Source: an uncultured Poribacteria bacterium (GTDB lineage: Bacteria; Poribacteria; WGA-4E; WGA-3G). Taken from it: a stretch of 64,000 bases of DNA. Numbering within the stretch: the stretch's first letter is position 1; every line of letters begins with the position of its first letter. The stretch is taken from contig OX638351.1 of assembly GCA_951813565.1 (NCBI GenBank), positions 3,840,001 to 3,904,000 of the forward strand. Reading direction: 5' to 3'. Of this stretch, positions 1-64,000 are shown piece after piece. A program made the position numbers and the translations under genes. The notes under the pieces were generated by a model that made no database searches, had not been told where the DNA came from, and saw only the letters and a list, made by a program, of their open reading frames with translations.

Positions 1-504
1 AATTGGCAAGACCTCAAAACACTTTTGGAGTTAATTCAACCTCACTTCGCTATGCGCGTATATGGACTGCCGGATTTCGAGGCAAATCACATCGGATTCA
101 GCAAACAAGGTGATGGTGCAGACCATGCTGGTAGAGTTGAAACATCGTTGTTATGGGCGTTAGAACCAGACTGCGTTGATATGTCTCGGATGCCAGCAAA
201 AGATGAACCAGGACCCCACTTCGCAATGGGCGGAAATGCTTATGACTCAGACCGGCGTATCGGTGAGCGCATGGTGGACGATGAAGTCACTTGGCTTGGC
301 AACAAGATGCAGGAATTGCTTGATGCTTACGCACAACAGAATATCTCCGAACGCCAACCGGTAACCTTTGCGGAAGTTGAAAAGATTTGGACAGAACAGG
401 TGACACCTGCTTTAAAAACCTTTAAGACGATGCAAAGGACAGGTGAATCGCCACCGGAAGATTCACAATGGTTCCGACAATGGAAACTACCAGAACTTTC
501 ATAA
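1..504 (+). CDS. Creatininase/creatinine amidohydrolase family protein, 5'-truncated by window edge
   Basis: DHAGxxETS motif in ORF 25..504; the frame is open back to base 1. Confidence 0.7.
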   Translation, partial: NWQDLKTLLELIQPHFAMRVYGLPDFEANHIGFSKQGDGADHAGRVETSLLWALEPDCVDMSRMPAKDEPGPHFAMGGNAYDSDRRIGERMVDDEVTWLGNKMQELLDAYAQQNISERQPVTFAEVEKIWTEQVTPALKTFKTMQRTGESPPEDSQWFRQWKLPELS

Positions 505-556
505 AAGAGGGCATCACACAAGTTGAAGAGGTATTGATGTGTAGGAGACAATAACC

Positions 557-2042
557 ATGAAACAATATCTTCACACCACACTTCTTGGGCTTGCTATTTC
601 GCTGACACTCACTGCTTTTGTAGTGAATGCGGATACCGCCAAAACAATGCCTTCTGAGGTCAGTTATAGCTACTACTACTCCTTAGGTGATCTTGAAAGG
701 TCTCACCGTCTTTTAGCTTCCCCCGTACCCGAAGGGCTCACTTACCATGGTAGGATGATAGCCACTGCAAACATTGATGACACACCCGAAAAAGAAAACA
801 TTGTTTTAATCGTTGTTGATACAGAACCTCGCACATTCTCCAGCAGTCCGGTGGACTTTGGCAACTGGCACCAAGCGTTTCTCCTCATTACGGACACCAA
901 ATCATACTGGCATCCGAAACAAAAAGAGTTGTTCAAACTTTTTGATACGGGCACGCATCCGTTGGAGGTTCCAGCGAAAGTCATTGAACTTCATGATCCA
1001 CCCTCTGGTTTCAAGCAACCCACCGATGTCTCTTTTAGACTTGTGGATGTCACCGGCGATGGCATTTTAGATGTTTGGGTGGAATCTGCCCACGGGGTCG
1101 CACTCATCTCTTTTGAGAAGGATGAATTTAGGGAAGTCTTCAGCCGCCACACCGTGACCAGAGAGAAACTTGCAGAAGCTTTTGATGTCGAGTATTACTG
1201 GTACGATGTCCAGTTTGAGCCTGAGGGTCAAAAGTATCACCGCTTTTTGGCGACCCCTGCACCGGAAAAATCTTCTTACTGCACCCGGATGAGAGCCATC
1301 GCAAATATTGATGACACACCCGAAAAAGAGAACATTGTTCTGATGGTGCTTCAGGCGGGAGGAGAATGGCGCGAATGGGTTCAAGCGTTTCTCCTTATTA
1401 CGGACACCCAAACAAACGGGGTTCCTAAGAAAAAAGAGTTGTTCAAACTTTTTGATGCTGGCACGCATCATATCGATGTCCCGGGGATGGACGAAGAGAG
1501 GTTCACCTTGGGCTTTCAAGGGTGTCTCCTTTGAACTCGTTGATTTGACGGGCGATGGCATTTTAGACATCTGGGTTGACCATGCCGAGGGTGTCGCTGT
1601 GATTTCTTTTCAAAACGGTGAGTTCAAAGAGGTCTGCAGTGCCTATACTTCTCACAAAGCGGATCTCCCAGAATATATTGACTTGAATAATGATGGCATC
1701 TACGAGATCAAAATTCCCGACAGCATATCTATCGATGGTCCTACAGCAGCATATCTGCCATGGATGAGCCTCTACGAGTGGGATGGAAACACTTATGTCT
1801 TGAACAACGAAAGATTTTACACCGAGAATGACGATTTCTTCATTCAATTATTGGAGCAGTATATTTTTTGGCGCCATTTTACAAAAAACGAGGTATACCA
1901 TTTTCACATGGGGTTGGTCTATTACTATCGCGGCAATGTTCCAATGGCGCGAGAACTTTTACAATGGGTCGTCGGAGATACTGAGAAGCAAGATTACATT
2001 CAAGCGGCTGAATCTATTTTGGATAAATTGCCTCCCCAGTGA
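557..2042 (+). pseudogene. Secreted protein with two tandem FG-GAP-like repeat modules, split by a frameshift near 1480
   Basis: Signal peptide. The repeat ANIDDTPEKENIV..QAFLLITDT..ELFKLFD..VSFxLVDxTGDGILDxWV is complete once in ORF 557..1534. The second copy is split between that ORF and ORF 1452..2042. Confidence 0.65.
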
Positions 2043-2147
2043 AGATAAAATAAAGAAAATGGAAGGTAGGTTTTGACTGAGATTGTTGCCCACCACACAC
2101 CCAATACGAAGGTAGATTTTATATCTACTTGACAGAGAGGACACCGT

Positions 2148-2909
2148 ATGGAAAATACAAGCGCACAACTCGCTGAAAATTATCAAAAAGACGGATTCCT
2201 GACTGGCATCCACGTCGCTGAAAATGCTGAAGCCTCACACTTTCGTAAAGAATATGATGCGTTAGAAGCAGAAGTCGGCGCAGAAAAATGTGAAATTGGA
2301 CTGATAGATTGGCATTTTGATTATAAATTTATTTGGGACATCGCAATACACCCCAAAATTGTTGATGTTATTGAAGCACTCATCGGACCAGATGTGATGT
2401 TGTTAGCTACACACTTTTTCTGCAAATATGGACCGCGTGAGAAATTTGTTGCATGGCATCAAGACGTAACGTATTGGGGACTTGAACCACCGGACGCGGT
2501 TACCGCTTGGTATGCCATTGATGACAGCGACACAGGAAACGGATGTATGCGGGTGATTCCCAGAAGCCACCACCAAGGTGTTCAAGAGCATGGTAAATCG
2601 GAACAGGAAGGCAATCTACTGAGCATCAATCAGGAAGTTCCGGTCACCGAAGCGGCAGCAGAGACTGCAGTTGATCTTATCTTAAAGGCTGGTGAGATGT
2701 CTATTCATCACGGACAGATAATTCACGGTAGTCTACCGAACCATTCTACGCGGCGGCGATGCGGCTTGACAATTCGCTATATCCCACCATCAGTGAGGCA
2801 AGCAGAGGATAATTCGCTGAAACGCCCGTGGAAACCGATTCTCTTACGTGGTGAAGATCGGTACCGGAATTTTACTACCGTGCCAAGCCCGTTCCCGTTT
2901 CATAGATAA
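2148..2909 (+). CDS. Phytanoyl-CoA dioxygenase (PhyH) family Fe(II)/2OG oxygenase
   Basis: WHQD...H(GS)xxN..RR motif set. Confidence 0.9.
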   Translation: MENTSAQLAENYQKDGFLTGIHVAENAEASHFRKEYDALEAEVGAEKCEIGLIDWHFDYKFIWDIAIHPKIVDVIEALIGPDVMLLATHFFCKYGPREKFVAWHQDVTYWGLEPPDAVTAWYAIDDSDTGNGCMRVIPRSHHQGVQEHGKSEQEGNLLSINQEVPVTEAAAETAVDLILKAGEMSIHHGQIIHGSLPNHSTRRRCGLTIRYIPPSVRQAEDNSLKRPWKPILLRGEDRYRNFTTVPSPFPFHR

Positions 2910-2983
2910 TTTAGTCTGCTGTAGGCGCGCATTGTAAGTGCGCCACTAATAGTGTTCAAAGTAATTTATGTTCTACTATATAA

Positions 2984-3136
2984 ACCTAAGTTGCTACGGA
3001 CAAGATTTCAAGTTAGCAAACACTGCTTTTTACTGAAAAAACAAGGCTTTTTCGCTGATTCTTATGTTTTTTGTTCTAAATCGGGGTTAGAAACCCCTCC
3101 TACAAGAGCATTTGCGAAATAGGTGGCAACTTGGGT
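2984..3136. mobile_element. IS982-like MITE (family A, copy 1) carrying a GTAG REP hairpin
   Basis: TIR acc(c/t)aagttgc(c/t)ac; 7-bp TSD tatataa (2977-2983/3137-3143); inverted homologue at 24943-25094. Confidence 0.85.
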
Positions 3137-3206
3137 TATATAAACGAACTTTGGGTAAGACCTGTTGAGAAGGGTCAATTCTAATTTGAAAAACAAAGGA
3201 ATTAAA

Positions 3207-4166
3207 ATGAAAATTGCTTTTATTGGTGTTGGTGGAATTGCAGGTAATTACCGACGCAGCCTAAAACAACTGCAACGTCCAGTTGCATCCGTGTGTGATA
3301 TAAACGCAGATCGCGCGGCAGCTATTGCCGCCGAAGAAAATGCTACTGCATACACAGCTCATCAAGAAATGCTGCAGACAGAAAATCCAGATGTGGTGTT
3401 TATCTGTATTCCTCCAGGCGCACACGCGACGCAGGTCGCTGATGCTGCAAAGTCTGACGCTGCAGTTTTTGTTGCCAAACCTGTGGCACAGGATTTGAAA
3501 ACTGCACAAAATGCTTGTGATGCCATTCAAGGCGCAGGAGTCATCAATCAAGTTGGCTATATGGCGCGGTATAGCGACATCACTGACAAAGCGAAGGAGT
3601 TAGTTGGTAATCAGAAACTAACCATGGCTATCGGACGGTTTCTCGCAAGAATGGGGGCAAGCCATCCGTGGTGGGGTAAATTTGAAGTATCTCGTGGGCA
3701 AATGGTTGAGCAGACTACCCACGTCTTTGACCTAATCCGTTACTTTCTCGGCGATGTTGAAAGCGTTCATGCTTACGGTATCAAAGGCGTTTCCGACGGT
3801 ATTGCAGATTTTGAGGAGTGCACCGTCTGTAATCTTAAGTTTAAGGACGGTGCTGTAGCAAGCATTACCAGTACCTGTGTTGCTCGCGCGCATGACAATT
3901 TTGCTACCGAATTGGTAGGTGATGACATCTATATCAAACTTACGCACGATCTCGGTTTACGCGGCCAAATCGGAGGCGAAGGGGTTGAATTTACTGGTGC
4001 AGAAGCCGGTTATTTCCGACAGGTTGAGCAGTTTATTAAAGCGGTTGAAGCGAATGACCAAAGTTTAGTGCGTTCTTCCTACGAAGATGCATTCAAAACA
4101 CTTGCAGTTACACTTGCTGCGAATCGCTCGTTAGAGACTGGACAAGTTGAACCGGTTGTGGAGTGA
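3207..4166 (+). CDS. Gfo/Idh/MocA family oxidoreductase
   Basis: MKIAFIGVGGIA Rossmann start after an AAGGA RBS; xKP motif. Confidence 0.9.
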   Translation: MKIAFIGVGGIAGNYRRSLKQLQRPVASVCDINADRAAAIAAEENATAYTAHQEMLQTENPDVVFICIPPGAHATQVADAAKSDAAVFVAKPVAQDLKTAQNACDAIQGAGVINQVGYMARYSDITDKAKELVGNQKLTMAIGRFLARMGASHPWWGKFEVSRGQMVEQTTHVFDLIRYFLGDVESVHAYGIKGVSDGIADFEECTVCNLKFKDGAVASITSTCVARAHDNFATELVGDDIYIKLTHDLGLRGQIGGEGVEFTGAEAGYFRQVEQFIKAVEANDQSLVRSSYEDAFKTLAVTLAANRSLETGQVEPVVE

Positions 4167-4227
4167 AAAGGGGAATCGATTTTATCAAATAGTGCTTCGT
4201 TCATTTTCAATTTCGGGTCTAAAGAAT

Positions 4228-4730
4228 TCAACGCTTAGTTGATTTTGCCAAAGCGAGTGCAAGGTTCTCTTTTTTACCGCATCGCGTTGTATTGATTGGA
4301 AATTCCTCTCCTCGAAATTTAATTCTGGCAGTTCTAAGCTTGTTTCGTTGGGTAGTGTGCATCCTTCGCCCATGAATTAGGACTGGTATAAGGTTAATTT
4401 CAGTACCCTTTGGAGTGCAATTGTCGGCAATACGCGCCCCTTCTTGCAGTTGGGCAACTGCCTCTGATGCATTAACATGCCACTTTTGAGTTCCATAGGA
4501 ACCCCGATCAGACAATTCTGCTCATCGTCAATGTGAAAAAGAATAAAGTCACATTGGCTTGTCTTCGCTTTATCTGTTGAAAATGCAACGTCTACATCCA
4601 ACACCACACGGTTTGCAGGTTTCGATTTTAGCTTAGCCAAAGAGACCTTACATCCTTGTCGTGTATATGATTTAGCTTTTCTGTCACCTACCCATTGACG
4701 AATCTCATCCAAAGTTTCATACAGATTCAC
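4228..4730 (-). pseudogene. PD-(D/E)XK nuclease-like partner of the AAA ATPase, frameshifted near 4478
   Basis: GTG start overlaps the ATPase stop. CDFILF..ELKSG (ORF 4377..4757) continues in another frame as VNASEAVAQLQ (ORF 4228..4515). Confidence 0.6.
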
Positions 4731-6174
4731 GGTTGCGTCTACCTTTCTGTTTCTCATACTTTTGTTGCAGATTCACCGAACGGTTGTAAAGTCCTTCAGC
4801 AACGTCTTCGTAATCCTCTGGAGAGATACCTGCTCTTGAATGGAACGGGATTTCTGCCACAGGGACATCCTTTTGAAAATTCCAAATACCCACTTCCTCT
4901 GGTAACAACCAACTTCCCGATTCCTCGGTTTCATTTTCAATTAGCCCTTCAAGAATTAGGTTTCCTATTTCCTGAAGCAACCAATCACTGTGTGTGGTAA
5001 TTATTACCTTCACACCTGCACGCGCTAAACGCGCGAGAATGACCGCCATGTCCGCTTGGGCGCCAGGGTGAAGGTGTGCTTCTGGTTCCTCAATGATGAG
5101 TGTATCACCCGGTTGAACGAGACCTCGGAGATATAGCACCAAGGGGGCAAGTTCAGATACCATTGATGAAGATTGACTAAGACGAAATTCTTCATTAGTA
5201 ACATGCGGAATATAGCGGAAGTCAGGATAACCACTGCCTGAAGGCTGCACACGGATCTGCCCAGAAAGAACTTCGTTTTCCAATGTTTCTGCTATATGTG
5301 CCATATTGTCTTTTGGAACTATCTCGTCCTGAAAAAGAATAATCCTTTCCATAAAGTCTGCTATCACTCCTGACATAGTGGGAACCTCAGGAAAACGCTC
5401 CAAGCCTACTCTGGTTGATCGCTTTACAAGTGAACTTGCTATGACACGGTGACTTTGCATGATGCCGCTTCGAGCGGCAGGAAGGTAATACATGCTCCGG
5501 CTTTTAGGACTACTTAGACTTTTTATGTGAATACTATTATCATCTATGCATGATTCTGCGTCAACTGACCAGTTCTTCGGAATTATGACCATATCCTGCT
5601 CATTGGAGGTATCTATGTTTACCTCAGATTCAGTAATACAGATTTTATAATTCCAGTATTCCTGATTCTGTCTACTAGCCTTCAGCAAGATTGTATGTTC
5701 ATCCTGTTCACCATTTAAACGCATTACTTCAGAAAAGGAATTAAGGTTGAAGCAATTTTTGAGTTCGTCTTCTAATTCTGCTTTAAAATATACATGTTCT
5801 TTTATGATAGAATGAAATCTGTTACGCATTTCTACGGGTAAATCGGAGAATTTGAAGGATTCTTCTGAATTTTTTAATTGTCTTAGAATATTGTGTAATT
5901 CTGTTTCAGGAATTGCTTGTCCTTTGAATATCTCGCTCAATAGAAGGAAAATCATCGCAGATTGGAAAGGAAATAGTGGTTCTGAACTTGAAATACTGTT
6001 ATACATTCTGTGCAAAGCATACACAAGCGTAGCAAAATATGTCTTACCAGTGTTGCTGGGGCCAACAAACACCGTCAATGGACGCAAATCAATGTTAGCT
6101 TCCGCAATAGGTCCAAAATTTTTGACTTCAATTTCAATCTTTAGCTGCTCTTGTGTGTCTTTGACTTCACTCAT
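4717..6174 (-). CDS. AAA_15/AAA_21-type ABC-like ATPase (OLD/AbiEii/PARIS-like)
   Basis: Walker A GPSNTGKT, YLPAARSG, SSS signature, Walker B IIEEPEAHLHP, TTHS. Confidence 0.88.
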   Translation of the reverse strand: MSEVKDTQEQLKIEIEVKNFGPIAEANIDLRPLTVFVGPSNTGKTYFATLVYALHRMYNSISSSEPLFPFQSAMIFLLLSEIFKGQAIPETELHNILRQLKNSEESFKFSDLPVEMRNRFHSIIKEHVYFKAELEDELKNCFNLNSFSEVMRLNGEQDEHTILLKASRQNQEYWNYKICITESEVNIDTSNEQDMVIIPKNWSVDAESCIDDNSIHIKSLSSPKSRSMYYLPAARSGIMQSHRVIASSLVKRSTRVGLERFPEVPTMSGVIADFMERIILFQDEIVPKDNMAHIAETLENEVLSGQIRVQPSGSGYPDFRYIPHVTNEEFRLSQSSSMVSELAPLVLYLRGLVQPGDTLIIEEPEAHLHPGAQADMAVILARLARAGVKVIITTHSDWLLQEIGNLILEGLIENETEESGSWLLPEEVGIWNFQKDVPVAEIPFHSRAGISPEDYEDVAEGLYNRSVNLQQKYEKQKGRRNRESV

Positions 6175-6208
6175 CGTTATATCCTCAAATATAAATTGCT
6201 TATGTAGA

Positions 6209-7579
6209 TTAGAAAAACATCAAATATGGTTTGTCAACAATCTCCCGCCACAACAGGACCGCGAGTTCACGTGCGTGATAATCACCCCACATAGATGCCT
6301 CTCCACACGGAATCTTCCTGCCTTCAGGCACATAATCCCATCCATTCGGACGGTGATACACAGAGTGCAATATCAACCCTTGATGTGTGTCAGAAGTAGA
6401 AAGGTACGGTTCAGCAAAAAGTGTCTTGGCTACCGTCAGACCTGCTTGGTAATAAGAATTGCCTGCATCTTGTTCCCCGTGTTTTTTGAGGTAGTTGCCA
6501 AGGCGAATGAGTCCTTGTGCAGCAATCGCGGCTGCGGAACTATCTACGGGTTCAATATCGTTATATGGGTCAGCGGGGGATGCCAAGTAATCACCGAGTT
6601 CTGCTAAACCGGGAGCACCTGTATCCCAATACGGAATGCCATCTTGTGCTGTGTTTTCAATGTAGAAATTGGCAGTGGCTTCAGCTGCTTTTCGCATGTG
6701 CGCTGTCGCCTCTGCATAGCCACCGTAAGGTTCAAGGTCATCTTCAGTTAGCGTATCAAAAAATTCAAGTTGTTCAGCGTAACCTGTGATAATCCATGCC
6801 AATCCACGCGTCCATGTAGAAAATGGCGAATAACCTTGCTGTGTGCTTGGACAACGATAGTTTCCATCGTTTGTATTGAAGATAGACTCATGCACAACCC
6901 GTCCACGCACGTCGAAAGCGTCACGACCTTCACCATAGTACACGTTGTATTTCGCTGTTGTCCGAGAATGCTGAATTAGCCGTTCTAATAGATTGATAGC
7001 AACATCGCCTTCACTCATCAGCACAGCACCGAGTGTGTGTCCGACTGCTAACACCCGCAATGAACGGATAGTATCTGAAAAAAGCGAATGCGGTCCGTTG
7101 AAAGAAGCGATATACCCAGTACCATCTTTAATCCGCGTCCAGCGACTCGCTTGTACTGCAGCGGAAGCTTTGAGTGCAAGTTCGTAGAAATGCATCTCGC
7201 TGTCGTTCCATGGAATTACACCCTCGTGCATCAGTCGGCGCAAGTTGCCATAAGTGGAGCCGTTGTTAAATCCGTGGTCATGCACACCGATATGTGTGAC
7301 ATGCGGTGCCATCTTCTCAATCGTGTTCTGTCTGCCGATTTCAAGAAACTGCTCATCACCCGTAGCATCGAATTGAAGGATAGCGGAGCCGAATTGGAAT
7401 CCTTGTGTCCACTCTGTCCAACCTCGCGTCGTGTAAGTGCCAGCAACGGTGAAAACAGGTGTGCCTTTTTCTGACGGCCATGTGTCTTCTATAGCCATAA
7501 TCTTTTGTCCTGAGTATTCAAAAAGCCTTTCTATTTGCGGCTTTAGGTCTTGAATTTGCAATGAATTATTTATCTGCAT
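6209..7579 (-). CDS. Glycoside hydrolase family 88-like (unsaturated glucuronyl hydrolase)
   Basis: HDHGF, QGYS..STWTRGLAW, DSSAAAIAA, WGDY motifs. Confidence 0.85.
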   Translation of the reverse strand: MQINNSLQIQDLKPQIERLFEYSGQKIMAIEDTWPSEKGTPVFTVAGTYTTRGWTEWTQGFQFGSAILQFDATGDEQFLEIGRQNTIEKMAPHVTHIGVHDHGFNNGSTYGNLRRLMHEGVIPWNDSEMHFYELALKASAAVQASRWTRIKDGTGYIASFNGPHSLFSDTIRSLRVLAVGHTLGAVLMSEGDVAINLLERLIQHSRTTAKYNVYYGEGRDAFDVRGRVVHESIFNTNDGNYRCPSTQQGYSPFSTWTRGLAWIITGYAEQLEFFDTLTEDDLEPYGGYAEATAHMRKAAEATANFYIENTAQDGIPYWDTGAPGLAELGDYLASPADPYNDIEPVDSSAAAIAAQGLIRLGNYLKKHGEQDAGNSYYQAGLTVAKTLFAEPYLSTSDTHQGLILHSVYHRPNGWDYVPEGRKIPCGEASMWGDYHARELAVLLWREIVDKPYLMFF

Positions 7580-7642
7580 ATATCCTCAATTTCTGTTCAA
7601 GGAGTTCAGTATATCGTTTACAACCTGCATACTATTTCACGA

Positions 7643-8125
7643 TTATCTATATCGTTCACATATTACTTCTATAAGGTTTGTTGTGGATTTACCCGGGACG
7701 TTTAGTCCAACGATGACCTTACCACCGTTTTCCTCAACGACCTCCCTTTCGATCAACTGCTCTAATTTATAGTCGCCACCTTTAACGTGAATACTCGGTT
7801 TGAGTTCAGAAAGCAATTCAATCGGTGTTAACTCTGGAAAAATCACCACATAATCAACACATTCCAACCCAGCGAGCATTTCAGCGCGTTCATTTTCGGG
7901 AACGAGCGGACGATTTTCACCTTTCAATTCCCGTACGGAACTATCGCTGTTGACCGCCACTACAAGCATATCTCCCAGTTGTCGTGCTGCTTGAAGATAT
8001 CTTAGATGCCCTAAATGTAGTACATCAAAACAACCGTTGGTAGTGACAACAACGTTTCCACCTGCTTTTGCTTGCTGAAGGCGGGATGCAAGTTCGCTGC
8101 GCTGATAGATTTTTTGATTTACCAT
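7643..8125 (-). CDS. rfaE2: D-glycero-beta-D-manno-heptose 1-phosphate adenylyltransferase
   Basis: TNGCFDVLHLGH, NSDSSVRELKG..RP, KGGDY, STT. Confidence 0.92.
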   Translation of the reverse strand: MVNQKIYQRSELASRLQQAKAGGNVVVTTNGCFDVLHLGHLRYLQAARQLGDMLVVAVNSDSSVRELKGENRPLVPENERAEMLAGLECVDYVVIFPELTPIELLSELKPSIHVKGGDYKLEQLIEREVVEENGGKVIVGLNVPGKSTTNLIEVICERYR

Positions 8126-8152
8126 ATTCTATTTCCAAAGTTTTGAACAATC

Positions 8153-9955
8153 CTATTCCAATTCACGAAGTGCTTTTTCAACGTCGGCTTTAAGATCGGA
8201 AGGCAGGTCTAATTTGACCCACAAATTTAAGTTATCTGTTTCTGCAATAGCTGATTTTGAGATGTCGTGTTCTTGATTCAAGAGTTTCAAGGCAGTTTTA
8301 AAGTCTGTCTCAGCCTCCGAAGTACGTCTCAAAGCAGCGTTAGCAACGCCTCGGTTGTAATAGAACTCAGCATGATTCGGTTCTAACTGAATAGCCTTAT
8401 TGTAGTCTATGATGCCATTGATATTGTCACCTTGAGCAGATTTTGTTTTGCCTCGTATGTTATAAGCTTCAGCGAGAATAGCATCTGCTGCTCCTAAATT
8501 AATCGCCGTACTATAGTCTTCAATTGCCTCTTTCTTGTTACCTAAATTAGATTTTGCCAATCCACGATTCACGTAAGCCAATGCCAGTAGACCATCCTCT
8601 GGTTTTAAGCGGATCACTGTATCATAATCTTCAATTGCGTCTTTTTTATTTCCTAAACCAGATTTCGCAGAACCACGGTTGATATATGCAGCAGCCAAGA
8701 GATCATCCTCTGGTTTTAGACTAACCGCCGTACTATAGTCTTCAATTGCCTCTTTCTTGTTACCTAAATTAGATTTTGCCAATCCACGATTGAGGTGAGC
8801 CAAAGCCAGTAGATCATCCTCTGGTTTTAAGCGGATCACTGTATCATAATCTTCAATTGCGTCTTTTTTATTTCCTAAATCAGACTTCGCACTTGCACGA
8901 GAACCGTAGGCATCAACATACGCTGGGTCGAGACGGATCGCTTTGTCATAATCTTTTATGGCGCCTTTCTTATCTCCTATCTCAGACTTCACATCGCCAC
9001 GATAGACATAGACATAGGCGTAATCTGCTCCTTTACGTATCGCCGTATCATAGTCTTTAATAGCACCTTTAAAATCGCCTAACTTTTTCTTGACATATCC
9101 ACGACGACGGTAGGCATCAGCATAATTTGGTGCGAGTTGAATAACTAAATCACAGTTTTTGATGGCATTCGCGAGTTTCTCAGGTCCCTCTGCATCCACG
9201 ACACTGTAATGGCGGATGAGGGGTTCTTCACGCCATTTTTCTAAAGATTTCTCTTGTGTTGGCATTTCCTTGAGCAGTGCACGGAGATAGTTTGACGGAA
9301 TCGCGTACCCGCCTCCAACTCTGTGTCCCTGGTACATAATTCCTACTACCTTTCCGTGAACGTTTAAGACGGGTCCACCACTATATCCTTTTCGATTATT
9401 TCGCGCCCTAATGTCAAGGAAATTGGGAGTGCGTCGACTAATTACCCCTGTCGAGACATCACCTTGCACAATTTTATCTCCTTCTCTTGGGTTACCAATA
9501 GTTACAATGCTATCACCTTTTTTTATAGTATCACTATCGCCAAGCGGAAGAATGTGCGGATCTTCGCCTCCTAACTTCACAACCTTCAAGATAACAAGGT
9601 CTCGTATTGGATCACTTGCCATAACACCTTTTATGGTGAACCACGTTGGCTTGTTAACCAACCTTACCATGCTGACAGCTCCTTCAAAGGATTTCTGATT
9701 GACAACGTGAATATTAGTGGCTATTAGATCATGTCCAATAAAAAATCCACTCCCGAATTCCGGAGGTCCTTCAACGTTTAAACTCCCTATCTGTACAGTA
9801 CCAGCTTTCCCGATTTCCGCAATTTGCTCAAGAATTGGTAGGTCGGAGGCTTTTTTGATTTGAGCTGTTTGTTGTTCAATCCTTGAAGCGCATGACAAGA
9901 AAATCCCTAATGCAAGGCAGCCTATGAGTGCTATTACTTTCTTTGCAATCTTCAT
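8153..9955 (-). CDS. Lipoprotein-like trypsin (S1) serine protease with C-terminal TPR array
   Basis: GSGF..TNxHV, RDL, GYSGGP catalytic triad; roughly 9 TPR units. Confidence 0.88.
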   Translation of the reverse strand: MKIAKKVIALIGCLALGIFLSCASRIEQQTAQIKKASDLPILEQIAEIGKAGTVQIGSLNVEGPPEFGSGFFIGHDLIATNIHVVNQKSFEGAVSMVRLVNKPTWFTIKGVMASDPIRDLVILKVVKLGGEDPHILPLGDSDTIKKGDSIVTIGNPREGDKIVQGDVSTGVISRRTPNFLDIRARNNRKGYSGGPVLNVHGKVVGIMYQGHRVGGGYAIPSNYLRALLKEMPTQEKSLEKWREEPLIRHYSVVDAEGPEKLANAIKNCDLVIQLAPNYADAYRRRGYVKKKLGDFKGAIKDYDTAIRKGADYAYVYVYRGDVKSEIGDKKGAIKDYDKAIRLDPAYVDAYGSRASAKSDLGNKKDAIEDYDTVIRLKPEDDLLALAHLNRGLAKSNLGNKKEAIEDYSTAVSLKPEDDLLAAAYINRGSAKSGLGNKKDAIEDYDTVIRLKPEDGLLALAYVNRGLAKSNLGNKKEAIEDYSTAINLGAADAILAEAYNIRGKTKSAQGDNINGIIDYNKAIQLEPNHAEFYYNRGVANAALRRTSEAETDFKTALKLLNQEHDISKSAIAETDNLNLWVKLDLPSDLKADVEKALRELE

Positions 9956-10101
9956 CTGATATCCTCTTGTTTATTGTAAGTAGATCAGTTTTAAGCGTTA
10001 ATAGTTTAGCACGCGTTAGACTGTTTGACAAGTTTTCCTTTCATCAAAACTTTTGTATCAAACATTGATATATTTTAGATTTTGGAGTATACTCAATTAG
10101 T

Positions 10102-10755
10102 ATGAAATCAGAAGCAAACCGAGAACGCGGCATTATCGTGGGCATAACAGGCGGCATAGCGTGCGGGAAAACGACCGTCTCTAAGTCACTCGCTGAAAAG
10201 GGAGCGATTCCGATTAATGCAGATGAAATTGGACATCAACTGCTCAAAGCGGATAGTCCCGTGAGAGATGATCTCGTTAACGCATTTGGACAGGGAATTC
10301 TTGAAGAATCTGGCGATGTTAGCAGAAAAAAACTGGGGGCAATCGTCTTTGAAGATAAATCTGCCCGTGAACGGCTGAACGCTATTTTACACCCGTTGAT
10401 TATCCAACGTTCCCGTTCTCGTGCGCGTCAACTTGTTATGGAAGACCCATCATGCATTGTCTTGCTTGACGCGCCCCTTCTCATAGAAGCTGGTGCTTAC
10501 GATTCTGTTGATCTAATAGTTGTTGTAACTGCCTTGCCTGAGATACAATTGCAACGGACATTAGAACGGAGCCGCGCACAGAACCGTCCTCTCACTGAAA
10601 GTGAAGCACAAGCGCGAATAGACTCGCAGATGCTGGTGTCTGAAAAAGTTAAATATGCGGATGTTGTTATAGAGAATAGTGGGACAATTGAAGAACTACA
10701 TAAACAAGTGGATCAACTTTGGGATAAACTTATGAATCGTGCCAAAGCAGATTGA
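10102..10755 (+). CDS. coaE: Dephospho-CoA kinase
   Basis: GITGGIACGKT, LNAILHP, DAPLLIE. Confidence 0.95.
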   Translation: MKSEANRERGIIVGITGGIACGKTTVSKSLAEKGAIPINADEIGHQLLKADSPVRDDLVNAFGQGILEESGDVSRKKLGAIVFEDKSARERLNAILHPLIIQRSRSRARQLVMEDPSCIVLLDAPLLIEAGAYDSVDLIVVVTALPEIQLQRTLERSRAQNRPLTESEAQARIDSQMLVSEKVKYADVVIENSGTIEELHKQVDQLWDKLMNRAKAD

Positions 10756-11815
10756 TAGCGTTTGCCTTAATAACGCAGAAAACTTCCTTTCCCTTACACA
10801 GTTGAAGTTGTTCACGCGCTTCATGTGTAATTTTTACCGAAAGATGATACCCTTCAACGTCGATAGACAGCAGCGTTTGGTTATCAACTGCATCAATTGT
10901 CCCCCGCAATATATTCCTTGCACTAATTGGCAGATTGGGCTCAAGCGAAATGATTATATCTTCTGCCCGAATGGCGACTGGCACTTCTTTTCCGATTTCC
11001 GTATCTACATAAGGAATAACAAGACGCTGAGATCCAATTTCTAATTCTGTTATGCCTCTATGCTTATCTGAATTTGCTACGGGTAAAGACAAGATATTTT
11101 CTACACCTGTCAAATTTGCAATCGGCAACGCGGAAGGAGCAGTTAGCAGTTGATGCGGTTCACCGCTTGCGGTAATCTTTCCGTCAGAGAGGAGAAAAGC
11201 CTCATCAGCGAGTGCCATTGCTTCTGATATGGCATGGGTAACATAGAGGATTGGTATCTCAAATGCGTTTTTAATGTGATGAAGATATGGAATAATGCGG
11301 TTTTTCAATCCACTGTCAAGTGAAGCAAGCGGTTCATCCATCAGTAGCAGACGCGGTTCCATCGCGAGTGCGCGTGCAATTGCCACCCGTTGACGTTGTC
11401 CTCCAGAGAGTTGGTTTGGATAGCGCTGAAGTAACTCAGAGATTTCGAGGATTTCGAGTAATTGGGAAATGCTGTCGGGATTGTTGCGCAAATTTCGTGG
11501 CTGTCCATAGCGGATGTTCTGTGCAACGGTAAGGTGTGGAAAGAGATATCCTTCTTGAAAAACATATCCAAAACGGCGCTTTTCTGGTAGCACATTGACT
11601 CTTGAATCGGAAGCGTAAAGTGCCTGATCTCCGAACACAATCTCACCTTCGTCTGGAGAAAGTATCCCAATAATACAGTTGAGCAGCGTGCTTTTCCCAC
11701 TGCCAGACGCACCCAAAAAAGCAGTAACTTTCTTTTCCAGTGTGCAATTGAGTTCTAACGTAAAATTACCAAGGGTTTTACGAAAGTCAAGTGTGATTTT
11801 GGTATAATCTGCCAC
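10730..11815 (-). CDS. modC: Molybdate ABC transporter ATP-binding protein
   Basis: GASGSGKS, LSGGQRQR, DEPLASLD, SARN + TOBE domain; downstream of modAB. Confidence 0.92.
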   Translation of the reverse strand: MADYTKITLDFRKTLGNFTLELNCTLEKKVTAFLGASGSGKSTLLNCIIGILSPDEGEIVFGDQALYASDSRVNVLPEKRRFGYVFQEGYLFPHLTVAQNIRYGQPRNLRNNPDSISQLLEILEISELLQRYPNQLSGGQRQRVAIARALAMEPRLLLMDEPLASLDSGLKNRIIPYLHHIKNAFEIPILYVTHAISEAMALADEAFLLSDGKITASGEPHQLLTAPSALPIANLTGVENILSLPVANSDKHRGITELEIGSQRLVIPYVDTEIGKEVPVAIRAEDIIISLEPNLPISARNILRGTIDAVDNQTLLSIDVEGYHLSVKITHEAREQLQLCKGKEVFCVIKANAINLLWHDS

Positions 11816-11884
11816 TGTGTTTCCAATACTCTGTTGAGCCGTTTAGACAAATACCGTCGGTTGGATAGAACAACGTGAAACCCA

Positions 11885-12004
11885 TAACTGTCAATTTAAG
11901 GATATATCCTCTTGTGGGAGTGAATCAACGCAGCATGCGCGTGTGGCATTCATCGGGGTTGGAAACTCCTCCCACAAGAAGGTGTATCCTAAAGTTGACA
12001 CCTA
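11885..12004. mobile_element. TIR MITE (family C, copy 1) inside a REP hairpin between modB and modC
   Basis: Ends taactgtcaatttaaggata / tatcctaaagttgacaccta; closely similar ends at 19886-20177. Confidence 0.7.
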
Positions 12005-12244
12005 TGGGTAAAGCGAAGCGAAACCCAACAATTCAACCGTCTTGAGAGTCCTAAAGAGTTGGGTTTCACTTATTTTTCAGAAAGTAGACCTCAAATGGGC
12101 CAACAACCTCTCTTTAGAGGCTGTTTTTTATTGCCCATTTTCGTTCTACCCCACCGAATGCCATAGGCGCATTCGGTGTTGATTCCCTACGGGATTTATC
12201 AAACTCACGTTTTATTAGGTAAATTCAGTATTGATAACCGAGAA

Positions 12245-12916
12245 CTAATCCTGTCTAAGGGTGATACGTTCCGTTAACCAGATAGAAATAAATGCGACAA
12301 TTGTTGAAATAAACACCAACCGATAAACCGTGATATCTTGTCCAAGTTGGACTGCATGATAAATACTCAATGCCAATGTCTGTGTTTCACCAGGGATATT
12401 ACCTGCAACCATGAAGGTTGCCCCAAACTCGCCAAGGCTTTTCGAAAAACCGAGAATTGTTCCACCAATAATACCGCGTGATGCAAGCGGCAATGTTATC
12501 GTCCAGAACACTTTGATTGGTGATGCGCCAAGCGTACGTGCTGTGTTTTCAAGTTCGGACGGTACAGACTCCATTCCTGTTATAATACCGCGTACTAATA
12601 AAGGAAAGGAGATAATAGAAACAGCAATTACAACAGCAAATGGTGAAAAAACAAGTTCTAAATTGAAAACGTCAAATAAAAATCCTCCAACAAGTCCATG
12701 TTTACTCAAGAGAATTAAGAGCAAATACCCACTTACCACAGGTGGCAGAACCAACGGTAACATGACGAATGTATTCAGGAGAGATTTCCCCGGAAAATCC
12801 CGTTTTGCCAGAAGCCAACCCACCAGCAGTCCCGGTGGAAACATCACAATGAGACTCAACAACGCTACTTTTATAGATAAAATGAGAGCGGTAATTTCTG
12901 CTGGGGTTATCCTCAT
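12245..12916 (-). CDS. modB: Molybdate ABC transporter permease
   Basis: LPLVLPPVVSG, LGEFGAT..AGNIPG. Confidence 0.95.
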   Translation of the reverse strand: MRITPAEITALILSIKVALLSLIVMFPPGLLVGWLLAKRDFPGKSLLNTFVMLPLVLPPVVSGYLLLILLSKHGLVGGFLFDVFNLELVFSPFAVVIAVSIISFPLLVRGIITGMESVPSELENTARTLGASPIKVFWTITLPLASRGIIGGTILGFSKSLGEFGATFMVAGNIPGETQTLALSIYHAVQLGQDITVYRLVFISTIVAFISIWLTERITLRQD

Positions 12917-12937
12917 TGCAATGTCGCAGGCACATTT

Positions 12938-13729
12938 CTACTGTGTTGAATCAGATGTTAAACAGGTAAATCCATGTTTTTCGAAAATTTCAGTGGCACG
13001 CGGGGTTTTCAGATATGGAATAAATTGTTGTGCTAACTGTTTTCGGTTGCTACCTTTTAAAACAACAGCAGGATAGACTATTAGAGTATGGGTTTTATCA
13101 GGAAATTCATAAAGTATTTTGACATTTTTACTCAGTTTTACGTCTGTTTGATAGACAATCGCAACGTCAACATTTCCAGCACTGACATAAGCAAGTGTCG
13201 CTCGGACATCTGTCCCGAAGACTAACTTAGGGAGGACCTTCCCCCATAAACCGAGATGTGTCAAAGCCTCTTTTGCGTAAGTGCCAGCGGGCACAATTTC
13301 GGGCTGTCCAATAGCAATTCTTGAAACAGCGCCATCGGCAAGCTTATCAACAGTTTCCACAGATATAACGGAGTTTTTATGAGAAACAAGGACTAACCGA
13401 TTTGATAGCACATCGTAGCGACTACCAGTTTCAATCATATCGTGGGTTTCAAGGGCAGTAACCTGTTGCGGACTTGCTGAAATGAAAACATCTACCGATG
13501 CCCCTTTTTCTATTTGACGTTGCAATGTTGAAGAAGCCGCAAAATTATAGCTAACCTTAATACCGTGCTTTACAGTAAACTGGTCACCAATTTCAGTCAA
13601 AGCATCTGTCAAACTCATCGCACCAAAAACTCTTAGTTCAGGATGTTTTTGCGTATTTCCACACCCTATAAGTGCAGCAAATATCAGCATAGACGCAATA
13701 AAAGTGAAAATTTTCACGTTTTGGTGCAT
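12938..13729 (-). CDS. modA: Molybdate ABC transporter substrate-binding lipoprotein
   Basis: AMSL, FAASSTL..QIE.GA..DVFISA, VPAG.YA. Confidence 0.95.
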   Translation of the reverse strand: MHQNVKIFTFIASMLIFAALIGCGNTQKHPELRVFGAMSLTDALTEIGDQFTVKHGIKVSYNFAASSTLQRQIEKGASVDVFISASPQQVTALETHDMIETGSRYDVLSNRLVLVSHKNSVISVETVDKLADGAVSRIAIGQPEIVPAGTYAKEALTHLGLWGKVLPKLVFGTDVRATLAYVSAGNVDVAIVYQTDVKLSKNVKILYEFPDKTHTLIVYPAVVLKGSNRKQLAQQFIPYLKTPRATEIFEKHGFTCLTSDSTQ

Positions 13730-13884
13730 AGTAATTCATCATAAATCGTGGTTAAGGCGAAAAGATTATAACAAACATTTCAAGTAATGTCAATTCCTTG
13801 AAAACAACAAGGGTGTGTAAATATTTCAAAAAATTGTCCGATTTTCTCAAAATTCCACTAAAATACATTTTTTTCAATTTGTAC

Positions 13885-13913
13885 TTGACTTTTTTAGCAG
13901 TTTTTTGTATAAT
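13885..13913 (+). promoter_or_regulatory. Sigma70-type promoter
   Basis: TTGACT-17 bp-TATAAT. Confidence 0.75.
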
Positions 13914-13920
13914 ACTTATA

Positions 13921-14100
13921 ACGTCCAAAACGGTATTAACAGCATGGGTATCCTTCATCTAATATTATATTAGTTGATACTGGTTTGGACGCCGGGGGAT
14001 GCCCTAACCTTTTTTAAACAGACAGAGGGATCACCGGCGCACCAGCCAACACACAGAGGAAACCCATAAACAAGTAAAACGCCACGCGAGCGTGTGGCAC
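13921..14100 (+). ncRNA. Candidate structured 5' leader RNA (cis-regulatory)
   Basis: ~19-bp stem cgtccaaaacggtattaac/gttgatactggtttggacg; gccgg/ccggc stem; possible pseudoknot atgggtatcct/aggaaacccat; hairpin gccacgc-gagc-gtgtggc before the RBS. Confidence 0.5.
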
Positions 14101-14118
14101 AACAACAGGAGGTATAAA

Positions 14119-14865
14119 ATGACTATAGGATTTTATACCAAATGGATTATCGGTGGCTTCCTGCTACTGATAATAATTGCTGGTGCGTGTTATCTATGGT
14201 ATCAACATGACACGGCACCATATAAACAAGAGGCAGCCGAAACTGCCGAAGTTGCCCGCGAATGGGAAGCAACCCAAAAAGCGGACACCAGCAAGGTGGA
14301 ACAGGCAGCCGATGTCTCTGCGGAAAGCAAAATGCCAACCGCAGATAAACTTGTAAACCCAATAACTGGTGCAGCGCCAGAAACAGATACGCGCACGAAA
14401 AACCCTCAAGATGTTCCGATGTCCACAGAGGAAACAGAAAAAGTATCACCTCACGACTTCTTACCATATCCAAAAGTGCCTGACGATTATCCGCTAAATC
14501 CACCGATTTGGATAAGAAATCCTGATATGATCGGGGTGCCAGCTCATGCAGCAGGACCCCTTGAACTCTTAGATATGGTGTTAGTAAAGTTGTGGGTGCA
14601 AGGGCATAAGAACATAACAGGGGCAAGCACTGCCTACGGAAAAATTTATCCCCATTACAGAGATGTTATCTATGTGAAATATGAGGATGTTACGTTTCCA
14701 AATGGCACAGTGAAACGAAAAATTAGAAGGGTTTTAAGTGGTCCGGACTTAGAATACGGATCACGAGATATAATGACAGGCAAAGTGCCTGCACACATAA
14801 AAATTGTGGAATTTGATGATGCGGGAATTGACCCGTACACATTTTTAAAGGAGGATTCAAAATGA
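14119..14865 (+). CDS. Hypothetical membrane-anchored exported protein (lineage-specific family)
   Basis: AGGAGG RBS; N-terminal TM helix; motifs shared with 30168..31624. Confidence 0.75.
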   Translation: MTIGFYTKWIIGGFLLLIIIAGACYLWYQHDTAPYKQEAAETAEVAREWEATQKADTSKVEQAADVSAESKMPTADKLVNPITGAAPETDTRTKNPQDVPMSTEETEKVSPHDFLPYPKVPDDYPLNPPIWIRNPDMIGVPAHAAGPLELLDMVLVKLWVQGHKNITGASTAYGKIYPHYRDVIYVKYEDVTFPNGTVKRKIRRVLSGPDLEYGSRDIMTGKVPAHIKIVEFDDAGIDPYTFLKEDSK

Positions 14866-15410
14866 TCCGGAATATGTTGTGTCTTTTTATTTTAACTTTC
14901 TGCTTATTCGCCCTAACGTTTTCCACGGAGCCTTCCAACAGCGAAGGTGGATTGTCCGCAAGAGCAGAATTTGATGGATGGGTAACGTTATTCAATAACT
15001 TTCAAGAGTTCTATGATGGACATGATGTAAAAGTTGTCTTTAGGGCGACAGATGAATACGGAGGGTGGTACGATAGTTCTATCAGCGTTAGCATGAATGT
15101 AAATGGAACTAAGCTTACAGATAGTAATGGTTCCAATGATTATTATTCAAACGGTGTCGTAGTAATGGTAGATGCAGATGTTGATGCTGACTCTGTAGAC
15201 AACCCTCCTCCCAATATAGATTTACCTGGTAGCGGCTCTGTATGGGGAAGAATTTTTGGGTCTACGATCGAAGATCCGAATTCCAAAGAAGTATATGTTG
15301 ACGAAACGAAATGGCTTCAAGACAGCTCAGATATAACACCTAACTGTGGCGCATGCACAGATGCAAATGCAAATTGTGTCAATGCGAATAATAGGCATTT
15401 TGGTCCCTAA
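14862..15410 (+). CDS. Hypothetical secreted protein with C-terminal Cys motif
   Basis: Signal peptide; ATGA overlap with the upstream gene; CGAC...C. Confidence 0.7.
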   Translation: MIRNMLCLFILTFCLFALTFSTEPSNSEGGLSARAEFDGWVTLFNNFQEFYDGHDVKVVFRATDEYGGWYDSSISVSMNVNGTKLTDSNGSNDYYSNGVVVMVDADVDADSVDNPPPNIDLPGSGSVWGRIFGSTIEDPNSKEVYVDETKWLQDSSDITPNCGACTDANANCVNANNRHFGP

Positions 15411-15434
15411 ATAACTTTAGAAGTTTCTCACTAC

Positions 15435-15471
15435 ACAGGCAGGTATCTTTTTGGATATCTGCCTGTTTTTT
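15435..15471 (+). terminator. Rho-independent terminator
   Basis: acaggcaggtatc-loop-gatatctgcctgt followed by a T-tract. Confidence 0.8.
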
Positions 15472-15724
15472 ACATACCTTTTGTAAAGACCATCAGATTC
15501 CCCGTAGGTGTGTTCTTGTGATGCCCTATAAACCCTCACTTGCATGCAACACAATTTTAGACAAACCACTGTCAGACCAATAAAGATATATCAGGGTTGG
15601 AATCTTTCCTACAACAGAAGCCGGTTAATAACAAGGTTTTACACACCCACAATCAACTTTCCTTGCAATCTGACATTAATTATGGTATCCTATCTATATA
15701 AAATACACAAATGGGGATAAAACA

Positions 15725-16531
15725 ATGAAATTAGGTTTATGCTCCATCGCTTTTCAAGATAAACCGTTGGAAGAGGTCATTGATATCGCAGCAGATTACG
15801 GGTTTGATGGCGTTGAAGTTTGGGGCAAGCCGCCGCACATGCCAGCGGAATACGATGAAACACATGTTAAAAACATTCGGAATTTGGCACAACAAAAAAG
15901 ATTGGAGATTTCTGCTTTTGGGTCCTACGTTGATCCTTTGATGCATTTTCACCAAAAATATTTAGAGGAAGCGTTTAAAATTGCGCATGCACTCGGCACC
16001 GATCTGATTAGAATCTGGTCAGGTGGAGGCCCCTCAAAATCCATTGCTCCCGCTGATAAACGGCTTATCCTTTTTCGGTTGGTCACTTTAGCGCAGTGGG
16101 CAAATTTCCGAAGTATTAAATTGGGCATGGAGATGCACAATAACCATCTGACTGACACTGTTGATAGTATCTTAGAGATAATTGAGAGTACCAATCAACC
16201 CTCTCTAAAAACTTACTATCAGCCACTTGCTCGGTTTGATGCTGATGAACCTCATACTGCTGCACAAAAGCTTGCGCCTCATGTTGTCAACGTGCATGCA
16301 CAGAATTTCGATGAAAATGGAAAAGCATGTGCAATCGCGGAGGGTGTTGTTGACTATAGTAGGGTAGTTGAGACTCTGAATGGTGCTGGTTATGATGGCT
16401 ACATTCAGGTAGAATTTGTACACGGCGACAACAAATTAGAGGCATTACAACGTGACAGAGACTACCTCGCAAGTTTGACGACTCCTTTAGCCGAGAGTTC
16501 CTTGAAAGATTTAGAGACTGAATCTGTTTAG
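15725..16531 (+). CDS. Sugar phosphate isomerase/epimerase (xylose isomerase-like TIM barrel)
   Basis: GFDGVEVW, EMH, HAQN, GYDGYIQVE. Confidence 0.85.
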   Translation: MKLGLCSIAFQDKPLEEVIDIAADYGFDGVEVWGKPPHMPAEYDETHVKNIRNLAQQKRLEISAFGSYVDPLMHFHQKYLEEAFKIAHALGTDLIRIWSGGGPSKSIAPADKRLILFRLVTLAQWANFRSIKLGMEMHNNHLTDTVDSILEIIESTNQPSLKTYYQPLARFDADEPHTAAQKLAPHVVNVHAQNFDENGKACAIAEGVVDYSRVVETLNGAGYDGYIQVEFVHGDNKLEALQRDRDYLASLTTPLAESSLKDLETESV

Positions 16532-16552
16532 ATAGATTCGGTTATTACGTGT

Positions 16553-17164
16553 ATGCGGTTAGAAGTCGGTATTATCGCACTTGTGGAAGAGGCTTTGGGG
16601 GCTACAGCAGAAAAGCGCGCGCAGTTTGAATGGCTTCGTAACAAACCGTGTCGAGAGCATTTTGGCGATTATTACGACATTCTAATGGAACTCTACAATG
16701 AACTTGGGGGAGATTGGGAGGGAACATCAGCAAAAACAGATGGATTCCTGACACCAGATGCCTATTTTCCAGAACCCTACCACTTTATTTTTGAGTTTGA
16801 TGAGCTGCAGCACTTTACCCGGTTCCGAGAACAGACACTTAGGTTTTATCCTGAGGACATACCACTTGCTTATGCACCAGAGAAATACCTAAAGTTTTGT
16901 CACCAATATCACGCTGCAGCACTTGCAAAGGGTCCTGAGCGATTTCGGCGGCGGACTGCTGATTTTCCTTATGTCAACGGACGCGCAGCGCAACGCGCTT
17001 TTTTTGATACTTTTCGGGATTGGCTACCACCACAACATGGACTTAATCCAACAGTGAGACTCGCGGAATTTGAGGTTACACCTATCTTGAATGGAGAATT
17101 AACAGGAGACGCCGCGAAAACCTACATCAAACGACTAATTTCTGAACGACTCGTAACTTCCTGA
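16553..17164 (+). CDS. Hypothetical protein with restriction-endonuclease-like (PD...ExDE.QHF) motif
   Basis: LTPDAYF..FEFDELQHF. Confidence 0.55.
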   Translation: MRLEVGIIALVEEALGATAEKRAQFEWLRNKPCREHFGDYYDILMELYNELGGDWEGTSAKTDGFLTPDAYFPEPYHFIFEFDELQHFTRFREQTLRFYPEDIPLAYAPEKYLKFCHQYHAAALAKGPERFRRRTADFPYVNGRAAQRAFFDTFRDWLPPQHGLNPTVRLAEFEVTPILNGELTGDAAKTYIKRLISERLVTS

Positions 17165-17207
17165 TAGCGAGTTGGAAGAATGGAAAAGGTAGGGCACATA
17201 ACGCTAC

Positions 17208-18137
17208 ATGAGCAACCGAACCGGTTCAACAGTGGATTTATCAGACTATCCGCTACTTCAACTGATTGGACAAACCCCCCTCGCCAAAATTGATATTTTT
17301 GCTGATGAATTGCCGAATGTAGAGATCTACGCGAAAATGGAGACTTACAACCCCGGTGGTTCTATTAAAGACCGGCCTGTTTTACGCATGCTGACTGAGG
17401 CAATTGCTTCGGGAGAACTGACACGCGAAAAAGTTATATTAGATTCCAGTTCAGGCAATGCGGGGATCGCTTACGCAATGATTGGCGCTACTCTCGGATA
17501 TAAAGTTGAACTCGTGATCCCGGACAATGCCACCGAAGAACGGAAAAAACGTATCAGTTCACACGGCGCTCAGATTATCTATACCGATGCAATCCTTGGC
17601 TATGATGAAGCGTTACGAGAAGTTGATCGAAGATATGAAGCAAAACCGGATAAGTATTTTTTCAAATCCCAATACGAAAATGAAAATAATTGGCGTGCAC
17701 ATTATGATACGACAGGTGTGGAAATCTGGGAGCAGATAGATGGAAAACTAACGCATTTTGTTGCAGGTGTAGGAACAGGCGGCACTATCACAGGCGTAGG
17801 GCGACGGCTCAAAGATTACAATCCTGATGTCCAAGTATGTTCTATTGCGCCAGAGAGGTTCCCCGGAATTGAAGGGTTAAAACCGCTCGGTGATCCTGAT
17901 GATATTGTCCCGGAAATTCTTGATGAGACTGTGATTGATTACCGAATTCCTACCTCAATTGAAAACGCACACGAAATGTGCAGCCGTCTTGCACGACAAG
18001 GTTGGTTTGTTGGAACATCATCTGGCGGATACCTATACGGCGCATACAAACTTGCACAACAGATACAAGAAGGCGTTATCGTCACAGTGTTTAATGACCT
18101 CGGCGAAAGGTACTTTAGTATGAGGTTGTGGGATTGA
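17208..18137 (+). CDS. cysM: Cysteine synthase family (PLP-dependent)
   Basis: NPGGSIKDR, SSGNAG, GTGGT. Confidence 0.85.
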   Translation: MSNRTGSTVDLSDYPLLQLIGQTPLAKIDIFADELPNVEIYAKMETYNPGGSIKDRPVLRMLTEAIASGELTREKVILDSSSGNAGIAYAMIGATLGYKVELVIPDNATEERKKRISSHGAQIIYTDAILGYDEALREVDRRYEAKPDKYFFKSQYENENNWRAHYDTTGVEIWEQIDGKLTHFVAGVGTGGTITGVGRRLKDYNPDVQVCSIAPERFPGIEGLKPLGDPDDIVPEILDETVIDYRIPTSIENAHEMCSRLARQGWFVGTSSGGYLYGAYKLAQQIQEGVIVTVFNDLGERYFSMRLWD

Positions 18138-18180
18138 CGAATCTTTAGATCAAAGATCCTAAACCATATAGTGAAACTAA

Positions 18181-18299
18181 AATTACTTGGACAGTTTTCT
18201 ATAGGTTTGATGTGTTTGTAGTCGCGCAATTCATTGCGCCTCTTACATGTACTGGTAGGCGTGCTTTGTAAGCGGGCAGTCAACAGTGTCCAAGTAATT
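18181..18299. mobile_element. Short TIR MITE containing GTAG REP hairpins
   Basis: Perfect 13-bp TIR aattacttggaca/tgtccaagtaatt; internal gtagtcgcgcaattcattgcgc. Confidence 0.6.
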
Positions 18300-18328
18300 A
18301 AATGCCTTAATATCAAAATAGGAGTTCT

Positions 18329-19591
18329 ATGGATACGACAGTTATTCCGTTTAGCGGCTTACGCTACAATTTAGGTAAGGTCGGAGAAATCGCTGATGTT
18401 ATCGCACCACCTTACGATGTTATCAAACCTACAGAACGAATTGATTTGGAAAAGCGGCATCCCGCCAATATCATCCACTTAATTTTGAGCCAACCACGAG
18501 ACGATGACACTGAAAACGATAATCAATACACACGTGCAGCCGCACTGATGAACCAATGGATTTCTGACCAAACTCTCGTCCGAGATACAACTCCCCGTTA
18601 TTATATCTACGACCAATCATTTCATGCTCCCGATGGAAAGCACTATACACGCCGCGCTTTAATTGCCCTTGTCAAACTTGAACCCTTTGAAAATAAGGTT
18701 ATCCTACCCCACGAAAAGACACATGCAGGACCAAAGATTGACCGCCTCAATCTTATGCGGACATGTCATGCCAATCTCAGTCCGATATTTCTGCTGTATC
18801 AAGATCAAAAAGGTGATATTGAACAGGTTATGCAGGGTTTCACTGATGAAAACGTGCCTCAGATAGATTGCGCGGAAATTTTTGGCAGTACGCATCAATT
18901 GTGGTGTTTAGATAATCCTGAATCCAATCGCGAAATTCAGAAACATTTTTCATCAAAACCGCTTCTGATTGCGGATGGACATCATAGATATGAAACTGCT
19001 CTTGCGTTTCAAAATGAAATGTCTCGGCAAAGAGGTATAAACACATCACTTGGATACGACTATATGATGGTAAACCTTGTTCGGATGGAATCACCCGGAT
19101 TAGCAGTTTTAGCAATTCACCGCTTACTTAGCAATCTCACGACTGAACAGATAAATCATGCTATTGCTGGATTGCCTGAAGTGTTTGCGGTACACGAAAT
19201 TGATTCGCATTCAAATCTTATGGCAAAGTTGGAGACATTTAAGGGAAAATCTCATGCGGTTGGCATGTCCACGCCTGACAATAAATATCGTTTGTTAATT
19301 CCGCATTCACCATCTGCCGGACAATTAGATGTTACCCTTGTTCAAGAGACTATTATCAATAAGTTGTTTAAGGTTGAAACATTAGCAGACCATATCAGTT
19401 ATACCGCTTACGCCGATGATGCTGTTGCTCATGTGAAAGAGGGCTCCGATCGCGTTGCATTATTGATGAATCCTACACCCGTTGAGCAGGTTTTGGATGT
19501 GGCAATGGCAGGATCGGTGATGCCACAGAAATCAACTTATTTCTATCCGAAAATGGCGACGGGATTTGTTTTGAATTTGTTGAACAGATAA
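18329..19591 (+). CDS. DUF1015 family protein
   Basis: APPYDVI, PHEKT, IADGHHRYETA, MPQKSTYFYPK. Confidence 0.9.
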   Translation: MDTTVIPFSGLRYNLGKVGEIADVIAPPYDVIKPTERIDLEKRHPANIIHLILSQPRDDDTENDNQYTRAAALMNQWISDQTLVRDTTPRYYIYDQSFHAPDGKHYTRRALIALVKLEPFENKVILPHEKTHAGPKIDRLNLMRTCHANLSPIFLLYQDQKGDIEQVMQGFTDENVPQIDCAEIFGSTHQLWCLDNPESNREIQKHFSSKPLLIADGHHRYETALAFQNEMSRQRGINTSLGYDYMMVNLVRMESPGLAVLAIHRLLSNLTTEQINHAIAGLPEVFAVHEIDSHSNLMAKLETFKGKSHAVGMSTPDNKYRLLIPHSPSAGQLDVTLVQETIINKLFKVETLADHISYTAYADDAVAHVKEGSDRVALLMNPTPVEQVLDVAMAGSVMPQKSTYFYPKMATGFVLNLLNR

Positions 19592-19655
19592 TCAGAACAA
19601 TATTGTGGTAAGTGCATTTTGTTAGCATGCTGTTTAAATAATTCATGAATACTTA

Positions 19656-19846
19656 TACCATTTCTAAAAAATGAGACTTCATTATGAGATTATTGGTTCA
19701 AGCTGAGTTGAAGAATGTCCGAGGCGCCAAATGCCAAACGCGCATTTGGCGTTGATTTGGCAATGAATTGCGCTTGGTGAATGTGCGTCCGACATTCACA
19801 TTAAACGTGTTTTTTGTAAATGAAAGGCAATCAATTAGAAATGGTA
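19656..19846. mobile_element. TIR MITE (family D) with TTA duplication
   Basis: TIR taccatttctaa/ttagaaatggta flanked by tta on both sides. Confidence 0.65.
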
Positions 19847-19885
19847 TTATATTAAGCGTAGGTTGGGTAGAACGCAGTAAACCCA

Positions 19886-20177
19886 TAACTGTCAATTTAG
19901 TGTTTCATTACCCCCGGTAGGCGCGTTTTCTAAACGCGCCATCTATGCCGTCTTAGCTATGAGCTCAGCGCGTTTACATGAAGATTAATTTATTAATTCG
20001 GTAATTTTGGAGAAAGATCCAGTGCGGTTGGGAAACCGCACCTACCGGGCTTGGGAAAAATTAGAATTACCGAAATATTTTCTTAATCTTCATCAAAACG
20101 CGCCTACATTGTGGGTAGGATCGTTGGTTGTGCTTAATTGTGTAAAACCTTGAAATATATCCTTAAGTTGACACCTA
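19886..20177. mobile_element. TIR MITE (family C, copy 2) with ~22-bp flanking duplication; contains a REPIN and MITE B
   Basis: Ends taactgtcaattta/taagttgacaccta; tgggtagaacgcagt(g)aaaccca on both sides. Confidence 0.75.
19978..20093. mobile_element. 116-bp MITE (family B, copy 1) in a REP loop
   Basis: atgaagattaa...ttaatcttcat; 114/116 identical to 49402-49517. Confidence 0.85.
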
Positions 20178-20255
20178 TGGGTAGAACGCAGTGAAACCCA
20201 ACTTTGATAGCTAATGTAATATAATGCATATAGAAATAGGATAAAAAGTGAAAAA

Positions 20256-21296
20256 ATGCACAACGAACAACATTTTGACACCTTAACTTTTTCACATCAG
20301 TTATACGATGAAATACCGCGCGAATTGGAATTCCGAGCAACGACTGCCGCTGAAGCGGAAGCATGGCAAGAAGTTCTGCGCGAAAAACTTATTGAATTGA
20401 TAGGCGGTTTTCCGCCAACGCAGTGCGACCTACAACCAGAGACCTTAGAGATACGTGAATTCGAGACGTATATTCGTGAAACAGTGCTGTTTCAGAGTCG
20501 TCCAAATATGACGACCTACGGATATTTCCTTACACCAACACACGCAGGCATTTCAACACCGAACGCGACGATTCTCTGTTTAGCGGGACACGGGCGCGGC
20601 GTAGATGACATTGTTGGCATTGAAGAAGACGGCACGATGCGTGAGGAATTTGGTGGGTATCAGAACGATTTTGCCCTCCAATGTTTAGCCCACGGCTATA
20701 CTGTGCTTGCCATAGAACAATTCGGGTTCGGTCATAGGAGAGATGCGGTTTCACGTGAGAGAGGCGGAGGTAGTTCATCGTGTCAACCGAGTGCAGGGGC
20801 AGCTTTGCTCCTTGGACAGACGATGGTCGGATGGCGAGTTTATGATGCCATGCGTGCGTATGATTATTTAGCTACGCGCTCTGAAGTTGATATGAATCGA
20901 CTCGGTATAATGGGGATTTCTGGTGGTGGAACAACTTCATTTTTTACTACGGCAATTGACCAACGTGTGAGGGCTGCGGTTATAAGCGGATATTTCAATA
21001 CATTTAAGGATAGCATTTTGAGCATTAGTCATTGTATAGACAATTATATACCAAATGTGCTACAATATGCTGAGATGTACGATATTGCCGGATTAATCGC
21101 GCCGCGCGCACTCTTTGTAGAGTCTGGTACGGAAGATACCATTTTTCCAATTGCGGCTACCCGTGCATCGGTAGAACGTGCAAAAACAATCTTTAAGCAC
21201 TTCAATGCAGAAGATAAATTGGGCTTTGAAGTATTTGAAGCGGGACATAGTTTTTACGGTGTCGGAGCGTTTGAGTTTCTCAAACAGGTTTTGTAA
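20256..21296 (+). CDS. Alpha/beta hydrolase (dienelactone hydrolase/acetylxylan esterase-like)
   Basis: GHG, GISGGG nucleophile elbow, D..FP, GH. Confidence 0.85.
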   Translation: MHNEQHFDTLTFSHQLYDEIPRELEFRATTAAEAEAWQEVLREKLIELIGGFPPTQCDLQPETLEIREFETYIRETVLFQSRPNMTTYGYFLTPTHAGISTPNATILCLAGHGRGVDDIVGIEEDGTMREEFGGYQNDFALQCLAHGYTVLAIEQFGFGHRRDAVSRERGGGSSSCQPSAGAALLLGQTMVGWRVYDAMRAYDYLATRSEVDMNRLGIMGISGGGTTSFFTTAIDQRVRAAVISGYFNTFKDSILSISHCIDNYIPNVLQYAEMYDIAGLIAPRALFVESGTEDTIFPIAATRASVERAKTIFKHFNAEDKLGFEVFEAGHSFYGVGAFEFLKQVL

Positions 21297-21308
21297 AAGG
21301 AGAATTAG

Positions 21309-22103
21309 GTGGCGATAGAACTGTTTTCAATCGGAACTGAGTTAGTGCTTGGGCAAATTCAGGATACGAATGCCCATTGGATTGCACAGCAAATACTCCA
21401 ACTCGGTGGGGAATTACGGCGTGTAACGATGCTCCGTGATGATTTTGATGAGATGACTGAAGCATTGGATACTGCAATTCAACGTGAAACAGCGCTCATT
21501 CTAATGACAGGCGGCCTTGGACCGACACCGGACGATATGACGGTAGCTGTTGTGGCATCGCTCATAGGAACAAAACCTGTTGTAAACGAAGAGACCCTTG
21601 CAGAATATCGTAAACGCCGCGAGATGTCAGAAAACGATCCATTGAATGACGCTCTAACCAAAATGGCAACTGTGCCAGAAACAGCAGAAGTCCTCCAGAA
21701 TCCAGCAGGATGGGCACCGTGTATCAGTGTATCTCATAAGCAATCGACGCTCATGATGATGCCCGGTCCACCGCGTGAAATGAAAGCGGTTTTTGAAACA
21801 CATATCCAACCACTTATTGTTGAACGTTACCGTTCTGAGATTAGCACCGCACGGGTATTTGTAAATATGTTTGAAGCTGAAGTTTCACCACTGATGCAAA
21901 AGGTGATGGAACGTCATCCAGATGTGTATCTAAAGGCTTATGTCGCCTTGCGTGAAGTTGGCGGCAACATGATGCCTGTTGATCTTGTTTCAACAAGCAG
22001 CAAAAAAGAGGAGTCTGAAAATCAACTCCAATTAGCAATAAATTATTTTCAAGAACTTGTTCTTGAAGCAGGCAAATCCTTCAGTTATGAAGATCAATCT
22101 TAA
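21309..22103 (+). CDS. CinA-like molybdopterin-binding domain protein
   Basis: IGTEL..G...DTNA, GGLGPT.DDMT, MPGPPREM. Confidence 0.88.
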   Translation: MAIELFSIGTELVLGQIQDTNAHWIAQQILQLGGELRRVTMLRDDFDEMTEALDTAIQRETALILMTGGLGPTPDDMTVAVVASLIGTKPVVNEETLAEYRKRREMSENDPLNDALTKMATVPETAEVLQNPAGWAPCISVSHKQSTLMMMPGPPREMKAVFETHIQPLIVERYRSEISTARVFVNMFEAEVSPLMQKVMERHPDVYLKAYVALREVGGNMMPVDLVSTSSKKEESENQLQLAINYFQELVLEAGKSFSYEDQS

Positions 22104-22179
22104 TTTGTAGGTACATAAGTTGTTTCCTACAAGTTGATTTACAATTTCTATTACTTTCAAAAGAAAGGAGAACTATATT

Positions 22180-22542
22180 TTGAATCGTAAACCTTCAGGA
22201 AATAAGAGAAGACCGCAGGCAAGGTTTTCAAACCAAAGAGGTCCGAAACGGAAGCAAAAACCGAAAAAACGAAAAGATGATTCTGTAGATGTTGATGTTG
22301 AAAATAAAGATGTTGAACGAACCCCTTCTCAAAGCGATAAAATCGAGGTAGAAGGTGTTGTTGTTGAACCTTTACCAAACGCAATGTTTCGTGTGGAGTT
22401 GGAAAATAAGCACCGAATACTTGCGCATATCTCTGGTAGAATGCGGAAATTCTTTATCAAAATTTTGCCGGGTGATAAGGTGACGGTAGAATTGTCTCCG
22501 TATGATTTGACGCGAGGCCGTATCACCTATCGGAAAAAGTAG
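22180..22542 (+). CDS. infA: Translation initiation factor IF-1 with charged N-terminal extension
   Basis: [29 protein letters not shown]...[33 protein letters not shown] before TTG. Confidence 0.95.
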
Positions 22543-22564
22543 TTTTTTGCTGGTTATTATTTTA

Positions 22565-23972
22565 CGCAATAAGTAGTTTTGGACTTGCAACAAAATTTTA
22601 AAAATCGCTCTAAATCCTTGTGTAGACTACATTTTTCGCTTGTTTTAATTGTGAAAATATGATACAATTTAGATAAGAAATTAGAGGGCTGTTAACCCCC
22701 TAATTGAACACAAAAAAGCGAGTTGCTTTTCTGGCATTCTGTCTTATCTAGTTATTGTATCAGAAACCTGTCAGAAAAAGCAACTCCTAAAAAGGAGTTT
22801 TCTGATGGATTTGTTGAAAGTGATGGAACGATTCCCTGATCAAGAGAGTTGTATTGAACATTTAGAGAGTATTCGGTGGAAGGGTAAACCGAAGTGTCCA
22901 CATTGTGATTGCCCAAACGTTGCAAGACGAACAGAAACGGAATTGGGACGCATCGGACGCTTGCAATGCCACGATTGCACTGCTACTTTCAAGGTTACTT
23001 GTGGCACGGTGTTTCACGGGACAAAGATAGCACTTCAGAAGTGGTTTTTGGCTATCTCGTTGATGACGAATGCTAAAAAGAGCCTTTCAAGTCATCAGTT
23101 GGCAAGAGATTTGGACTTGGATCAAAAGACTGCGTGGCGTATGGGAACATGTATCCGTGCTGAAATGGCTAAAGATAATATCCTCTTACAAGGTATCATA
23201 GAGGCTGACGAAACTTATGTCGGGGGTAAACCTCGCAAAGCGAACAAAAAAGAGGACAGGGATCCTGCTAAGCGTGGGCGTGGCACTGATAAAGATGCTA
23301 TCATCGGAGCGATTGAACGCGGTGGGAAAGTTGTGGCAAGACTCGCAAAAGATTTGACGGGACGGACTATCTTAAATTTTATTCGCGAAGTTGTTAAAGT
23401 AGATAAATCGCAGTTGATGACTGATGAGTATAAGGCTTATCTCACACTCGGTAAAGAGATGAAGCACCATATCATTGATCATCAAGAACAATTTGTTGAC
23501 GGTGATGTCCATACCAATACGATTGAAGGCTTCTGGTCACTTCTCAAACGTGCTTGGTATGGAAGTCATCACCACTATTGGACTGAATACACGCCCCTAT
23601 ATGTCGCAGAGGCGTGCTATAAATACAACTATAGGAGCATTGAGAGCATTTTTGATAAGTTTGTCAATGAGAGTATGAGATGAAGACTCACTCAACGATG
23701 GCAGAAGAACTTAAAGAATAAGGTCTTGACAAGCTGGACCACACTAATATCACAACGGCAAAACGATTAGAAGAATTGTCTGCCGTTGCAAAGTATCTAT
23801 CAAGCGCGCTCAACTTTTATACCGATGTGAGTTGGAGGGGCAGAAGTTCTCGCAGATTAGAGTTAGAAATTAGTCTTCGCCGTTTAGTGCTTTTCCGAAT
23901 TCTCATACCCTATTAAGTATAAATTTCCATAACGCTTAAGGGCTTTTTGCAAGTCCAAAACTACTTATTGCG
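22565..23972 (+). mobile_element. Complete IS1595-family insertion sequence
   Basis: 26-bp perfect TIR cgcaataagtagttttggacttgcaa; 8-bp TSD ttatttta (22557-22564/23973-23980). Confidence 0.95.
22805..23683 (+). CDS. IS1595-family DDE transposase
   Basis: CPHC/CHDC zinc ribbon, EADETYVGG, TDEY, HTNTIEGFWSLLKR. Confidence 0.95.
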   Translation: MDLLKVMERFPDQESCIEHLESIRWKGKPKCPHCDCPNVARRTETELGRIGRLQCHDCTATFKVTCGTVFHGTKIALQKWFLAISLMTNAKKSLSSHQLARDLDLDQKTAWRMGTCIRAEMAKDNILLQGIIEADETYVGGKPRKANKKEDRDPAKRGRGTDKDAIIGAIERGGKVVARLAKDLTGRTILNFIREVVKVDKSQLMTDEYKAYLTLGKEMKHHIIDHQEQFVDGDVHTNTIEGFWSLLKRAWYGSHHHYWTEYTPLYVAEACYKYNYRSIESIFDKFVNESMR

Positions 23973-24075
23973 TTATTTTATTGCAAGAGGCGACTCTTTA
24001 GACTGCTGCACATTTAGGTAATCCTGAAACTTCAGGTAGATAATTCAATAAACTTCTGTTCTGTAGGGAAGAATC

Positions 24076-24900
24076 ATGAAACCTGCTACCTTAGTTTATA
24101 TCAATAGCAACGATGAAAAGGAAATTCACAAACTGCTTCAGGCTATTGAAGAAAAACGTGAACAGGTAGAAGAACTTACGGTATCTGTGGAGAACCTTAA
24201 AGCAGAAGTTGACCTGTTTCAGCATCGGTATAATGCACACATTGGACGTTATTACCTTGAGCTTGATAAGGTTGAGCTTGAAGCGAAGGAATATCGTCTC
24301 CGTCTACAATTACGCCGAGAGGATGTGAGTGAGGAAGAGATAGAGGCACGGGTAGAATCCTGCTTCCGAGAAAACCGCACGCGAATTGATGCATGTGAAG
24401 CACAGAAAGAGGATGCACAAGAATCTCAAAAAAACGAACTTCCAGACAAGGAAGTGAAGTTCCTGCAAAATCTCTACCGTAAACTTGCCAAAAGATTTCA
24501 TCCAGACAAAGCGGAGCATCCTGATGAGCAAAACCGTCGAGAACAGTTAATGCCGCTTATCAACCGCGCATATCACGAGCAAGATGTTGAAATTTTGAAA
24601 CGTCTAAGTATTGGTGAGACAGACATAGAAATTGATTCTGAGCATACAACGGCAGAAAAAAGAGAACGGTTGCAGTCAGAATTGCGAAGCCTAAACCGAG
24701 TAACAGCAGAATTACGTTCAGAGATAAATCGGGTTAAGGCAGGACGCACCTATCGGTTGAAAGAGCAAGTAGAAACTGCCGAAAAAAATGGGAACGACCT
24801 TCTAACCACTCTCGCCGCTGATTTGAAACGTAAAGTCCAGTCAGGTCACGCGCAATTGACCCGTCTAATTAATATGTGGAGGCGTTCAAAAAACTCTTAA
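24076..24900 (+). CDS. Coiled-coil J-domain protein
   Basis: YRKLAKRFHPDK..M..IN.AY. Confidence 0.85.
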   Translation: MKPATLVYINSNDEKEIHKLLQAIEEKREQVEELTVSVENLKAEVDLFQHRYNAHIGRYYLELDKVELEAKEYRLRLQLRREDVSEEEIEARVESCFRENRTRIDACEAQKEDAQESQKNELPDKEVKFLQNLYRKLAKRFHPDKAEHPDEQNRREQLMPLINRAYHEQDVEILKRLSIGETDIEIDSEHTTAEKRERLQSELRSLNRVTAELRSEINRVKAGRTYRLKEQVETAEKNGNDLLTTLAADLKRKVQSGHAQLTRLINMWRRSKNS

Positions 24901-24942
24901 CTATTTCATAAACTATATCCAATAATTGATTTTACGTAAATA

Positions 24943-25094
24943 ACCCAAGTTGCTACCTATATCGCGAATGCTCTTGTAGGAGGGGTTTCTAACCCCGATT
25001 TAGAAAAGAAAGCATAAGAATTAGCTGGAAATCCTTGTTTTTCAGTAAAAAGCAATGTCTGCAAGCTTGAAATCTTGTCCGTAGCAACTTAGGT
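24943..25094. mobile_element. IS982-like MITE (family A, copy 2)
   Basis: Reverse-complement homologue of 2984-3136; 7-bp TSD gtaaata. Confidence 0.85.
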
Positions 25095-25116
25095 GTAAAT
25101 ACAGAAGGAATCATTT

Positions 25117-25851
25117 ATGCAACTAACCAACAAAGTCGCCATTGTCACTGGTGCTGGACGAGGAATCGGTAGAGCAATTGCCATTGCTTACGCTGCAGAA
25201 GGTGCTAATGTTGTGATCGCAGCACGAAGCGAGGATCAACTTAATGAGGTGGCAGATGAGATTTCAGCAAATGGTGGAAATGTTCTGGTAGTGCCAACTG
25301 ATTTACGTAACCGCACTGAGGTGGAAAATCTTGTCCAAAAGACAATGGAAAGTTTCCAACAAATAGACATCCTTGTCAATAATGCTGGTATCAATCCAAG
25401 GGGTTTGTTTTTAGACACAACAGATAAAGAATGGGATGAAGTATGGAAGATCAACGTTATGGGTGTTGTCCACTGTTGCCGCGCAGTATTACCTATAATG
25501 AAACAGCAGAAAAGTGGCAATATCATCAACATTGGCTCTGGGATGGGGCAAGTTGGTCATGCTAACCTTAGCATCTATTGTGCCTCTAAAGCTGCTTTGC
25601 ACGGGTTGACGCAAGCAATTGCTGAAGAGGTGTGGCAGGACGGCATTATCGCTAATGTCCTGATACCCGGTCCAGTCAAAACAGAACTCTCAAAACCTGT
25701 TTGGAAAGATGAAAAAATCTTCAGGGCACAAAGCGATCCATGGAAGGAGCCGGAGCTGGTTGTTCCATCCGCGCTTTTCCTTGCAACGCAGCCCACTGAC
25801 AGCGGCATGACAGGACAGATTATGAGCATCATGCGCCGGAATAGTCCGTAA
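25117..25851 (+). CDS. Short-chain dehydrogenase/reductase
   Basis: TGAGRGIG, NNAG, YCASK. Confidence 0.92.
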   Translation: MQLTNKVAIVTGAGRGIGRAIAIAYAAEGANVVIAARSEDQLNEVADEISANGGNVLVVPTDLRNRTEVENLVQKTMESFQQIDILVNNAGINPRGLFLDTTDKEWDEVWKINVMGVVHCCRAVLPIMKQQKSGNIINIGSGMGQVGHANLSIYCASKAALHGLTQAIAEEVWQDGIIANVLIPGPVKTELSKPVWKDEKIFRAQSDPWKEPELVVPSALFLATQPTDSGMTGQIMSIMRRNSP

Positions 25852-25887
25852 ACGTGTGCTTGCGAGTGAATGTAGGAGTTATTTTTT

Positions 25888-26940
25888 TTATAACGGAAAC
25901 GAAATTCGTCGCCCTTCTTGTGCCGAACGATACGCTCCCAAAACCATCTCCACAGAAACCCGACCGGCTTCAACAGACACATCCGGTTCAGTATCATTCT
26001 TAAGGCAGTTAATAAATGGACGCGGAACACCTGCAATCCGTTCACCATGGCTATTCGGGATTGCGATCCCAAGGTCTTTCCATGTGGGTTCATCTCGTGT
26101 ATACAGTTTTAATGCCACTGCATTTTCAGGACGCGGCATATTACACGAAGGTCCATCACCATAGTTCTGAATGACAACACCCTCATCACCATAAATTTCA
26201 GTCGTATTTTCGCCAGCGAGTGTCACAGAAGTGTTAATCAGGATAGCCATCGTGCCACCCGAAAACCGATAGACTGCAACGCCTGTGTCATCAGGCGCGA
26301 CGTCTGTCAGAACATTATCAATTTCGGCAATGACACTGGTCGGTTTTCCCAGCATCCAGTAAATGAAATCGGTCGCATGAGAGGCATCGTCCATGAACAT
26401 GCCCATATTCTTCTCTGGGTCAATGTGCCAACGACTTGGTCCCGTTACAAAAGCCTCACTAAAGAGGACATTGATGCAGTGCCGCCGTCGCAGCATCCCT
26501 ATTTTACCTAATACGCCACTCTCAATAAGTTTTTTCATTGCGATATTAGCAGGATCACGGCGCATCTGGTGCGCCATCATGAACTTAACACCTGATTTTT
26601 GCACCGCCTCGGCAATTTTATCACAATCTTCCAATGTGAGTGCCATCGGTTTTTGACAAAGAATGTTTTTACCTTCCGATGCTGCTGCCGCTACCATCTC
26701 CGCATGCCGATTTGTTTCGCACGTCACGATAACGGCATCTATTTCTGGATGATTAACAATATCCTCAAGGTGAGGTGAGAAGTTCATCCCAAATTGTGAA
26801 GCGGCGTTTTCGCCACGTTCAACGTTATCATCCCAACATGCAATGAGTTTAACATCATCAAACGTTTGCATCCTGTTGCAGTATGCGTTCGCGTGTCCAT
26901 GCGCAAAACTTATTATTCCAATACCAATCTTTGTATTCAT
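25888..26940 (-). CDS. Gfo/Idh/MocA family oxidoreductase
   Basis: CQKPMA, G.F.DDASH; ATG overlaps the PIN gene stop. Confidence 0.88.
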   Translation of the reverse strand: MNTKIGIGIISFAHGHANAYCNRMQTFDDVKLIACWDDNVERGENAASQFGMNFSPHLEDIVNHPEIDAVIVTCETNRHAEMVAAAASEGKNILCQKPMALTLEDCDKIAEAVQKSGVKFMMAHQMRRDPANIAMKKLIESGVLGKIGMLRRRHCINVLFSEAFVTGPSRWHIDPEKNMGMFMDDASHATDFIYWMLGKPTSVIAEIDNVLTDVAPDDTGVAVYRFSGGTMAILINTSVTLAGENTTEIYGDEGVVIQNYGDGPSCNMPRPENAVALKLYTRDEPTWKDLGIAIPNSHGERIAGVPRPFINCLKNDTEPDVSVEAGRVSVEMVLGAYRSAQEGRRISFPL

Positions 26941-27440
26941 ATATGTGTAATCCAATCTGTAAGAGGCTGTTGCGAATCAACTTCTGGGTTAAAGACAAGC
27001 AGTCCTTCAGTCTGCGCAGCTCTGAGGAGACGTTGATCAGAAGCAACGAGTACTAACTTATTACCAGTATTGCGAAGTTCTGTTGCAATGTCCAACGCGG
27101 AACGAAGCACCATTGCATCAACGCTATTGAGCGAGTGTGTTTCAATCAAACACATTGAGTTTAAAACAAGCGTATCTGGAATGGAAATCGTTTTGAATTC
27201 TGATTGTCTATTGATCACTTCACTTTTTAAATGGGTGACAGCGCGGGCAAACTCATTCTTTGTGATGCGACTATCGTTTCCTTTACGGACACAAATCCAA
27301 AGGACTTCCACAACTCCGAGCATCAAACACTGCATACGCCCTAAAGAAGTATTGGCAAAAAGGAAATTGACACTATCACTTCCGACTTCCCTTGTATACC
27401 GTTTAACTAATGCACTTGCATCGAAATAGTAAATACTTAT
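26937..27440 (-). CDS. VapC/PIN-domain toxin with non-canonical (ATA) start; possibly a pseudogene
   Basis: The frame extends 35 codons upstream of the listed ATG as ISIYYFDASALVKRY; L.S.DA..L and ASDQRLL.AA..EGL. Confidence 0.75.
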   Translation of the reverse strand: MSIYYFDASALVKRYTREVGSDSVNFLFANTSLGRMQCLMLGVVEVLWICVRKGNDSRITKNEFARAVTHLKSEVINRQSEFKTISIPDTLVLNSMCLIETHSLNSVDAMVLRSALDIATELRNTGNKLVLVASDQRLLRAAQTEGLLVFNPEVDSQQPLTDWITHI

Positions 27441-27787
27441 TTCTCCCGTTCTTCAATAATTGCACGGCTAAACTCGTTATCCTCAGCACGAATGCCGTGT
27501 TGCTTCATACTTTCATGAAGTTCTTCAATGGGCCTAAGTTCAAAGTCAGGTGAAATACCCATTTTTTCATATATTTCGGCAAAGATTTTCTTGGCAATGT
27601 GAGCATCACTCTTGTCACTGTACAAACTACTCTTCGACTCTTCCTCACTTGTTTTGGATTTCTCAGCAGAATCTGCCACTAATTCCTTGACCAATAAGGA
27701 AAGCTGCATATTTATATTCGTAACTACTTTTTCCAATCTATCTAAACGTTCAACAACACCTTCAAGTGTAACATTTTCCATCATCAA
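27437..27787 (-). CDS. Putative antitoxin of the PIN toxin
   Basis: Small acidic protein ending SRAIIEERE; stop overlaps the toxin start; AGGAGG RBS. Confidence 0.65.
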   Translation of the reverse strand: MMMENVTLEGVVERLDRLEKVVTNINMQLSLLVKELVADSAEKSKTSEEESKSSLYSDKSDAHIAKKIFAEIYEKMGISPDFELRPIEELHESMKQHGIRAEDNEFSRAIIEEREK

Positions 27788-27795
27788 ATCCTCCT

Positions 27796-29436
27796 TTATT
27801 TCTCGTGTAATGCTTTATTTTCTAAAACAATCCCCACCTCTGCAACCACTCCATCCTCACCAGTGTGGACATCAGCCGTAATCGGACCGAGGGACTCCAA
27901 CGGAAATAGGTTATTTTTGATATGCTGCATTAAAACGGCATCCAATTTTTGTCCCGAAAGAGAAGCAAGCAATGTTGCTAACGGTATAAGACGTTTTATT
28001 TCCGGCACGAGCAGATTTGGTTGAATGAATGTCTGCGTACCTTTGCCAGCAAAGGTTACGTCACTTAATGTTGGCGTGTCATCTGAATACGTATCAAGCA
28101 CAGATTTTAAACCTGATAGAGTCGTGCTAAAGAAAAAATCGTTATTCACAACAGCATGCGCGCCGGTAAATGCCAATAAAATGTTGAGACGTAACCGAAC
28201 TGGTTGCACAGTTATTCCATTATAGTCTTGCGTTTCAAGGAATTCAAATGGTGTGTCAGCCACGGAAATTTTCGTGCTTTTCAACTTTGCGATATTTTCA
28301 GCAAATGCAAGCTTGTTTTGTATTGGGGCCTGCAAAACTAATGAGGGAAATTTTGATACCTCTCCTTCGTTGTGCGTAATCAATGCGATGGTCATTTCCT
28401 GTTTTAAATGTTGAGACAAATTGAATGTAGCTGAATCAATTTCAATCGCCAAGTTTTCTTTTAACATTTTCCACGTTTTAGCCCAATCGTGGTGTGGGTT
28501 GAATGTAGCTAACGCTGTTTGCTCGGGAAGAAATGAAGGTTTGCGTTGTGCTCCTGATTGAGATGAAACAGGTTTATTGGGATTTCCAAAACGATACCTT
28601 GAAATAATTGCACCGTCTTCATACCGATTGCCTAAGGTACAATATTCTGCTTTTCCAGACCATGCAGATAACAGTTCAACAAGGGAATTCTCTTCTAATC
28701 CTTTCAATACAGATGTGAGACGTGGCACATCTAAATATCCCGTATTTGTATCGTTGTCGTAACTCTTTTGTATATTCTCCTTTATGGGATGTCGGACAAG
28801 GAAACCGTCCTTTTTTTTAGCATAGATGTCAATTACTTCAGCTAAAAGCAACGGATTCAGACTTAAAACACCTATTTTTCCGATGAACGTATAACTAAAA
28901 TCAAGCGGATATCCGGTAATGGTATTGATGGTTAGTCCGTTGTATTCGGTCTGGATTCGTTTGTATTTGGGGTTAATTGCATCAGTAGCGGTAATTGCCT
29001 CAATGGCAAGTTTTTCTGGCCCGCCCACTTCTGTGATTAGTAGGAACGAGAGTTCGCCTTCACGTTGGTAAAGTGCAAGAATCGCTTCTGTGCCGAAATG
29101 TCCTTTGACCGCTCCCATGTCAAGTCTGCCGCCCATTTCGGATTCCCACACCCACTTTTGATATACGAGTTGTCTCCACCAGAGTTGCTTTTTGATGTGG
29201 CTGAGGATCGGCATTTGCGCAGCTTGTTTTCCCAGTTCGCTGCGGTTAAACGTCTTAACAAGTCCTTCTAATTCCTTAAGTGTTAGGTAACAAATTGGGG
29301 ATTCAGGGAGTAGCGTGATAAGACTCTGTTCAGGTTTCCAAAGAGAGGTTTGTCGGTAAATAAGCGTGGACAATACAATGATACCTATTAGGATGATTAG
29401 AATTATGAAGATGAGTTTTTTTCTTGAAATTCGCAT
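27796..29436 (-). CDS. Hypothetical membrane-anchored protein
   Basis: 546-aa ORF with N-terminal TM helix. Confidence 0.7.
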   Translation of the reverse strand: MRISRKKLIFIILIILIGIIVLSTLIYRQTSLWKPEQSLITLLPESPICYLTLKELEGLVKTFNRSELGKQAAQMPILSHIKKQLWWRQLVYQKWVWESEMGGRLDMGAVKGHFGTEAILALYQREGELSFLLITEVGGPEKLAIEAITATDAINPKYKRIQTEYNGLTINTITGYPLDFSYTFIGKIGVLSLNPLLLAEVIDIYAKKKDGFLVRHPIKENIQKSYDNDTNTGYLDVPRLTSVLKGLEENSLVELLSAWSGKAEYCTLGNRYEDGAIISRYRFGNPNKPVSSQSGAQRKPSFLPEQTALATFNPHHDWAKTWKMLKENLAIEIDSATFNLSQHLKQEMTIALITHNEGEVSKFPSLVLQAPIQNKLAFAENIAKLKSTKISVADTPFEFLETQDYNGITVQPVRLRLNILLAFTGAHAVVNNDFFFSTTLSGLKSVLDTYSDDTPTLSDVTFAGKGTQTFIQPNLLVPEIKRLIPLATLLASLSGQKLDAVLMQHIKNNLFPLESLGPITADVHTGEDGVVAEVGIVLENKALHEK

Positions 29437-30167
29437 GACGGTTGAAACCGCTCTTATACTTCAAGTTTATTATTATTGATTATAGCACACCACGTGCGTA
29501 GTAGACAATTCAAAAAAGAGTGTAAAAATTTTGGCGAAAGTTTACCCGCCGATTTTTTGGTCTGAATTACCGTTGGCACTTCAAGCATTTGGAGGCACGC
29601 AATTCATTGCGCCTCTTATTTCTTCTAAGTTGTGGTAAACGCATGGCACCAAATACTTCGCTTTTATGCCTAATTTGTCAAAAACTTGACATATCCAAAT
29701 TTTTCGTGTGTAATTGCTGTCAAAAGTGCTAAAGTTAATATTTTTGCAATTTTCTTATAAAAAATTGACATCGTTCGCAAATCATGATATACCACATATC
29801 AGATGGATTTATTTTTTTATTATGGGAATGAAAATGAGAAGCAGGTTGTTATTAAAAAATAGACGTACAAGGTGTTTATCATCTAAGCAGATTATCACAC
29901 TACTACACATAAACATGTTTTTTCATTCGTTGTGCCCCCCCGAAAATCCGCTAACTTTTTCATATTACAAATCTATATTTGGAGTCTTCACCATCGCGCT
30001 GCCTTTTTGCGTGCGCTTCGTTTGGGCTCTTTTTTGTTGCAGGTGGGGTTTTGTATCCAGAAACACAAGCCATAGAAAAACTGTTTATCTTAAATCAAAG
30101 GCGTGTTAACATGTGGCTTATACATTAGCGTTCTAACCTGAGGAATCTTAAACAAGGAGATAACAAA

Positions 30168-31624
30168 ATGAAACACAATATATTTTCTAACAAACTTTTT
30201 ATTGGTGGACTAATAATAGGGGGTTGATTCTTACACTTGGTGTTTTCCTTATTCTCAATGCGATTATAACCCCTAATTTTAATAAAAGCAAGTTCCGAGA
30301 AGATACTGCCGTGATATCAACAAAAGGGAATAAGGCTATATATAACCCCCTAAAGAACAAGACTGCAACTAAAACCGAAAAGAATTCTACCAAACCTGAT
30401 GCTGCTGGGACCTACTTTGAAGGTACTGCAATTCCTAAATTAACAGAACAGGAATTGTGGGTTGCAATGATGACATGGCATAAAGGCCCGCAAACCGTTC
30501 AGGCACTCATGGAATCTTATCATGTAGCGTATCTTCAGCTTAAAATGCATAGAGAAATAGACAAGGTAGTCCCCCCTGAACAGTGGCTGCAAAGTTTGCT
30601 TGATAAAGGATACACTATCCTCAATTATGTTGAATATGTTCAGTATATGGATGCCCGAGTAATAACGGATAGCCTTGATAATCCCAGAGTGCGAGAGATG
30701 GAGGCGGAGGCTTTAGGAATTCCTGAATCGGATATAGAAAAACTCAAAGAAAGATATCTTGCGGAACACCTTTTTTCTCTAAAGCGCAAACACGCTTTTG
30801 AGCGCACAACGGATGAACCTATTTCGGGAGGAGTTTATATTGGAGACAAGATTCTTCCTTTTTTTCAGAACCGAGATATTGTCTACGTGCAACGTGATGT
30901 AGATAAGCTTTCTGCACAGTACCACGGTGCAATTCTTAACCACGAACAACGATTTAACCTTATCTTCAGAGGTGTTGAGCCAGAAGGAATTGAGGTCATC
31001 TACATTGATAAAATGGGCAATCAACTTGCTGAGGAACCCGCACCTGTAAGCCGCGAAGCGGTCCGAAAAATGATGGCAGAAGGTGAAGCACCACCTCCTG
31101 AAGAATGGTGGGATCCAAACGCACCCATACCAGACTCTGAGGACTTTAAAGAGTTCCTACCACCAGAAAATACAGATACTGAATTGGATTCCCGAAAACA
31201 ACGCACAAGAGAAGAATTCGAACGCACAAGAGAAGAATTCGAACGGCACGCAAAAGAAGTTGCACGACAACCCGAATTTGAACAGTTCATGCGGGAAGTC
31301 CGACAACTTGAGAAATTTGCAACTATGTCCGATGCAGAAATTGCTGCCGAACTTGAAAAACAGCTGCGTCAACAATTACTACCCGGACTTCCAACTGAGG
31401 AAAGTCTTGAAGACGCACTCCATGAAAAAGTCACCCCAAAACCGCTAACTCCAGAGCGGTTCAACAAGGCAAAGCAAATTTTGCAGAACCACGGACCAAA
31501 AGAGGGATTGCGTAGACTCGCAAAGGCTGATCCGGAACTCGCTGAGTATTTCCGTAGAAATCCGCAAAAGGTGCCGCCAAAACGCTCACAACCTTCAAAC
31601 ACTAATGACTCACAGAAGGAATAA
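30168..31624 (+). pseudogene. Membrane-anchored exported protein (paralogue of 14119..14865), frameshifted at the G5 run 30219-30223
   Basis: AAGGAG RBS + ATG reads MKHNIFSNKLFIGGLIIGG*; one extra G joins it to ORF 30224..31624. Confidence 0.6.
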
Positions 31625-31628
31625 CTTT

Positions 31629-31925
31629 ATGAAAAACATGTCCATCCTATACGGTATCGCCATCATTGCAGTTGTAGGAATCCTTGTATACTGTGTCAGT
31701 TACACAAGCGGTACAGCATCGACGGACACGCCCCAACAATTAGTAAACACGGCGAAACAAAAACAAGCGTTAAAGAAGAAATCCTGTGCGTGTTGTGATG
31801 AGAAAGGGAAGCGCGTAAAAAAAATGATGCGTGAATGGCTCAACGAAAACCCACAGGAGAATTCTTCAAACAAAGCGGTTTCTGCGACTGTAGCAGAAAA
31901 CGAACGAGCACAAATCGTTCGGTAA
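31629..31925 (+). CDS. Small exported protein with CACC motif
   Basis: AAGGA RBS, signal-like N-terminus, KSCACC. Confidence 0.65.
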   Translation: MKNMSILYGIAIIAVVGILVYCVSYTSGTASTDTPQQLVNTAKQKQALKKKSCACCDEKGKRVKKMMREWLNENPQENSSNKAVSATVAENERAQIVR

Positions 31926-32008
31926 ATGTAAGAGAACAGTTCTCTCTCAAATCGAATCTGATCCAATTGTATTATAGGGTAAACTGTTGTAAAATTTATG
32001 TAGAAATT

Positions 32009-33934
32009 ATGCAACAAGGCGAACAAATTGCAACAAATACTTTAAAAATCCGTCCATTTTCTATCCTCTTAATCTGTGTGTTGGTTCCACTGAACTGTTG
32101 GTGGGTCTCTGCCTCTATTCTGCGTGGTGGCGGTAGTCCAACGCAGGTTTCCCTTTTTTACAATGCCGTTATTACTATTTTAATTCTATTTGGGATTGGA
32201 CTCCTATTACGTCGGTTGAATCGTATCCTCGCGCTAAATCGTGCTGAGCTGCTTGTAATATACACATGCATCTCCATTGGTGCGGGACTCGCTGGCGTTG
32301 ACAGATTCCTCGTACTGATGCCCCTCATCGGACATGCACACTGGTTTGCTACACCCGAAAATGACTGGATGAACCTGTTTCATCTGCATATTCCAGAGTG
32401 GTTAGTTGTTAGCAATAAACGCGCCCTTGAAGGCTATTATTACGGATTTTCCAGTATCTATGAATCGCAGAACCTAATTGCCTGGATACCGAAAATTTTT
32501 TGGTGGACACTGTTTATTGTTGCTGTTCACCTTGTTATGTTGTGTTTGAGCCTTATATTTCGGAAGCAGTGGGTTGAATCCGAGCGACTCAGTTATCCGA
32601 TTATCCAACTGCCGTATGAAATGACAACATCTAACGGTAGATTTTTCCGATCGCCATGGATGTGGATGGGTCTGGCGATTGGTGTGTCAATTGATATAAT
32701 CAACGGATTAAATTATCTGTTTCCTGCTGTGCCGAGTCTTGGCGGCAAGCTATTTGACCTACGCAGAATCTTCACAGAACGCCCATGGAGTGGTATTGGT
32801 TGGAGTCCAATTGGTGTTTTTCCGTTTGGCGTTGGGTTATCATTCTTCATACCGCTTGATCTTTCTTTCTCGTGTTGGGCATTCTGGCTAATTTGGCGAG
32901 CAGAACGATTGGTAGGGACAATCGCTGGTTGGCGCGGTCTGCCACGCTTTCCTTATGAAGCGGAGCAGTCTCACGGCGCATATCTGGGGTTATGCGTTCT
33001 TGCTATCTGGATGAGTCGGCGGTATTTGAAACAGATTGTAGGGAGTCTTTTCACAAGGAATTACAAATGCAGTGATCGTGCCTCACCGAGTCAAGATGAA
33101 CCTATATCATATCGGCTTATTTTTTTCGCGCTGATTGCAGGCTCAGCCTTTATTGTCGGATTTTGCCTTAAGATGGGGATGAGTCTTTGGATAATCGTTA
33201 TCTATTTCGCAATCTGGTTTGCAATTGCGATTGCTATTACGAGACTCCGTGCCGAGCTTGGTTCACCTGTGCATGATTTACACTTTATCGGTCCTGATGA
33301 GATGTTGCCAAGATTAGTCGGTATCCGCAGACTGGGTGCAGTGAACTTAACCGGTTTTGCATACCTTTACTTTCTCAACCGTGCACACCGTTCGCACGCG
33401 ATGCCGCATCAACTTGAGGGATTCAAACTTGCAGAAGGTGCTAAAATTCCGATACGACGGTTCGCTATGCTGATGATGTTAGCATCTGCCTTGGGGGCAA
33501 TCGGTTCATTCTGGGCTTTTCTTTCAATGTATTATGCTGAAGGTGGCGGTCCGGGTTTTGGTAGAGAATCCTTTGGTCGGTTGGAATCATGGTTAACCTA
33601 TGCAGCGCCTCCTGATGTGCCAGCGATCAGTTTTGCAACTTTCGGATTTGTCATAACATTGCTTCTTGCAGCAATACGAATGCGGTTTATCTGGTGGAAT
33701 CTGCACCCTGTTGGATATGCTATATCGGGCAGTTGGGCAATTAACCCGATGATAGGATCAATTTTTGTCGGATGGCTACTGAAATGGCTTGTCCTAAAAT
33801 ACGGTGGTATTCGTTTGCATCGAAAGGCAATACCGTTTTTCCTCGGAATTGTCCTGGGTGAATTTGTAATTGGCGCGTTTTGGAGTCTATTGGCAGTCGC
33901 ACTTGATCAACCGATGTACCGCTTCTTGTTTTAG
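32009..33934 (+). CDS. Polytopic membrane protein, DUF6785/DUF6784-like (putative transporter)
   Basis: RKQWVE.ERLSYPI.QLP, LHPVGY, PFFLG.VLGE; many TM helices; start re-placed at the ATG at 32009. Confidence 0.7.
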   Translation: MQQGEQIATNTLKIRPFSILLICVLVPLNCWWVSASILRGGGSPTQVSLFYNAVITILILFGIGLLLRRLNRILALNRAELLVIYTCISIGAGLAGVDRFLVLMPLIGHAHWFATPENDWMNLFHLHIPEWLVVSNKRALEGYYYGFSSIYESQNLIAWIPKIFWWTLFIVAVHLVMLCLSLIFRKQWVESERLSYPIIQLPYEMTTSNGRFFRSPWMWMGLAIGVSIDIINGLNYLFPAVPSLGGKLFDLRRIFTERPWSGIGWSPIGVFPFGVGLSFFIPLDLSFSCWAFWLIWRAERLVGTIAGWRGLPRFPYEAEQSHGAYLGLCVLAIWMSRRYLKQIVGSLFTRNYKCSDRASPSQDEPISYRLIFFALIAGSAFIVGFCLKMGMSLWIIVIYFAIWFAIAIAITRLRAELGSPVHDLHFIGPDEMLPRLVGIRRLGAVNLTGFAYLYFLNRAHRSHAMPHQLEGFKLAEGAKIPIRRFAMLMMLASALGAIGSFWAFLSMYYAEGGGPGFGRESFGRLESWLTYAAPPDVPAISFATFGFVITLLLAAIRMRFIWWNLHPVGYAISGSWAINPMIGSIFVGWLLKWLVLKYGGIRLHRKAIPFFLGIVLGEFVIGAFWSLLAVALDQPMYRFLF

Positions 33935-34146
33935 TTTTGCTTGGGGTGTGCAAAGTTTTTGACATGAATACTCATTTTCTATTGTCAAAGGGGCTTCAAC
34001 CCCGATAGATCGGGCTTACAAAGCCCTCCTACAAGAAAGATAACATGGTTAATGCCCAAATATTTGCACACCTTTTGCTCAGAAAAGCGTTGCTATTTTT
34101 TCCTTTTGTGATATAATATTTCAAAAACGCGAGGCACGGTAGAAAA

Positions 34147-34815
34147 TTGAAATTATTGCAGAAGGCAAAAATTATATCAGAGACACTTGAGGATCTGCTC
34201 GGTGTTCCTACTTGGGATGGCACGGAAGATGTCTTGGAATGCCTCATCTTAACAATTTTGTCTCAGAATACCACTGATGTCAGTCGTGATAAGGGCTACG
34301 TTCAGCTCAGAGATAAATTTCCAACTTGGGAAGATGTCTTGCAAGCAGATGCAGATGCAGTAGAGGCAACAATAAAGATTGTTGGGTTAGGAAAACAGAA
34401 AACCGAGACTATCAAAAACTTTCTCGCGTGGCTCAAGGCAGAATATGGTGAGTTATCCTTAGAGTTTATCCACGATATGAAAACGGAGGAAGCATTAGAA
34501 TTCCTCTGTCAACATAAAGGTATCGGAATCAAAACTGCTTCAGTTACACTCTCTTTCGCATGTGGCAGAGAGGTTTTTCCCGTTGATACACATATCATAC
34601 GAATATCTAAACGTCTCGGGTTGGTTCAACCAAATTGCAGTACGGAAAAGGCACATTACGAGTTGCCGCAGATTATTCCGAAGGGGAAATCATATCCGTT
34701 TCACATGAACTTAATCTACTTCGGCAGACAAATATGTAATGCTCGAAAACCTTTGTGTGAACAGTGCCCTTTAACGCAGCACTGCCTTTACTATAAAGAG
34801 AACTCGCAAACTTAG
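34147..34815 (+). CDS. nth: Endonuclease III-like HhH-GPD DNA glycosylase
   Basis: ILSQNT.D, GIG.KTA, FPVDTH, C..RKP.C..CP....C. Confidence 0.85.
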   Translation: MKLLQKAKIISETLEDLLGVPTWDGTEDVLECLILTILSQNTTDVSRDKGYVQLRDKFPTWEDVLQADADAVEATIKIVGLGKQKTETIKNFLAWLKAEYGELSLEFIHDMKTEEALEFLCQHKGIGIKTASVTLSFACGREVFPVDTHIIRISKRLGLVQPNCSTEKAHYELPQIIPKGKSYPFHMNLIYFGRQICNARKPLCEQCPLTQHCLYYKENSQT

Positions 34816-34844
34816 ATCGTATCTATATTTATCGGAGATAAGAT

Positions 34845-36962
34845 ATGTTTAATTGGAGAAATTTATCATGGAAACATCTATTTGTTATGTTATTGATATT
34901 ACATATCCTGCCGCTCTGGATTTTTGCCTATTTTCCCTCTCAAGACGGTCCAAGCCACGTTTACAACGCATTGGTACTAAAAGAATATTCCAAGCACGAA
35001 AACTATAAGATACGGGATGCTTGGAAACTCAATATCACCATCTTTCCGAACTGGTTATCCCACATTGCACTTGCTGCGCTCCTCTACATTTTTCCGCCTG
35101 TGATGTCTGAGAAAATTTTTTTGACATTCGCAATTGGTATGATACCGATTGCGTTTTTCTATTTCCTTGACGCTATCCACAAAGACAAAAAAGAGAGGTT
35201 TCTGTTCGCTTGGCTCGGTTTTCCGTTTGCCTATAATTACCTTCTCTACATGGGATTTTATAACTTCACACTCAGTATCTCCTTTTTCTTCTTCAGTTTC
35301 GGATTTTGGTGGAAGCACAAAGACAATATGCAGGTTAAGCATATCTGCGTGTTGTATGTGCTGTTACTGCTCACCTATTTGTCGCACATTGCCTCTTATG
35401 GACTTGTCGTATTAGGTATGTCTCTTGCAGCCGGATGTATATGGGGATTAGGTGCATTAGTAGAAGCATGGCAAGCGCGAAGGGAACATATCGGAGAGAT
35501 GCTCAAACAATTCGTTATTAGTCTAAAGCCTTTTTTCCGCTTCCTTCTCTACATGGTACCGATCTATTTTGTCCTGATGGAATATTACCTACAAAGTCTC
35601 AAACTGCATCCAACAGGCAGCCATAGAGGGATGGACTATATTAAAGACTATTTTTTTGAAATCGGATGTCTCGTCTATTTCACACGTTGGCATGTTCATG
35701 CCAACCACTTCTTGCTCGCTGTGTTAGGAATTGCAATACTTGTTTCATTAGGTTACCGAATTTACCGTAAAGAGTGGATAAAAAGGACTGACGTATTTTT
35801 GTTGATTGCAATCCTGTTTACTTATATGTTCATCAGGGCGCCTTGGAGTTACGGACCTGGCGGGTGGATTAACGACAGAATCTATATCTATATTTTGCTG
35901 ATGTTGGCACCCTGGTTAATCATAGATATGCACAAATTCGTTCGATACGCTATTACAACCTGCCTAATTATTTTCACCTTGCTTCATTTTGGTAGGACTG
36001 CCTACGAACACGGATCCATCTCGCCAGAGATGGCTGAACTTGCATCAGGGGCAAAGTTGATAGAACCACATACGACGTTTTCCATTCGTACCGCAGATGG
36101 GCACAAATCCGAGGCACTCGGACGGGTTAACCCTGTTGCTCCTTTTATACACACACAGGCTTTTTATGGCGTGTATGCGGATGATGTTGTCCACATGGCA
36201 AACTATGAAGCTAACTATTACTACTTTCCAGTAAATCGTAACAACAAAGATAGTGTCGATTTAGGTTATATTCGCGCGGATTATGTTGTCGCTTGGTACT
36301 ATCCAGAAACCGAACTGTTTGCGGACCTAAAACCTGATTATGACATTATTTATCAAACGGAGCATCTGAAACTATTTAAAAGAAAAACGCAAGAACCGGT
36401 ACTTGATCTCTGGGATGAGACAGTGAATGGAAAGCTGATTATCCGTTTTGATATGCAACCTGACAATGCTGAAGTTGAAGAGAACCACTATATCGTTGGT
36501 CCGAAAACAATGTATGTGAGTGGTAAATATGGTTGGGATACGGAGTGGAATCCCAGAGTGCAGACGAATACCACTAACTGGAGAATTTCACCACGTGCAG
36601 CGTATCTGGGTCCGCCAGAAGGTTCTACCCCACTTACAAGGGATGCAGTCTATGGCAAAGAAGATGCTGCTTTTAGACTTGACCTGCCAAATGGCACATA
36701 TCGTGTGACCAACATTTTTCAATCAGCAGAAGAAGCAACACATGAAGTTAATATGTTGGCAAACGGTAAGCCAATTATAAAAAAACTCATTGTGCCGCCT
36801 CATAACGAAAAAGTTGAAAAGGTTGCTACCGTTGAGGTGGAGAATGGATATCTTGTTCTCGTAATTTACACGCCAAAAAAGCGAATACAGACTGATAGCA
36901 AACATATTCATTGGATATGGAACGGTTGTATCGTTGAGCAGATTACTGCGGAGGAAGAATAA
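34845..36962 (+). CDS. Membrane protein (GT-C-like TM region) with C-terminal extracytoplasmic domain
   Basis: PSQDGPSH.YN, GFYNF, about 11 TM helices. Confidence 0.55.
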   Translation: MFNWRNLSWKHLFVMLLILHILPLWIFAYFPSQDGPSHVYNALVLKEYSKHENYKIRDAWKLNITIFPNWLSHIALAALLYIFPPVMSEKIFLTFAIGMIPIAFFYFLDAIHKDKKERFLFAWLGFPFAYNYLLYMGFYNFTLSISFFFFSFGFWWKHKDNMQVKHICVLYVLLLLTYLSHIASYGLVVLGMSLAAGCIWGLGALVEAWQARREHIGEMLKQFVISLKPFFRFLLYMVPIYFVLMEYYLQSLKLHPTGSHRGMDYIKDYFFEIGCLVYFTRWHVHANHFLLAVLGIAILVSLGYRIYRKEWIKRTDVFLLIAILFTYMFIRAPWSYGPGGWINDRIYIYILLMLAPWLIIDMHKFVRYAITTCLIIFTLLHFGRTAYEHGSISPEMAELASGAKLIEPHTTFSIRTADGHKSEALGRVNPVAPFIHTQAFYGVYADDVVHMANYEANYYYFPVNRNNKDSVDLGYIRADYVVAWYYPETELFADLKPDYDIIYQTEHLKLFKRKTQEPVLDLWDETVNGKLIIRFDMQPDNAEVEENHYIVGPKTMYVSGKYGWDTEWNPRVQTNTTNWRISPRAAYLGPPEGSTPLTRDAVYGKEDAAFRLDLPNGTYRVTNIFQSAEEATHEVNMLANGKPIIKKLIVPPHNEKVEKVATVEVENGYLVLVIYTPKKRIQTDSKHIHWIWNGCIVEQITAEEE

Positions 36963-37077
36963 CCTTAAATCTAACATTTTCCGATTATGATGGAATTTAT
37001 GTGAATTTTAAATTACTGATACACACTAACCATTGTTATTCCTATAATTTCAGAATTAAATGTACAAGGAGAATTGA

Positions 37078-38271
37078 ATGATTAAACCACATGGAGCCGA
37101 AACCTTAACACCGCTTTACATATCGGATGATGCGCAACGCGCCGAACTGACGAAGGAGGCAGAAGAACTTCCGTCTGTCTTGCTCTCTTCGGGTGCAGCT
37201 GCATCAGCCGTAATGCTGGCATCGGGATACTTCACCCCGCTGACAGGATACATGAATATCGCTGAGGCAACAAACGTTGCATCTGATATGAAACTGCCCA
37301 ACGGACTTTTTTGGCCCGTTCCCATTTTGAACATTGTTTCTGATGATCAACTTACAGATGCAGTGAAAAATGCTGACCGAATTGCCTTACGCGATCCTAA
37401 CGTTGATGGCAATCCGCCACTTGCAGTGATGACGGTTTCGGCAATTGAGACGTTTACATCAGAACAAAAACATCTTATTATTGAAAAGACATTTGGAACA
37501 ACCGATCCCGAACATCCTGGTGTTCCTGCTTTTGCCGATGTCGGAGATAATGTCCTCTCTGGTTCTATTGAAGTGCTGAACTATTCCTATTTCCCTGAAG
37601 ACTTCCCTGACACATTTCGTACTGCCGTTGAGATTCGTGAAAACATTGCAGCACGCGGGTGGGAAACAGTTGTCGCTTTTCAGACGCGTAACCCGATGCA
37701 CCGCGCGCATGAAGAACTCTGTAAGATCGCGCAAAGAGAGGTTAACGCTGATGGTGTGCTAATTCACATGCTTCTCGGCAAACTAAAACCGGGTGACATC
37801 CCCGCTGCCGTTCGTGACGCCGCTATTCGCGCTATGGTCCAACACTATTTTCCTGAGAATACTGTCTCCATTACCGGCTACGGATTTGATATGCTCTACG
37901 CAGGACCACGGGAAGCATTGCTGCACGCCGTTTTCCGACAGAACAGTGGCGCGTCACACTTCATCGTTGGGCGCGACCATGCTGGTGCTGGTGATTTCTA
38001 TGGGCCTTTCGACGCACAAAAAATCTTTGATGAAATCCTCGCAGATGCATTAGAAATCGAAATTTTCCGTGGCAACTGGACGATGTGGTGCAATAAGTGC
38101 AACAAGATCATCATGATGGGTGACTGCCCACACGGACAGGATGATTATTTCTCAATCTCTGGCACGAAAATGCGTGAAATGCTTGGAGCGGGTGAACCGC
38201 TTCCACCCGAAATCTCCAGACCTGAAGTTGCTGAGATTTTAATGGAGTATTATCAAAACGAAGTAAATTAA
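37078..38271 (+). CDS. sat: Sulfate adenylyltransferase
   Basis: AFQTRNPMHRAHE, YAGPREA..HA, GRDHAG. Confidence 0.95.
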   Translation: MIKPHGAETLTPLYISDDAQRAELTKEAEELPSVLLSSGAAASAVMLASGYFTPLTGYMNIAEATNVASDMKLPNGLFWPVPILNIVSDDQLTDAVKNADRIALRDPNVDGNPPLAVMTVSAIETFTSEQKHLIIEKTFGTTDPEHPGVPAFADVGDNVLSGSIEVLNYSYFPEDFPDTFRTAVEIRENIAARGWETVVAFQTRNPMHRAHEELCKIAQREVNADGVLIHMLLGKLKPGDIPAAVRDAAIRAMVQHYFPENTVSITGYGFDMLYAGPREALLHAVFRQNSGASHFIVGRDHAGAGDFYGPFDAQKIFDEILADALEIEIFRGNWTMWCNKCNKIIMMGDCPHGQDDYFSISGTKMREMLGAGEPLPPEISRPEVAEILMEYYQNEVN

Positions 38272-39510
38272 TTGATCACCGTGCAAGCCATCCAATACAC
38301 CAAAAGCATTCCCCGTTATCTCGCAATGCGCTATCTTGGAAAAAGGTGGCGCAGTCTCTATACGTCCCCGCTCTCTTGTGTGCATCTCGTTGATATTCCA
38401 GAGCCACAACTGCCAACGCCGCAATGGGTTAAACTCAAAACGCGACTCAGCGGTATCTGTGGCTCCGATTTGGCAACGATTACCGCAAAAGGGAGTCCTT
38501 ATTTTTCTCCCTTTACATCAACACCGTTTGTCTTAGGGCATGAGATTGTCGGTGAAATTGCTGAGATTGGTGATGCGGTTGAGGGTTGGTCTATCGGTGA
38601 GAGAGTCGTTGTTGAACCAGCACTCTCTTGCATAGTCCGAGAGATTGACCCTCCGTGTCATCAGTGTCAAAACTCGCGTTTTGCCAACTGTGAAAATATC
38701 ACAAAAGGAAGCATCTCTGCAGGCATCCAGACAGGCTATTGTCGTGATACAGGCGGCGGGTGGAGTCAATATGTGCTTGCGCATCAATCACAACTGCACC
38801 TTGTCCCTGATGATATATCAGATGAATTAGCAGTTTTACTTGAACCGTTCGCGTGTTCTATACACGGTGTTTTGCAGGCTGAATTCCACGATAAAGACGA
38901 CATTTGTATAATTGGTGGCGGCACCATTGGGTTGCTTACCGTAGCCGCACTGCGAATGCTCGGATATCAAAATCGCATCCTCATTTTTGCCAAATACGCA
39001 CACCAACAGGAATTTGCCCGTGACCTCGGTGCAGATGTGGTGCTACCAGTCAATAACAGTCGTTACGCTGTTTTCAGTGAATTGACAGATGCTGAGCCGT
39101 ATCAACCTGAACTTGGGCAACAGGTTTTGCTCGGAGGGGTAGATTTAACATTCGATTGTATCGGTTCAAGTATTACAATAGACGACGCGTTACGTTTCAC
39201 GCGAGCAGGTGGTGAGGTTGTTTTACTCGGTATGCCGGGAATTCCGAAAAACATTGACTGGACATCTATCTGGTATAAGCAGTTGCGTGTAAAGGGGGCA
39301 TACGCTTACGGTTTGGAAACGTATAACGGCGAACAAATTCACACATTTCAACTCGGACTATGTCTCTTGCAGGAGCACGGAGAGCAATTGCTTCCATTGG
39401 TCGGCACACCATTTTCCATTCGAGACTACAAGCGTGCGATCCAGACCGCTCTTAATACAGGAAAATCTGCCGCAGTTAAAACCGTTTTTGATTTGCGAAC
39501 GGAGCAGTAG
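38272..39510 (+). CDS. Zinc-binding dehydrogenase (MDR)
   Basis: GICGSD, GHE, structural Zn cysteines, GGGTIG. Confidence 0.9.
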   Translation: MITVQAIQYTKSIPRYLAMRYLGKRWRSLYTSPLSCVHLVDIPEPQLPTPQWVKLKTRLSGICGSDLATITAKGSPYFSPFTSTPFVLGHEIVGEIAEIGDAVEGWSIGERVVVEPALSCIVREIDPPCHQCQNSRFANCENITKGSISAGIQTGYCRDTGGGWSQYVLAHQSQLHLVPDDISDELAVLLEPFACSIHGVLQAEFHDKDDICIIGGGTIGLLTVAALRMLGYQNRILIFAKYAHQQEFARDLGADVVLPVNNSRYAVFSELTDAEPYQPELGQQVLLGGVDLTFDCIGSSITIDDALRFTRAGGEVVLLGMPGIPKNIDWTSIWYKQLRVKGAYAYGLETYNGEQIHTFQLGLCLLQEHGEQLLPLVGTPFSIRDYKRAIQTALNTGKSAAVKTVFDLRTEQ

Positions 39511-39597
39511 AAGCGATCTATCAGGTCCAAGCAGACTTTAACAACTCTTCTATTTCTAATCCAATAGCAGGAGATGGAAGTTTATGTCGTTTATGTC

Positions 39598-39685
39598 GTA
39601 GGTTGGGTTGAACCGCAGGTGAAACCCAACATTTCCAGTACGTAGAAGCGTTGCATGTTGGGTTTCGTCCCTCAACCCAACCTAC
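39598..39685. repeat. REPIN: inverted pair of GTAG REPs
   Basis: gtaggttgggttgaacc...gaaacccaac ... gttgggtttc...tcaacccaacctac. Confidence 0.75.
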
Positions 39686-39850
39686 GATACTATTTAAATC
39701 ATTAACGTTTGTGATAAAATGCCCTGAAAAACCGAAAACTAAATAACCCTGCCATCTGATAAAAAACTTGCACACTCCCATCAACTATGCTAAAATAAAT
39801 ACAGCATTTAAGCTACAACAAACATCGTATGAGATAGGTTTATTCAGTTA

Positions 39851-41401
39851 ATGAGATACTTCACCTACTTCGGAAATCACCTCGTAAATGCCAAAATACC
39901 TGACAATTCAGAGGTGTTTTACGCTAAACCGCCGCTGCCGGGCATAAAACGTGCTGCACTCAGTGAGCATACGCAGCATGCCTATGAAAACCCACTTGAG
40001 ATGCCGCCACTGCGGGAACTCGTTGATGGCAATTCAAAGGTGCTTATCCTATTTGATGATAACTGCCAACCCTTTCCACCAACCAAAAAGCCAGATATGC
40101 GGCAGATTATGATCGAAACGCTCTTGAAGATGCTATATGAGTATGGTGTAGAAAAAAAGAATATCCAACTGATGTGTGCAGTCGCACTTCACCGGAAAAT
40201 GAAGGAACATGAACTCGCCTATATGTTAGGAAAAGATATTATGGACGAGTTCTATCCGCATCAACTCCGAAATTTTGACGCTGAGGATGCCGAACAAATT
40301 GTTGAAGTAGGGAAAACAGAACATGATGAAATTGTTGAGACGGATAAAGCTGCTCTTGACGCTGATCTAATCATTTATGTTGATATGATACAGATTCCAC
40401 TCAATGGTGGACACAAATCTGTTGCAGTAGGTCTTGGCACGTATAACTCTATCGCACCGCACCACTCACCACACATGACATCGGAATCTCCGCATGTGAT
40501 GCAACCGGAAGGTTCGCACATGCATGCTTGTATTGAACGAATGAGTCGTCTCATTCAAAAAGAGACACCGATTTTAGTGCTTGAAGCAGCGATGAATGGC
40601 GCGATATATCCCTTCCATCTCCGTTATGTTGGAAAACCCAACCAAGATTGCAACATTGCTGAGCGAGTCATCAAGGCGTTTACACCTGCAACTTTATCAC
40701 TTTTGCCAGAATCTGTCCGGTATAATATACTCAAAAGCGTGCGGACAGACTATGAACCGATAGAGGTGAATGCCGGTGACATTGATGCTGTTCACGCAAA
40801 AACGTTGGCATCAATGAAAGAGCAATTGGCAATTAATATTCCTCGCCAGTACAGCACGTTAGTGTTTGGCTTGCCCGATATGAGTCCTTATGCTGTAGAT
40901 GCGCGCATCAATCCAGTTTTGGTCGTAAGCGACATCTTGGGGTATGTTTTCAACTGGTTCTATAACAAACCGATTATTAAAAGGAACGGGGTTGTTATTA
41001 TCATGAATCCGACCTACGAGATATTTCATGAGGAGTATCACGTAGCATATAAGATGTTTTATGATGAGGTGCTCGCCGATACAACTGAACCGTTTGAGAT
41101 GCAACAGAAATATCAGGAAAAATACGCGAAGGACGAGTATTTAATTGATTGTTATCGGAACAAGTACGCGCATCACGGGTTTCATCCGTTTACTGTCTGG
41201 TATTGGGCAACTTATCCGCTGAAATATCTATCAAAGGTGATTTTGGTCGGTCCGAAAGAGCCGCGAGTGGCACAACGGTTAGGTGTTGAATGGGCAAAGG
41301 ACTTAGACGATGCGCTTGCAATAGCACGCGGAATTTCTGGCGAAGACGATGTGGTTGCCTTGACGATGCCACCGTTCTTTTATGCAAATGTAATGAGTTA
41401 A
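39851..41401 (+). CDS. LarA-like (DUF2088) lactate racemase-domain protein
   Basis: P....L..L....V.I.FDD..P, A.ALHRKM, GGHKS. Confidence 0.8.
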   Translation: MRYFTYFGNHLVNAKIPDNSEVFYAKPPLPGIKRAALSEHTQHAYENPLEMPPLRELVDGNSKVLILFDDNCQPFPPTKKPDMRQIMIETLLKMLYEYGVEKKNIQLMCAVALHRKMKEHELAYMLGKDIMDEFYPHQLRNFDAEDAEQIVEVGKTEHDEIVETDKAALDADLIIYVDMIQIPLNGGHKSVAVGLGTYNSIAPHHSPHMTSESPHVMQPEGSHMHACIERMSRLIQKETPILVLEAAMNGAIYPFHLRYVGKPNQDCNIAERVIKAFTPATLSLLPESVRYNILKSVRTDYEPIEVNAGDIDAVHAKTLASMKEQLAINIPRQYSTLVFGLPDMSPYAVDARINPVLVVSDILGYVFNWFYNKPIIKRNGVVIIMNPTYEIFHEEYHVAYKMFYDEVLADTTEPFEMQQKYQEKYAKDEYLIDCYRNKYAHHGFHPFTVWYWATYPLKYLSKVILVGPKEPRVAQRLGVEWAKDLDDALAIARGISGEDDVVALTMPPFFYANVMS

Positions 41402-41424
41402 AACCGATAACAAATTGAGAAATT

Positions 41425-42999
41425 ATGATTACCAATAAAAAAATACCCACTCCAGAAGAAATCGAAAAGGAGTTCCAAGAATTCTTCCAAAAGAAGTACG
41501 GTGATGGCGTAAGCGTTCGCTTAGGTTACGTGGGTGGACAGCAAGACTCACCTGATCAAACAGAGGAAGAAGTACCTGAACCACAGAATACCTTTGATTT
41601 AAAGTTTGATCTCAAACCGAAAGACATAAAAAAGTATTTAGATAGGTATGTCATCAAACAGGATGAGGGAAAAAAGGCGCTCGCTATTGCGGTCTGCGAC
41701 CACTATAACCACGTCCGAGAATGCCATGAAAATCCAGAGGCTGCGGATACCGACTACTCTAAACAGAATATTGTGATGCTCGGTCCGACTGGGGTCGGCA
41801 AGACATATCTCATCAGACACATTGCCAAGCTAATCGGCGTGCCGTTTGTCAAAGCAGATGCCACGCGATTTAGCGAAACTGGTTACGTCGGTGCAAATGT
41901 GGACGATTTAATTCGGGAATTGGTTGCGCAAGCAGATGATAATCTTGAATTGGCACAATACGGGATTATCTATCTTGATGAAGCGGACAAAATCTCCACC
42001 CCACCGAATATCATAGGACGCGATGTGAGTGGACGTGGTGTGCAGATTGGCCTTCTCAAATTGATGGAGGAAACCGAAGTTGACCTTAGAGGAGGCAACG
42101 ATGTCGCTTCTCAGATGCGTGCCGCAATGGAATTCCAGAAAAGTGGTAAGGTGGAAAAAGAGGTGATTAATACTCGCCACATTCTATTTATTATCAGTGG
42201 TGCGTTTACCGGTATGGAGGAGATTATCAAAAAACGCATGCATCAAAGCAGAATCGGTTTTAACGCTGAAGTCGCAAGCCAAAAAGATGATGCATCACAG
42301 TATCTTGAGCACGTTACCCCCAAAGATTTTATCGATTTCGGCTTTGAACCTGAATTCATCGGTAGGCTGCCTGTGCACGTAGTATGTAGTGAATTGGCTG
42401 TTGACGATCTTTTTTATATTTTGAAACATTCAGAAGGCTCTATCATTCGGCAATATGAAAACGCTTTCAGTGCTTACGGTATTACTGTGCTGTTTTCAGA
42501 AAGTGGGTTACGCCGAATAGCCGAAAAAGCGATTGAACAAAAAACCGGTGCGCGTGCTTTAATGACTGTCTGTGAAAAGGTTTTGCGCAACTATAAGTTT
42601 GAACTTCCATCTACGAGTGTTGTGGATTTTGTTGTCACAGCAGAGGTTGTTGATGATCCTGATGCCCAACTCAAACGGATTACAGAGGATGCCGAATACA
42701 ATCGCAACACAGTGATGCAAGAGCAGGTTCGTAGGTATGAAGCGAAGTTCTACACTGACCACGATTTGAAAATTGCGTTTGACGCAGCAGCAACAGATGC
42801 CATTTGTGAACGCGCTTTGGCACAAGAAAAGACAATACCGCAGATATGTGATGAAATTCTAAAAAGTTATCAGCACGGATTGAACCTTATCAAGCAAAAT
42901 ACAGGACAATCATCATTCACCTTTCCAAAAGAGGTTGTGGAAAATCCTGACCCAGTGCTTGAGGAATGGATCCGTGAATCATACACAACAAAACGCTGA
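41425..42999 (+). CDS. ClpX-like AAA+ ATPase lacking the N-terminal zinc finger
   Basis: LDRYVI.Q, GPTGVGKT, ETGYVG, DEADK, RDVSGRGVQ, PEFIGRLP, TGARAL. Confidence 0.85.
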   Translation: MITNKKIPTPEEIEKEFQEFFQKKYGDGVSVRLGYVGGQQDSPDQTEEEVPEPQNTFDLKFDLKPKDIKKYLDRYVIKQDEGKKALAIAVCDHYNHVRECHENPEAADTDYSKQNIVMLGPTGVGKTYLIRHIAKLIGVPFVKADATRFSETGYVGANVDDLIRELVAQADDNLELAQYGIIYLDEADKISTPPNIIGRDVSGRGVQIGLLKLMEETEVDLRGGNDVASQMRAAMEFQKSGKVEKEVINTRHILFIISGAFTGMEEIIKKRMHQSRIGFNAEVASQKDDASQYLEHVTPKDFIDFGFEPEFIGRLPVHVVCSELAVDDLFYILKHSEGSIIRQYENAFSAYGITVLFSESGLRRIAEKAIEQKTGARALMTVCEKVLRNYKFELPSTSVVDFVVTAEVVDDPDAQLKRITEDAEYNRNTVMQEQVRRYEAKFYTDHDLKIAFDAAATDAICERALAQEKTIPQICDEILKSYQHGLNLIKQNTGQSSFTFPKEVVENPDPVLEEWIRESYTTKR

Positions 43000-43028
43000 A
43001 TCAAAAGAATCCGCAGAAAAATCAAATT

Positions 43029-43763
43029 ATGCAAACCGAAACAAAGAGACCTACTCGTCCAGAACCGTTGGACATTCGCGAGATAGGCACACCTATTGAC
43101 GGAGAACCCCAATATAGCAACCGTCGGTTGTTCTTGCAACTCCATGTCTTTGAAGAGTGCCACGACCCAACATTCATCATTGAAATGCTTGAAAATGGTA
43201 GTCTGAACGCAGTCCTGTATGACGATCTGAATCATCCAACAGGTGTCGGAGTGCTTTTTCTGGCGGAAGATCCAGCGGCGTTAATTACAGAAACGCGTTC
43301 CTTATTACAAAAGGCACAAGAGACCTCCAACCTCGTATATCGTTCCGAAATGACAATGATTGGAAGAACCTATTCAAGCGGTAGAGAACCTAATTTAGAA
43401 GAGTGGCTCCTCAACAAACCGCGTAATAATGTTCTCAATCCCAACTTCCCTTGGGCAATCTGGTATCCTCTCCGCAGAAAATCGGAATTTTATCAACTTG
43501 AACCACGCGATCGTGGCAGAATTTTAGGTGAACACGCTATGCTCGGCAGAAGTTACGCTGCAGAGGGATATGCAAGTGATATCCGACTGGCATGCTTCGG
43601 TTTAGATACAAATGATAACGAGTTTGTTATCGGCTTGGTGGGACAAGAATTATATCCGTTATCACGACTGATACAGGATATGCGCAAAACAGAACAGACG
43701 ACTAAATATATTGAATCCCTCGGTCCCTTCTTTGTTGGAAAGGTCCGAAAGCGTTTTGCTTAG
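43029..43763 (+). CDS. Chlorite dismutase/coproheme decarboxylase family protein
   Basis: WYPLRR, EH..LGR.Y, FGLD....EF, MR.TE, PFFVG. Confidence 0.85.
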   Translation: MQTETKRPTRPEPLDIREIGTPIDGEPQYSNRRLFLQLHVFEECHDPTFIIEMLENGSLNAVLYDDLNHPTGVGVLFLAEDPAALITETRSLLQKAQETSNLVYRSEMTMIGRTYSSGREPNLEEWLLNKPRNNVLNPNFPWAIWYPLRRKSEFYQLEPRDRGRILGEHAMLGRSYAAEGYASDIRLACFGLDTNDNEFVIGLVGQELYPLSRLIQDMRKTEQTTKYIESLGPFFVGKVRKRFA

Positions 43764-43801
43764 CCTTACTTGTTATCCAACACAATTCCAAAAAAACAGA
43801 A

Positions 43802-44527
43802 ATGAAAAACATACTTGCTGTTTGCACGAAAGAACTTTATACATATTTTGTCTCACCGATTGCCTATTTTGTGTGTTTTGTTTTTTCTGCGATTTCGGGG
43901 TTTATTTTTTCGGGATGGTTAATCTATGCCAGTGGTAATAACTTTTCTGGTGCTTATGTGATGCAGGCGGTCTTCGGTTTTCTTGCAGTTATCCTTCTCT
44001 TTTTTACACCTGTTTTAACAATGAAACTATTCGCAGAAGAACGTAAATCTGGAACAATTGAACTGCTCCTTACCTCACCAATTACTGATGGGCAAGTCGT
44101 CTTCGGAAAATTTCTTGCAAGCTGGACCCTCCTCATTATTATGCTTTTCTTGACGCTCCTTTTTCCGATTCTTACACAACGTTTTGGTGCCTTAGATAGC
44201 GGGGTTTTACTGAGCGGCTACTTTGGTCTTATCCTGCTCAGTTCTTGCTTCCTTGCATTTGGTCTACTCATGTCGTCTATGAGCAAGAATCAAATTGTTG
44301 CTGCCCTGACAAGTTTTGGATTTTTTTTAACATTATGGGTCATAGGTTCTCTCTCTATTCGCGCCGAAGCAATTGGAAAATTTTTGAGTTACCTATCATT
44401 TCTTGACCACTATAACAATTTCGCACGCGGTGTTATCCAGCTAAAAGATGTCATCTACTATGTTAGTTTTACATGTGTCTGTCTTTTTGCAACGTTCAAA
44501 TCAATTGAGTCATCAAAATGGAGATAA
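43802..44527 (+). CDS. ABC-2 permease, GldF-like
   Basis: KEL..YF.SPIAY, TM.LFAEERKSGTIELLLT.P. Confidence 0.88.
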   Translation: MKNILAVCTKELYTYFVSPIAYFVCFVFSAISGFIFSGWLIYASGNNFSGAYVMQAVFGFLAVILLFFTPVLTMKLFAEERKSGTIELLLTSPITDGQVVFGKFLASWTLLIIMLFLTLLFPILTQRFGALDSGVLLSGYFGLILLSSCFLAFGLLMSSMSKNQIVAALTSFGFFLTLWVIGSLSIRAEAIGKFLSYLSFLDHYNNFARGVIQLKDVIYYVSFTCVCLFATFKSIESSKWR

Positions 44528-44530
44528 AGT

Positions 44531-46153
44531 ATGACTGGAAAAAACGTTGTAGGACCGTTGTTTGGATTTCTTACCTTAATCTTCTGTTTTGTCTCAATTG
44601 CAAGTCTGTTCCTAAAGGCGTGGCTGGCTTTTGCGATTTTTTTGATTCTCTGCCTAATATCGCTTGCAATTTTTGCTCGGTTGCACTTTAAAGAATTTGT
44701 ACATTTCTTTGTCAGTAGGCAGCTTCGTTATGGAACAAATGTCGCGCTGAGTATACTTGGTGTCATAGGAATAGCAGTATTTGTCAACGTTATTGTAACA
44801 CGGCAGTTCAATAAAAGAGTAGATTTAACAGAATTACGGCATCATTCGCTTTCTGAACAAACGAAGCAGATACTTAAAAAACTTGATAAGAAAGTAGATA
44901 TTACAGCGTTTTTCAGTGACGAAACCACTCAATTGGCAGTCTACGCTAAGGAGAGGTTGGAATTGTACCAACGTGAATCAAATTTTATTACCGTCTCATT
45001 CAAAAATCCTAATATTGACCCCGCACTTTTCCAAAAATATAATCTCCGGTTTGATAAAACGGTTGTCTTTGAGAGTAAGGATCGGATAGAAAAGGTGACG
45101 ATTGTTGAGGAACAAAAATTCACGAGTGCACTTCTCAAAATCATTCAAAACAAAACTAAAAAGGTTTATTTTCTAAGTGGTCATGGGGAACATGGGGTTG
45201 ACGACAGCACTAATATAAGTTATCGACAAGTAAGAGCAGAATTGGAGAAGCAAAATTATGCTGTTCTTTCACACTCTCTATTGAAGGAACCTCGGATTCC
45301 AGGAGATTGTGACGTTCTTGTCATCGCCGGTCCAACAAAACCCTTAATGCCTCAAGAAATCAAGATAATTGAACAGTACTTAGCAAAGAGCGGGAAACTT
45401 CTTTTATTACTTGATCCTTCACTCAATTCAGCAGAAGATGTTAATCGGGGACTTGTTCAACTTATGAGGAAATGGGGTGTAAAGGTGGGAAATGATTTAG
45501 TATTTGATCGCGTACATTTCTACCTTTTGTTTGAAGGCTTAGGTGGTCCAAACGTGTTAAATTTGCGGTTTGAACCGCATGATATTACTCGTCATTATTT
45601 TCAAGAACAAATTCCCTTTATTTTTTGTCGTTCGGTTACACCTTTGGAAAATATACCGAATAACCTCACCGTTAAATCCATCGTGAAAACAAAAAGCCCT
45701 AAAGGAATCAGTTGGGCAGAAACGGAACGGGAAGCGAAAGGAACTTTTAGTAGTAATGGTTATACTGCAGGAGTTGATATGCCTGGGCCTGTGTCCATAG
45801 CAATAGCAGTTGACCAGAAAATTGATGGGAACACAAAAAAAAAAGAAGCATCAACACCAACCCGTATTGTCGTATTTGGGGATTCGGACTTTGCAACAGA
45901 TACCTATTTTGCAACTGATAATCCTGATATACCTGCGTATGCGCCCCTTTTTCCTTCCATTATCAATTGGCTTACATTAGATGAAGACCTTATCGCTATT
46001 GCTCCACCTGATCCCAGTGGGCAAATCTTACGTAAGATGAATAACCATCAAAAACGTCTTGTCCAGATTGCCTCCATTTTTCTCATTCCTCTAATCGTTT
46101 TTATTGCAGGCATAGTTGTGTGGTGGCGTCGCCGCGAAGGAGGGGCAGCATGA
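44531..46153 (+). CDS. GldG-like ABC auxiliary component
   Basis: DLT....SLS.QT, YFLSGHGE, VFGDSDF. Confidence 0.88.
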   Translation: MTGKNVVGPLFGFLTLIFCFVSIASLFLKAWLAFAIFLILCLISLAIFARLHFKEFVHFFVSRQLRYGTNVALSILGVIGIAVFVNVIVTRQFNKRVDLTELRHHSLSEQTKQILKKLDKKVDITAFFSDETTQLAVYAKERLELYQRESNFITVSFKNPNIDPALFQKYNLRFDKTVVFESKDRIEKVTIVEEQKFTSALLKIIQNKTKKVYFLSGHGEHGVDDSTNISYRQVRAELEKQNYAVLSHSLLKEPRIPGDCDVLVIAGPTKPLMPQEIKIIEQYLAKSGKLLLLLDPSLNSAEDVNRGLVQLMRKWGVKVGNDLVFDRVHFYLLFEGLGGPNVLNLRFEPHDITRHYFQEQIPFIFCRSVTPLENIPNNLTVKSIVKTKSPKGISWAETEREAKGTFSSNGYTAGVDMPGPVSIAIAVDQKIDGNTKKKEASTPTRIVVFGDSDFATDTYFATDNPDIPAYAPLFPSIINWLTLDEDLIAIAPPDPSGQILRKMNNHQKRLVQIASIFLIPLIVFIAGIVVWWRRREGGAA

Positions 46154-47988
46154 GTTTCCGAACAACCCTCATCATTGTTGTCATTTTGGTGGGCATAGCG
46201 GCAACATATTTTCTATTTTTCAATGAACCTGCTGAGAACACTTCGCAGAACGGTAAACCCAGAATCTCTGAAACTTACGACCTGCCCCGTGAAGACATTC
46301 AGAAAGTTAGACTTTCTTATGCAGATGATGCGTATCAAACATTGACCATAGTGAAAGATGACGAAAAAGCATGGCAGATAACAACGCCTTTTAAAGCACA
46401 CGCAGATACAGCGAAAGTTCACGAAGTTTTAGATGATTTTGTTAACAAAAAGATTAGACAGATTCTTGAAGTGTTGAAATATGACAAATACGGGTTAGAG
46501 AATCCCACTATTAAAGTTGAACTGTGGAAAGACCTTGAAGGTTCACCAAAAACGTTTCTCATAGGCAAAAAAGGACTAAACTATTCTGTTTACGCCAAAG
46601 AGAAATTGGAAGCGCATATTTTCTTGATTGAATCCAGCGCACTTGATGACTTGTCAAAATCGCCAACAGATATCCGTGACAAATCAGTGATTAAGTTCAA
46701 TCCAGATGCAATCACAGAAATTCAGTTTCAGAAACCAGAGGAATTATCTTGTCAGAAAGAAGGAAACATCTGGAAAATGACACATCCGCTATCTGTGAAT
46801 GCTGATACTGAGGAAATTGAATACATATTATCGGAATTGCATTCCTTACAGGTATCTACCTTTGAAGCAGATGGCGAAAACGTTACACCACTATTAGATA
46901 AATACGGATTAGATAAACCCCGTATCCAATTCACACTCAAAGATGAAAAGAAAAAGTATGGACTCGATATTGGGTCAGCAGTCCCGTCTACTTCTGAGCA
47001 GGATAGCACTGATAAAGGACACGTCTATGTCCAATCTGTCCATCAAGGCGGAATATACACGGTTACCGATGATCTAATCCGACTTTTCAAAAAATCGGTG
47101 TTTGACTTGCGTGATAAACGCGTGCTTGATTTTCAACGGGGAGATACAACGAAATTTGAAATTCAACGCGGTTCTCAAAAAATTGTTGGTATCAAGCTAA
47201 ATGACGATACATGGGAACTACAAGGCCCGGAAAAAGCATTGGCTGACCCACAAGCAGTGAGCGATCTTATTTTTGGCGTCGATTCACAGGAGGCAGTAGC
47301 GTTTGTTACCGATTCTGCAAAAAACCTTTCATTGTATGGATTAGAGAAACCTTCAATAAGAGTGATATTCACAATACGTGGTGAAGAAAAACCTGCCGAA
47401 CTGCTTATTGGGGACTTCGCTAAAGATGATACTGTATACGTCAAAGCCAGCAATTCGGATCAGATCACCCGTGTTAAACGTGATCTCATTGACAAAATAG
47501 CAAAAGGTGAAGCATGGCTACGAGATAAGCAAATTTTCAAATTTAGTATTGATGATCCAACTCGAGTTACTGTAAAATATAATGACGGTTCACAGGAATA
47601 TGATGGTATCCAATTCACCTGCCAACGTCTTGGGACAAATTGGCGGTTGACTTCACCTGTGAAAGAAAACGCAAAGAATGCTGAAGTAAACACAATTCTT
47701 TATGGACTGATCGATTTAAAAGCCATAGAATTTGTTGATGGAGATTTAGGCGATAAAATAAACGATTTGCCTGATACCATAACTGGTTTCAATTCGCCAC
47801 AAATACAAATTACCGTAGAATTGCGAGTTCATAAAGTTTTGACCATGCAAGTTGGTAAGGTGGATTCATTTGGACGTTACTATGCAAGGCTTCAAAACAA
47901 ACCTGAGCAAATTTTTATGCTTGATGCAGAAATAATTCCAAAACTTAAAACAAAACTTGAATGGCTCCGTACCGCAGAAGAAGAGTAA
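46150..47988 (+). CDS. DUF4340 repeat protein
   Basis: Repeated W..T.P...AD / YGL..P / DLRDK; ATGA overlap with the upstream gene. Confidence 0.8.
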   Translation: MSFRTTLIIVVILVGIAATYFLFFNEPAENTSQNGKPRISETYDLPREDIQKVRLSYADDAYQTLTIVKDDEKAWQITTPFKAHADTAKVHEVLDDFVNKKIRQILEVLKYDKYGLENPTIKVELWKDLEGSPKTFLIGKKGLNYSVYAKEKLEAHIFLIESSALDDLSKSPTDIRDKSVIKFNPDAITEIQFQKPEELSCQKEGNIWKMTHPLSVNADTEEIEYILSELHSLQVSTFEADGENVTPLLDKYGLDKPRIQFTLKDEKKKYGLDIGSAVPSTSEQDSTDKGHVYVQSVHQGGIYTVTDDLIRLFKKSVFDLRDKRVLDFQRGDTTKFEIQRGSQKIVGIKLNDDTWELQGPEKALADPQAVSDLIFGVDSQEAVAFVTDSAKNLSLYGLEKPSIRVIFTIRGEEKPAELLIGDFAKDDTVYVKASNSDQITRVKRDLIDKIAKGEAWLRDKQIFKFSIDDPTRVTVKYNDGSQEYDGIQFTCQRLGTNWRLTSPVKENAKNAEVNTILYGLIDLKAIEFVDGDLGDKINDLPDTITGFNSPQIQITVELRVHKVLTMQVGKVDSFGRYYARLQNKPEQIFMLDAEIIPKLKTKLEWLRTAEEE

Positions 47989-48103
47989 TTCCGATACGAT
48001 TATTAACCATACATCATTCGATTGACAAGAGGAAAGAAAAGCCAACGACTGTAGATTTACTCCAGAATCTATATGTCAGTTTATCGGTTTTACATTGAAC
48101 ACT

Positions 48104-49309
48104 ATGAACACATCTTTTATCATTCTAACGACCTACTTTTTTTTCATCCTTGAGATATTATTGATTGGTCAATCCTTTTTCTATACGCGTCGTGAACGGA
48201 AGACCGAGAGACCCATATATACACCAAAAGTGGCTATAGTCGCACCGCATTACGGATGGGATGACGACACTGCGGAGCACGCAAAGAGCCTACTTGATCA
48301 GGATTACGAAGGAGACTTTCAAATCTGCTTCGTAACTCACCAAAAAGATGATTCAGGATATGATGTCTCTTACCCACATCTACAAGAACTTGTAAAGGAT
48401 GTTCCGTATGCCGATGTCCTTTTAGCACCTAACATCATTGATAACAGCTTACCACGTTCGCAAAAAGTTCAGAACCTTATGACCGTGATAGAAAGTTTAC
48501 CAGAGGATGTTGAGGTTATCGCTTTTGTAGATGCTGATGTAACAATTCAAAAGGATTGGCTCAAACTCCTTGTTACACCACTTCAGGATAAGAAAATCGG
48601 CGCGACTGTCGGTGGTAGGTTCTATTTTCCGCAAACGTGGAACTTCCCATCACTTGTTGAAGCTACCTGGGTGAACTTTCAAATGGCATTACAGGGAGAC
48701 CATTGGCTTACGATGGTATGGGGCGGGTCTAACGCCTTTCGCCGCGAATTTCTTGAAAAAGGACAGATACTGCAACGTTGGGAACAAGCAACAATTGAAG
48801 ACCTAAACACGACTCGCGCCGTACGAGATGTTAAATGTAAAATTCATTTCGTTCCTGATTGTGTTGCAGTTACACGCACATCAAACCGCACTTGGGGACA
48901 GATTTTTGAGTTTACGAACCGCCAGATGATTATGACGCGACACATGGGTTTGTGGGCACAGTGGTTTGGCAGCCTGATACTCTTTCTACCTAAAGCTGTC
49001 CTGATTGTTGGTGCAATTCCTTTTGTAGGTTCTCGCCCAGCACTCCTACCGGTCGTTTTCATACCATTTTTTGAGGTGATAAGCTATAGACTCTGTTGCC
49101 GAAACCTTCCGCAGTGGCTTCGCGATATGCCGAGGGTGCGGGACACACTTCGTATTAGTAAATACGCTGCACCGTTTTCTATATTCCTTGCGGGTATCAA
49201 CGCTTTGTACGCTGCATTTCAACGGAAGATCGTTTGGGGTGGTGTGCGATATGAAATCCTTTCTGCCACTACATGTAAGGTTTTAGGTCGGGTAAAGGAT
49301 CAAAATTAG
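48104..49309 (+). CDS. Family 2 glycosyltransferase (ceramide glucosyltransferase/HpnI-like)
   Basis: QKVQNL, FVDAD, WGGS, ED, RQ, W.GVRY. Confidence 0.8.
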   Translation: MNTSFIILTTYFFFILEILLIGQSFFYTRRERKTERPIYTPKVAIVAPHYGWDDDTAEHAKSLLDQDYEGDFQICFVTHQKDDSGYDVSYPHLQELVKDVPYADVLLAPNIIDNSLPRSQKVQNLMTVIESLPEDVEVIAFVDADVTIQKDWLKLLVTPLQDKKIGATVGGRFYFPQTWNFPSLVEATWVNFQMALQGDHWLTMVWGGSNAFRREFLEKGQILQRWEQATIEDLNTTRAVRDVKCKIHFVPDCVAVTRTSNRTWGQIFEFTNRQMIMTRHMGLWAQWFGSLILFLPKAVLIVGAIPFVGSRPALLPVVFIPFFEVISYRLCCRNLPQWLRDMPRVRDTLRISKYAAPFSIFLAGINALYAAFQRKIVWGGVRYEILSATTCKVLGRVKDQN

Positions 49310-49340
49310 GTATTTGAGATGGTCTTATCCATCTAATTTT

Positions 49341-49610
49341 ACCTAAGTTGCCACCTATGTAGCACAAACTTTTAGTTTGTGCCTATGAGGACGCAAACTA
49401 AATGAAGTTTAATTTATTAATTCGGTAATTTTGGAGAAAGATCCAGTGCGGTTGGGAAACCGCACCTACCGGGTTTGGGAAAAATTAGAATTACCGAAAT
49501 ATTTTCTTAATCTTCATAAAGTTTGCGCTACAATATTTCACGAATAATGAACTTTTTTCTATTAAAATGGCATCTCCAGGTTCTAAAATCTTATAGGTAG
49601 TAACTTGGGT
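49341..49610. mobile_element. IS982-like MITE (family A, copy 3) containing a REPIN and MITE B
   Basis: acctaagttgccacc...ggtagtaacttgggt; 7-bp TSD taatttt. Confidence 0.8.
49402..49517. mobile_element. 116-bp MITE (family B, copy 2) in a REP loop
   Basis: Near-identical to 19978-20093. Confidence 0.85.
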
Positions 49611-49755
49611 TAATTTTGATGAAAAACCATTGTAGGAGGGAAACCTTGTAAGCCCGATTTATGTGGACTGGATGGCACTGCCAAAACTATAAAACATTCT
49701 TGCAATTTTTGCTAAAATATGTGATAGTATACAGCAGGAAAATGAGGAGTGAAAA

Positions 49756-50169
49756 ATGGGAGCAAAAAAAATAACGAAATCAGACAAAGAGTGGAAAGAA
49801 CAACTCTCACCTGAAGAATTTAAAGTGACCCGAAAAAAAGGGACTGAGCGCGCTTTTACAGGCAAATACCACGATTGCAAAGACCGAGGCACATATCATT
49901 GTATCTGTTGTGGAAGTCAGCTTTTTACCTCTGAAACAAAATACGAGTCTGGGACAGGATGGCCCAGTTTTTGGGATCCTGTTTCCCCTGATAGCATTGA
50001 GACAAAATCGGATTTTAGCATCTTTTTCATGCCGCGTACTGAAGTCGTTTGTAGTCGTTGTGATGCACATCTTGGACATGTCTTTAATGATGGACCCAAG
50101 CCAACAGGCAAACGTTACTGTCTCAATTCTGCAGCACTTACGCTCGTAAAGTCAGATGACGAATCCTAA
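49756..50169 (+). CDS. msrB: Peptide-methionine (R)-S-oxide reductase
   Basis: GTERAFTG, SGTGWPSF, HLGHVF.DGP..G.RYC.NS. Confidence 0.96.
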   Translation: MGAKKITKSDKEWKEQLSPEEFKVTRKKGTERAFTGKYHDCKDRGTYHCICCGSQLFTSETKYESGTGWPSFWDPVSPDSIETKSDFSIFFMPRTEVVCSRCDAHLGHVFNDGPKPTGKRYCLNSAALTLVKSDDES

Positions 50170-50198
50170 TCAATTTCAAAAGGAGTATTAATGTATTA

Positions 50199-51419
50199 AT
50201 GGCATTAAGAAGTCGAATTTCATCGCGGTTTCTCGTTAACCAACTTGCAACCGCTATATCGGAAGACTGGCGAACATCACGCAAGTTCATGCGCTACCAA
50301 CTTGCTAAGGAATCTTTTAATTTGCGTCACCCATTTGGTGCAAAGCATGGCAAAGGCGATGATGTTCAGTTAGTTAGTCTCCGTATTACAGATATGTGTA
50401 ATCTGCGTTGTCATTCCTGTGGGCAGTGGGGGGACAACGGGTATCTCGTCGGGAAATCGCTCAAAGAGTTAAAACAACGTGAAGTACCTGTGGAAGTATA
50501 TAAGAACCTCGTTGATCAGGTTGTTGATGCAGGTTGGTCGCCTGTGTGGTACATCTGGGGTGGTGAACCGATGCTTTATCCGGGTATCATTGAATTGATG
50601 CACTACATCAAAGAGAAAGGGATGCCTATCTCGCTTGTTAGCAACGCGACCAACATTGCAAGACGCGCGGACGATATCTTGGAAACATGCAAAATTATCT
50701 ACCTAAGCGTTGATGGACCCAATGAGGAAATACATAATACACAGCGCCCCGGTGTTACTGAAAACTATGACAACTTCAAAGATGTTAAAGCTGCGTTGGA
50801 AACGCTTAGTGCGGAGAAAGAAAGGCGAAACCAAAATTTTCCTTATATTATTCCGCTTAGCTGTGTCACGATGTATAACATTGATGTTGTGGTAGACCTC
50901 TACAAGTTCACAAGCCAATATGCGGATGCGCAAATCTTCTATTTAACATGGTGGATAGATGCTGAATCCGCACAAGAGCATACAGAAGACTTTGAAAGAC
51001 GTTTTGGGTTCAAGCCGCAAACGCATTATGGATGGATTGGTACTTGGCACGACTTTGATCACGGTGTAATTCTGGATCGGTTTGAAGAGATGGAGGATCT
51101 CTCTGAAAAGCAGAAGCGATGCCCGCCTGTGATGATGCCGAAATTAAACTCAAAGGGTGAAATTCAAACCTATTATACTGACCATGAACAAACCTTTGGC
51201 TATAACCAATGTGTCAGCATTTTCATGACTATGGAAATTGATAGCAATGGCGATGTGAGTCTCTGCAGAGATTACCATGACTATATCATCGGTAACATCA
51301 AAGATGACAAGGTCGTTGATATGTGGAATAATCAGAAAGCGATAAAATTCCGTCAATCCATTAGCACAGATGGGCCGATGCCAGTATGTCGCCGTTGTTG
51401 CGGTTTAATGGGATATTAA
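50199..51419 (+). CDS. Radical SAM/SPASM(twitch) protein
   Basis: CNLRCHSC, GGEP, C-terminal C...GDV..C..GNI...W...C.RCC. Confidence 0.9.
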   Translation: MALRSRISSRFLVNQLATAISEDWRTSRKFMRYQLAKESFNLRHPFGAKHGKGDDVQLVSLRITDMCNLRCHSCGQWGDNGYLVGKSLKELKQREVPVEVYKNLVDQVVDAGWSPVWYIWGGEPMLYPGIIELMHYIKEKGMPISLVSNATNIARRADDILETCKIIYLSVDGPNEEIHNTQRPGVTENYDNFKDVKAALETLSAEKERRNQNFPYIIPLSCVTMYNIDVVVDLYKFTSQYADAQIFYLTWWIDAESAQEHTEDFERRFGFKPQTHYGWIGTWHDFDHGVILDRFEEMEDLSEKQKRCPPVMMPKLNSKGEIQTYYTDHEQTFGYNQCVSIFMTMEIDSNGDVSLCRDYHDYIIGNIKDDKVVDMWNNQKAIKFRQSISTDGPMPVCRRCCGLMGY

Positions 51420-51555
51420 TTGTTTGTGAATAATTCAAGTTAGATATGCGTTTAAAAGTAGTAGGCACGCTCAGCGTGCCGTAATAGGTTAAAAACGCAT
51501 AATCCAAAAGTGATTTATATGTATTTAGATTGACTGTAAACAATAGGAAGATTAT

Positions 51556-52419
51556 ATGAAAATAGGTTTACGTATTCCCGGCACTGCCCGTCAAATGCCT
51601 TTCGCGGATTTTTGTAAGTGGTGTGCTGATAATGGATTTGAAGCAATTGATATTGGAGAAGCAACCCCCGAAGTGGTGAAAACTGCACGGGATGCAGGCT
51701 TAGAAATTGGGACAGCAGATTTGCCCAGTACTCGCGAACTTCTCAGCGCAAAGAAATCTACACAAAAATCAGGTGCGGAAAAAGCAAAAGCAGCTATCCA
51801 AGCCGCCGCAGACAACGATGTTCATATTATGTTCTGCGTTTTTGTTCCAGAAGATGCCAGCCTCGGACGCGGCAAAAACTTTGAAATTTGGAAAGATACC
51901 GTTCCACCTATTGCAGAATTCGCTGAGTCCAAAGGCGTTACGATTGCAATAGAAGGCTGGCCCGGTGGTGCCCCTGCTTACCCTGCGCTTGGTTGTACGC
52001 CTGAAATGTGGCGTGCCATGTTCGCTGAATGTCCTTCCCCTGGTTTAGGTCTTAACTATGACCCGTCACACCTTGTTCGAATTGGTATTGACCACATCCG
52101 CGCACTCAATGAATTTGCTGCTTACGTTAAGCATGTTCACGGAAAAGATACCGCGTTTGACGAGGAAGCACTTTACCTGCACGGTAATTTGGGACCGAGT
52201 TTTCAAGGTCCCCGTGGGTTCGGTGAAGATTGGTGGCGATACACGATTCCCGGTGATGGCGTTGTGGATTGGCTCAAGGTGGTGCAGCTTCTTGAAGATG
52301 CAGACTTTGACGGTATTGTTAGCGTTGAGTTAGAAGATTACCGTTATTGGCGGACATGGGAAGCAGAATCAGAAGGACTGCTCCGTTCTCACGAATTTCT
52401 TTCCTGCTTTGTGCGGTAA
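51556..52419 (+). CDS. Sugar phosphate isomerase/epimerase
   Basis: NYDPSHL, HVHGKD, PGDG.VDW, SVELE. Confidence 0.88.
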   Translation: MKIGLRIPGTARQMPFADFCKWCADNGFEAIDIGEATPEVVKTARDAGLEIGTADLPSTRELLSAKKSTQKSGAEKAKAAIQAAADNDVHIMFCVFVPEDASLGRGKNFEIWKDTVPPIAEFAESKGVTIAIEGWPGGAPAYPALGCTPEMWRAMFAECPSPGLGLNYDPSHLVRIGIDHIRALNEFAAYVKHVHGKDTAFDEEALYLHGNLGPSFQGPRGFGEDWWRYTIPGDGVVDWLKVVQLLEDADFDGIVSVELEDYRYWRTWEAESEGLLRSHEFLSCFVR

Positions 52420-52486
52420 ATACCCTTAGTAGTTTCTTTCTTTTGGTAGGCGCGCTTTCTAAGCGCACTTTTGTTCCTTATTTATT

Positions 52487-52741
52487 TTGCAATATATCCG
52501 CAGATTCGATTCAGGATTAGGACACAGAGGTATACTCCTGAATAAACCAAAGAGTACCTATTTTGATAAAGAAGATATATTACATCTGGTGATTTCTGAC
52601 GAACCCCAAAGTGGTAGTCTGGAATTGAGTCCTAATATCACCGCTGAATTGAATGATAAAGGTGAACTTATCGGTATTGAGATTCTCAATGCAAGCACTT
52701 TCATTCAGGAAACAGTTTTAGATAAGGGGTACGTTAAATAA
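52487..52741 (+). pseudogene. DUF2283-family protein, probably degenerate (uncertain start, short C-terminus)
   Basis: YF...DIL.L...D.GELIGIEILNAS; the RBS-like GAGG is followed by CTG rather than ATG. Confidence 0.55.
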
Positions 52742-52828
52742 TTTTCACTTACCGATGTCTAAGTTTCTTAACGCTCTTCCCGTCAAATCCCCATGCTTTA
52801 GCTTGTGGGATGTAAACGGGCAAAAACC

Positions 52829-52857
52829 TTGACATTGAAATGAAACCCTGATATACT
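52829..52857 (+). promoter_or_regulatory. Sigma70 promoter for tnpB/omegaRNA
   Basis: TTGACA-17 bp-TATACT. Confidence 0.8.
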
Positions 52858-52941
52858 AATTAGACCGTTTCAGTGGTAGTTGTTGTAGCAGCTGCCACAC
52901 CACTACAATGGGAAACGGACTCTTCACAGAAACAGCATATC

Positions 52942-54054
52942 ATGAGAAAAACCTATAAATATAAGATACAAAACCAAAAGAACACACACAAACTTGGCAA
53001 CCTGCTTGACGATATGTGGGAAATCCACGTGCATATCATGCGTTTGGCACGTAGGTATTACCTTATATTTGGAAAGAACCTATCCGCGTATCGTATAAAC
53101 GCACATGTTGCGAAACTCAAAAAGCGGACAAAACCGCATTGGGCAGACTTGCCGAGCCAAGTTGTGCAAGACGTTGTGCTGCGTTATGGTAAATCTCAAG
53201 ACGCTTTCTTTGAGAATATCGAAGACCGAAAAGCGGGCAAAACAACGCGTAAAGTGGGTAGACCGAAAATCAAACCGAGACACAAATACAATTCTATGAC
53301 ATTCACTCAAGCTGGCTATACATTGGAAGATAAGCGTATCAAAATCAATTGTATAGACACATGGTTTTCCTACCACAAACACCGTGATTTCAAAGGAACT
53401 ATCAAGACGATCACCATCAAACGTGACAGGTGCGGTGACTATTGGATATGCTTTTCGTGCGAGAATGTTGACGATTCCGAACCCAAACCCAAGACGGGTA
53501 AGAGCGCAGGATTTGATTACGGAAACAAAACATTCCTCACAAGCGACGAAGGCAACAAGACAGAATCACCAAAACTTTTCAAGCAATCACTCAAGACGCT
53601 GCAATCTCTCAACAAAGCACTCAGTCGTAAAGTCAAAGGTTCTAACAACTATTATCGTGCGTGCCGTGCTTTAGCAAGGCAACACAGAAAGGTTGCACGA
53701 CAAAGAGAAGATTGGCAATGGAAACTTGCCTCAAAACTTTGTGTAGAGTTTGACACACTCATTTTTGAAACGCTGAACCTTGACGGTATGAAACGATTAT
53801 GGGGACGTAAAGTTTCTGACCATTCTTTCTACCAGTTTCTTCAGATATTGGAACAGAAGTGTGCGAAGCACGGCAAAAAACTTTTGCAAATCTCTCAATG
53901 GATAGCAACGACAAAACCTTGCAGTGATTGTGGATACCATAACGAAGAACTCTCTCTCGCAGATAGACAGTGGACATGCCCCGAATGTGGCTCACACCAC
54001 GACAGAGACACCAACGCTGCTATCAATATCAAACGGGCAGGCTTGGCTGCCTAA
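52942..54054 (+). CDS. tnpB: RNA-guided endonuclease TnpB
   Basis: TYKYK N-terminus; RuvC D (GFDYG), E (FETL), D (DRDTNAAINI); CSDC/CPEC zinc finger. Confidence 0.95.
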   Translation: MRKTYKYKIQNQKNTHKLGNLLDDMWEIHVHIMRLARRYYLIFGKNLSAYRINAHVAKLKKRTKPHWADLPSQVVQDVVLRYGKSQDAFFENIEDRKAGKTTRKVGRPKIKPRHKYNSMTFTQAGYTLEDKRIKINCIDTWFSYHKHRDFKGTIKTITIKRDRCGDYWICFSCENVDDSEPKPKTGKSAGFDYGNKTFLTSDEGNKTESPKLFKQSLKTLQSLNKALSRKVKGSNNYYRACRALARQHRKVARQREDWQWKLASKLCVEFDTLIFETLNLDGMKRLWGRKVSDHSFYQFLQILEQKCAKHGKKLLQISQWIATTKPCSDCGYHNEELSLADRQWTCPECGSHHDRDTNAAINIKRAGLAA

Positions 54055-54146
54055 AGTGGAGCGACAATAAGACGGTGGACGCTAAGCGAAAACCGCAGTC
54101 GCAAGGAAGCACAAGCCCCTACCTTTAGGTAGTGGGTACCTATGAC
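54028..54146 (+). ncRNA. TnpB omegaRNA (reRNA) scaffold, copy 1; predicted guide begins at 54147
   Basis: Overlaps the tnpB 3' end; hairpins ggcag/ctgcc and gcgac..gtcgc; RE hairpin; possible pseudoknot gcttg/caagc. Confidence 0.8.
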
Positions 54147-54181
54147 TCGGGGAGTCATTGAAATAGAGAAGGTTTAAAGGC

Positions 54182-55318
54182 ATGGCAAAAACATTTTCTC
54201 TCTTTGATGAATTTGTCCTTGATGTTCCTCCCACAGAAGGCATAAAGTACGCAGGCTCCAAACTAAAACTCATCCCACAAATACTTGAACTCGCCAAAAA
54301 AGTCGACGCTAAGACAATTTTAGATGGTTTTGCAGGCACAACCCGTGTCTCACAAGCATTCGCCAAACTCGGTTATACCATTATATGCAACGATATCGCG
54401 CCGTGGTCAGAAGTTTTGGGAACATGCTACCTTCTTAACACAAAACCGCGCTCTGAATATCAACCGCTTGTTGACCATTTAAACGCTGTGCCACCAGCAG
54501 ATGGATGGTTCACAGAGCATTATGGCGGACATGTGAATGACGGATGTGCAATCCAAGCAGATGGACTTAAAAAGCCGTGGCAGTTACATAATACTCGTAA
54601 ATTAGATGCGATTCGTCAGGAAATTGAAACCCTTAAGCTTGATCCAGTTGATAAAGCGGTGGCACTGACGAGTCTAATTTTGGCACTGGATAAGGTTGAT
54701 AGCACCCTCGGTCATTATTCCGCCTATCTCAAAGATTGGGCGCCTCGCGCCTATAAAGAACTTGTGCTTGAAGTGCCAAAAGTTTTTATATCAGAAGGAA
54801 ATCATGAGGTTTACCAAACCGACATTTTTGATCTTGTCTCACGCGTCTCTGTAGACCTCGCATATTTTGATCCACCCTACGGTTCAAACAATGAAAAAAT
54901 GCCGCCATCTCGTGTGAGATACGCGGCATACTACCATCTTTGGAAAAGCGTTATTCTCTTTGACAAACCTACCCTTTTCGGTAAGGCGAAACGGCGCGAG
55001 GATACTTCTGATCAGCTCTCCGCATCCGTATTTGAGGAGTTCCGACGCGACACAAACGGTCGTTTCATCGCCGTTGATGCAATAGCAGAACTGATTCGTG
55101 CCACACAAGCACGGTGGATTATCTTATCATACAGTTCTGGTGGGCGTGCAACTGCCGAAGAACTAAACGCAGTCATGCAAACAAACGGAAAACTCCTCGC
55201 TGTCGTTGAAATGAATTACAAACGGAACGTCATGGCAGGTATGAGATGGACACTTGAATGGGTGAATGCAGCTGAAAAACCGAACCGAGAATTCCTCTTC
55301 CTACTTGAGAAAAGTTAA
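54182..55318 (+). CDS. DNA adenine methyltransferase (D12/FokI-like), apparently orphan
   Basis: KYAGSK, DGFAGT, YFDPPY, LSYS. Confidence 0.88.
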   Translation: MAKTFSLFDEFVLDVPPTEGIKYAGSKLKLIPQILELAKKVDAKTILDGFAGTTRVSQAFAKLGYTIICNDIAPWSEVLGTCYLLNTKPRSEYQPLVDHLNAVPPADGWFTEHYGGHVNDGCAIQADGLKKPWQLHNTRKLDAIRQEIETLKLDPVDKAVALTSLILALDKVDSTLGHYSAYLKDWAPRAYKELVLEVPKVFISEGNHEVYQTDIFDLVSRVSVDLAYFDPPYGSNNEKMPPSRVRYAAYYHLWKSVILFDKPTLFGKAKRREDTSDQLSASVFEEFRRDTNGRFIAVDAIAELIRATQARWIILSYSSGGRATAEELNAVMQTNGKLLAVVEMNYKRNVMAGMRWTLEWVNAAEKPNREFLFLLEKS

Positions 55319-56358
55319 CGACTAATACGGACACTTCCTGCTTGCATCGCCTTTTCTGCTTCTGCTGCTGTTGCCCAGTTAAAGTCCCCTGGGAAGGTAT
55401 GTGCTAAGGCAGAGTATCCCCCTGCGAAATCAACAGCATCTTGAGGTGATTTTCCGTTCAGGAGACTATAGATTAATCCGGATGAGAAACTGTCGCCACC
55501 ACCTACCCTGTCTACCAATTCTAAATCTTCGTAGATACGTGAAAGATAGAATTCTTCACCATCAAACAGGAGTGTCCGCCAATCATTTAGCCAGCCGGTT
55601 TTAGCATCACGCAACGTTGTGCCGATCATTTCAATGTTTGGGAAAGCCTCTTTGACACGCTGCGCAACCTCTTTATAGCTCTCAGGTTCCAGTTTGCTAT
55701 ACGATTCAGTTGCACCTTCCGCAGCGAACCCCAAGGATTTCTCAAAATCCTCCTCGTTGCCGATAAGAACTGAGACGTGTTCCATCATCGGTCGGTTCGT
55801 TGCTTGCGCTTGTTCTGCACTCCACAATTTAGAACGGAAGTTGAGGTCGTAGCTTGTTTTGACACCTGCTACCCGAGCTGCTTTGAGGGCTTCAGCAGAA
55901 ACAGCAGCAGCAGATTCCGACAAAGCAGGTGTGATGCCGCTCAGATGAAACCAACGCGCATTGCTAAAAATGGATGTCCAATCAATCTCACCGGACTGAA
56001 CTTTGGAGATAGCAGAATGTCCACGGTCGTAAGTAACACTGCTCGCTCGGGGACCTGCTCCCATTTCAAGGTGATAAAACCCGTTTCGTTCAAAGCCGAC
56101 ACCGTCAAAGTCAACCCATACGATATTAGACATGTTTACGCCAAGTTCCCGCCCTTTGTTGCGAATATAGCGACCTGACCAATTATCCACGAGTCGTGAT
56201 ACCCATGCCGTTTTTAAGCCGAGTTGTGCAGCGTTAACAGCGACGTTCATTTCTGCACCGCCTGCTGTTATTTCCAACGATGACACCTGCTCGAGACGCA
56301 TGAATTCTGGTGCTGTGAGACGGATCATCGCTTCCCCAAACGTAACTAAATCATACAT
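55315..56358 (-). CDS. kdgK: PfkB sugar kinase, 2-keto-3-deoxygluconate kinase-like
   Basis: FGEAM.RL, GGAE.NVA, SGITPAL, DLNFR.KLW, DRVGGGDSF. Confidence 0.88.
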   Translation of the reverse strand: MYDLVTFGEAMIRLTAPEFMRLEQVSSLEITAGGAEMNVAVNAAQLGLKTAWVSRLVDNWSGRYIRNKGRELGVNMSNIVWVDFDGVGFERNGFYHLEMGAGPRASSVTYDRGHSAISKVQSGEIDWTSIFSNARWFHLSGITPALSESAAAVSAEALKAARVAGVKTSYDLNFRSKLWSAEQAQATNRPMMEHVSVLIGNEEDFEKSLGFAAEGATESYSKLEPESYKEVAQRVKEAFPNIEMIGTTLRDAKTGWLNDWRTLLFDGEEFYLSRIYEDLELVDRVGGGDSFSSGLIYSLLNGKSPQDAVDFAGGYSALAHTFPGDFNWATAAEAEKAMQAGSVRISR

Positions 56359-56642
56359 TATTTATTCTCCTGTTTTTGTGTCTGTTGATTTTTAAATTCG
56401 TTGTATAGTTTTTCGATACATTCTCTACAGAAACAGTAAACTCTACCGTAAGTCCCTACCTCTTTTTCCAGCAATTGGTTCATCGGAAAGTCTTTTTGGC
56501 AGAATGCGCAAACTTCTGTGGGGTCTGCCGGCGGTGATTCACTGTCCGTTTTCTGCCTGGTAGAAAGGAGCAAAATCACTAAAACTGTGATTGGTAGGAT
56601 AAATATACAAAAGACGAAAAACATTGTAATTACCTTATTCAA
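56358..56642 (-). CDS. Small membrane protein with Cys pairs
   Basis: TM helix; CAFC...C.CREC; stop overlaps the kdgK start. Confidence 0.6.
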   Translation of the reverse strand: MNKVITMFFVFCIFILPITVLVILLLSTRQKTDSESPPADPTEVCAFCQKDFPMNQLLEKEVGTYGRVYCFCRECIEKLYNEFKNQQTQKQENK

Positions 56643-56714
56643 CTATAGCAACTAACTTTTGTCACTATAGCCGATAAGTGTCATAATGTCAACGAAATTT
56701 GGCAATCGCGCCAG

Positions 56715-56827
56715 AGGCATTCAATTTTCCAATAATTTCTTTTTTTCCTAAAACCTCTTCCTGTAGGAGCGAGCTCCAGCTCGCGACTTTCGACTAAAAC
56801 GAGTAATAAACCGACAATTGAATGCCT
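56715..56827. mobile_element. Short TIR MITE containing a GTAG REP
   Basis: aggcattcaatt/aattgaatgcct; internal gtaggagcgagctccagctcgc. Confidence 0.55.
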
Positions 56828-57023
56828 ATGAGAATAGCGCTATGTTAGCGAAGAACGTTTGTATGTAAAATTCAAAATCAGAAAATGTTTGACACATGAC
56901 GGAAGTGTTGGTAAGATAATTAGCACTTGATATAGCATGTGGACTTGTGTAATGACACTTCAGGTAAGTGTATATGACATCACAAAGGGACTATGAAACC
57001 GCGTTTGAAATGGAGAAGATAGC

Positions 57024-59210
57024 ATGGAAGACCGGATTGATATCGGTAGCCTCAAAATAGATCAAGATTTGTATGCATTGGTCCGAGATGAGATTGCACC
57101 TGGAACAGGCGTAGATGCAGACTCCTTCTGGACAGCATTCGACGAAATTGTTAAAAAGTTTGCTCCAGAAAACCGATTGCTATTGGAAAAACGGGATACA
57201 CTGCAGCAACAGATTGACGCGTGGCATCTTGAACGCAAAGGTGAACCGATGGACCATGAGGCATATTCTGCGTTCCTTACCGACATAGGATATCTGGTGA
57301 CTGAAGGTGATGATTTTATCGTCACAACGGAAGATGTTGATTTAGAGATTGCGCTGATTGCCGGTCCGCAGTTAGTTGTCCCGGTAGATAATGCACGCTA
57401 CGCCTTAAATGCAACAAACGCACGATGGGGTAGTCTCTATGACGCACTTTACGGAACCGATGTGATTGATGAAGCAGATGGGGCTACCCGGAGTGGTGAC
57501 TATAATCCAATTCGTGGTGTGAAGGTTATCGCTTACACAGAGCAGTTTTTAGATGAAGTCATCAATCTTGAATCGGGAAGTTTTTCTGATGTTACAGATT
57601 TTTTGCTTAAGACAATTGATGGAAAGTTGCAGCTACGTGCTACCCTTCGTGATAGAAACGAAGTTGGTTTAGAAGACCCAAGCAAATTTGTGGGTTTTAC
57701 GCAAGATGGTGATAAACTCAGTTCTATTCTTTTTCAAAACCATGGATTGCACATTGAAATACAGATTGACAGGGAACACCCGATTGGCAAAGCACATCCT
57801 GCTGGTGTTGCAGATGTAATCCTTGAGTCTGCAATCACAACTATTCAGGATTGCGAAGACTCGGTTGCTGCTGTTGATGCCGAGGATAAAGTGCGCGTCT
57901 ACAGCAATTGGAACGGCATCATGAAAGGAACGTTAGAAACAACGTTTGAGAAAAATGGAAAGATGATAACCAGACGATTAGCACCAGATAAAACATACAC
58001 AGCACCAGATGGTAGCACTTTTACATTGTCGGGCAGGAGTTTGCTCTTAATTCGGAACGTTGGACTCCACATGTATACAGATGCCGTCTTAACAGCAGAC
58101 GGCGAAGAAATTCCTGAAGGTTTCCTTGATGCAATGGTAACAACATTTGCCGCTATGCACGATCTGCAAGGGAAAAGCGAATATACCAATAGCAAAACAG
58201 GTAGTGTCTATATCGTCAAACCGAAATTCCACGGACCTGAAGAGGTGGATATGACCGTTCGGTTGTTTGAAAAGATTGAGGATACACTTGGACTCACGCC
58301 GAATACTATAAAAATTGGAATTATGGATGAAGAACGCCGCACCACCGTTAATCTCAAAGAAGTGCTTCGAATAGCATCACAACGTCTCGTGTTCATAAAT
58401 ACCGGATTTTTGGACAGAACAGGTGATGAAATCCATACAAGCATGGAAGCCGGTCCAATGATTCCGAAAGTAGACATTCGTAATGAACCTTGGATGCGTG
58501 CTTACGAGGATTGGAATGTTGATATTGGGATTGAGACGGGTTTGCCCGGTATTACACAGATTGGCAAAGGGATGTGGACAAAACCTGATGAGATGGCGGA
58601 GATGCTTGAGGCAAAAGTGAATCATCCGATGGCGGGAGCAACAACAGCGTGGGTGCCTTCACCGACAGCCGCTACATTACACGCGATACACTATCATAAA
58701 GTGAATGTTGCCAAATGGTTAGACGAACTCGCTTTGCGGGAGCGTGCAAGTTTAAGAGACCTATTGACCCCACCCTTGCTAAATGAACGTGAGTTGTCCG
58801 CTGATGAAATCCAACGTGAAATGGACAACAATGCACAAGGGATTCTCGGATATGTCGTGCGATGGGTAGACCAAGGTATCGGTTGTTCCAAAATATCGGA
58901 TATCAATAACGTCGGTTTGATGGAAGATCGCGCAACATTGCGGATTTCAAGTCAACATATAACGAATTGGCTGCGTCATGGGATTGTAACGAAAGCGCAG
59001 GTTACAGAGACGTTTGAACGGATGGCAAAGGTTGTTGACGAACAAAACGCAAGTGACTTGAACTATCGGAATATGGCGCCCAATTATGAACAGAGCATCG
59101 CTTTTCAAGCAGCTTTAGATTTAGTTTTTAAGGGATGTGAGTTGCCGAATGGATATACAGAATTTGTGCTTCATCCACGCAGACGCGAGGTTAAGTCAAG
59201 AAATAAATGA
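57024..59210 (+). CDS. glcB: Malate synthase G
   Basis: [57 protein letters not shown]. Confidence 0.97.
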
Positions 59211-59563
59211 GGGGTGTGCATAAATAATTCCGATGTTAAATATGCGCTTAAAGGTAGTCCGAACAAGCCGTGGGTTTCCGTCCACAAGTTCAAAGAGGCA
59301 CAGCATGCCACACGGGGAATGCCATAAGGCATTCGGACCCGGTGAATGACTAAAGACGAATGCGCCAAATCAACGGTATGAATGCCTGCTGGCATTCCCC
59401 GTATGGCATTCGCCATGGTTCATACCGTTGATTTCTTGATTTGGCGCATGCTGCGTTGATTTGGCAATGAATTGCGCGACTGCAAACGCATTTCTATAAA
59501 TCAAGCGGTACCTGGCGTCTGTCCCTGTCTGTGTTTATGCGCCAATATTTATGCACACCCCTC
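59209..59563. mobile_element. IS256-like MITE with nested palindromes
   Basis: 18-bp perfect TIR gaggggtgtgcataaata; 8-bp TSD aaataaat (59201-59208/59564-59571). Confidence 0.85.
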
Positions 59564-59581
59564 AAATAAATAAAACAGCGG

Positions 59582-59714
59582 TAGTGCCTCGTCAAGTGAT
59601 AATTGATGGGTCTTGAAAGTAGTCGGGAATCGGAGTTCCCTCCTACCATAAGCGTTCCATCGGTAGGAACGATCTCCGAATCGTGACGGACAATAATATG
59701 TTGACAAAGCAGTA
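59582..59714. mobile_element. Degenerate TIR MITE containing GTAG REPs
   Basis: tagtgcctcgtcaa / ttgacaaagcagta; internal gtagtcgggaa..ttccctcctac and gtaggaacgat..atcgt. Confidence 0.5.
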
Positions 59715-59751
59715 GTATGAAGGGACATCCTTAGCCTATTTGGTCTTTACC

Positions 59752-60606
59752 TTATGAATGAAGTCTGTAAAATTTGATTGCGTTGTCGTGAAAGAGTTTT
59801 TTTAGCTCTTCAGGGGTACACCCTGAAACCGCTTCCTGCAGTGTTTGCACCCAACGTGGATAATCCGATGCAAGTGTTGAGACTGGCCAATCGCTCCCAT
59901 AAATAACACGGTCAAATCCAAAACATTCAATAACGTGTTCAATATAAGGCTGCAGGTCTGCAGCAGTCCAGTTCTCATGATCCGCCTCTGTTACCAACCC
60001 GGATATTTTACAATAGACGTTCGGGAAATCCGCAAGAGTCTTAATCTCCTGTTTCCAGGGTTCAAACAGCTGATTCTTGATATCGGGTTTGCCGATATGA
60101 TCTAAAATAAATTGGATATTTGGACACTGCTCTACAAGCCGAATTGCATTAGCCAGTTGCGGGTGAAAGATACATATATCGAAACTCAATCCGTAGCGCG
60201 CAAGCGTTTTGACTCCATTTATGAAGTTGGGTTGGATACAAAAATCAACATTTTCCCCTTGAATGAGACGACGAATACCTTTTACAAGCGTATCTTCAGC
60301 CAATTTTTCCACAAAGGGTGCTACTTGTTTGCCTTCTTCAAGAGGTGCCCATGCTACAATACCACGAATGCGTGGCTCTACAGCTGCAAGTGAGGTAACC
60401 CAAGCAGTCTCTTTCAGCCCATCATCCGGATGCGTATCACATTGGACAAAAACAATAGATTCTATTTCCAGATTCTCATGCGCGGTAGAATAATCATTCA
60501 GAAGATACGGTTTATTTAATCTTGGAACTTGCTTTAGCCAAGGGTATCTTAGCTGCTTCGGGTGCCATAGATGAACATGTGTATCAACAATCGGGAATTT
60601 GTCCAT
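59752..60606 (-). CDS. Amidohydrolase 2 family (L-fuconolactonase-like)
   Basis: DTHVHLW, DHIGKP, KISGL.TE, YGSDWPV; GGAGG RBS before the ATG at 60606. Confidence 0.88.
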   Translation of the reverse strand: MDKFPIVDTHVHLWHPKQLRYPWLKQVPRLNKPYLLNDYSTAHENLEIESIVFVQCDTHPDDGLKETAWVTSLAAVEPRIRGIVAWAPLEEGKQVAPFVEKLAEDTLVKGIRRLIQGENVDFCIQPNFINGVKTLARYGLSFDICIFHPQLANAIRLVEQCPNIQFILDHIGKPDIKNQLFEPWKQEIKTLADFPNVYCKISGLVTEADHENWTAADLQPYIEHVIECFGFDRVIYGSDWPVSTLASDYPRWVQTLQEAVSGCTPEELKKLFHDNAIKFYRLHS

Positions 60607-60893
60607 TGTCCACCTCCAATATGCAAAGGATTGGTATATTTTATTGTTTTTGTCTAAAATTGTCAATCAATTAATAACCACATCAGGACATTTTATTCTT
60701 CAAAAGTCTTAATCATTATTATTAAGGCTTTTCGCTGTGTATCAATGTAAATGTTCAAAAGAGAAAATAAATAGTCCTACTCCATATTAAAATGATTGAC
60801 TCATAAATCCTTCTACGGTATAATCAAGAGAACATTGGAACTTCATTACCAGAACGATACGTTGGACACTTTTCATCAATAAGGAGATAATCT

Positions 60894-61691
60894 ATGTATG
60901 AAAAAATGATATTCATCCTAACCTTAAGTATTTGCGCGCTATTTCTCACTGTTCTTTCCGTTAATGCACAATTTCCTGAAGATGGTGTCGTGGGGTACTG
61001 GCCATTTGACGATGGGACAATTAATGGCAACACTGTTCAAGATGTGTTGGGTGAAAACGACGGTACACTTGACGGAAATCCTAAGTCTGTTGCTGGTAAA
61101 GTTGGCAAGGGTCTTGAATTTGATAGTGACAACTTTGTCCATATTCCTGGTACAGATTCGTTGAATTTCAATGGTAAGGAGGCAATGACTGTTGCTGCGT
61201 GGATAAATGGTGATAGCGATTCTCCTGTAGACGGTGCTGTTCCCGGTGTATGCTGCGGAACGATTGTTGCGCAACGCGATGTAGACGGTTGGGCACTACG
61301 GTTTGATGGTAGAAATGCAGCAAGCGAATTAGAATTTATTACGCAACCGGCTTGGCAAGGCGATGGTGGATTTGGCGTTGCTGCCCAGCCAAAAGGTGAA
61401 TGGCATCATCTTGTTGGAGTCGTTGACGGAAAGCAGAAATTTCTGTACCTTGATGGCAAATTAGCGAAGGAAGGTAATTTCAACGGTCCGATGTCAACAG
61501 GTGGCACAGAAACTGAGATTGGCAGTGCTCAGAAGGATGGGGGCTTCATAGGAATTATTGATGAGGTTGTAATTTACAATAGGGCACTTTCTGAAAAGGA
61601 AGTTGAGCAGCTTTTTGCTGCAGAAGGTCTTCCTGTGCAACCCCAAGGTAAACTTGCTATCCAGTGGGGACAGATTAAATCTTCTTTTTAA
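60894..61691 (+). CDS. Secreted LamG-like jellyroll protein
   Basis: YW.FD, WHHLVG, G.IDEV.IYNRALS; C-terminal VQPQGKLAIQWGQIK. Confidence 0.88.
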   Translation: MYEKMIFILTLSICALFLTVLSVNAQFPEDGVVGYWPFDDGTINGNTVQDVLGENDGTLDGNPKSVAGKVGKGLEFDSDNFVHIPGTDSLNFNGKEAMTVAAWINGDSDSPVDGAVPGVCCGTIVAQRDVDGWALRFDGRNAASELEFITQPAWQGDGGFGVAAQPKGEWHHLVGVVDGKQKFLYLDGKLAKEGNFNGPMSTGGTETEIGSAQKDGGFIGIIDEVVIYNRALSEKEVEQLFAAEGLPVQPQGKLAIQWGQIKSSF

Positions 61692-61692
61692 C

Positions 61693-62100
61693 ACTCCCCC
61701 GTCAAATCCCCATGCTTTAGCTTGTGGGATGTCCACGGCTAACAATGTGATGGACATCACAAAATGTCCAGCGAAAGCGGAATAAAACCCATCGCTATAA
61801 CTAAATCTATAAAGTTGGTGGATAGCGTCCATATCAAGCTACTGCAGTAATGCAGACTGGAATGCGTGAGCGGAGGCAACCCCTCCCGAAGTCTAAGGAC
61901 TTGTCGCGTGGCGTGCCTGGTAGAAAGGGCAGCTATAAAATGGGTGGAAACAGAGCCAACCCACGACATTGCGAAAAATAAATCAAACGGGCAGGCTTGG
62001 CTGCCTAAAGTGGAGCGACAATAAGACGGTGGACGCTAAGCGAAAACCGCAGTCGCGAGGAAGCACAAGCCCCTACCTTTAGGTAGTGGGTACCTATGAC
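61693..62100 (+). mobile_element. Non-coding IS200/IS605 derivative: LE + ~250-nt structured insert + omegaRNA/RE
   Basis: 35-bp LE identity with 52779-52813; 118/119 identity of 61982-62100 with 54028-54146; preceded by TTAAC. Confidence 0.9.
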
Positions 62101-62184
62101 AAGGTTTTCATTTGAGATAGGCGGATTCACGTGTCCGCCATTTTCCAACTCAGTAGATACCACAAACGACCCAAAAGAAAAAAT

Positions 62185-62982
62185 ATGATTTCAAAGATAC
62201 TTATAATCCCCATTTTGAGTGTGAGCCTAATGTGTTTTGTTATTTCTAATTCTAATGCACAACTCCCAACAGATGGTGTCATTGGCTACTGGTCCTTTGA
62301 TGTTGGTACAATTAATGGTAAAACCGTTCAAGACATATTAGGTGAGAACGATGGTGAATTGGATGGAAATCCTAAAGTTGTTCCCGGTAAGGTTGGAAAA
62401 GCACTTGAATTCAATGGCGATAATGCCGTTCGCATACAAGGCAACGACTCGTTAAACTTCAACGGCGCCAAAGAAATGAGTGTCGTTGCTTGGGTTAATC
62501 CTGCAAGTGCTAAGCCTGTCAAAGGTGTAATCCCTGATACATGTTGCGGTACCATTGTTGGTCAACGGGATGCTGAAGGATGGGTACTCCGATTTGATGG
62601 GAGAAATGCAGGTAAGGAGATGTTACTTATAGCTCAACCAGGATGGCAAGGACACACTACCCTCGGCGTCCCTCCGTTTGCCCAAAACACCTGGCATCAC
62701 TTAGTTGGTATTGTTGATAACGACAAGCTGCTGCTTTATGTTGATGGAAAATTAGAAAGTGAATTCAAATACGACGGTCCGATGTCGACGAAAGGGACAA
62801 TGACCGAGATTGGGAATGCCAAGGCAGACGGAGGCTTTATTGGTATCATTGACGAAGTTCTGATTTACAACCGAGCGTTATCCGCTAACGAAGTGCGACA
62901 GGTCTTCAATGCAAAGGGACTGCCCGTTAAACCTCAAGATAAGCTCGCTATACGTTGGGGACAAATTAAAAAAGTACAGTAG
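62185..62982 (+). CDS. Secreted LamG-like jellyroll protein (close paralogue of 60894..61691)
   Basis: Same motifs including CCGTIV.QRD; C-terminal VKPQDKLAIRWGQIK. Confidence 0.88.
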   Translation: MISKILIIPILSVSLMCFVISNSNAQLPTDGVIGYWSFDVGTINGKTVQDILGENDGELDGNPKVVPGKVGKALEFNGDNAVRIQGNDSLNFNGAKEMSVVAWVNPASAKPVKGVIPDTCCGTIVGQRDAEGWVLRFDGRNAGKEMLLIAQPGWQGHTTLGVPPFAQNTWHHLVGIVDNDKLLLYVDGKLESEFKYDGPMSTKGTMTEIGNAKADGGFIGIIDEVLIYNRALSANEVRQVFNAKGLPVKPQDKLAIRWGQIKKVQ

Positions 62983-63070
62983 CGATTTGAAATTTATGAT
63001 GTTGCGATAAGGGAAGGAAATTATAAGGATTTACTGCTATTCCTATTTTCTAATTTACCATAAATCAATC

Positions 63071-63117
63071 AAAAAGAGCACATTCTATTGCATTACATAA
63101 TAGAATGTGCTCTTTTT
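63071..63117. terminator. Bidirectional intrinsic terminator
   Basis: aaaaagagcacattctatt-loop-aatagaatgtgctcttttt between convergent genes. Confidence 0.85.
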
Positions 63118-63159
63118 ATTTAGAAAATTGTAATAGACGTTAATCAGATAAAACTTCAA

Positions 63160-63951
63160 TTAATAACGGGCTTTTACATTACCCCACGTAGTCGCCATTT
63201 TGTCTTCTGCTTTAACAGCTGTAATTGTCGGTGCAAGACCTTTTTCCATGAGCGTCTCAATATCGTCTTGTTCCAAGGCTACACTGAAAATTGCAACCTC
63301 GTCAACAAACACATTTCCAAACCGACCGGCACAACAAGTATCGTTACCGATAAAGACAGGACCAATATCTGCATCAAGTTGAGTTTTATTCAGGTCCATA
63401 GAACTCTCTACCTTGCCATCAATATAGATGTTCCATTCACCCGAATTGCTGTCAAAAGTGGCAGTGTAAAGGTGCCAATCGGTAATATCATCAGGGCCGA
63501 CAGCATTATCACTCCAAGCTCCAGGTTTGTTCCAACAGCCACCATTGCACAGTGCCCACGCAACATTCTTTGTATTTACAATAGGATGGAGAATGAAGGC
63601 ATTCCGTTTGTCTATCATAAACCCATGCTGATTCCAAGTATCCGTTTTGCTTTTGACCCAAATAGAAACAGTGATAGCATCCCGCGGATTCTCATGACCT
63701 GGTATTTCAACGTATGCTCCTACTCCATCCAATTCAAGTGCTTTACCAAATTGTCCATCAACCCATTTAGCGTCACCTTGTAGAGTGCCATCCAGTTCAT
63801 TACCTGAAAGATCCTCCGCAACATCACCTTTACCTTCATCAAACAACCAGACACCAACAAGTGTCTCTGGATCAATTTCTGCTTCTGTTTGAATGACCAT
63901 AAAACCAAAACTTAAACATACGAGAATTGCTACTAAAACACACAACTTCAT
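63160..63951 (-). CDS. Secreted LamG-like jellyroll protein
   Basis: VWLFDEG.G, WH.Y.ATFD, DEVAIF..AL; C-terminal VKAEDKMATTWGNVK. Confidence 0.88.
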   Translation of the reverse strand: MKLCVLVAILVCLSFGFMVIQTEAEIDPETLVGVWLFDEGKGDVAEDLSGNELDGTLQGDAKWVDGQFGKALELDGVGAYVEIPGHENPRDAITVSIWVKSKTDTWNQHGFMIDKRNAFILHPIVNTKNVAWALCNGGCWNKPGAWSDNAVGPDDITDWHLYTATFDSNSGEWNIYIDGKVESSMDLNKTQLDADIGPVFIGNDTCCAGRFGNVFVDEVAIFSVALEQDDIETLMEKGLAPTITAVKAEDKMATTWGNVKARY

Positions 63952-64000
63952 AATAGTATTAACCTCCTACATATTTTTCGTAGACTTTGAATTAAAGTCT

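Follow-up and report, generated by a model that had tools for sequence, protein, structure and literature searches.

What stands in the place of the gene in an IS200/IS605 element that has the ends of a tnpB transposon and no tnpB? This question is raised by a short element in the stretch of DNA analyzed here, 64,000 nucleotides from an uncultured Poribacteria bacterium (contig OX638351.1, positions 3,840,001 to 3,904,000), referred to below as the window. To our knowledge, the known RNA passenger of IS200/IS605 elements is the group I intron of IStrons. According to the available text of one study (PMC10691335), IS200/IS605 elements were long thought to lack cargo genes. The original prediction for this locus, made from the letters of the window, was an RNA-only mobile unit in which a structured RNA of some kind (ribozyme, second guide scaffold, or regulator) is fused to a TnpB omegaRNA and uses TnpA and TnpB in trans. 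It proposed recurrence between the same ends, covariation, and Rfam matches as checks, and it would have fallen with a single-copy insert, a lack of covariation, an origin from a tnpB or iscB 5' region after loss of the ORF, or a lack of transcription.

An RNA domain in place of tnpB

The 409-bp element at 61692-62100 is a gene-less IS200/IS605 derivative from a sponge-symbiont Poribacteria genome and is composed, from 5' to 3', of a left end, an RNA domain of ~235 nt (cargo A), an A-rich linker, and a TnpB omegaRNA/right end. The target motif TTAA (TAM; 61688..61691, + strand) lies outside the element and overlaps the stop codon of the LamG gene upstream; nearly all cargo copies are preceded by TTAA, TTAG, or TTAT. 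The left end (61692..61739, +), with a subterminal hairpin at ~61706-61730, is common to the tnpB and tnpA+tnpB elements of the genome. An extent of 408 bp (61693..62100) had been proposed, of which the end position stands; the start is most likely 61692 rather than 61693, because cutting after the 4-nt motif in tnpB siblings restores long host ORFs, as seen in 11 of 32 sibling copies. Likewise, the left end had been described as the same as that of the tnpB element, which holds for an identical core of 35 nt but not for the first few bases. The A-rich linker (61975..61981, +) joins the cargo to the omegaRNA scaffold and right end (61982..62100, +), a segment that starts inside the last codons of tnpB by comparison with the sibling. 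It is identical to 54028-54146 at 118 of 119 positions, and the single difference noted earlier is confirmed at position 62057. The interior, also as predicted, is no deletion remnant of tnpB, since comparison with the whole tnpB element returned chance matches alone (8 to 16 nt; best E, 0.14). A remnant of a tnpB leader or ORF was further rejected by comparison with 31 tnpB loci, none of which matched.

The element is flanked by genes for a LamG (Laminin_G_3) protein (60894..61691, +) and, downstream on the same strand, its paralogue (62185..62982, +). A sigma-70-like promoter, assigned by a consensus match at 11 of 12 positions (60796..60824, +) in a search that found 5 such sites against 5.3 expected by chance, lies 5' of the upstream LamG gene and is the likely source of any read-through into the element; no + strand terminator was found ahead of the element. 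The candidate guide flank, predicted from TnpB biology (62101..62116, +), has no second TAM+guide site in the genome, and among the guides of 12 copies, one has a TAM+12-nt match, probably its own end. No clean empty allele of the insertion site was seen among 11 homologous loci. The sibling tnpB-only element (52772..54146, +) comprises a promoter, a structured leader, and tnpB (52942-54054, +; 370 aa; RuvC D-E-D residues visible) and is the likely source of TnpB for the gene-less element. By eye, the 5' leader of this tnpB (52855-52915; also L316, L317, and L322) has a possible pseudoknot inside a closing stem, and a leader of similar shape stands before cargo A at loci L127 and L132.

Cargo A is a structured RNA

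The cargo A RNA is real and under structural selection. On the + strand, it begins with an invariant GUG, hairpin P1, and an invariant CAC in the P1 loop (61747..61769), the CAC being part of a possible 5' pseudoknot for which covariation was never seen. Hairpin P2, with a conserved asymmetric internal loop, follows at 61771..61795. The core (61819..61870, +) consists of hairpin D with a conserved AGC loop, a conserved linker, hairpin E, and a conserved single strand, and it is succeeded by the variable hairpins F and G (61871..61902, +), of which F is ~80 nt larger in subfamily L and G has a cUACGg loop in 16 of 40 members. In the 3' domain (61904..61974, +), the long stem J, in which a G.A mismatch is conserved, closes a three-way junction formed with hairpins H (61914-61931, +) and I (61941-61963, +); a second possible pseudoknot in this domain is 90% paired and has zero double changes. 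Among the stems read by eye in the original prediction, ctgca/tgcag, ggagg/cctcc, aagtc/gactt, tgcc/ggca, and gggtgg/ccaaccc belong to the covariation-supported fold, whereas tgtgatg/catcaca and cgctat/atagcg pair in the energy fold of this copy and do not belong to the conserved helices. The long-range tgtcg/cgaca pairing does exist, but in another register, 61904-61913 with 61964-61974 (stem J).

The covariation that had been looked for was found. Across 21 short-type sequences, 96.4% of the cells of the 60-pair structure are paired, compared with 33 to 41% in slid controls, and double changes occur in 17 of the 60 pairs against a shuffle mean of 9.6 (0/500 shuffles), although the structure was derived from the same 21 sequences and is flattered by both controls. 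Across subfamilies, double changes were found in 13 of 18 pairs of the 3' domain and in 11 of 22 pairs of the 5' domain. On a tree of 40 sequences and 52 pairs, with an alignment fitted to the model, there were 50 double, 59 single compatible, and 34 breaking changes. Under a strict tree-aware null over all pairs, only 2 structure pairs reach an E value of <0.05; a single pair from outside the structure attains 0.05, in a loop where the alignment is poor. Scanning for covarying columns without a filter gave too much noise to be of use, though it pointed to stem J. The excess of G-U over A-C cells (150 versus 13 in 40 sequences), together with the cUACGg loop, speaks for an RNA on the + strand. 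Of the unpaired columns, 64 of 134 are ≥95% conserved. The interior has a folding energy z score of -2.0 and the whole element one of -2.9, and over 14 relatives the scores range from -2.8 to +0.4; the case for structure is the covariation, and folding energy alone is a weak signal. A conserved protein gene was rejected, as lengths vary modulo 3 and ORFs are not conserved.

Copies and distribution

The predicted recurrence between these ends was borne out by blastn, which found 8 full copies in this genome with 92.6 to 100% identity and different flanks at each, plus one copy with an internal deletion. A covariance model derived from 21 relatives marks 13 cargo A places in this genome, 4 of them of the longer subfamily, and matches 27 of 151 genomes of the phylum (this one counted), all in one family (26 of 99 same-family genomes versus 0 of 51 in other families). 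Models made separately for the 5' half and for the 3' half gave the same distribution; the weakest of their matches were inspected and discarded. With one genome per species, the exact pattern retrieved 65 loci, every title of which is Poribacteria. Exact patterns and blastn were the searches used outside Poribacteria, which remote relatives could escape: they gave 2 loci in metagenomes, both short-type elements, none in viral contigs, and 3 chance matches each in plasmids and phages (cargo blastn; E of 3 or worse). Weak model matches L174 to L178 and L209 fall within coding or leader DNA that is unrelated, and they were rejected; the blastn match L013 and one spurious row of the 89-row element table were left out. 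At L174, L175, and L178, a conserved structured leader stands before short Cys-containing ORFs, possibly peptide precursors. A lone P1+P2 fragment of cargo A, lacking the ends of the element, lies at the same locus in two genomes (L134 and L141). In genome G031 (L036 to L086), ~28 near-identical long-type cargo elements represent a recent burst.

Ends, omegaRNA partners, and transposase supply

Short, long, and promoter-bearing subfamilies all carry cargo A, which is joined to at least five left-end and at least four right-end types. Wherever both were detected, the 3' domain and the right end lie on one strand, ~113 to 217 nt apart; the exceptions to a right end after the 3' domain are a few truncated or interrupted copies. 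No ORF follows cargo A in the inspected loci, no long conserved ORF lies inside the gene-less elements, and the omegaRNA fold is retained in gene-less copies with compensatory changes. The right ends finish in C or A. In a comparison with 42 tnpB ends from 5 genomes, the right ends of 8 of the 9 short-type copies here are 94 to 100% identical to resident tnpB right ends, a match that is not genome-specific, as three genomes share that tnpB subfamily. In a second genome, near-identical cargo is carried on two omegaRNA variants, each 97 to 100% identical to a resident tnpB; in a third, the best resident tnpB match to the right end of a cargo element is 84%. The long subfamily (~28 copies in G031) has no close resident tnpB right end, the match being confined to its 3' half, at 81%. 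Promoter-bearing members have the invariant GUG a few bases past a -10-like box, and an internal promoter is absent from the short and long subfamilies (69 of 72 elements).

An intact Y1 TnpA of 139 aa is encoded elsewhere in this genome (at 228266), and both Y1_Tnp and TnpB genes are present in 5 of the 5 other carriers tested. The picture of a multicopy, RNA-only unit, whose conserved RNA structure is joined to a TnpB omegaRNA in a genome that also has intact tnpA and tnpB at other loci, is thus upheld. Because the same genome holds an ends-only element of 46 bp (C1 918764-918809), in which the left end is fused to the right-end hairpin, so much RNA is unneeded for the ends alone.

Relation to known RNAs and elements

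Rfam searches by E value with the element and its relatives returned nothing relevant (best E for the element, 0.75), whether for HEARO, introns, or ribozymes, and core motifs of hammerhead, group I, group II domain 5, RNase P, pistol, and twister RNAs were found in 0 of 73 elements. HEARO/IscB/IsrB omegaRNAs (RF02033), to which the original prediction loosely likened the element's end, are similar in size and IS200/IS605 setting and exist in Poribacteria, but the link failed: no model or sequence match was obtained over 28 loci (best E, 0.23 to 1.1), and cargo A lies at the TAM end with no ORF after it. Neither an iscB nor an isrB ORF was found 3' of cargo A in the inspected loci, and the HEARO-like match of this genome lies elsewhere. 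The GUG start and the conserved AGC are shared with group II and circularly permuted group II introns, as the available text of PMC8637638 describes them, and prompted a search for such an intron; however, cargo A has no domain 5 or 6, positions 4 and 5 after the GUG vary, and it matches none of the Poribacteria group II loci compared. This candidate was rejected, with no RF00029 match in this genome and best E values of 0.23 and 1.8 for domain 1 with two covariance models over 20 intron loci; profile HMMs over 40 group II loci gave one match, on the opposite strand (E, 0.017), and remote homology is possible. RF00029 itself occurs in 67 of the 151 genomes of the Poribacteria phylum. By eye, L257, L260, L261, and L274 are ORF-bearing group II introns, apparently in tRNA genes, and L263 and L267 are apparently ORF-less ones, in genomes with 22 to 27 RF00029 matches each.

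IStrons, which combine a group I intron with IS605/IS607 elements, likewise have, within a single transcript, a large structured RNA that separates the left end from the omegaRNA, according to the available portions of the sources (bioRxiv 10.1101/2023.11.20.567912; PMC13565253), but here there is no group I core (P7 motif in 0 of 73 elements), the ends are C or A instead of G, and copies are mostly intergenic. An IStron or another splicing intron was rejected, as was the splicing role considered in the original prediction: copies avoid ORFs (4 of 72 lie within them), no RNA joints occur in 3 runs, and no group I or II core is present. Antisense action on tnpB or tnpA mRNA was rejected as well, with complementarity no better than in shuffles. 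The likeness to IS1341-type tnpB-only elements (ISDra2/AmaTnpB type; PMC10278001, in the text available) lies in the ends and omegaRNA, which are the same as those of the sibling at 52772-54146, whereas cargo RNA stands in place of the promoter, leader, and tnpB. The expectations that the insert might be single copy, lack covariation, or be a tnpB or iscB 5' region after ORF loss are thus contradicted by the copies, the fold, and these comparisons.

PATE-like elements and standalone omegaRNAs (Meers et al., PMC10055086; Altae-Tran et al., PMC10691335) have in common with this element, in the available text of both papers, the lack of a protein gene, IS200/IS605 ends, TAM-directed insertion, and an omegaRNA that needs TnpB in trans. 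As in PATE-like elements, the ends have subterminal hairpins shared with tnpA/tnpB elements, a fixed tetranucleotide, and varied flanks, and TnpA may excise and integrate the element; as in standalone omegaRNAs, the scaffold is homologous to that of a resident TnpB element and ends at the right end. The difference is an extra conserved RNA domain of ~235 to 320 nt, not derived from the parent and shared across end families, and no such domain is described in the available portions of these papers. Gene-less omegaRNA elements that borrow TnpA and TnpB are already described, and the new part is the cargo RNA. The literature searched, apart from most subscription papers and preprint supplements, contained no account of a cargo A RNA and no published work on TnpB in Poribacteria. 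Cargo A suggests an undescribed RNA partner in TnpB transposons.

Genomic context and transcription

Among the 72 elements with both ends and the target motif, 68 are intergenic and 4 lie in ORFs; 21 of 32 tnpB elements of this genome are intergenic. The intergenic excess is significant when pooled (P = 0.0003) but not within this genome (11 of 12 versus 21 of 32; P = 0.13), and the copies are not independent. Co-direction with the next gene was seen for 58 of 66 intergenic copies and for 14 of 20 tnpB elements, the sense bias of the cargo being not significantly higher (P = 0.08), and many cargo copies lie ≤50 nt from a co-oriented gene. The tnpB copies that interrupt ORFs in this genome are in sense orientation in 10 of 11 cases, and TTAG is just 1.4-fold commoner on sense strands.

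Sixteen runs recorded as RNA contain part of the window. Of 3 RNA runs examined, 2 have contigs that span the whole element with flanks mostly uncovered; the third (X10) has little coverage of the cargo, from which nothing follows. Run X1 shows about the same depth over the cargo as over the right end, and in a run of unrecorded type the right end is ~10 times deeper than the cargo. No RNA joints were found in the 3 runs, in contigs that drop rare forms, and one RNA contig passes without a break from a flank into the cargo. The contigs are unstranded and carry no level, the samples differ, and DNA is possible as a source, and on the question of transcription raised at the outset, they give a weak hint that the element is transcribed. 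The genome encodes RNase J and Rho.

Possible functions of cargo A

TnpB ordinarily cuts its guide out of the mRNA that encodes it. The reading that we prefer, with a probability of roughly 40%, is that cargo A replaces the tnpB mRNA as a stabilizing and loading platform for TnpB made elsewhere. TnpA would copy the nonautonomous element from another element, and host read-through or, in some subfamilies, the element's own promoter would yield a transcript of cargo RNA, TnpB omegaRNA, and flank guide. TnpB made elsewhere would load on the omegaRNA and cut the empty donor site, whereby the copy would be restored; movement by TnpA and use of TnpB in trans are presumed here from published IS200/IS605 biology, in the available text of PMC10055086 and PMC10691335. 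In the most speculative step, a compact cargo A would shield the RNA from 5'-to-3' decay and from Rho and would keep the omegaRNA accessible, so that TnpB could capture it in trans and trim its 5' end. Better retention per copy would then be the selection that preserves the cargo fold.

Consistent with a platform are the fixed spacing between cargo and right end across end types, the maintained omegaRNA fold, the match of right ends to resident tnpB in short-type copies, and a fusion point that falls where a processed omegaRNA would begin. The presence of RNase J and Rho, the co-directed copies (58 of 66), the GUG near a -10-like box, and a second, unrelated pseudoknotted RNA at the same position in other gene-less elements point in the same direction. 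Cargo A may work like exoribonuclease-resistant RNAs (xrRNAs), which block 5'-to-3' exonucleases. Against it, the 64 of 134 conserved unpaired columns are more than a protective hairpin should need, and because of them a catalytic or protein-binding core fits equally well. In addition, the long subfamily has no close resident tnpB end and one genome has a best match of 84%, the sense bias does not significantly exceed the one seen for tnpB elements, and one of three RNA runs barely covers the cargo. Plain omegaRNA-only elements, moreover, work in trans without such a domain (PMC10691335, in the text available). PMC10278001 reports a processed omegaRNA of 126 nt for AmaTnpB, along with trimming of the omegaRNA 5' end by TnpB itself and processed omegaRNAs of up to 466 nt.

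The conserved unpaired columns bear most directly on two other readings, both improbable. Large ribozymes have a conserved unpaired core and variable peripheral helices, an arrangement that cargo A shares, and it would be, in the somewhat likelier of the two, a ribozyme of a new class that cuts a read-through transcript to free the omegaRNA or circularizes it, an analogue of the IStron intron but not a splicing intron. IS605 elements took up a ribozyme once before, in IStrons (bioRxiv 2023.11.20.567912, as far as its available text goes); yet no Rfam family and none of the core motifs named above match, no joints occur in RNA contigs (which drop rare forms), one contig runs uncut from flank to cargo, and TnpB is itself able to trim the 5' end, according to PMC10278001. 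The slightly less probable of the two has cargo A bind a second factor, either docking on the ribosome to seize new TnpB or recruiting TnpA, a repair protein, or a polymerase to the TnpB-targeted site. Its conserved loops and junctions and its fixed place 5' of the omegaRNA would suit such binding, and the loop of hairpin H may resemble tRNA D- or T-loops. SINE RNAs seize the LINE protein in a comparable manner. However, no partner gene travels with cargo A, complementarity to tnpB or tnpA mRNA is not above shuffles, and two unrelated cargos would have to converge on one partner.

Three further readings rank as less likely than these. The intergenic positions (68 of 72), the many copies close to a co-oriented gene, the presence of Rho, and the absence of an internal promoter from 69 of 72 elements would fit an antiterminator or stabilizer that lowers host harm by letting transcription cross the insertion into the downstream gene; this is nonetheless quite unlikely, as the cargo is also kept in promoter-bearing variants, tnpB elements have a similar orientation bias, and the intergenic excess within this genome is not significant, among copies that are not independent. 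Equally unlikely is a passenger RNA that acts in trans (a regulator or decoy) or leads a short peptide and has nothing to do with the omegaRNA. A frame of 10 to 20 codons with a T-x-C-P-x-K pattern starts from the conserved AUG/GUG in 33 of 43 sequences, so that a short GUG peptide may be a weak lead, but an intact stand-alone gene was never found, third codon positions are invariant and substitutions track the base pairing, the frame extends beyond 20 codons in 6 members and is lost in 4, and the distribution is patchy (26 of 99 family genomes). Least probable of all is that cargo A was the leader or guide scaffold of an unsampled or extinct ORF-bearing element and now hitchhikes. The structured leaders of tnpB genes here, the 466-nt length that processed omegaRNAs reach (PMC10278001, in the text available), and the exact-pattern searching outside Poribacteria leave room for it; it is already weakened because no inspected cargo match precedes an ORF and none of 31 tnpB or 28 IscB/IsrB loci matches, and the compensatory changes run through the gene-less lineages themselves.

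These cargo RNAs make it testable how a gene-less omegaRNA obtains TnpB in trans. If the domain stabilizes or loads the omegaRNA, it would serve TnpB editors as a naturally occurring enhancer of guide RNAs; if instead it has catalytic activity, it would be a new ribozyme.

Cargo B and other gene-less elements

This genome has five gene-less elements of 396 nt with a promoter and a different RNA, cargo B. The loci of this second family are C1 2117817, 2551445, 4520868, 4652139, and 4700835 (L215 and L277) and 5295840 (L216), together with L278 to L306. Cargo B is an RNA of ~175 nt with a covarying pseudoknot, followed by an omegaRNA. Double changes occur in 22 of 37 pairs of its fold, including 5 of 5 pseudoknot pairs, and its DNA matches 39 of 112 family genomes. 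At 21 cargo B loci, there is no long ORF at the cargo position, and the majority terminate in one of several kinds of omegaRNA-type right end. The cargo A 3' model has no match in cargo B, and because the two are unrelated, the architecture of a structured RNA plus omegaRNA arose at least twice. At least two unrelated conserved structured RNAs therefore occur in gene-less elements, each immediately 5' of a TnpB guide RNA, and both are new RNA families with ready natural variants for structure work.

Together, cargo A and cargo B could form a new class of IS200/IS605 RNA symbionts, in which a catalytic or factor-recruiting RNA is fused permanently to a TnpB guide RNA. Such an RNA would exchange ends and omegaRNAs with resident TnpB families and would spread as a parasite of both TnpA and TnpB that consists of RNA alone. 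We regard this broader reading as doubtful, behind the platform in probability; if true, it would amount to a strategy akin to that of SINEs or IStrons, with a ribozyme or an RNA-guided effector function of a new kind.

A third gene-less element of this genome (C1 963946, minus strand; L103) has its own promoter and another structured interior before the omegaRNA, with no relevant match in Rfam. At two loci of one genome (L015 and L022), a composite places a cargo A element just after the first domain of cargo B, and the cargo A element thereby gains a promoter.
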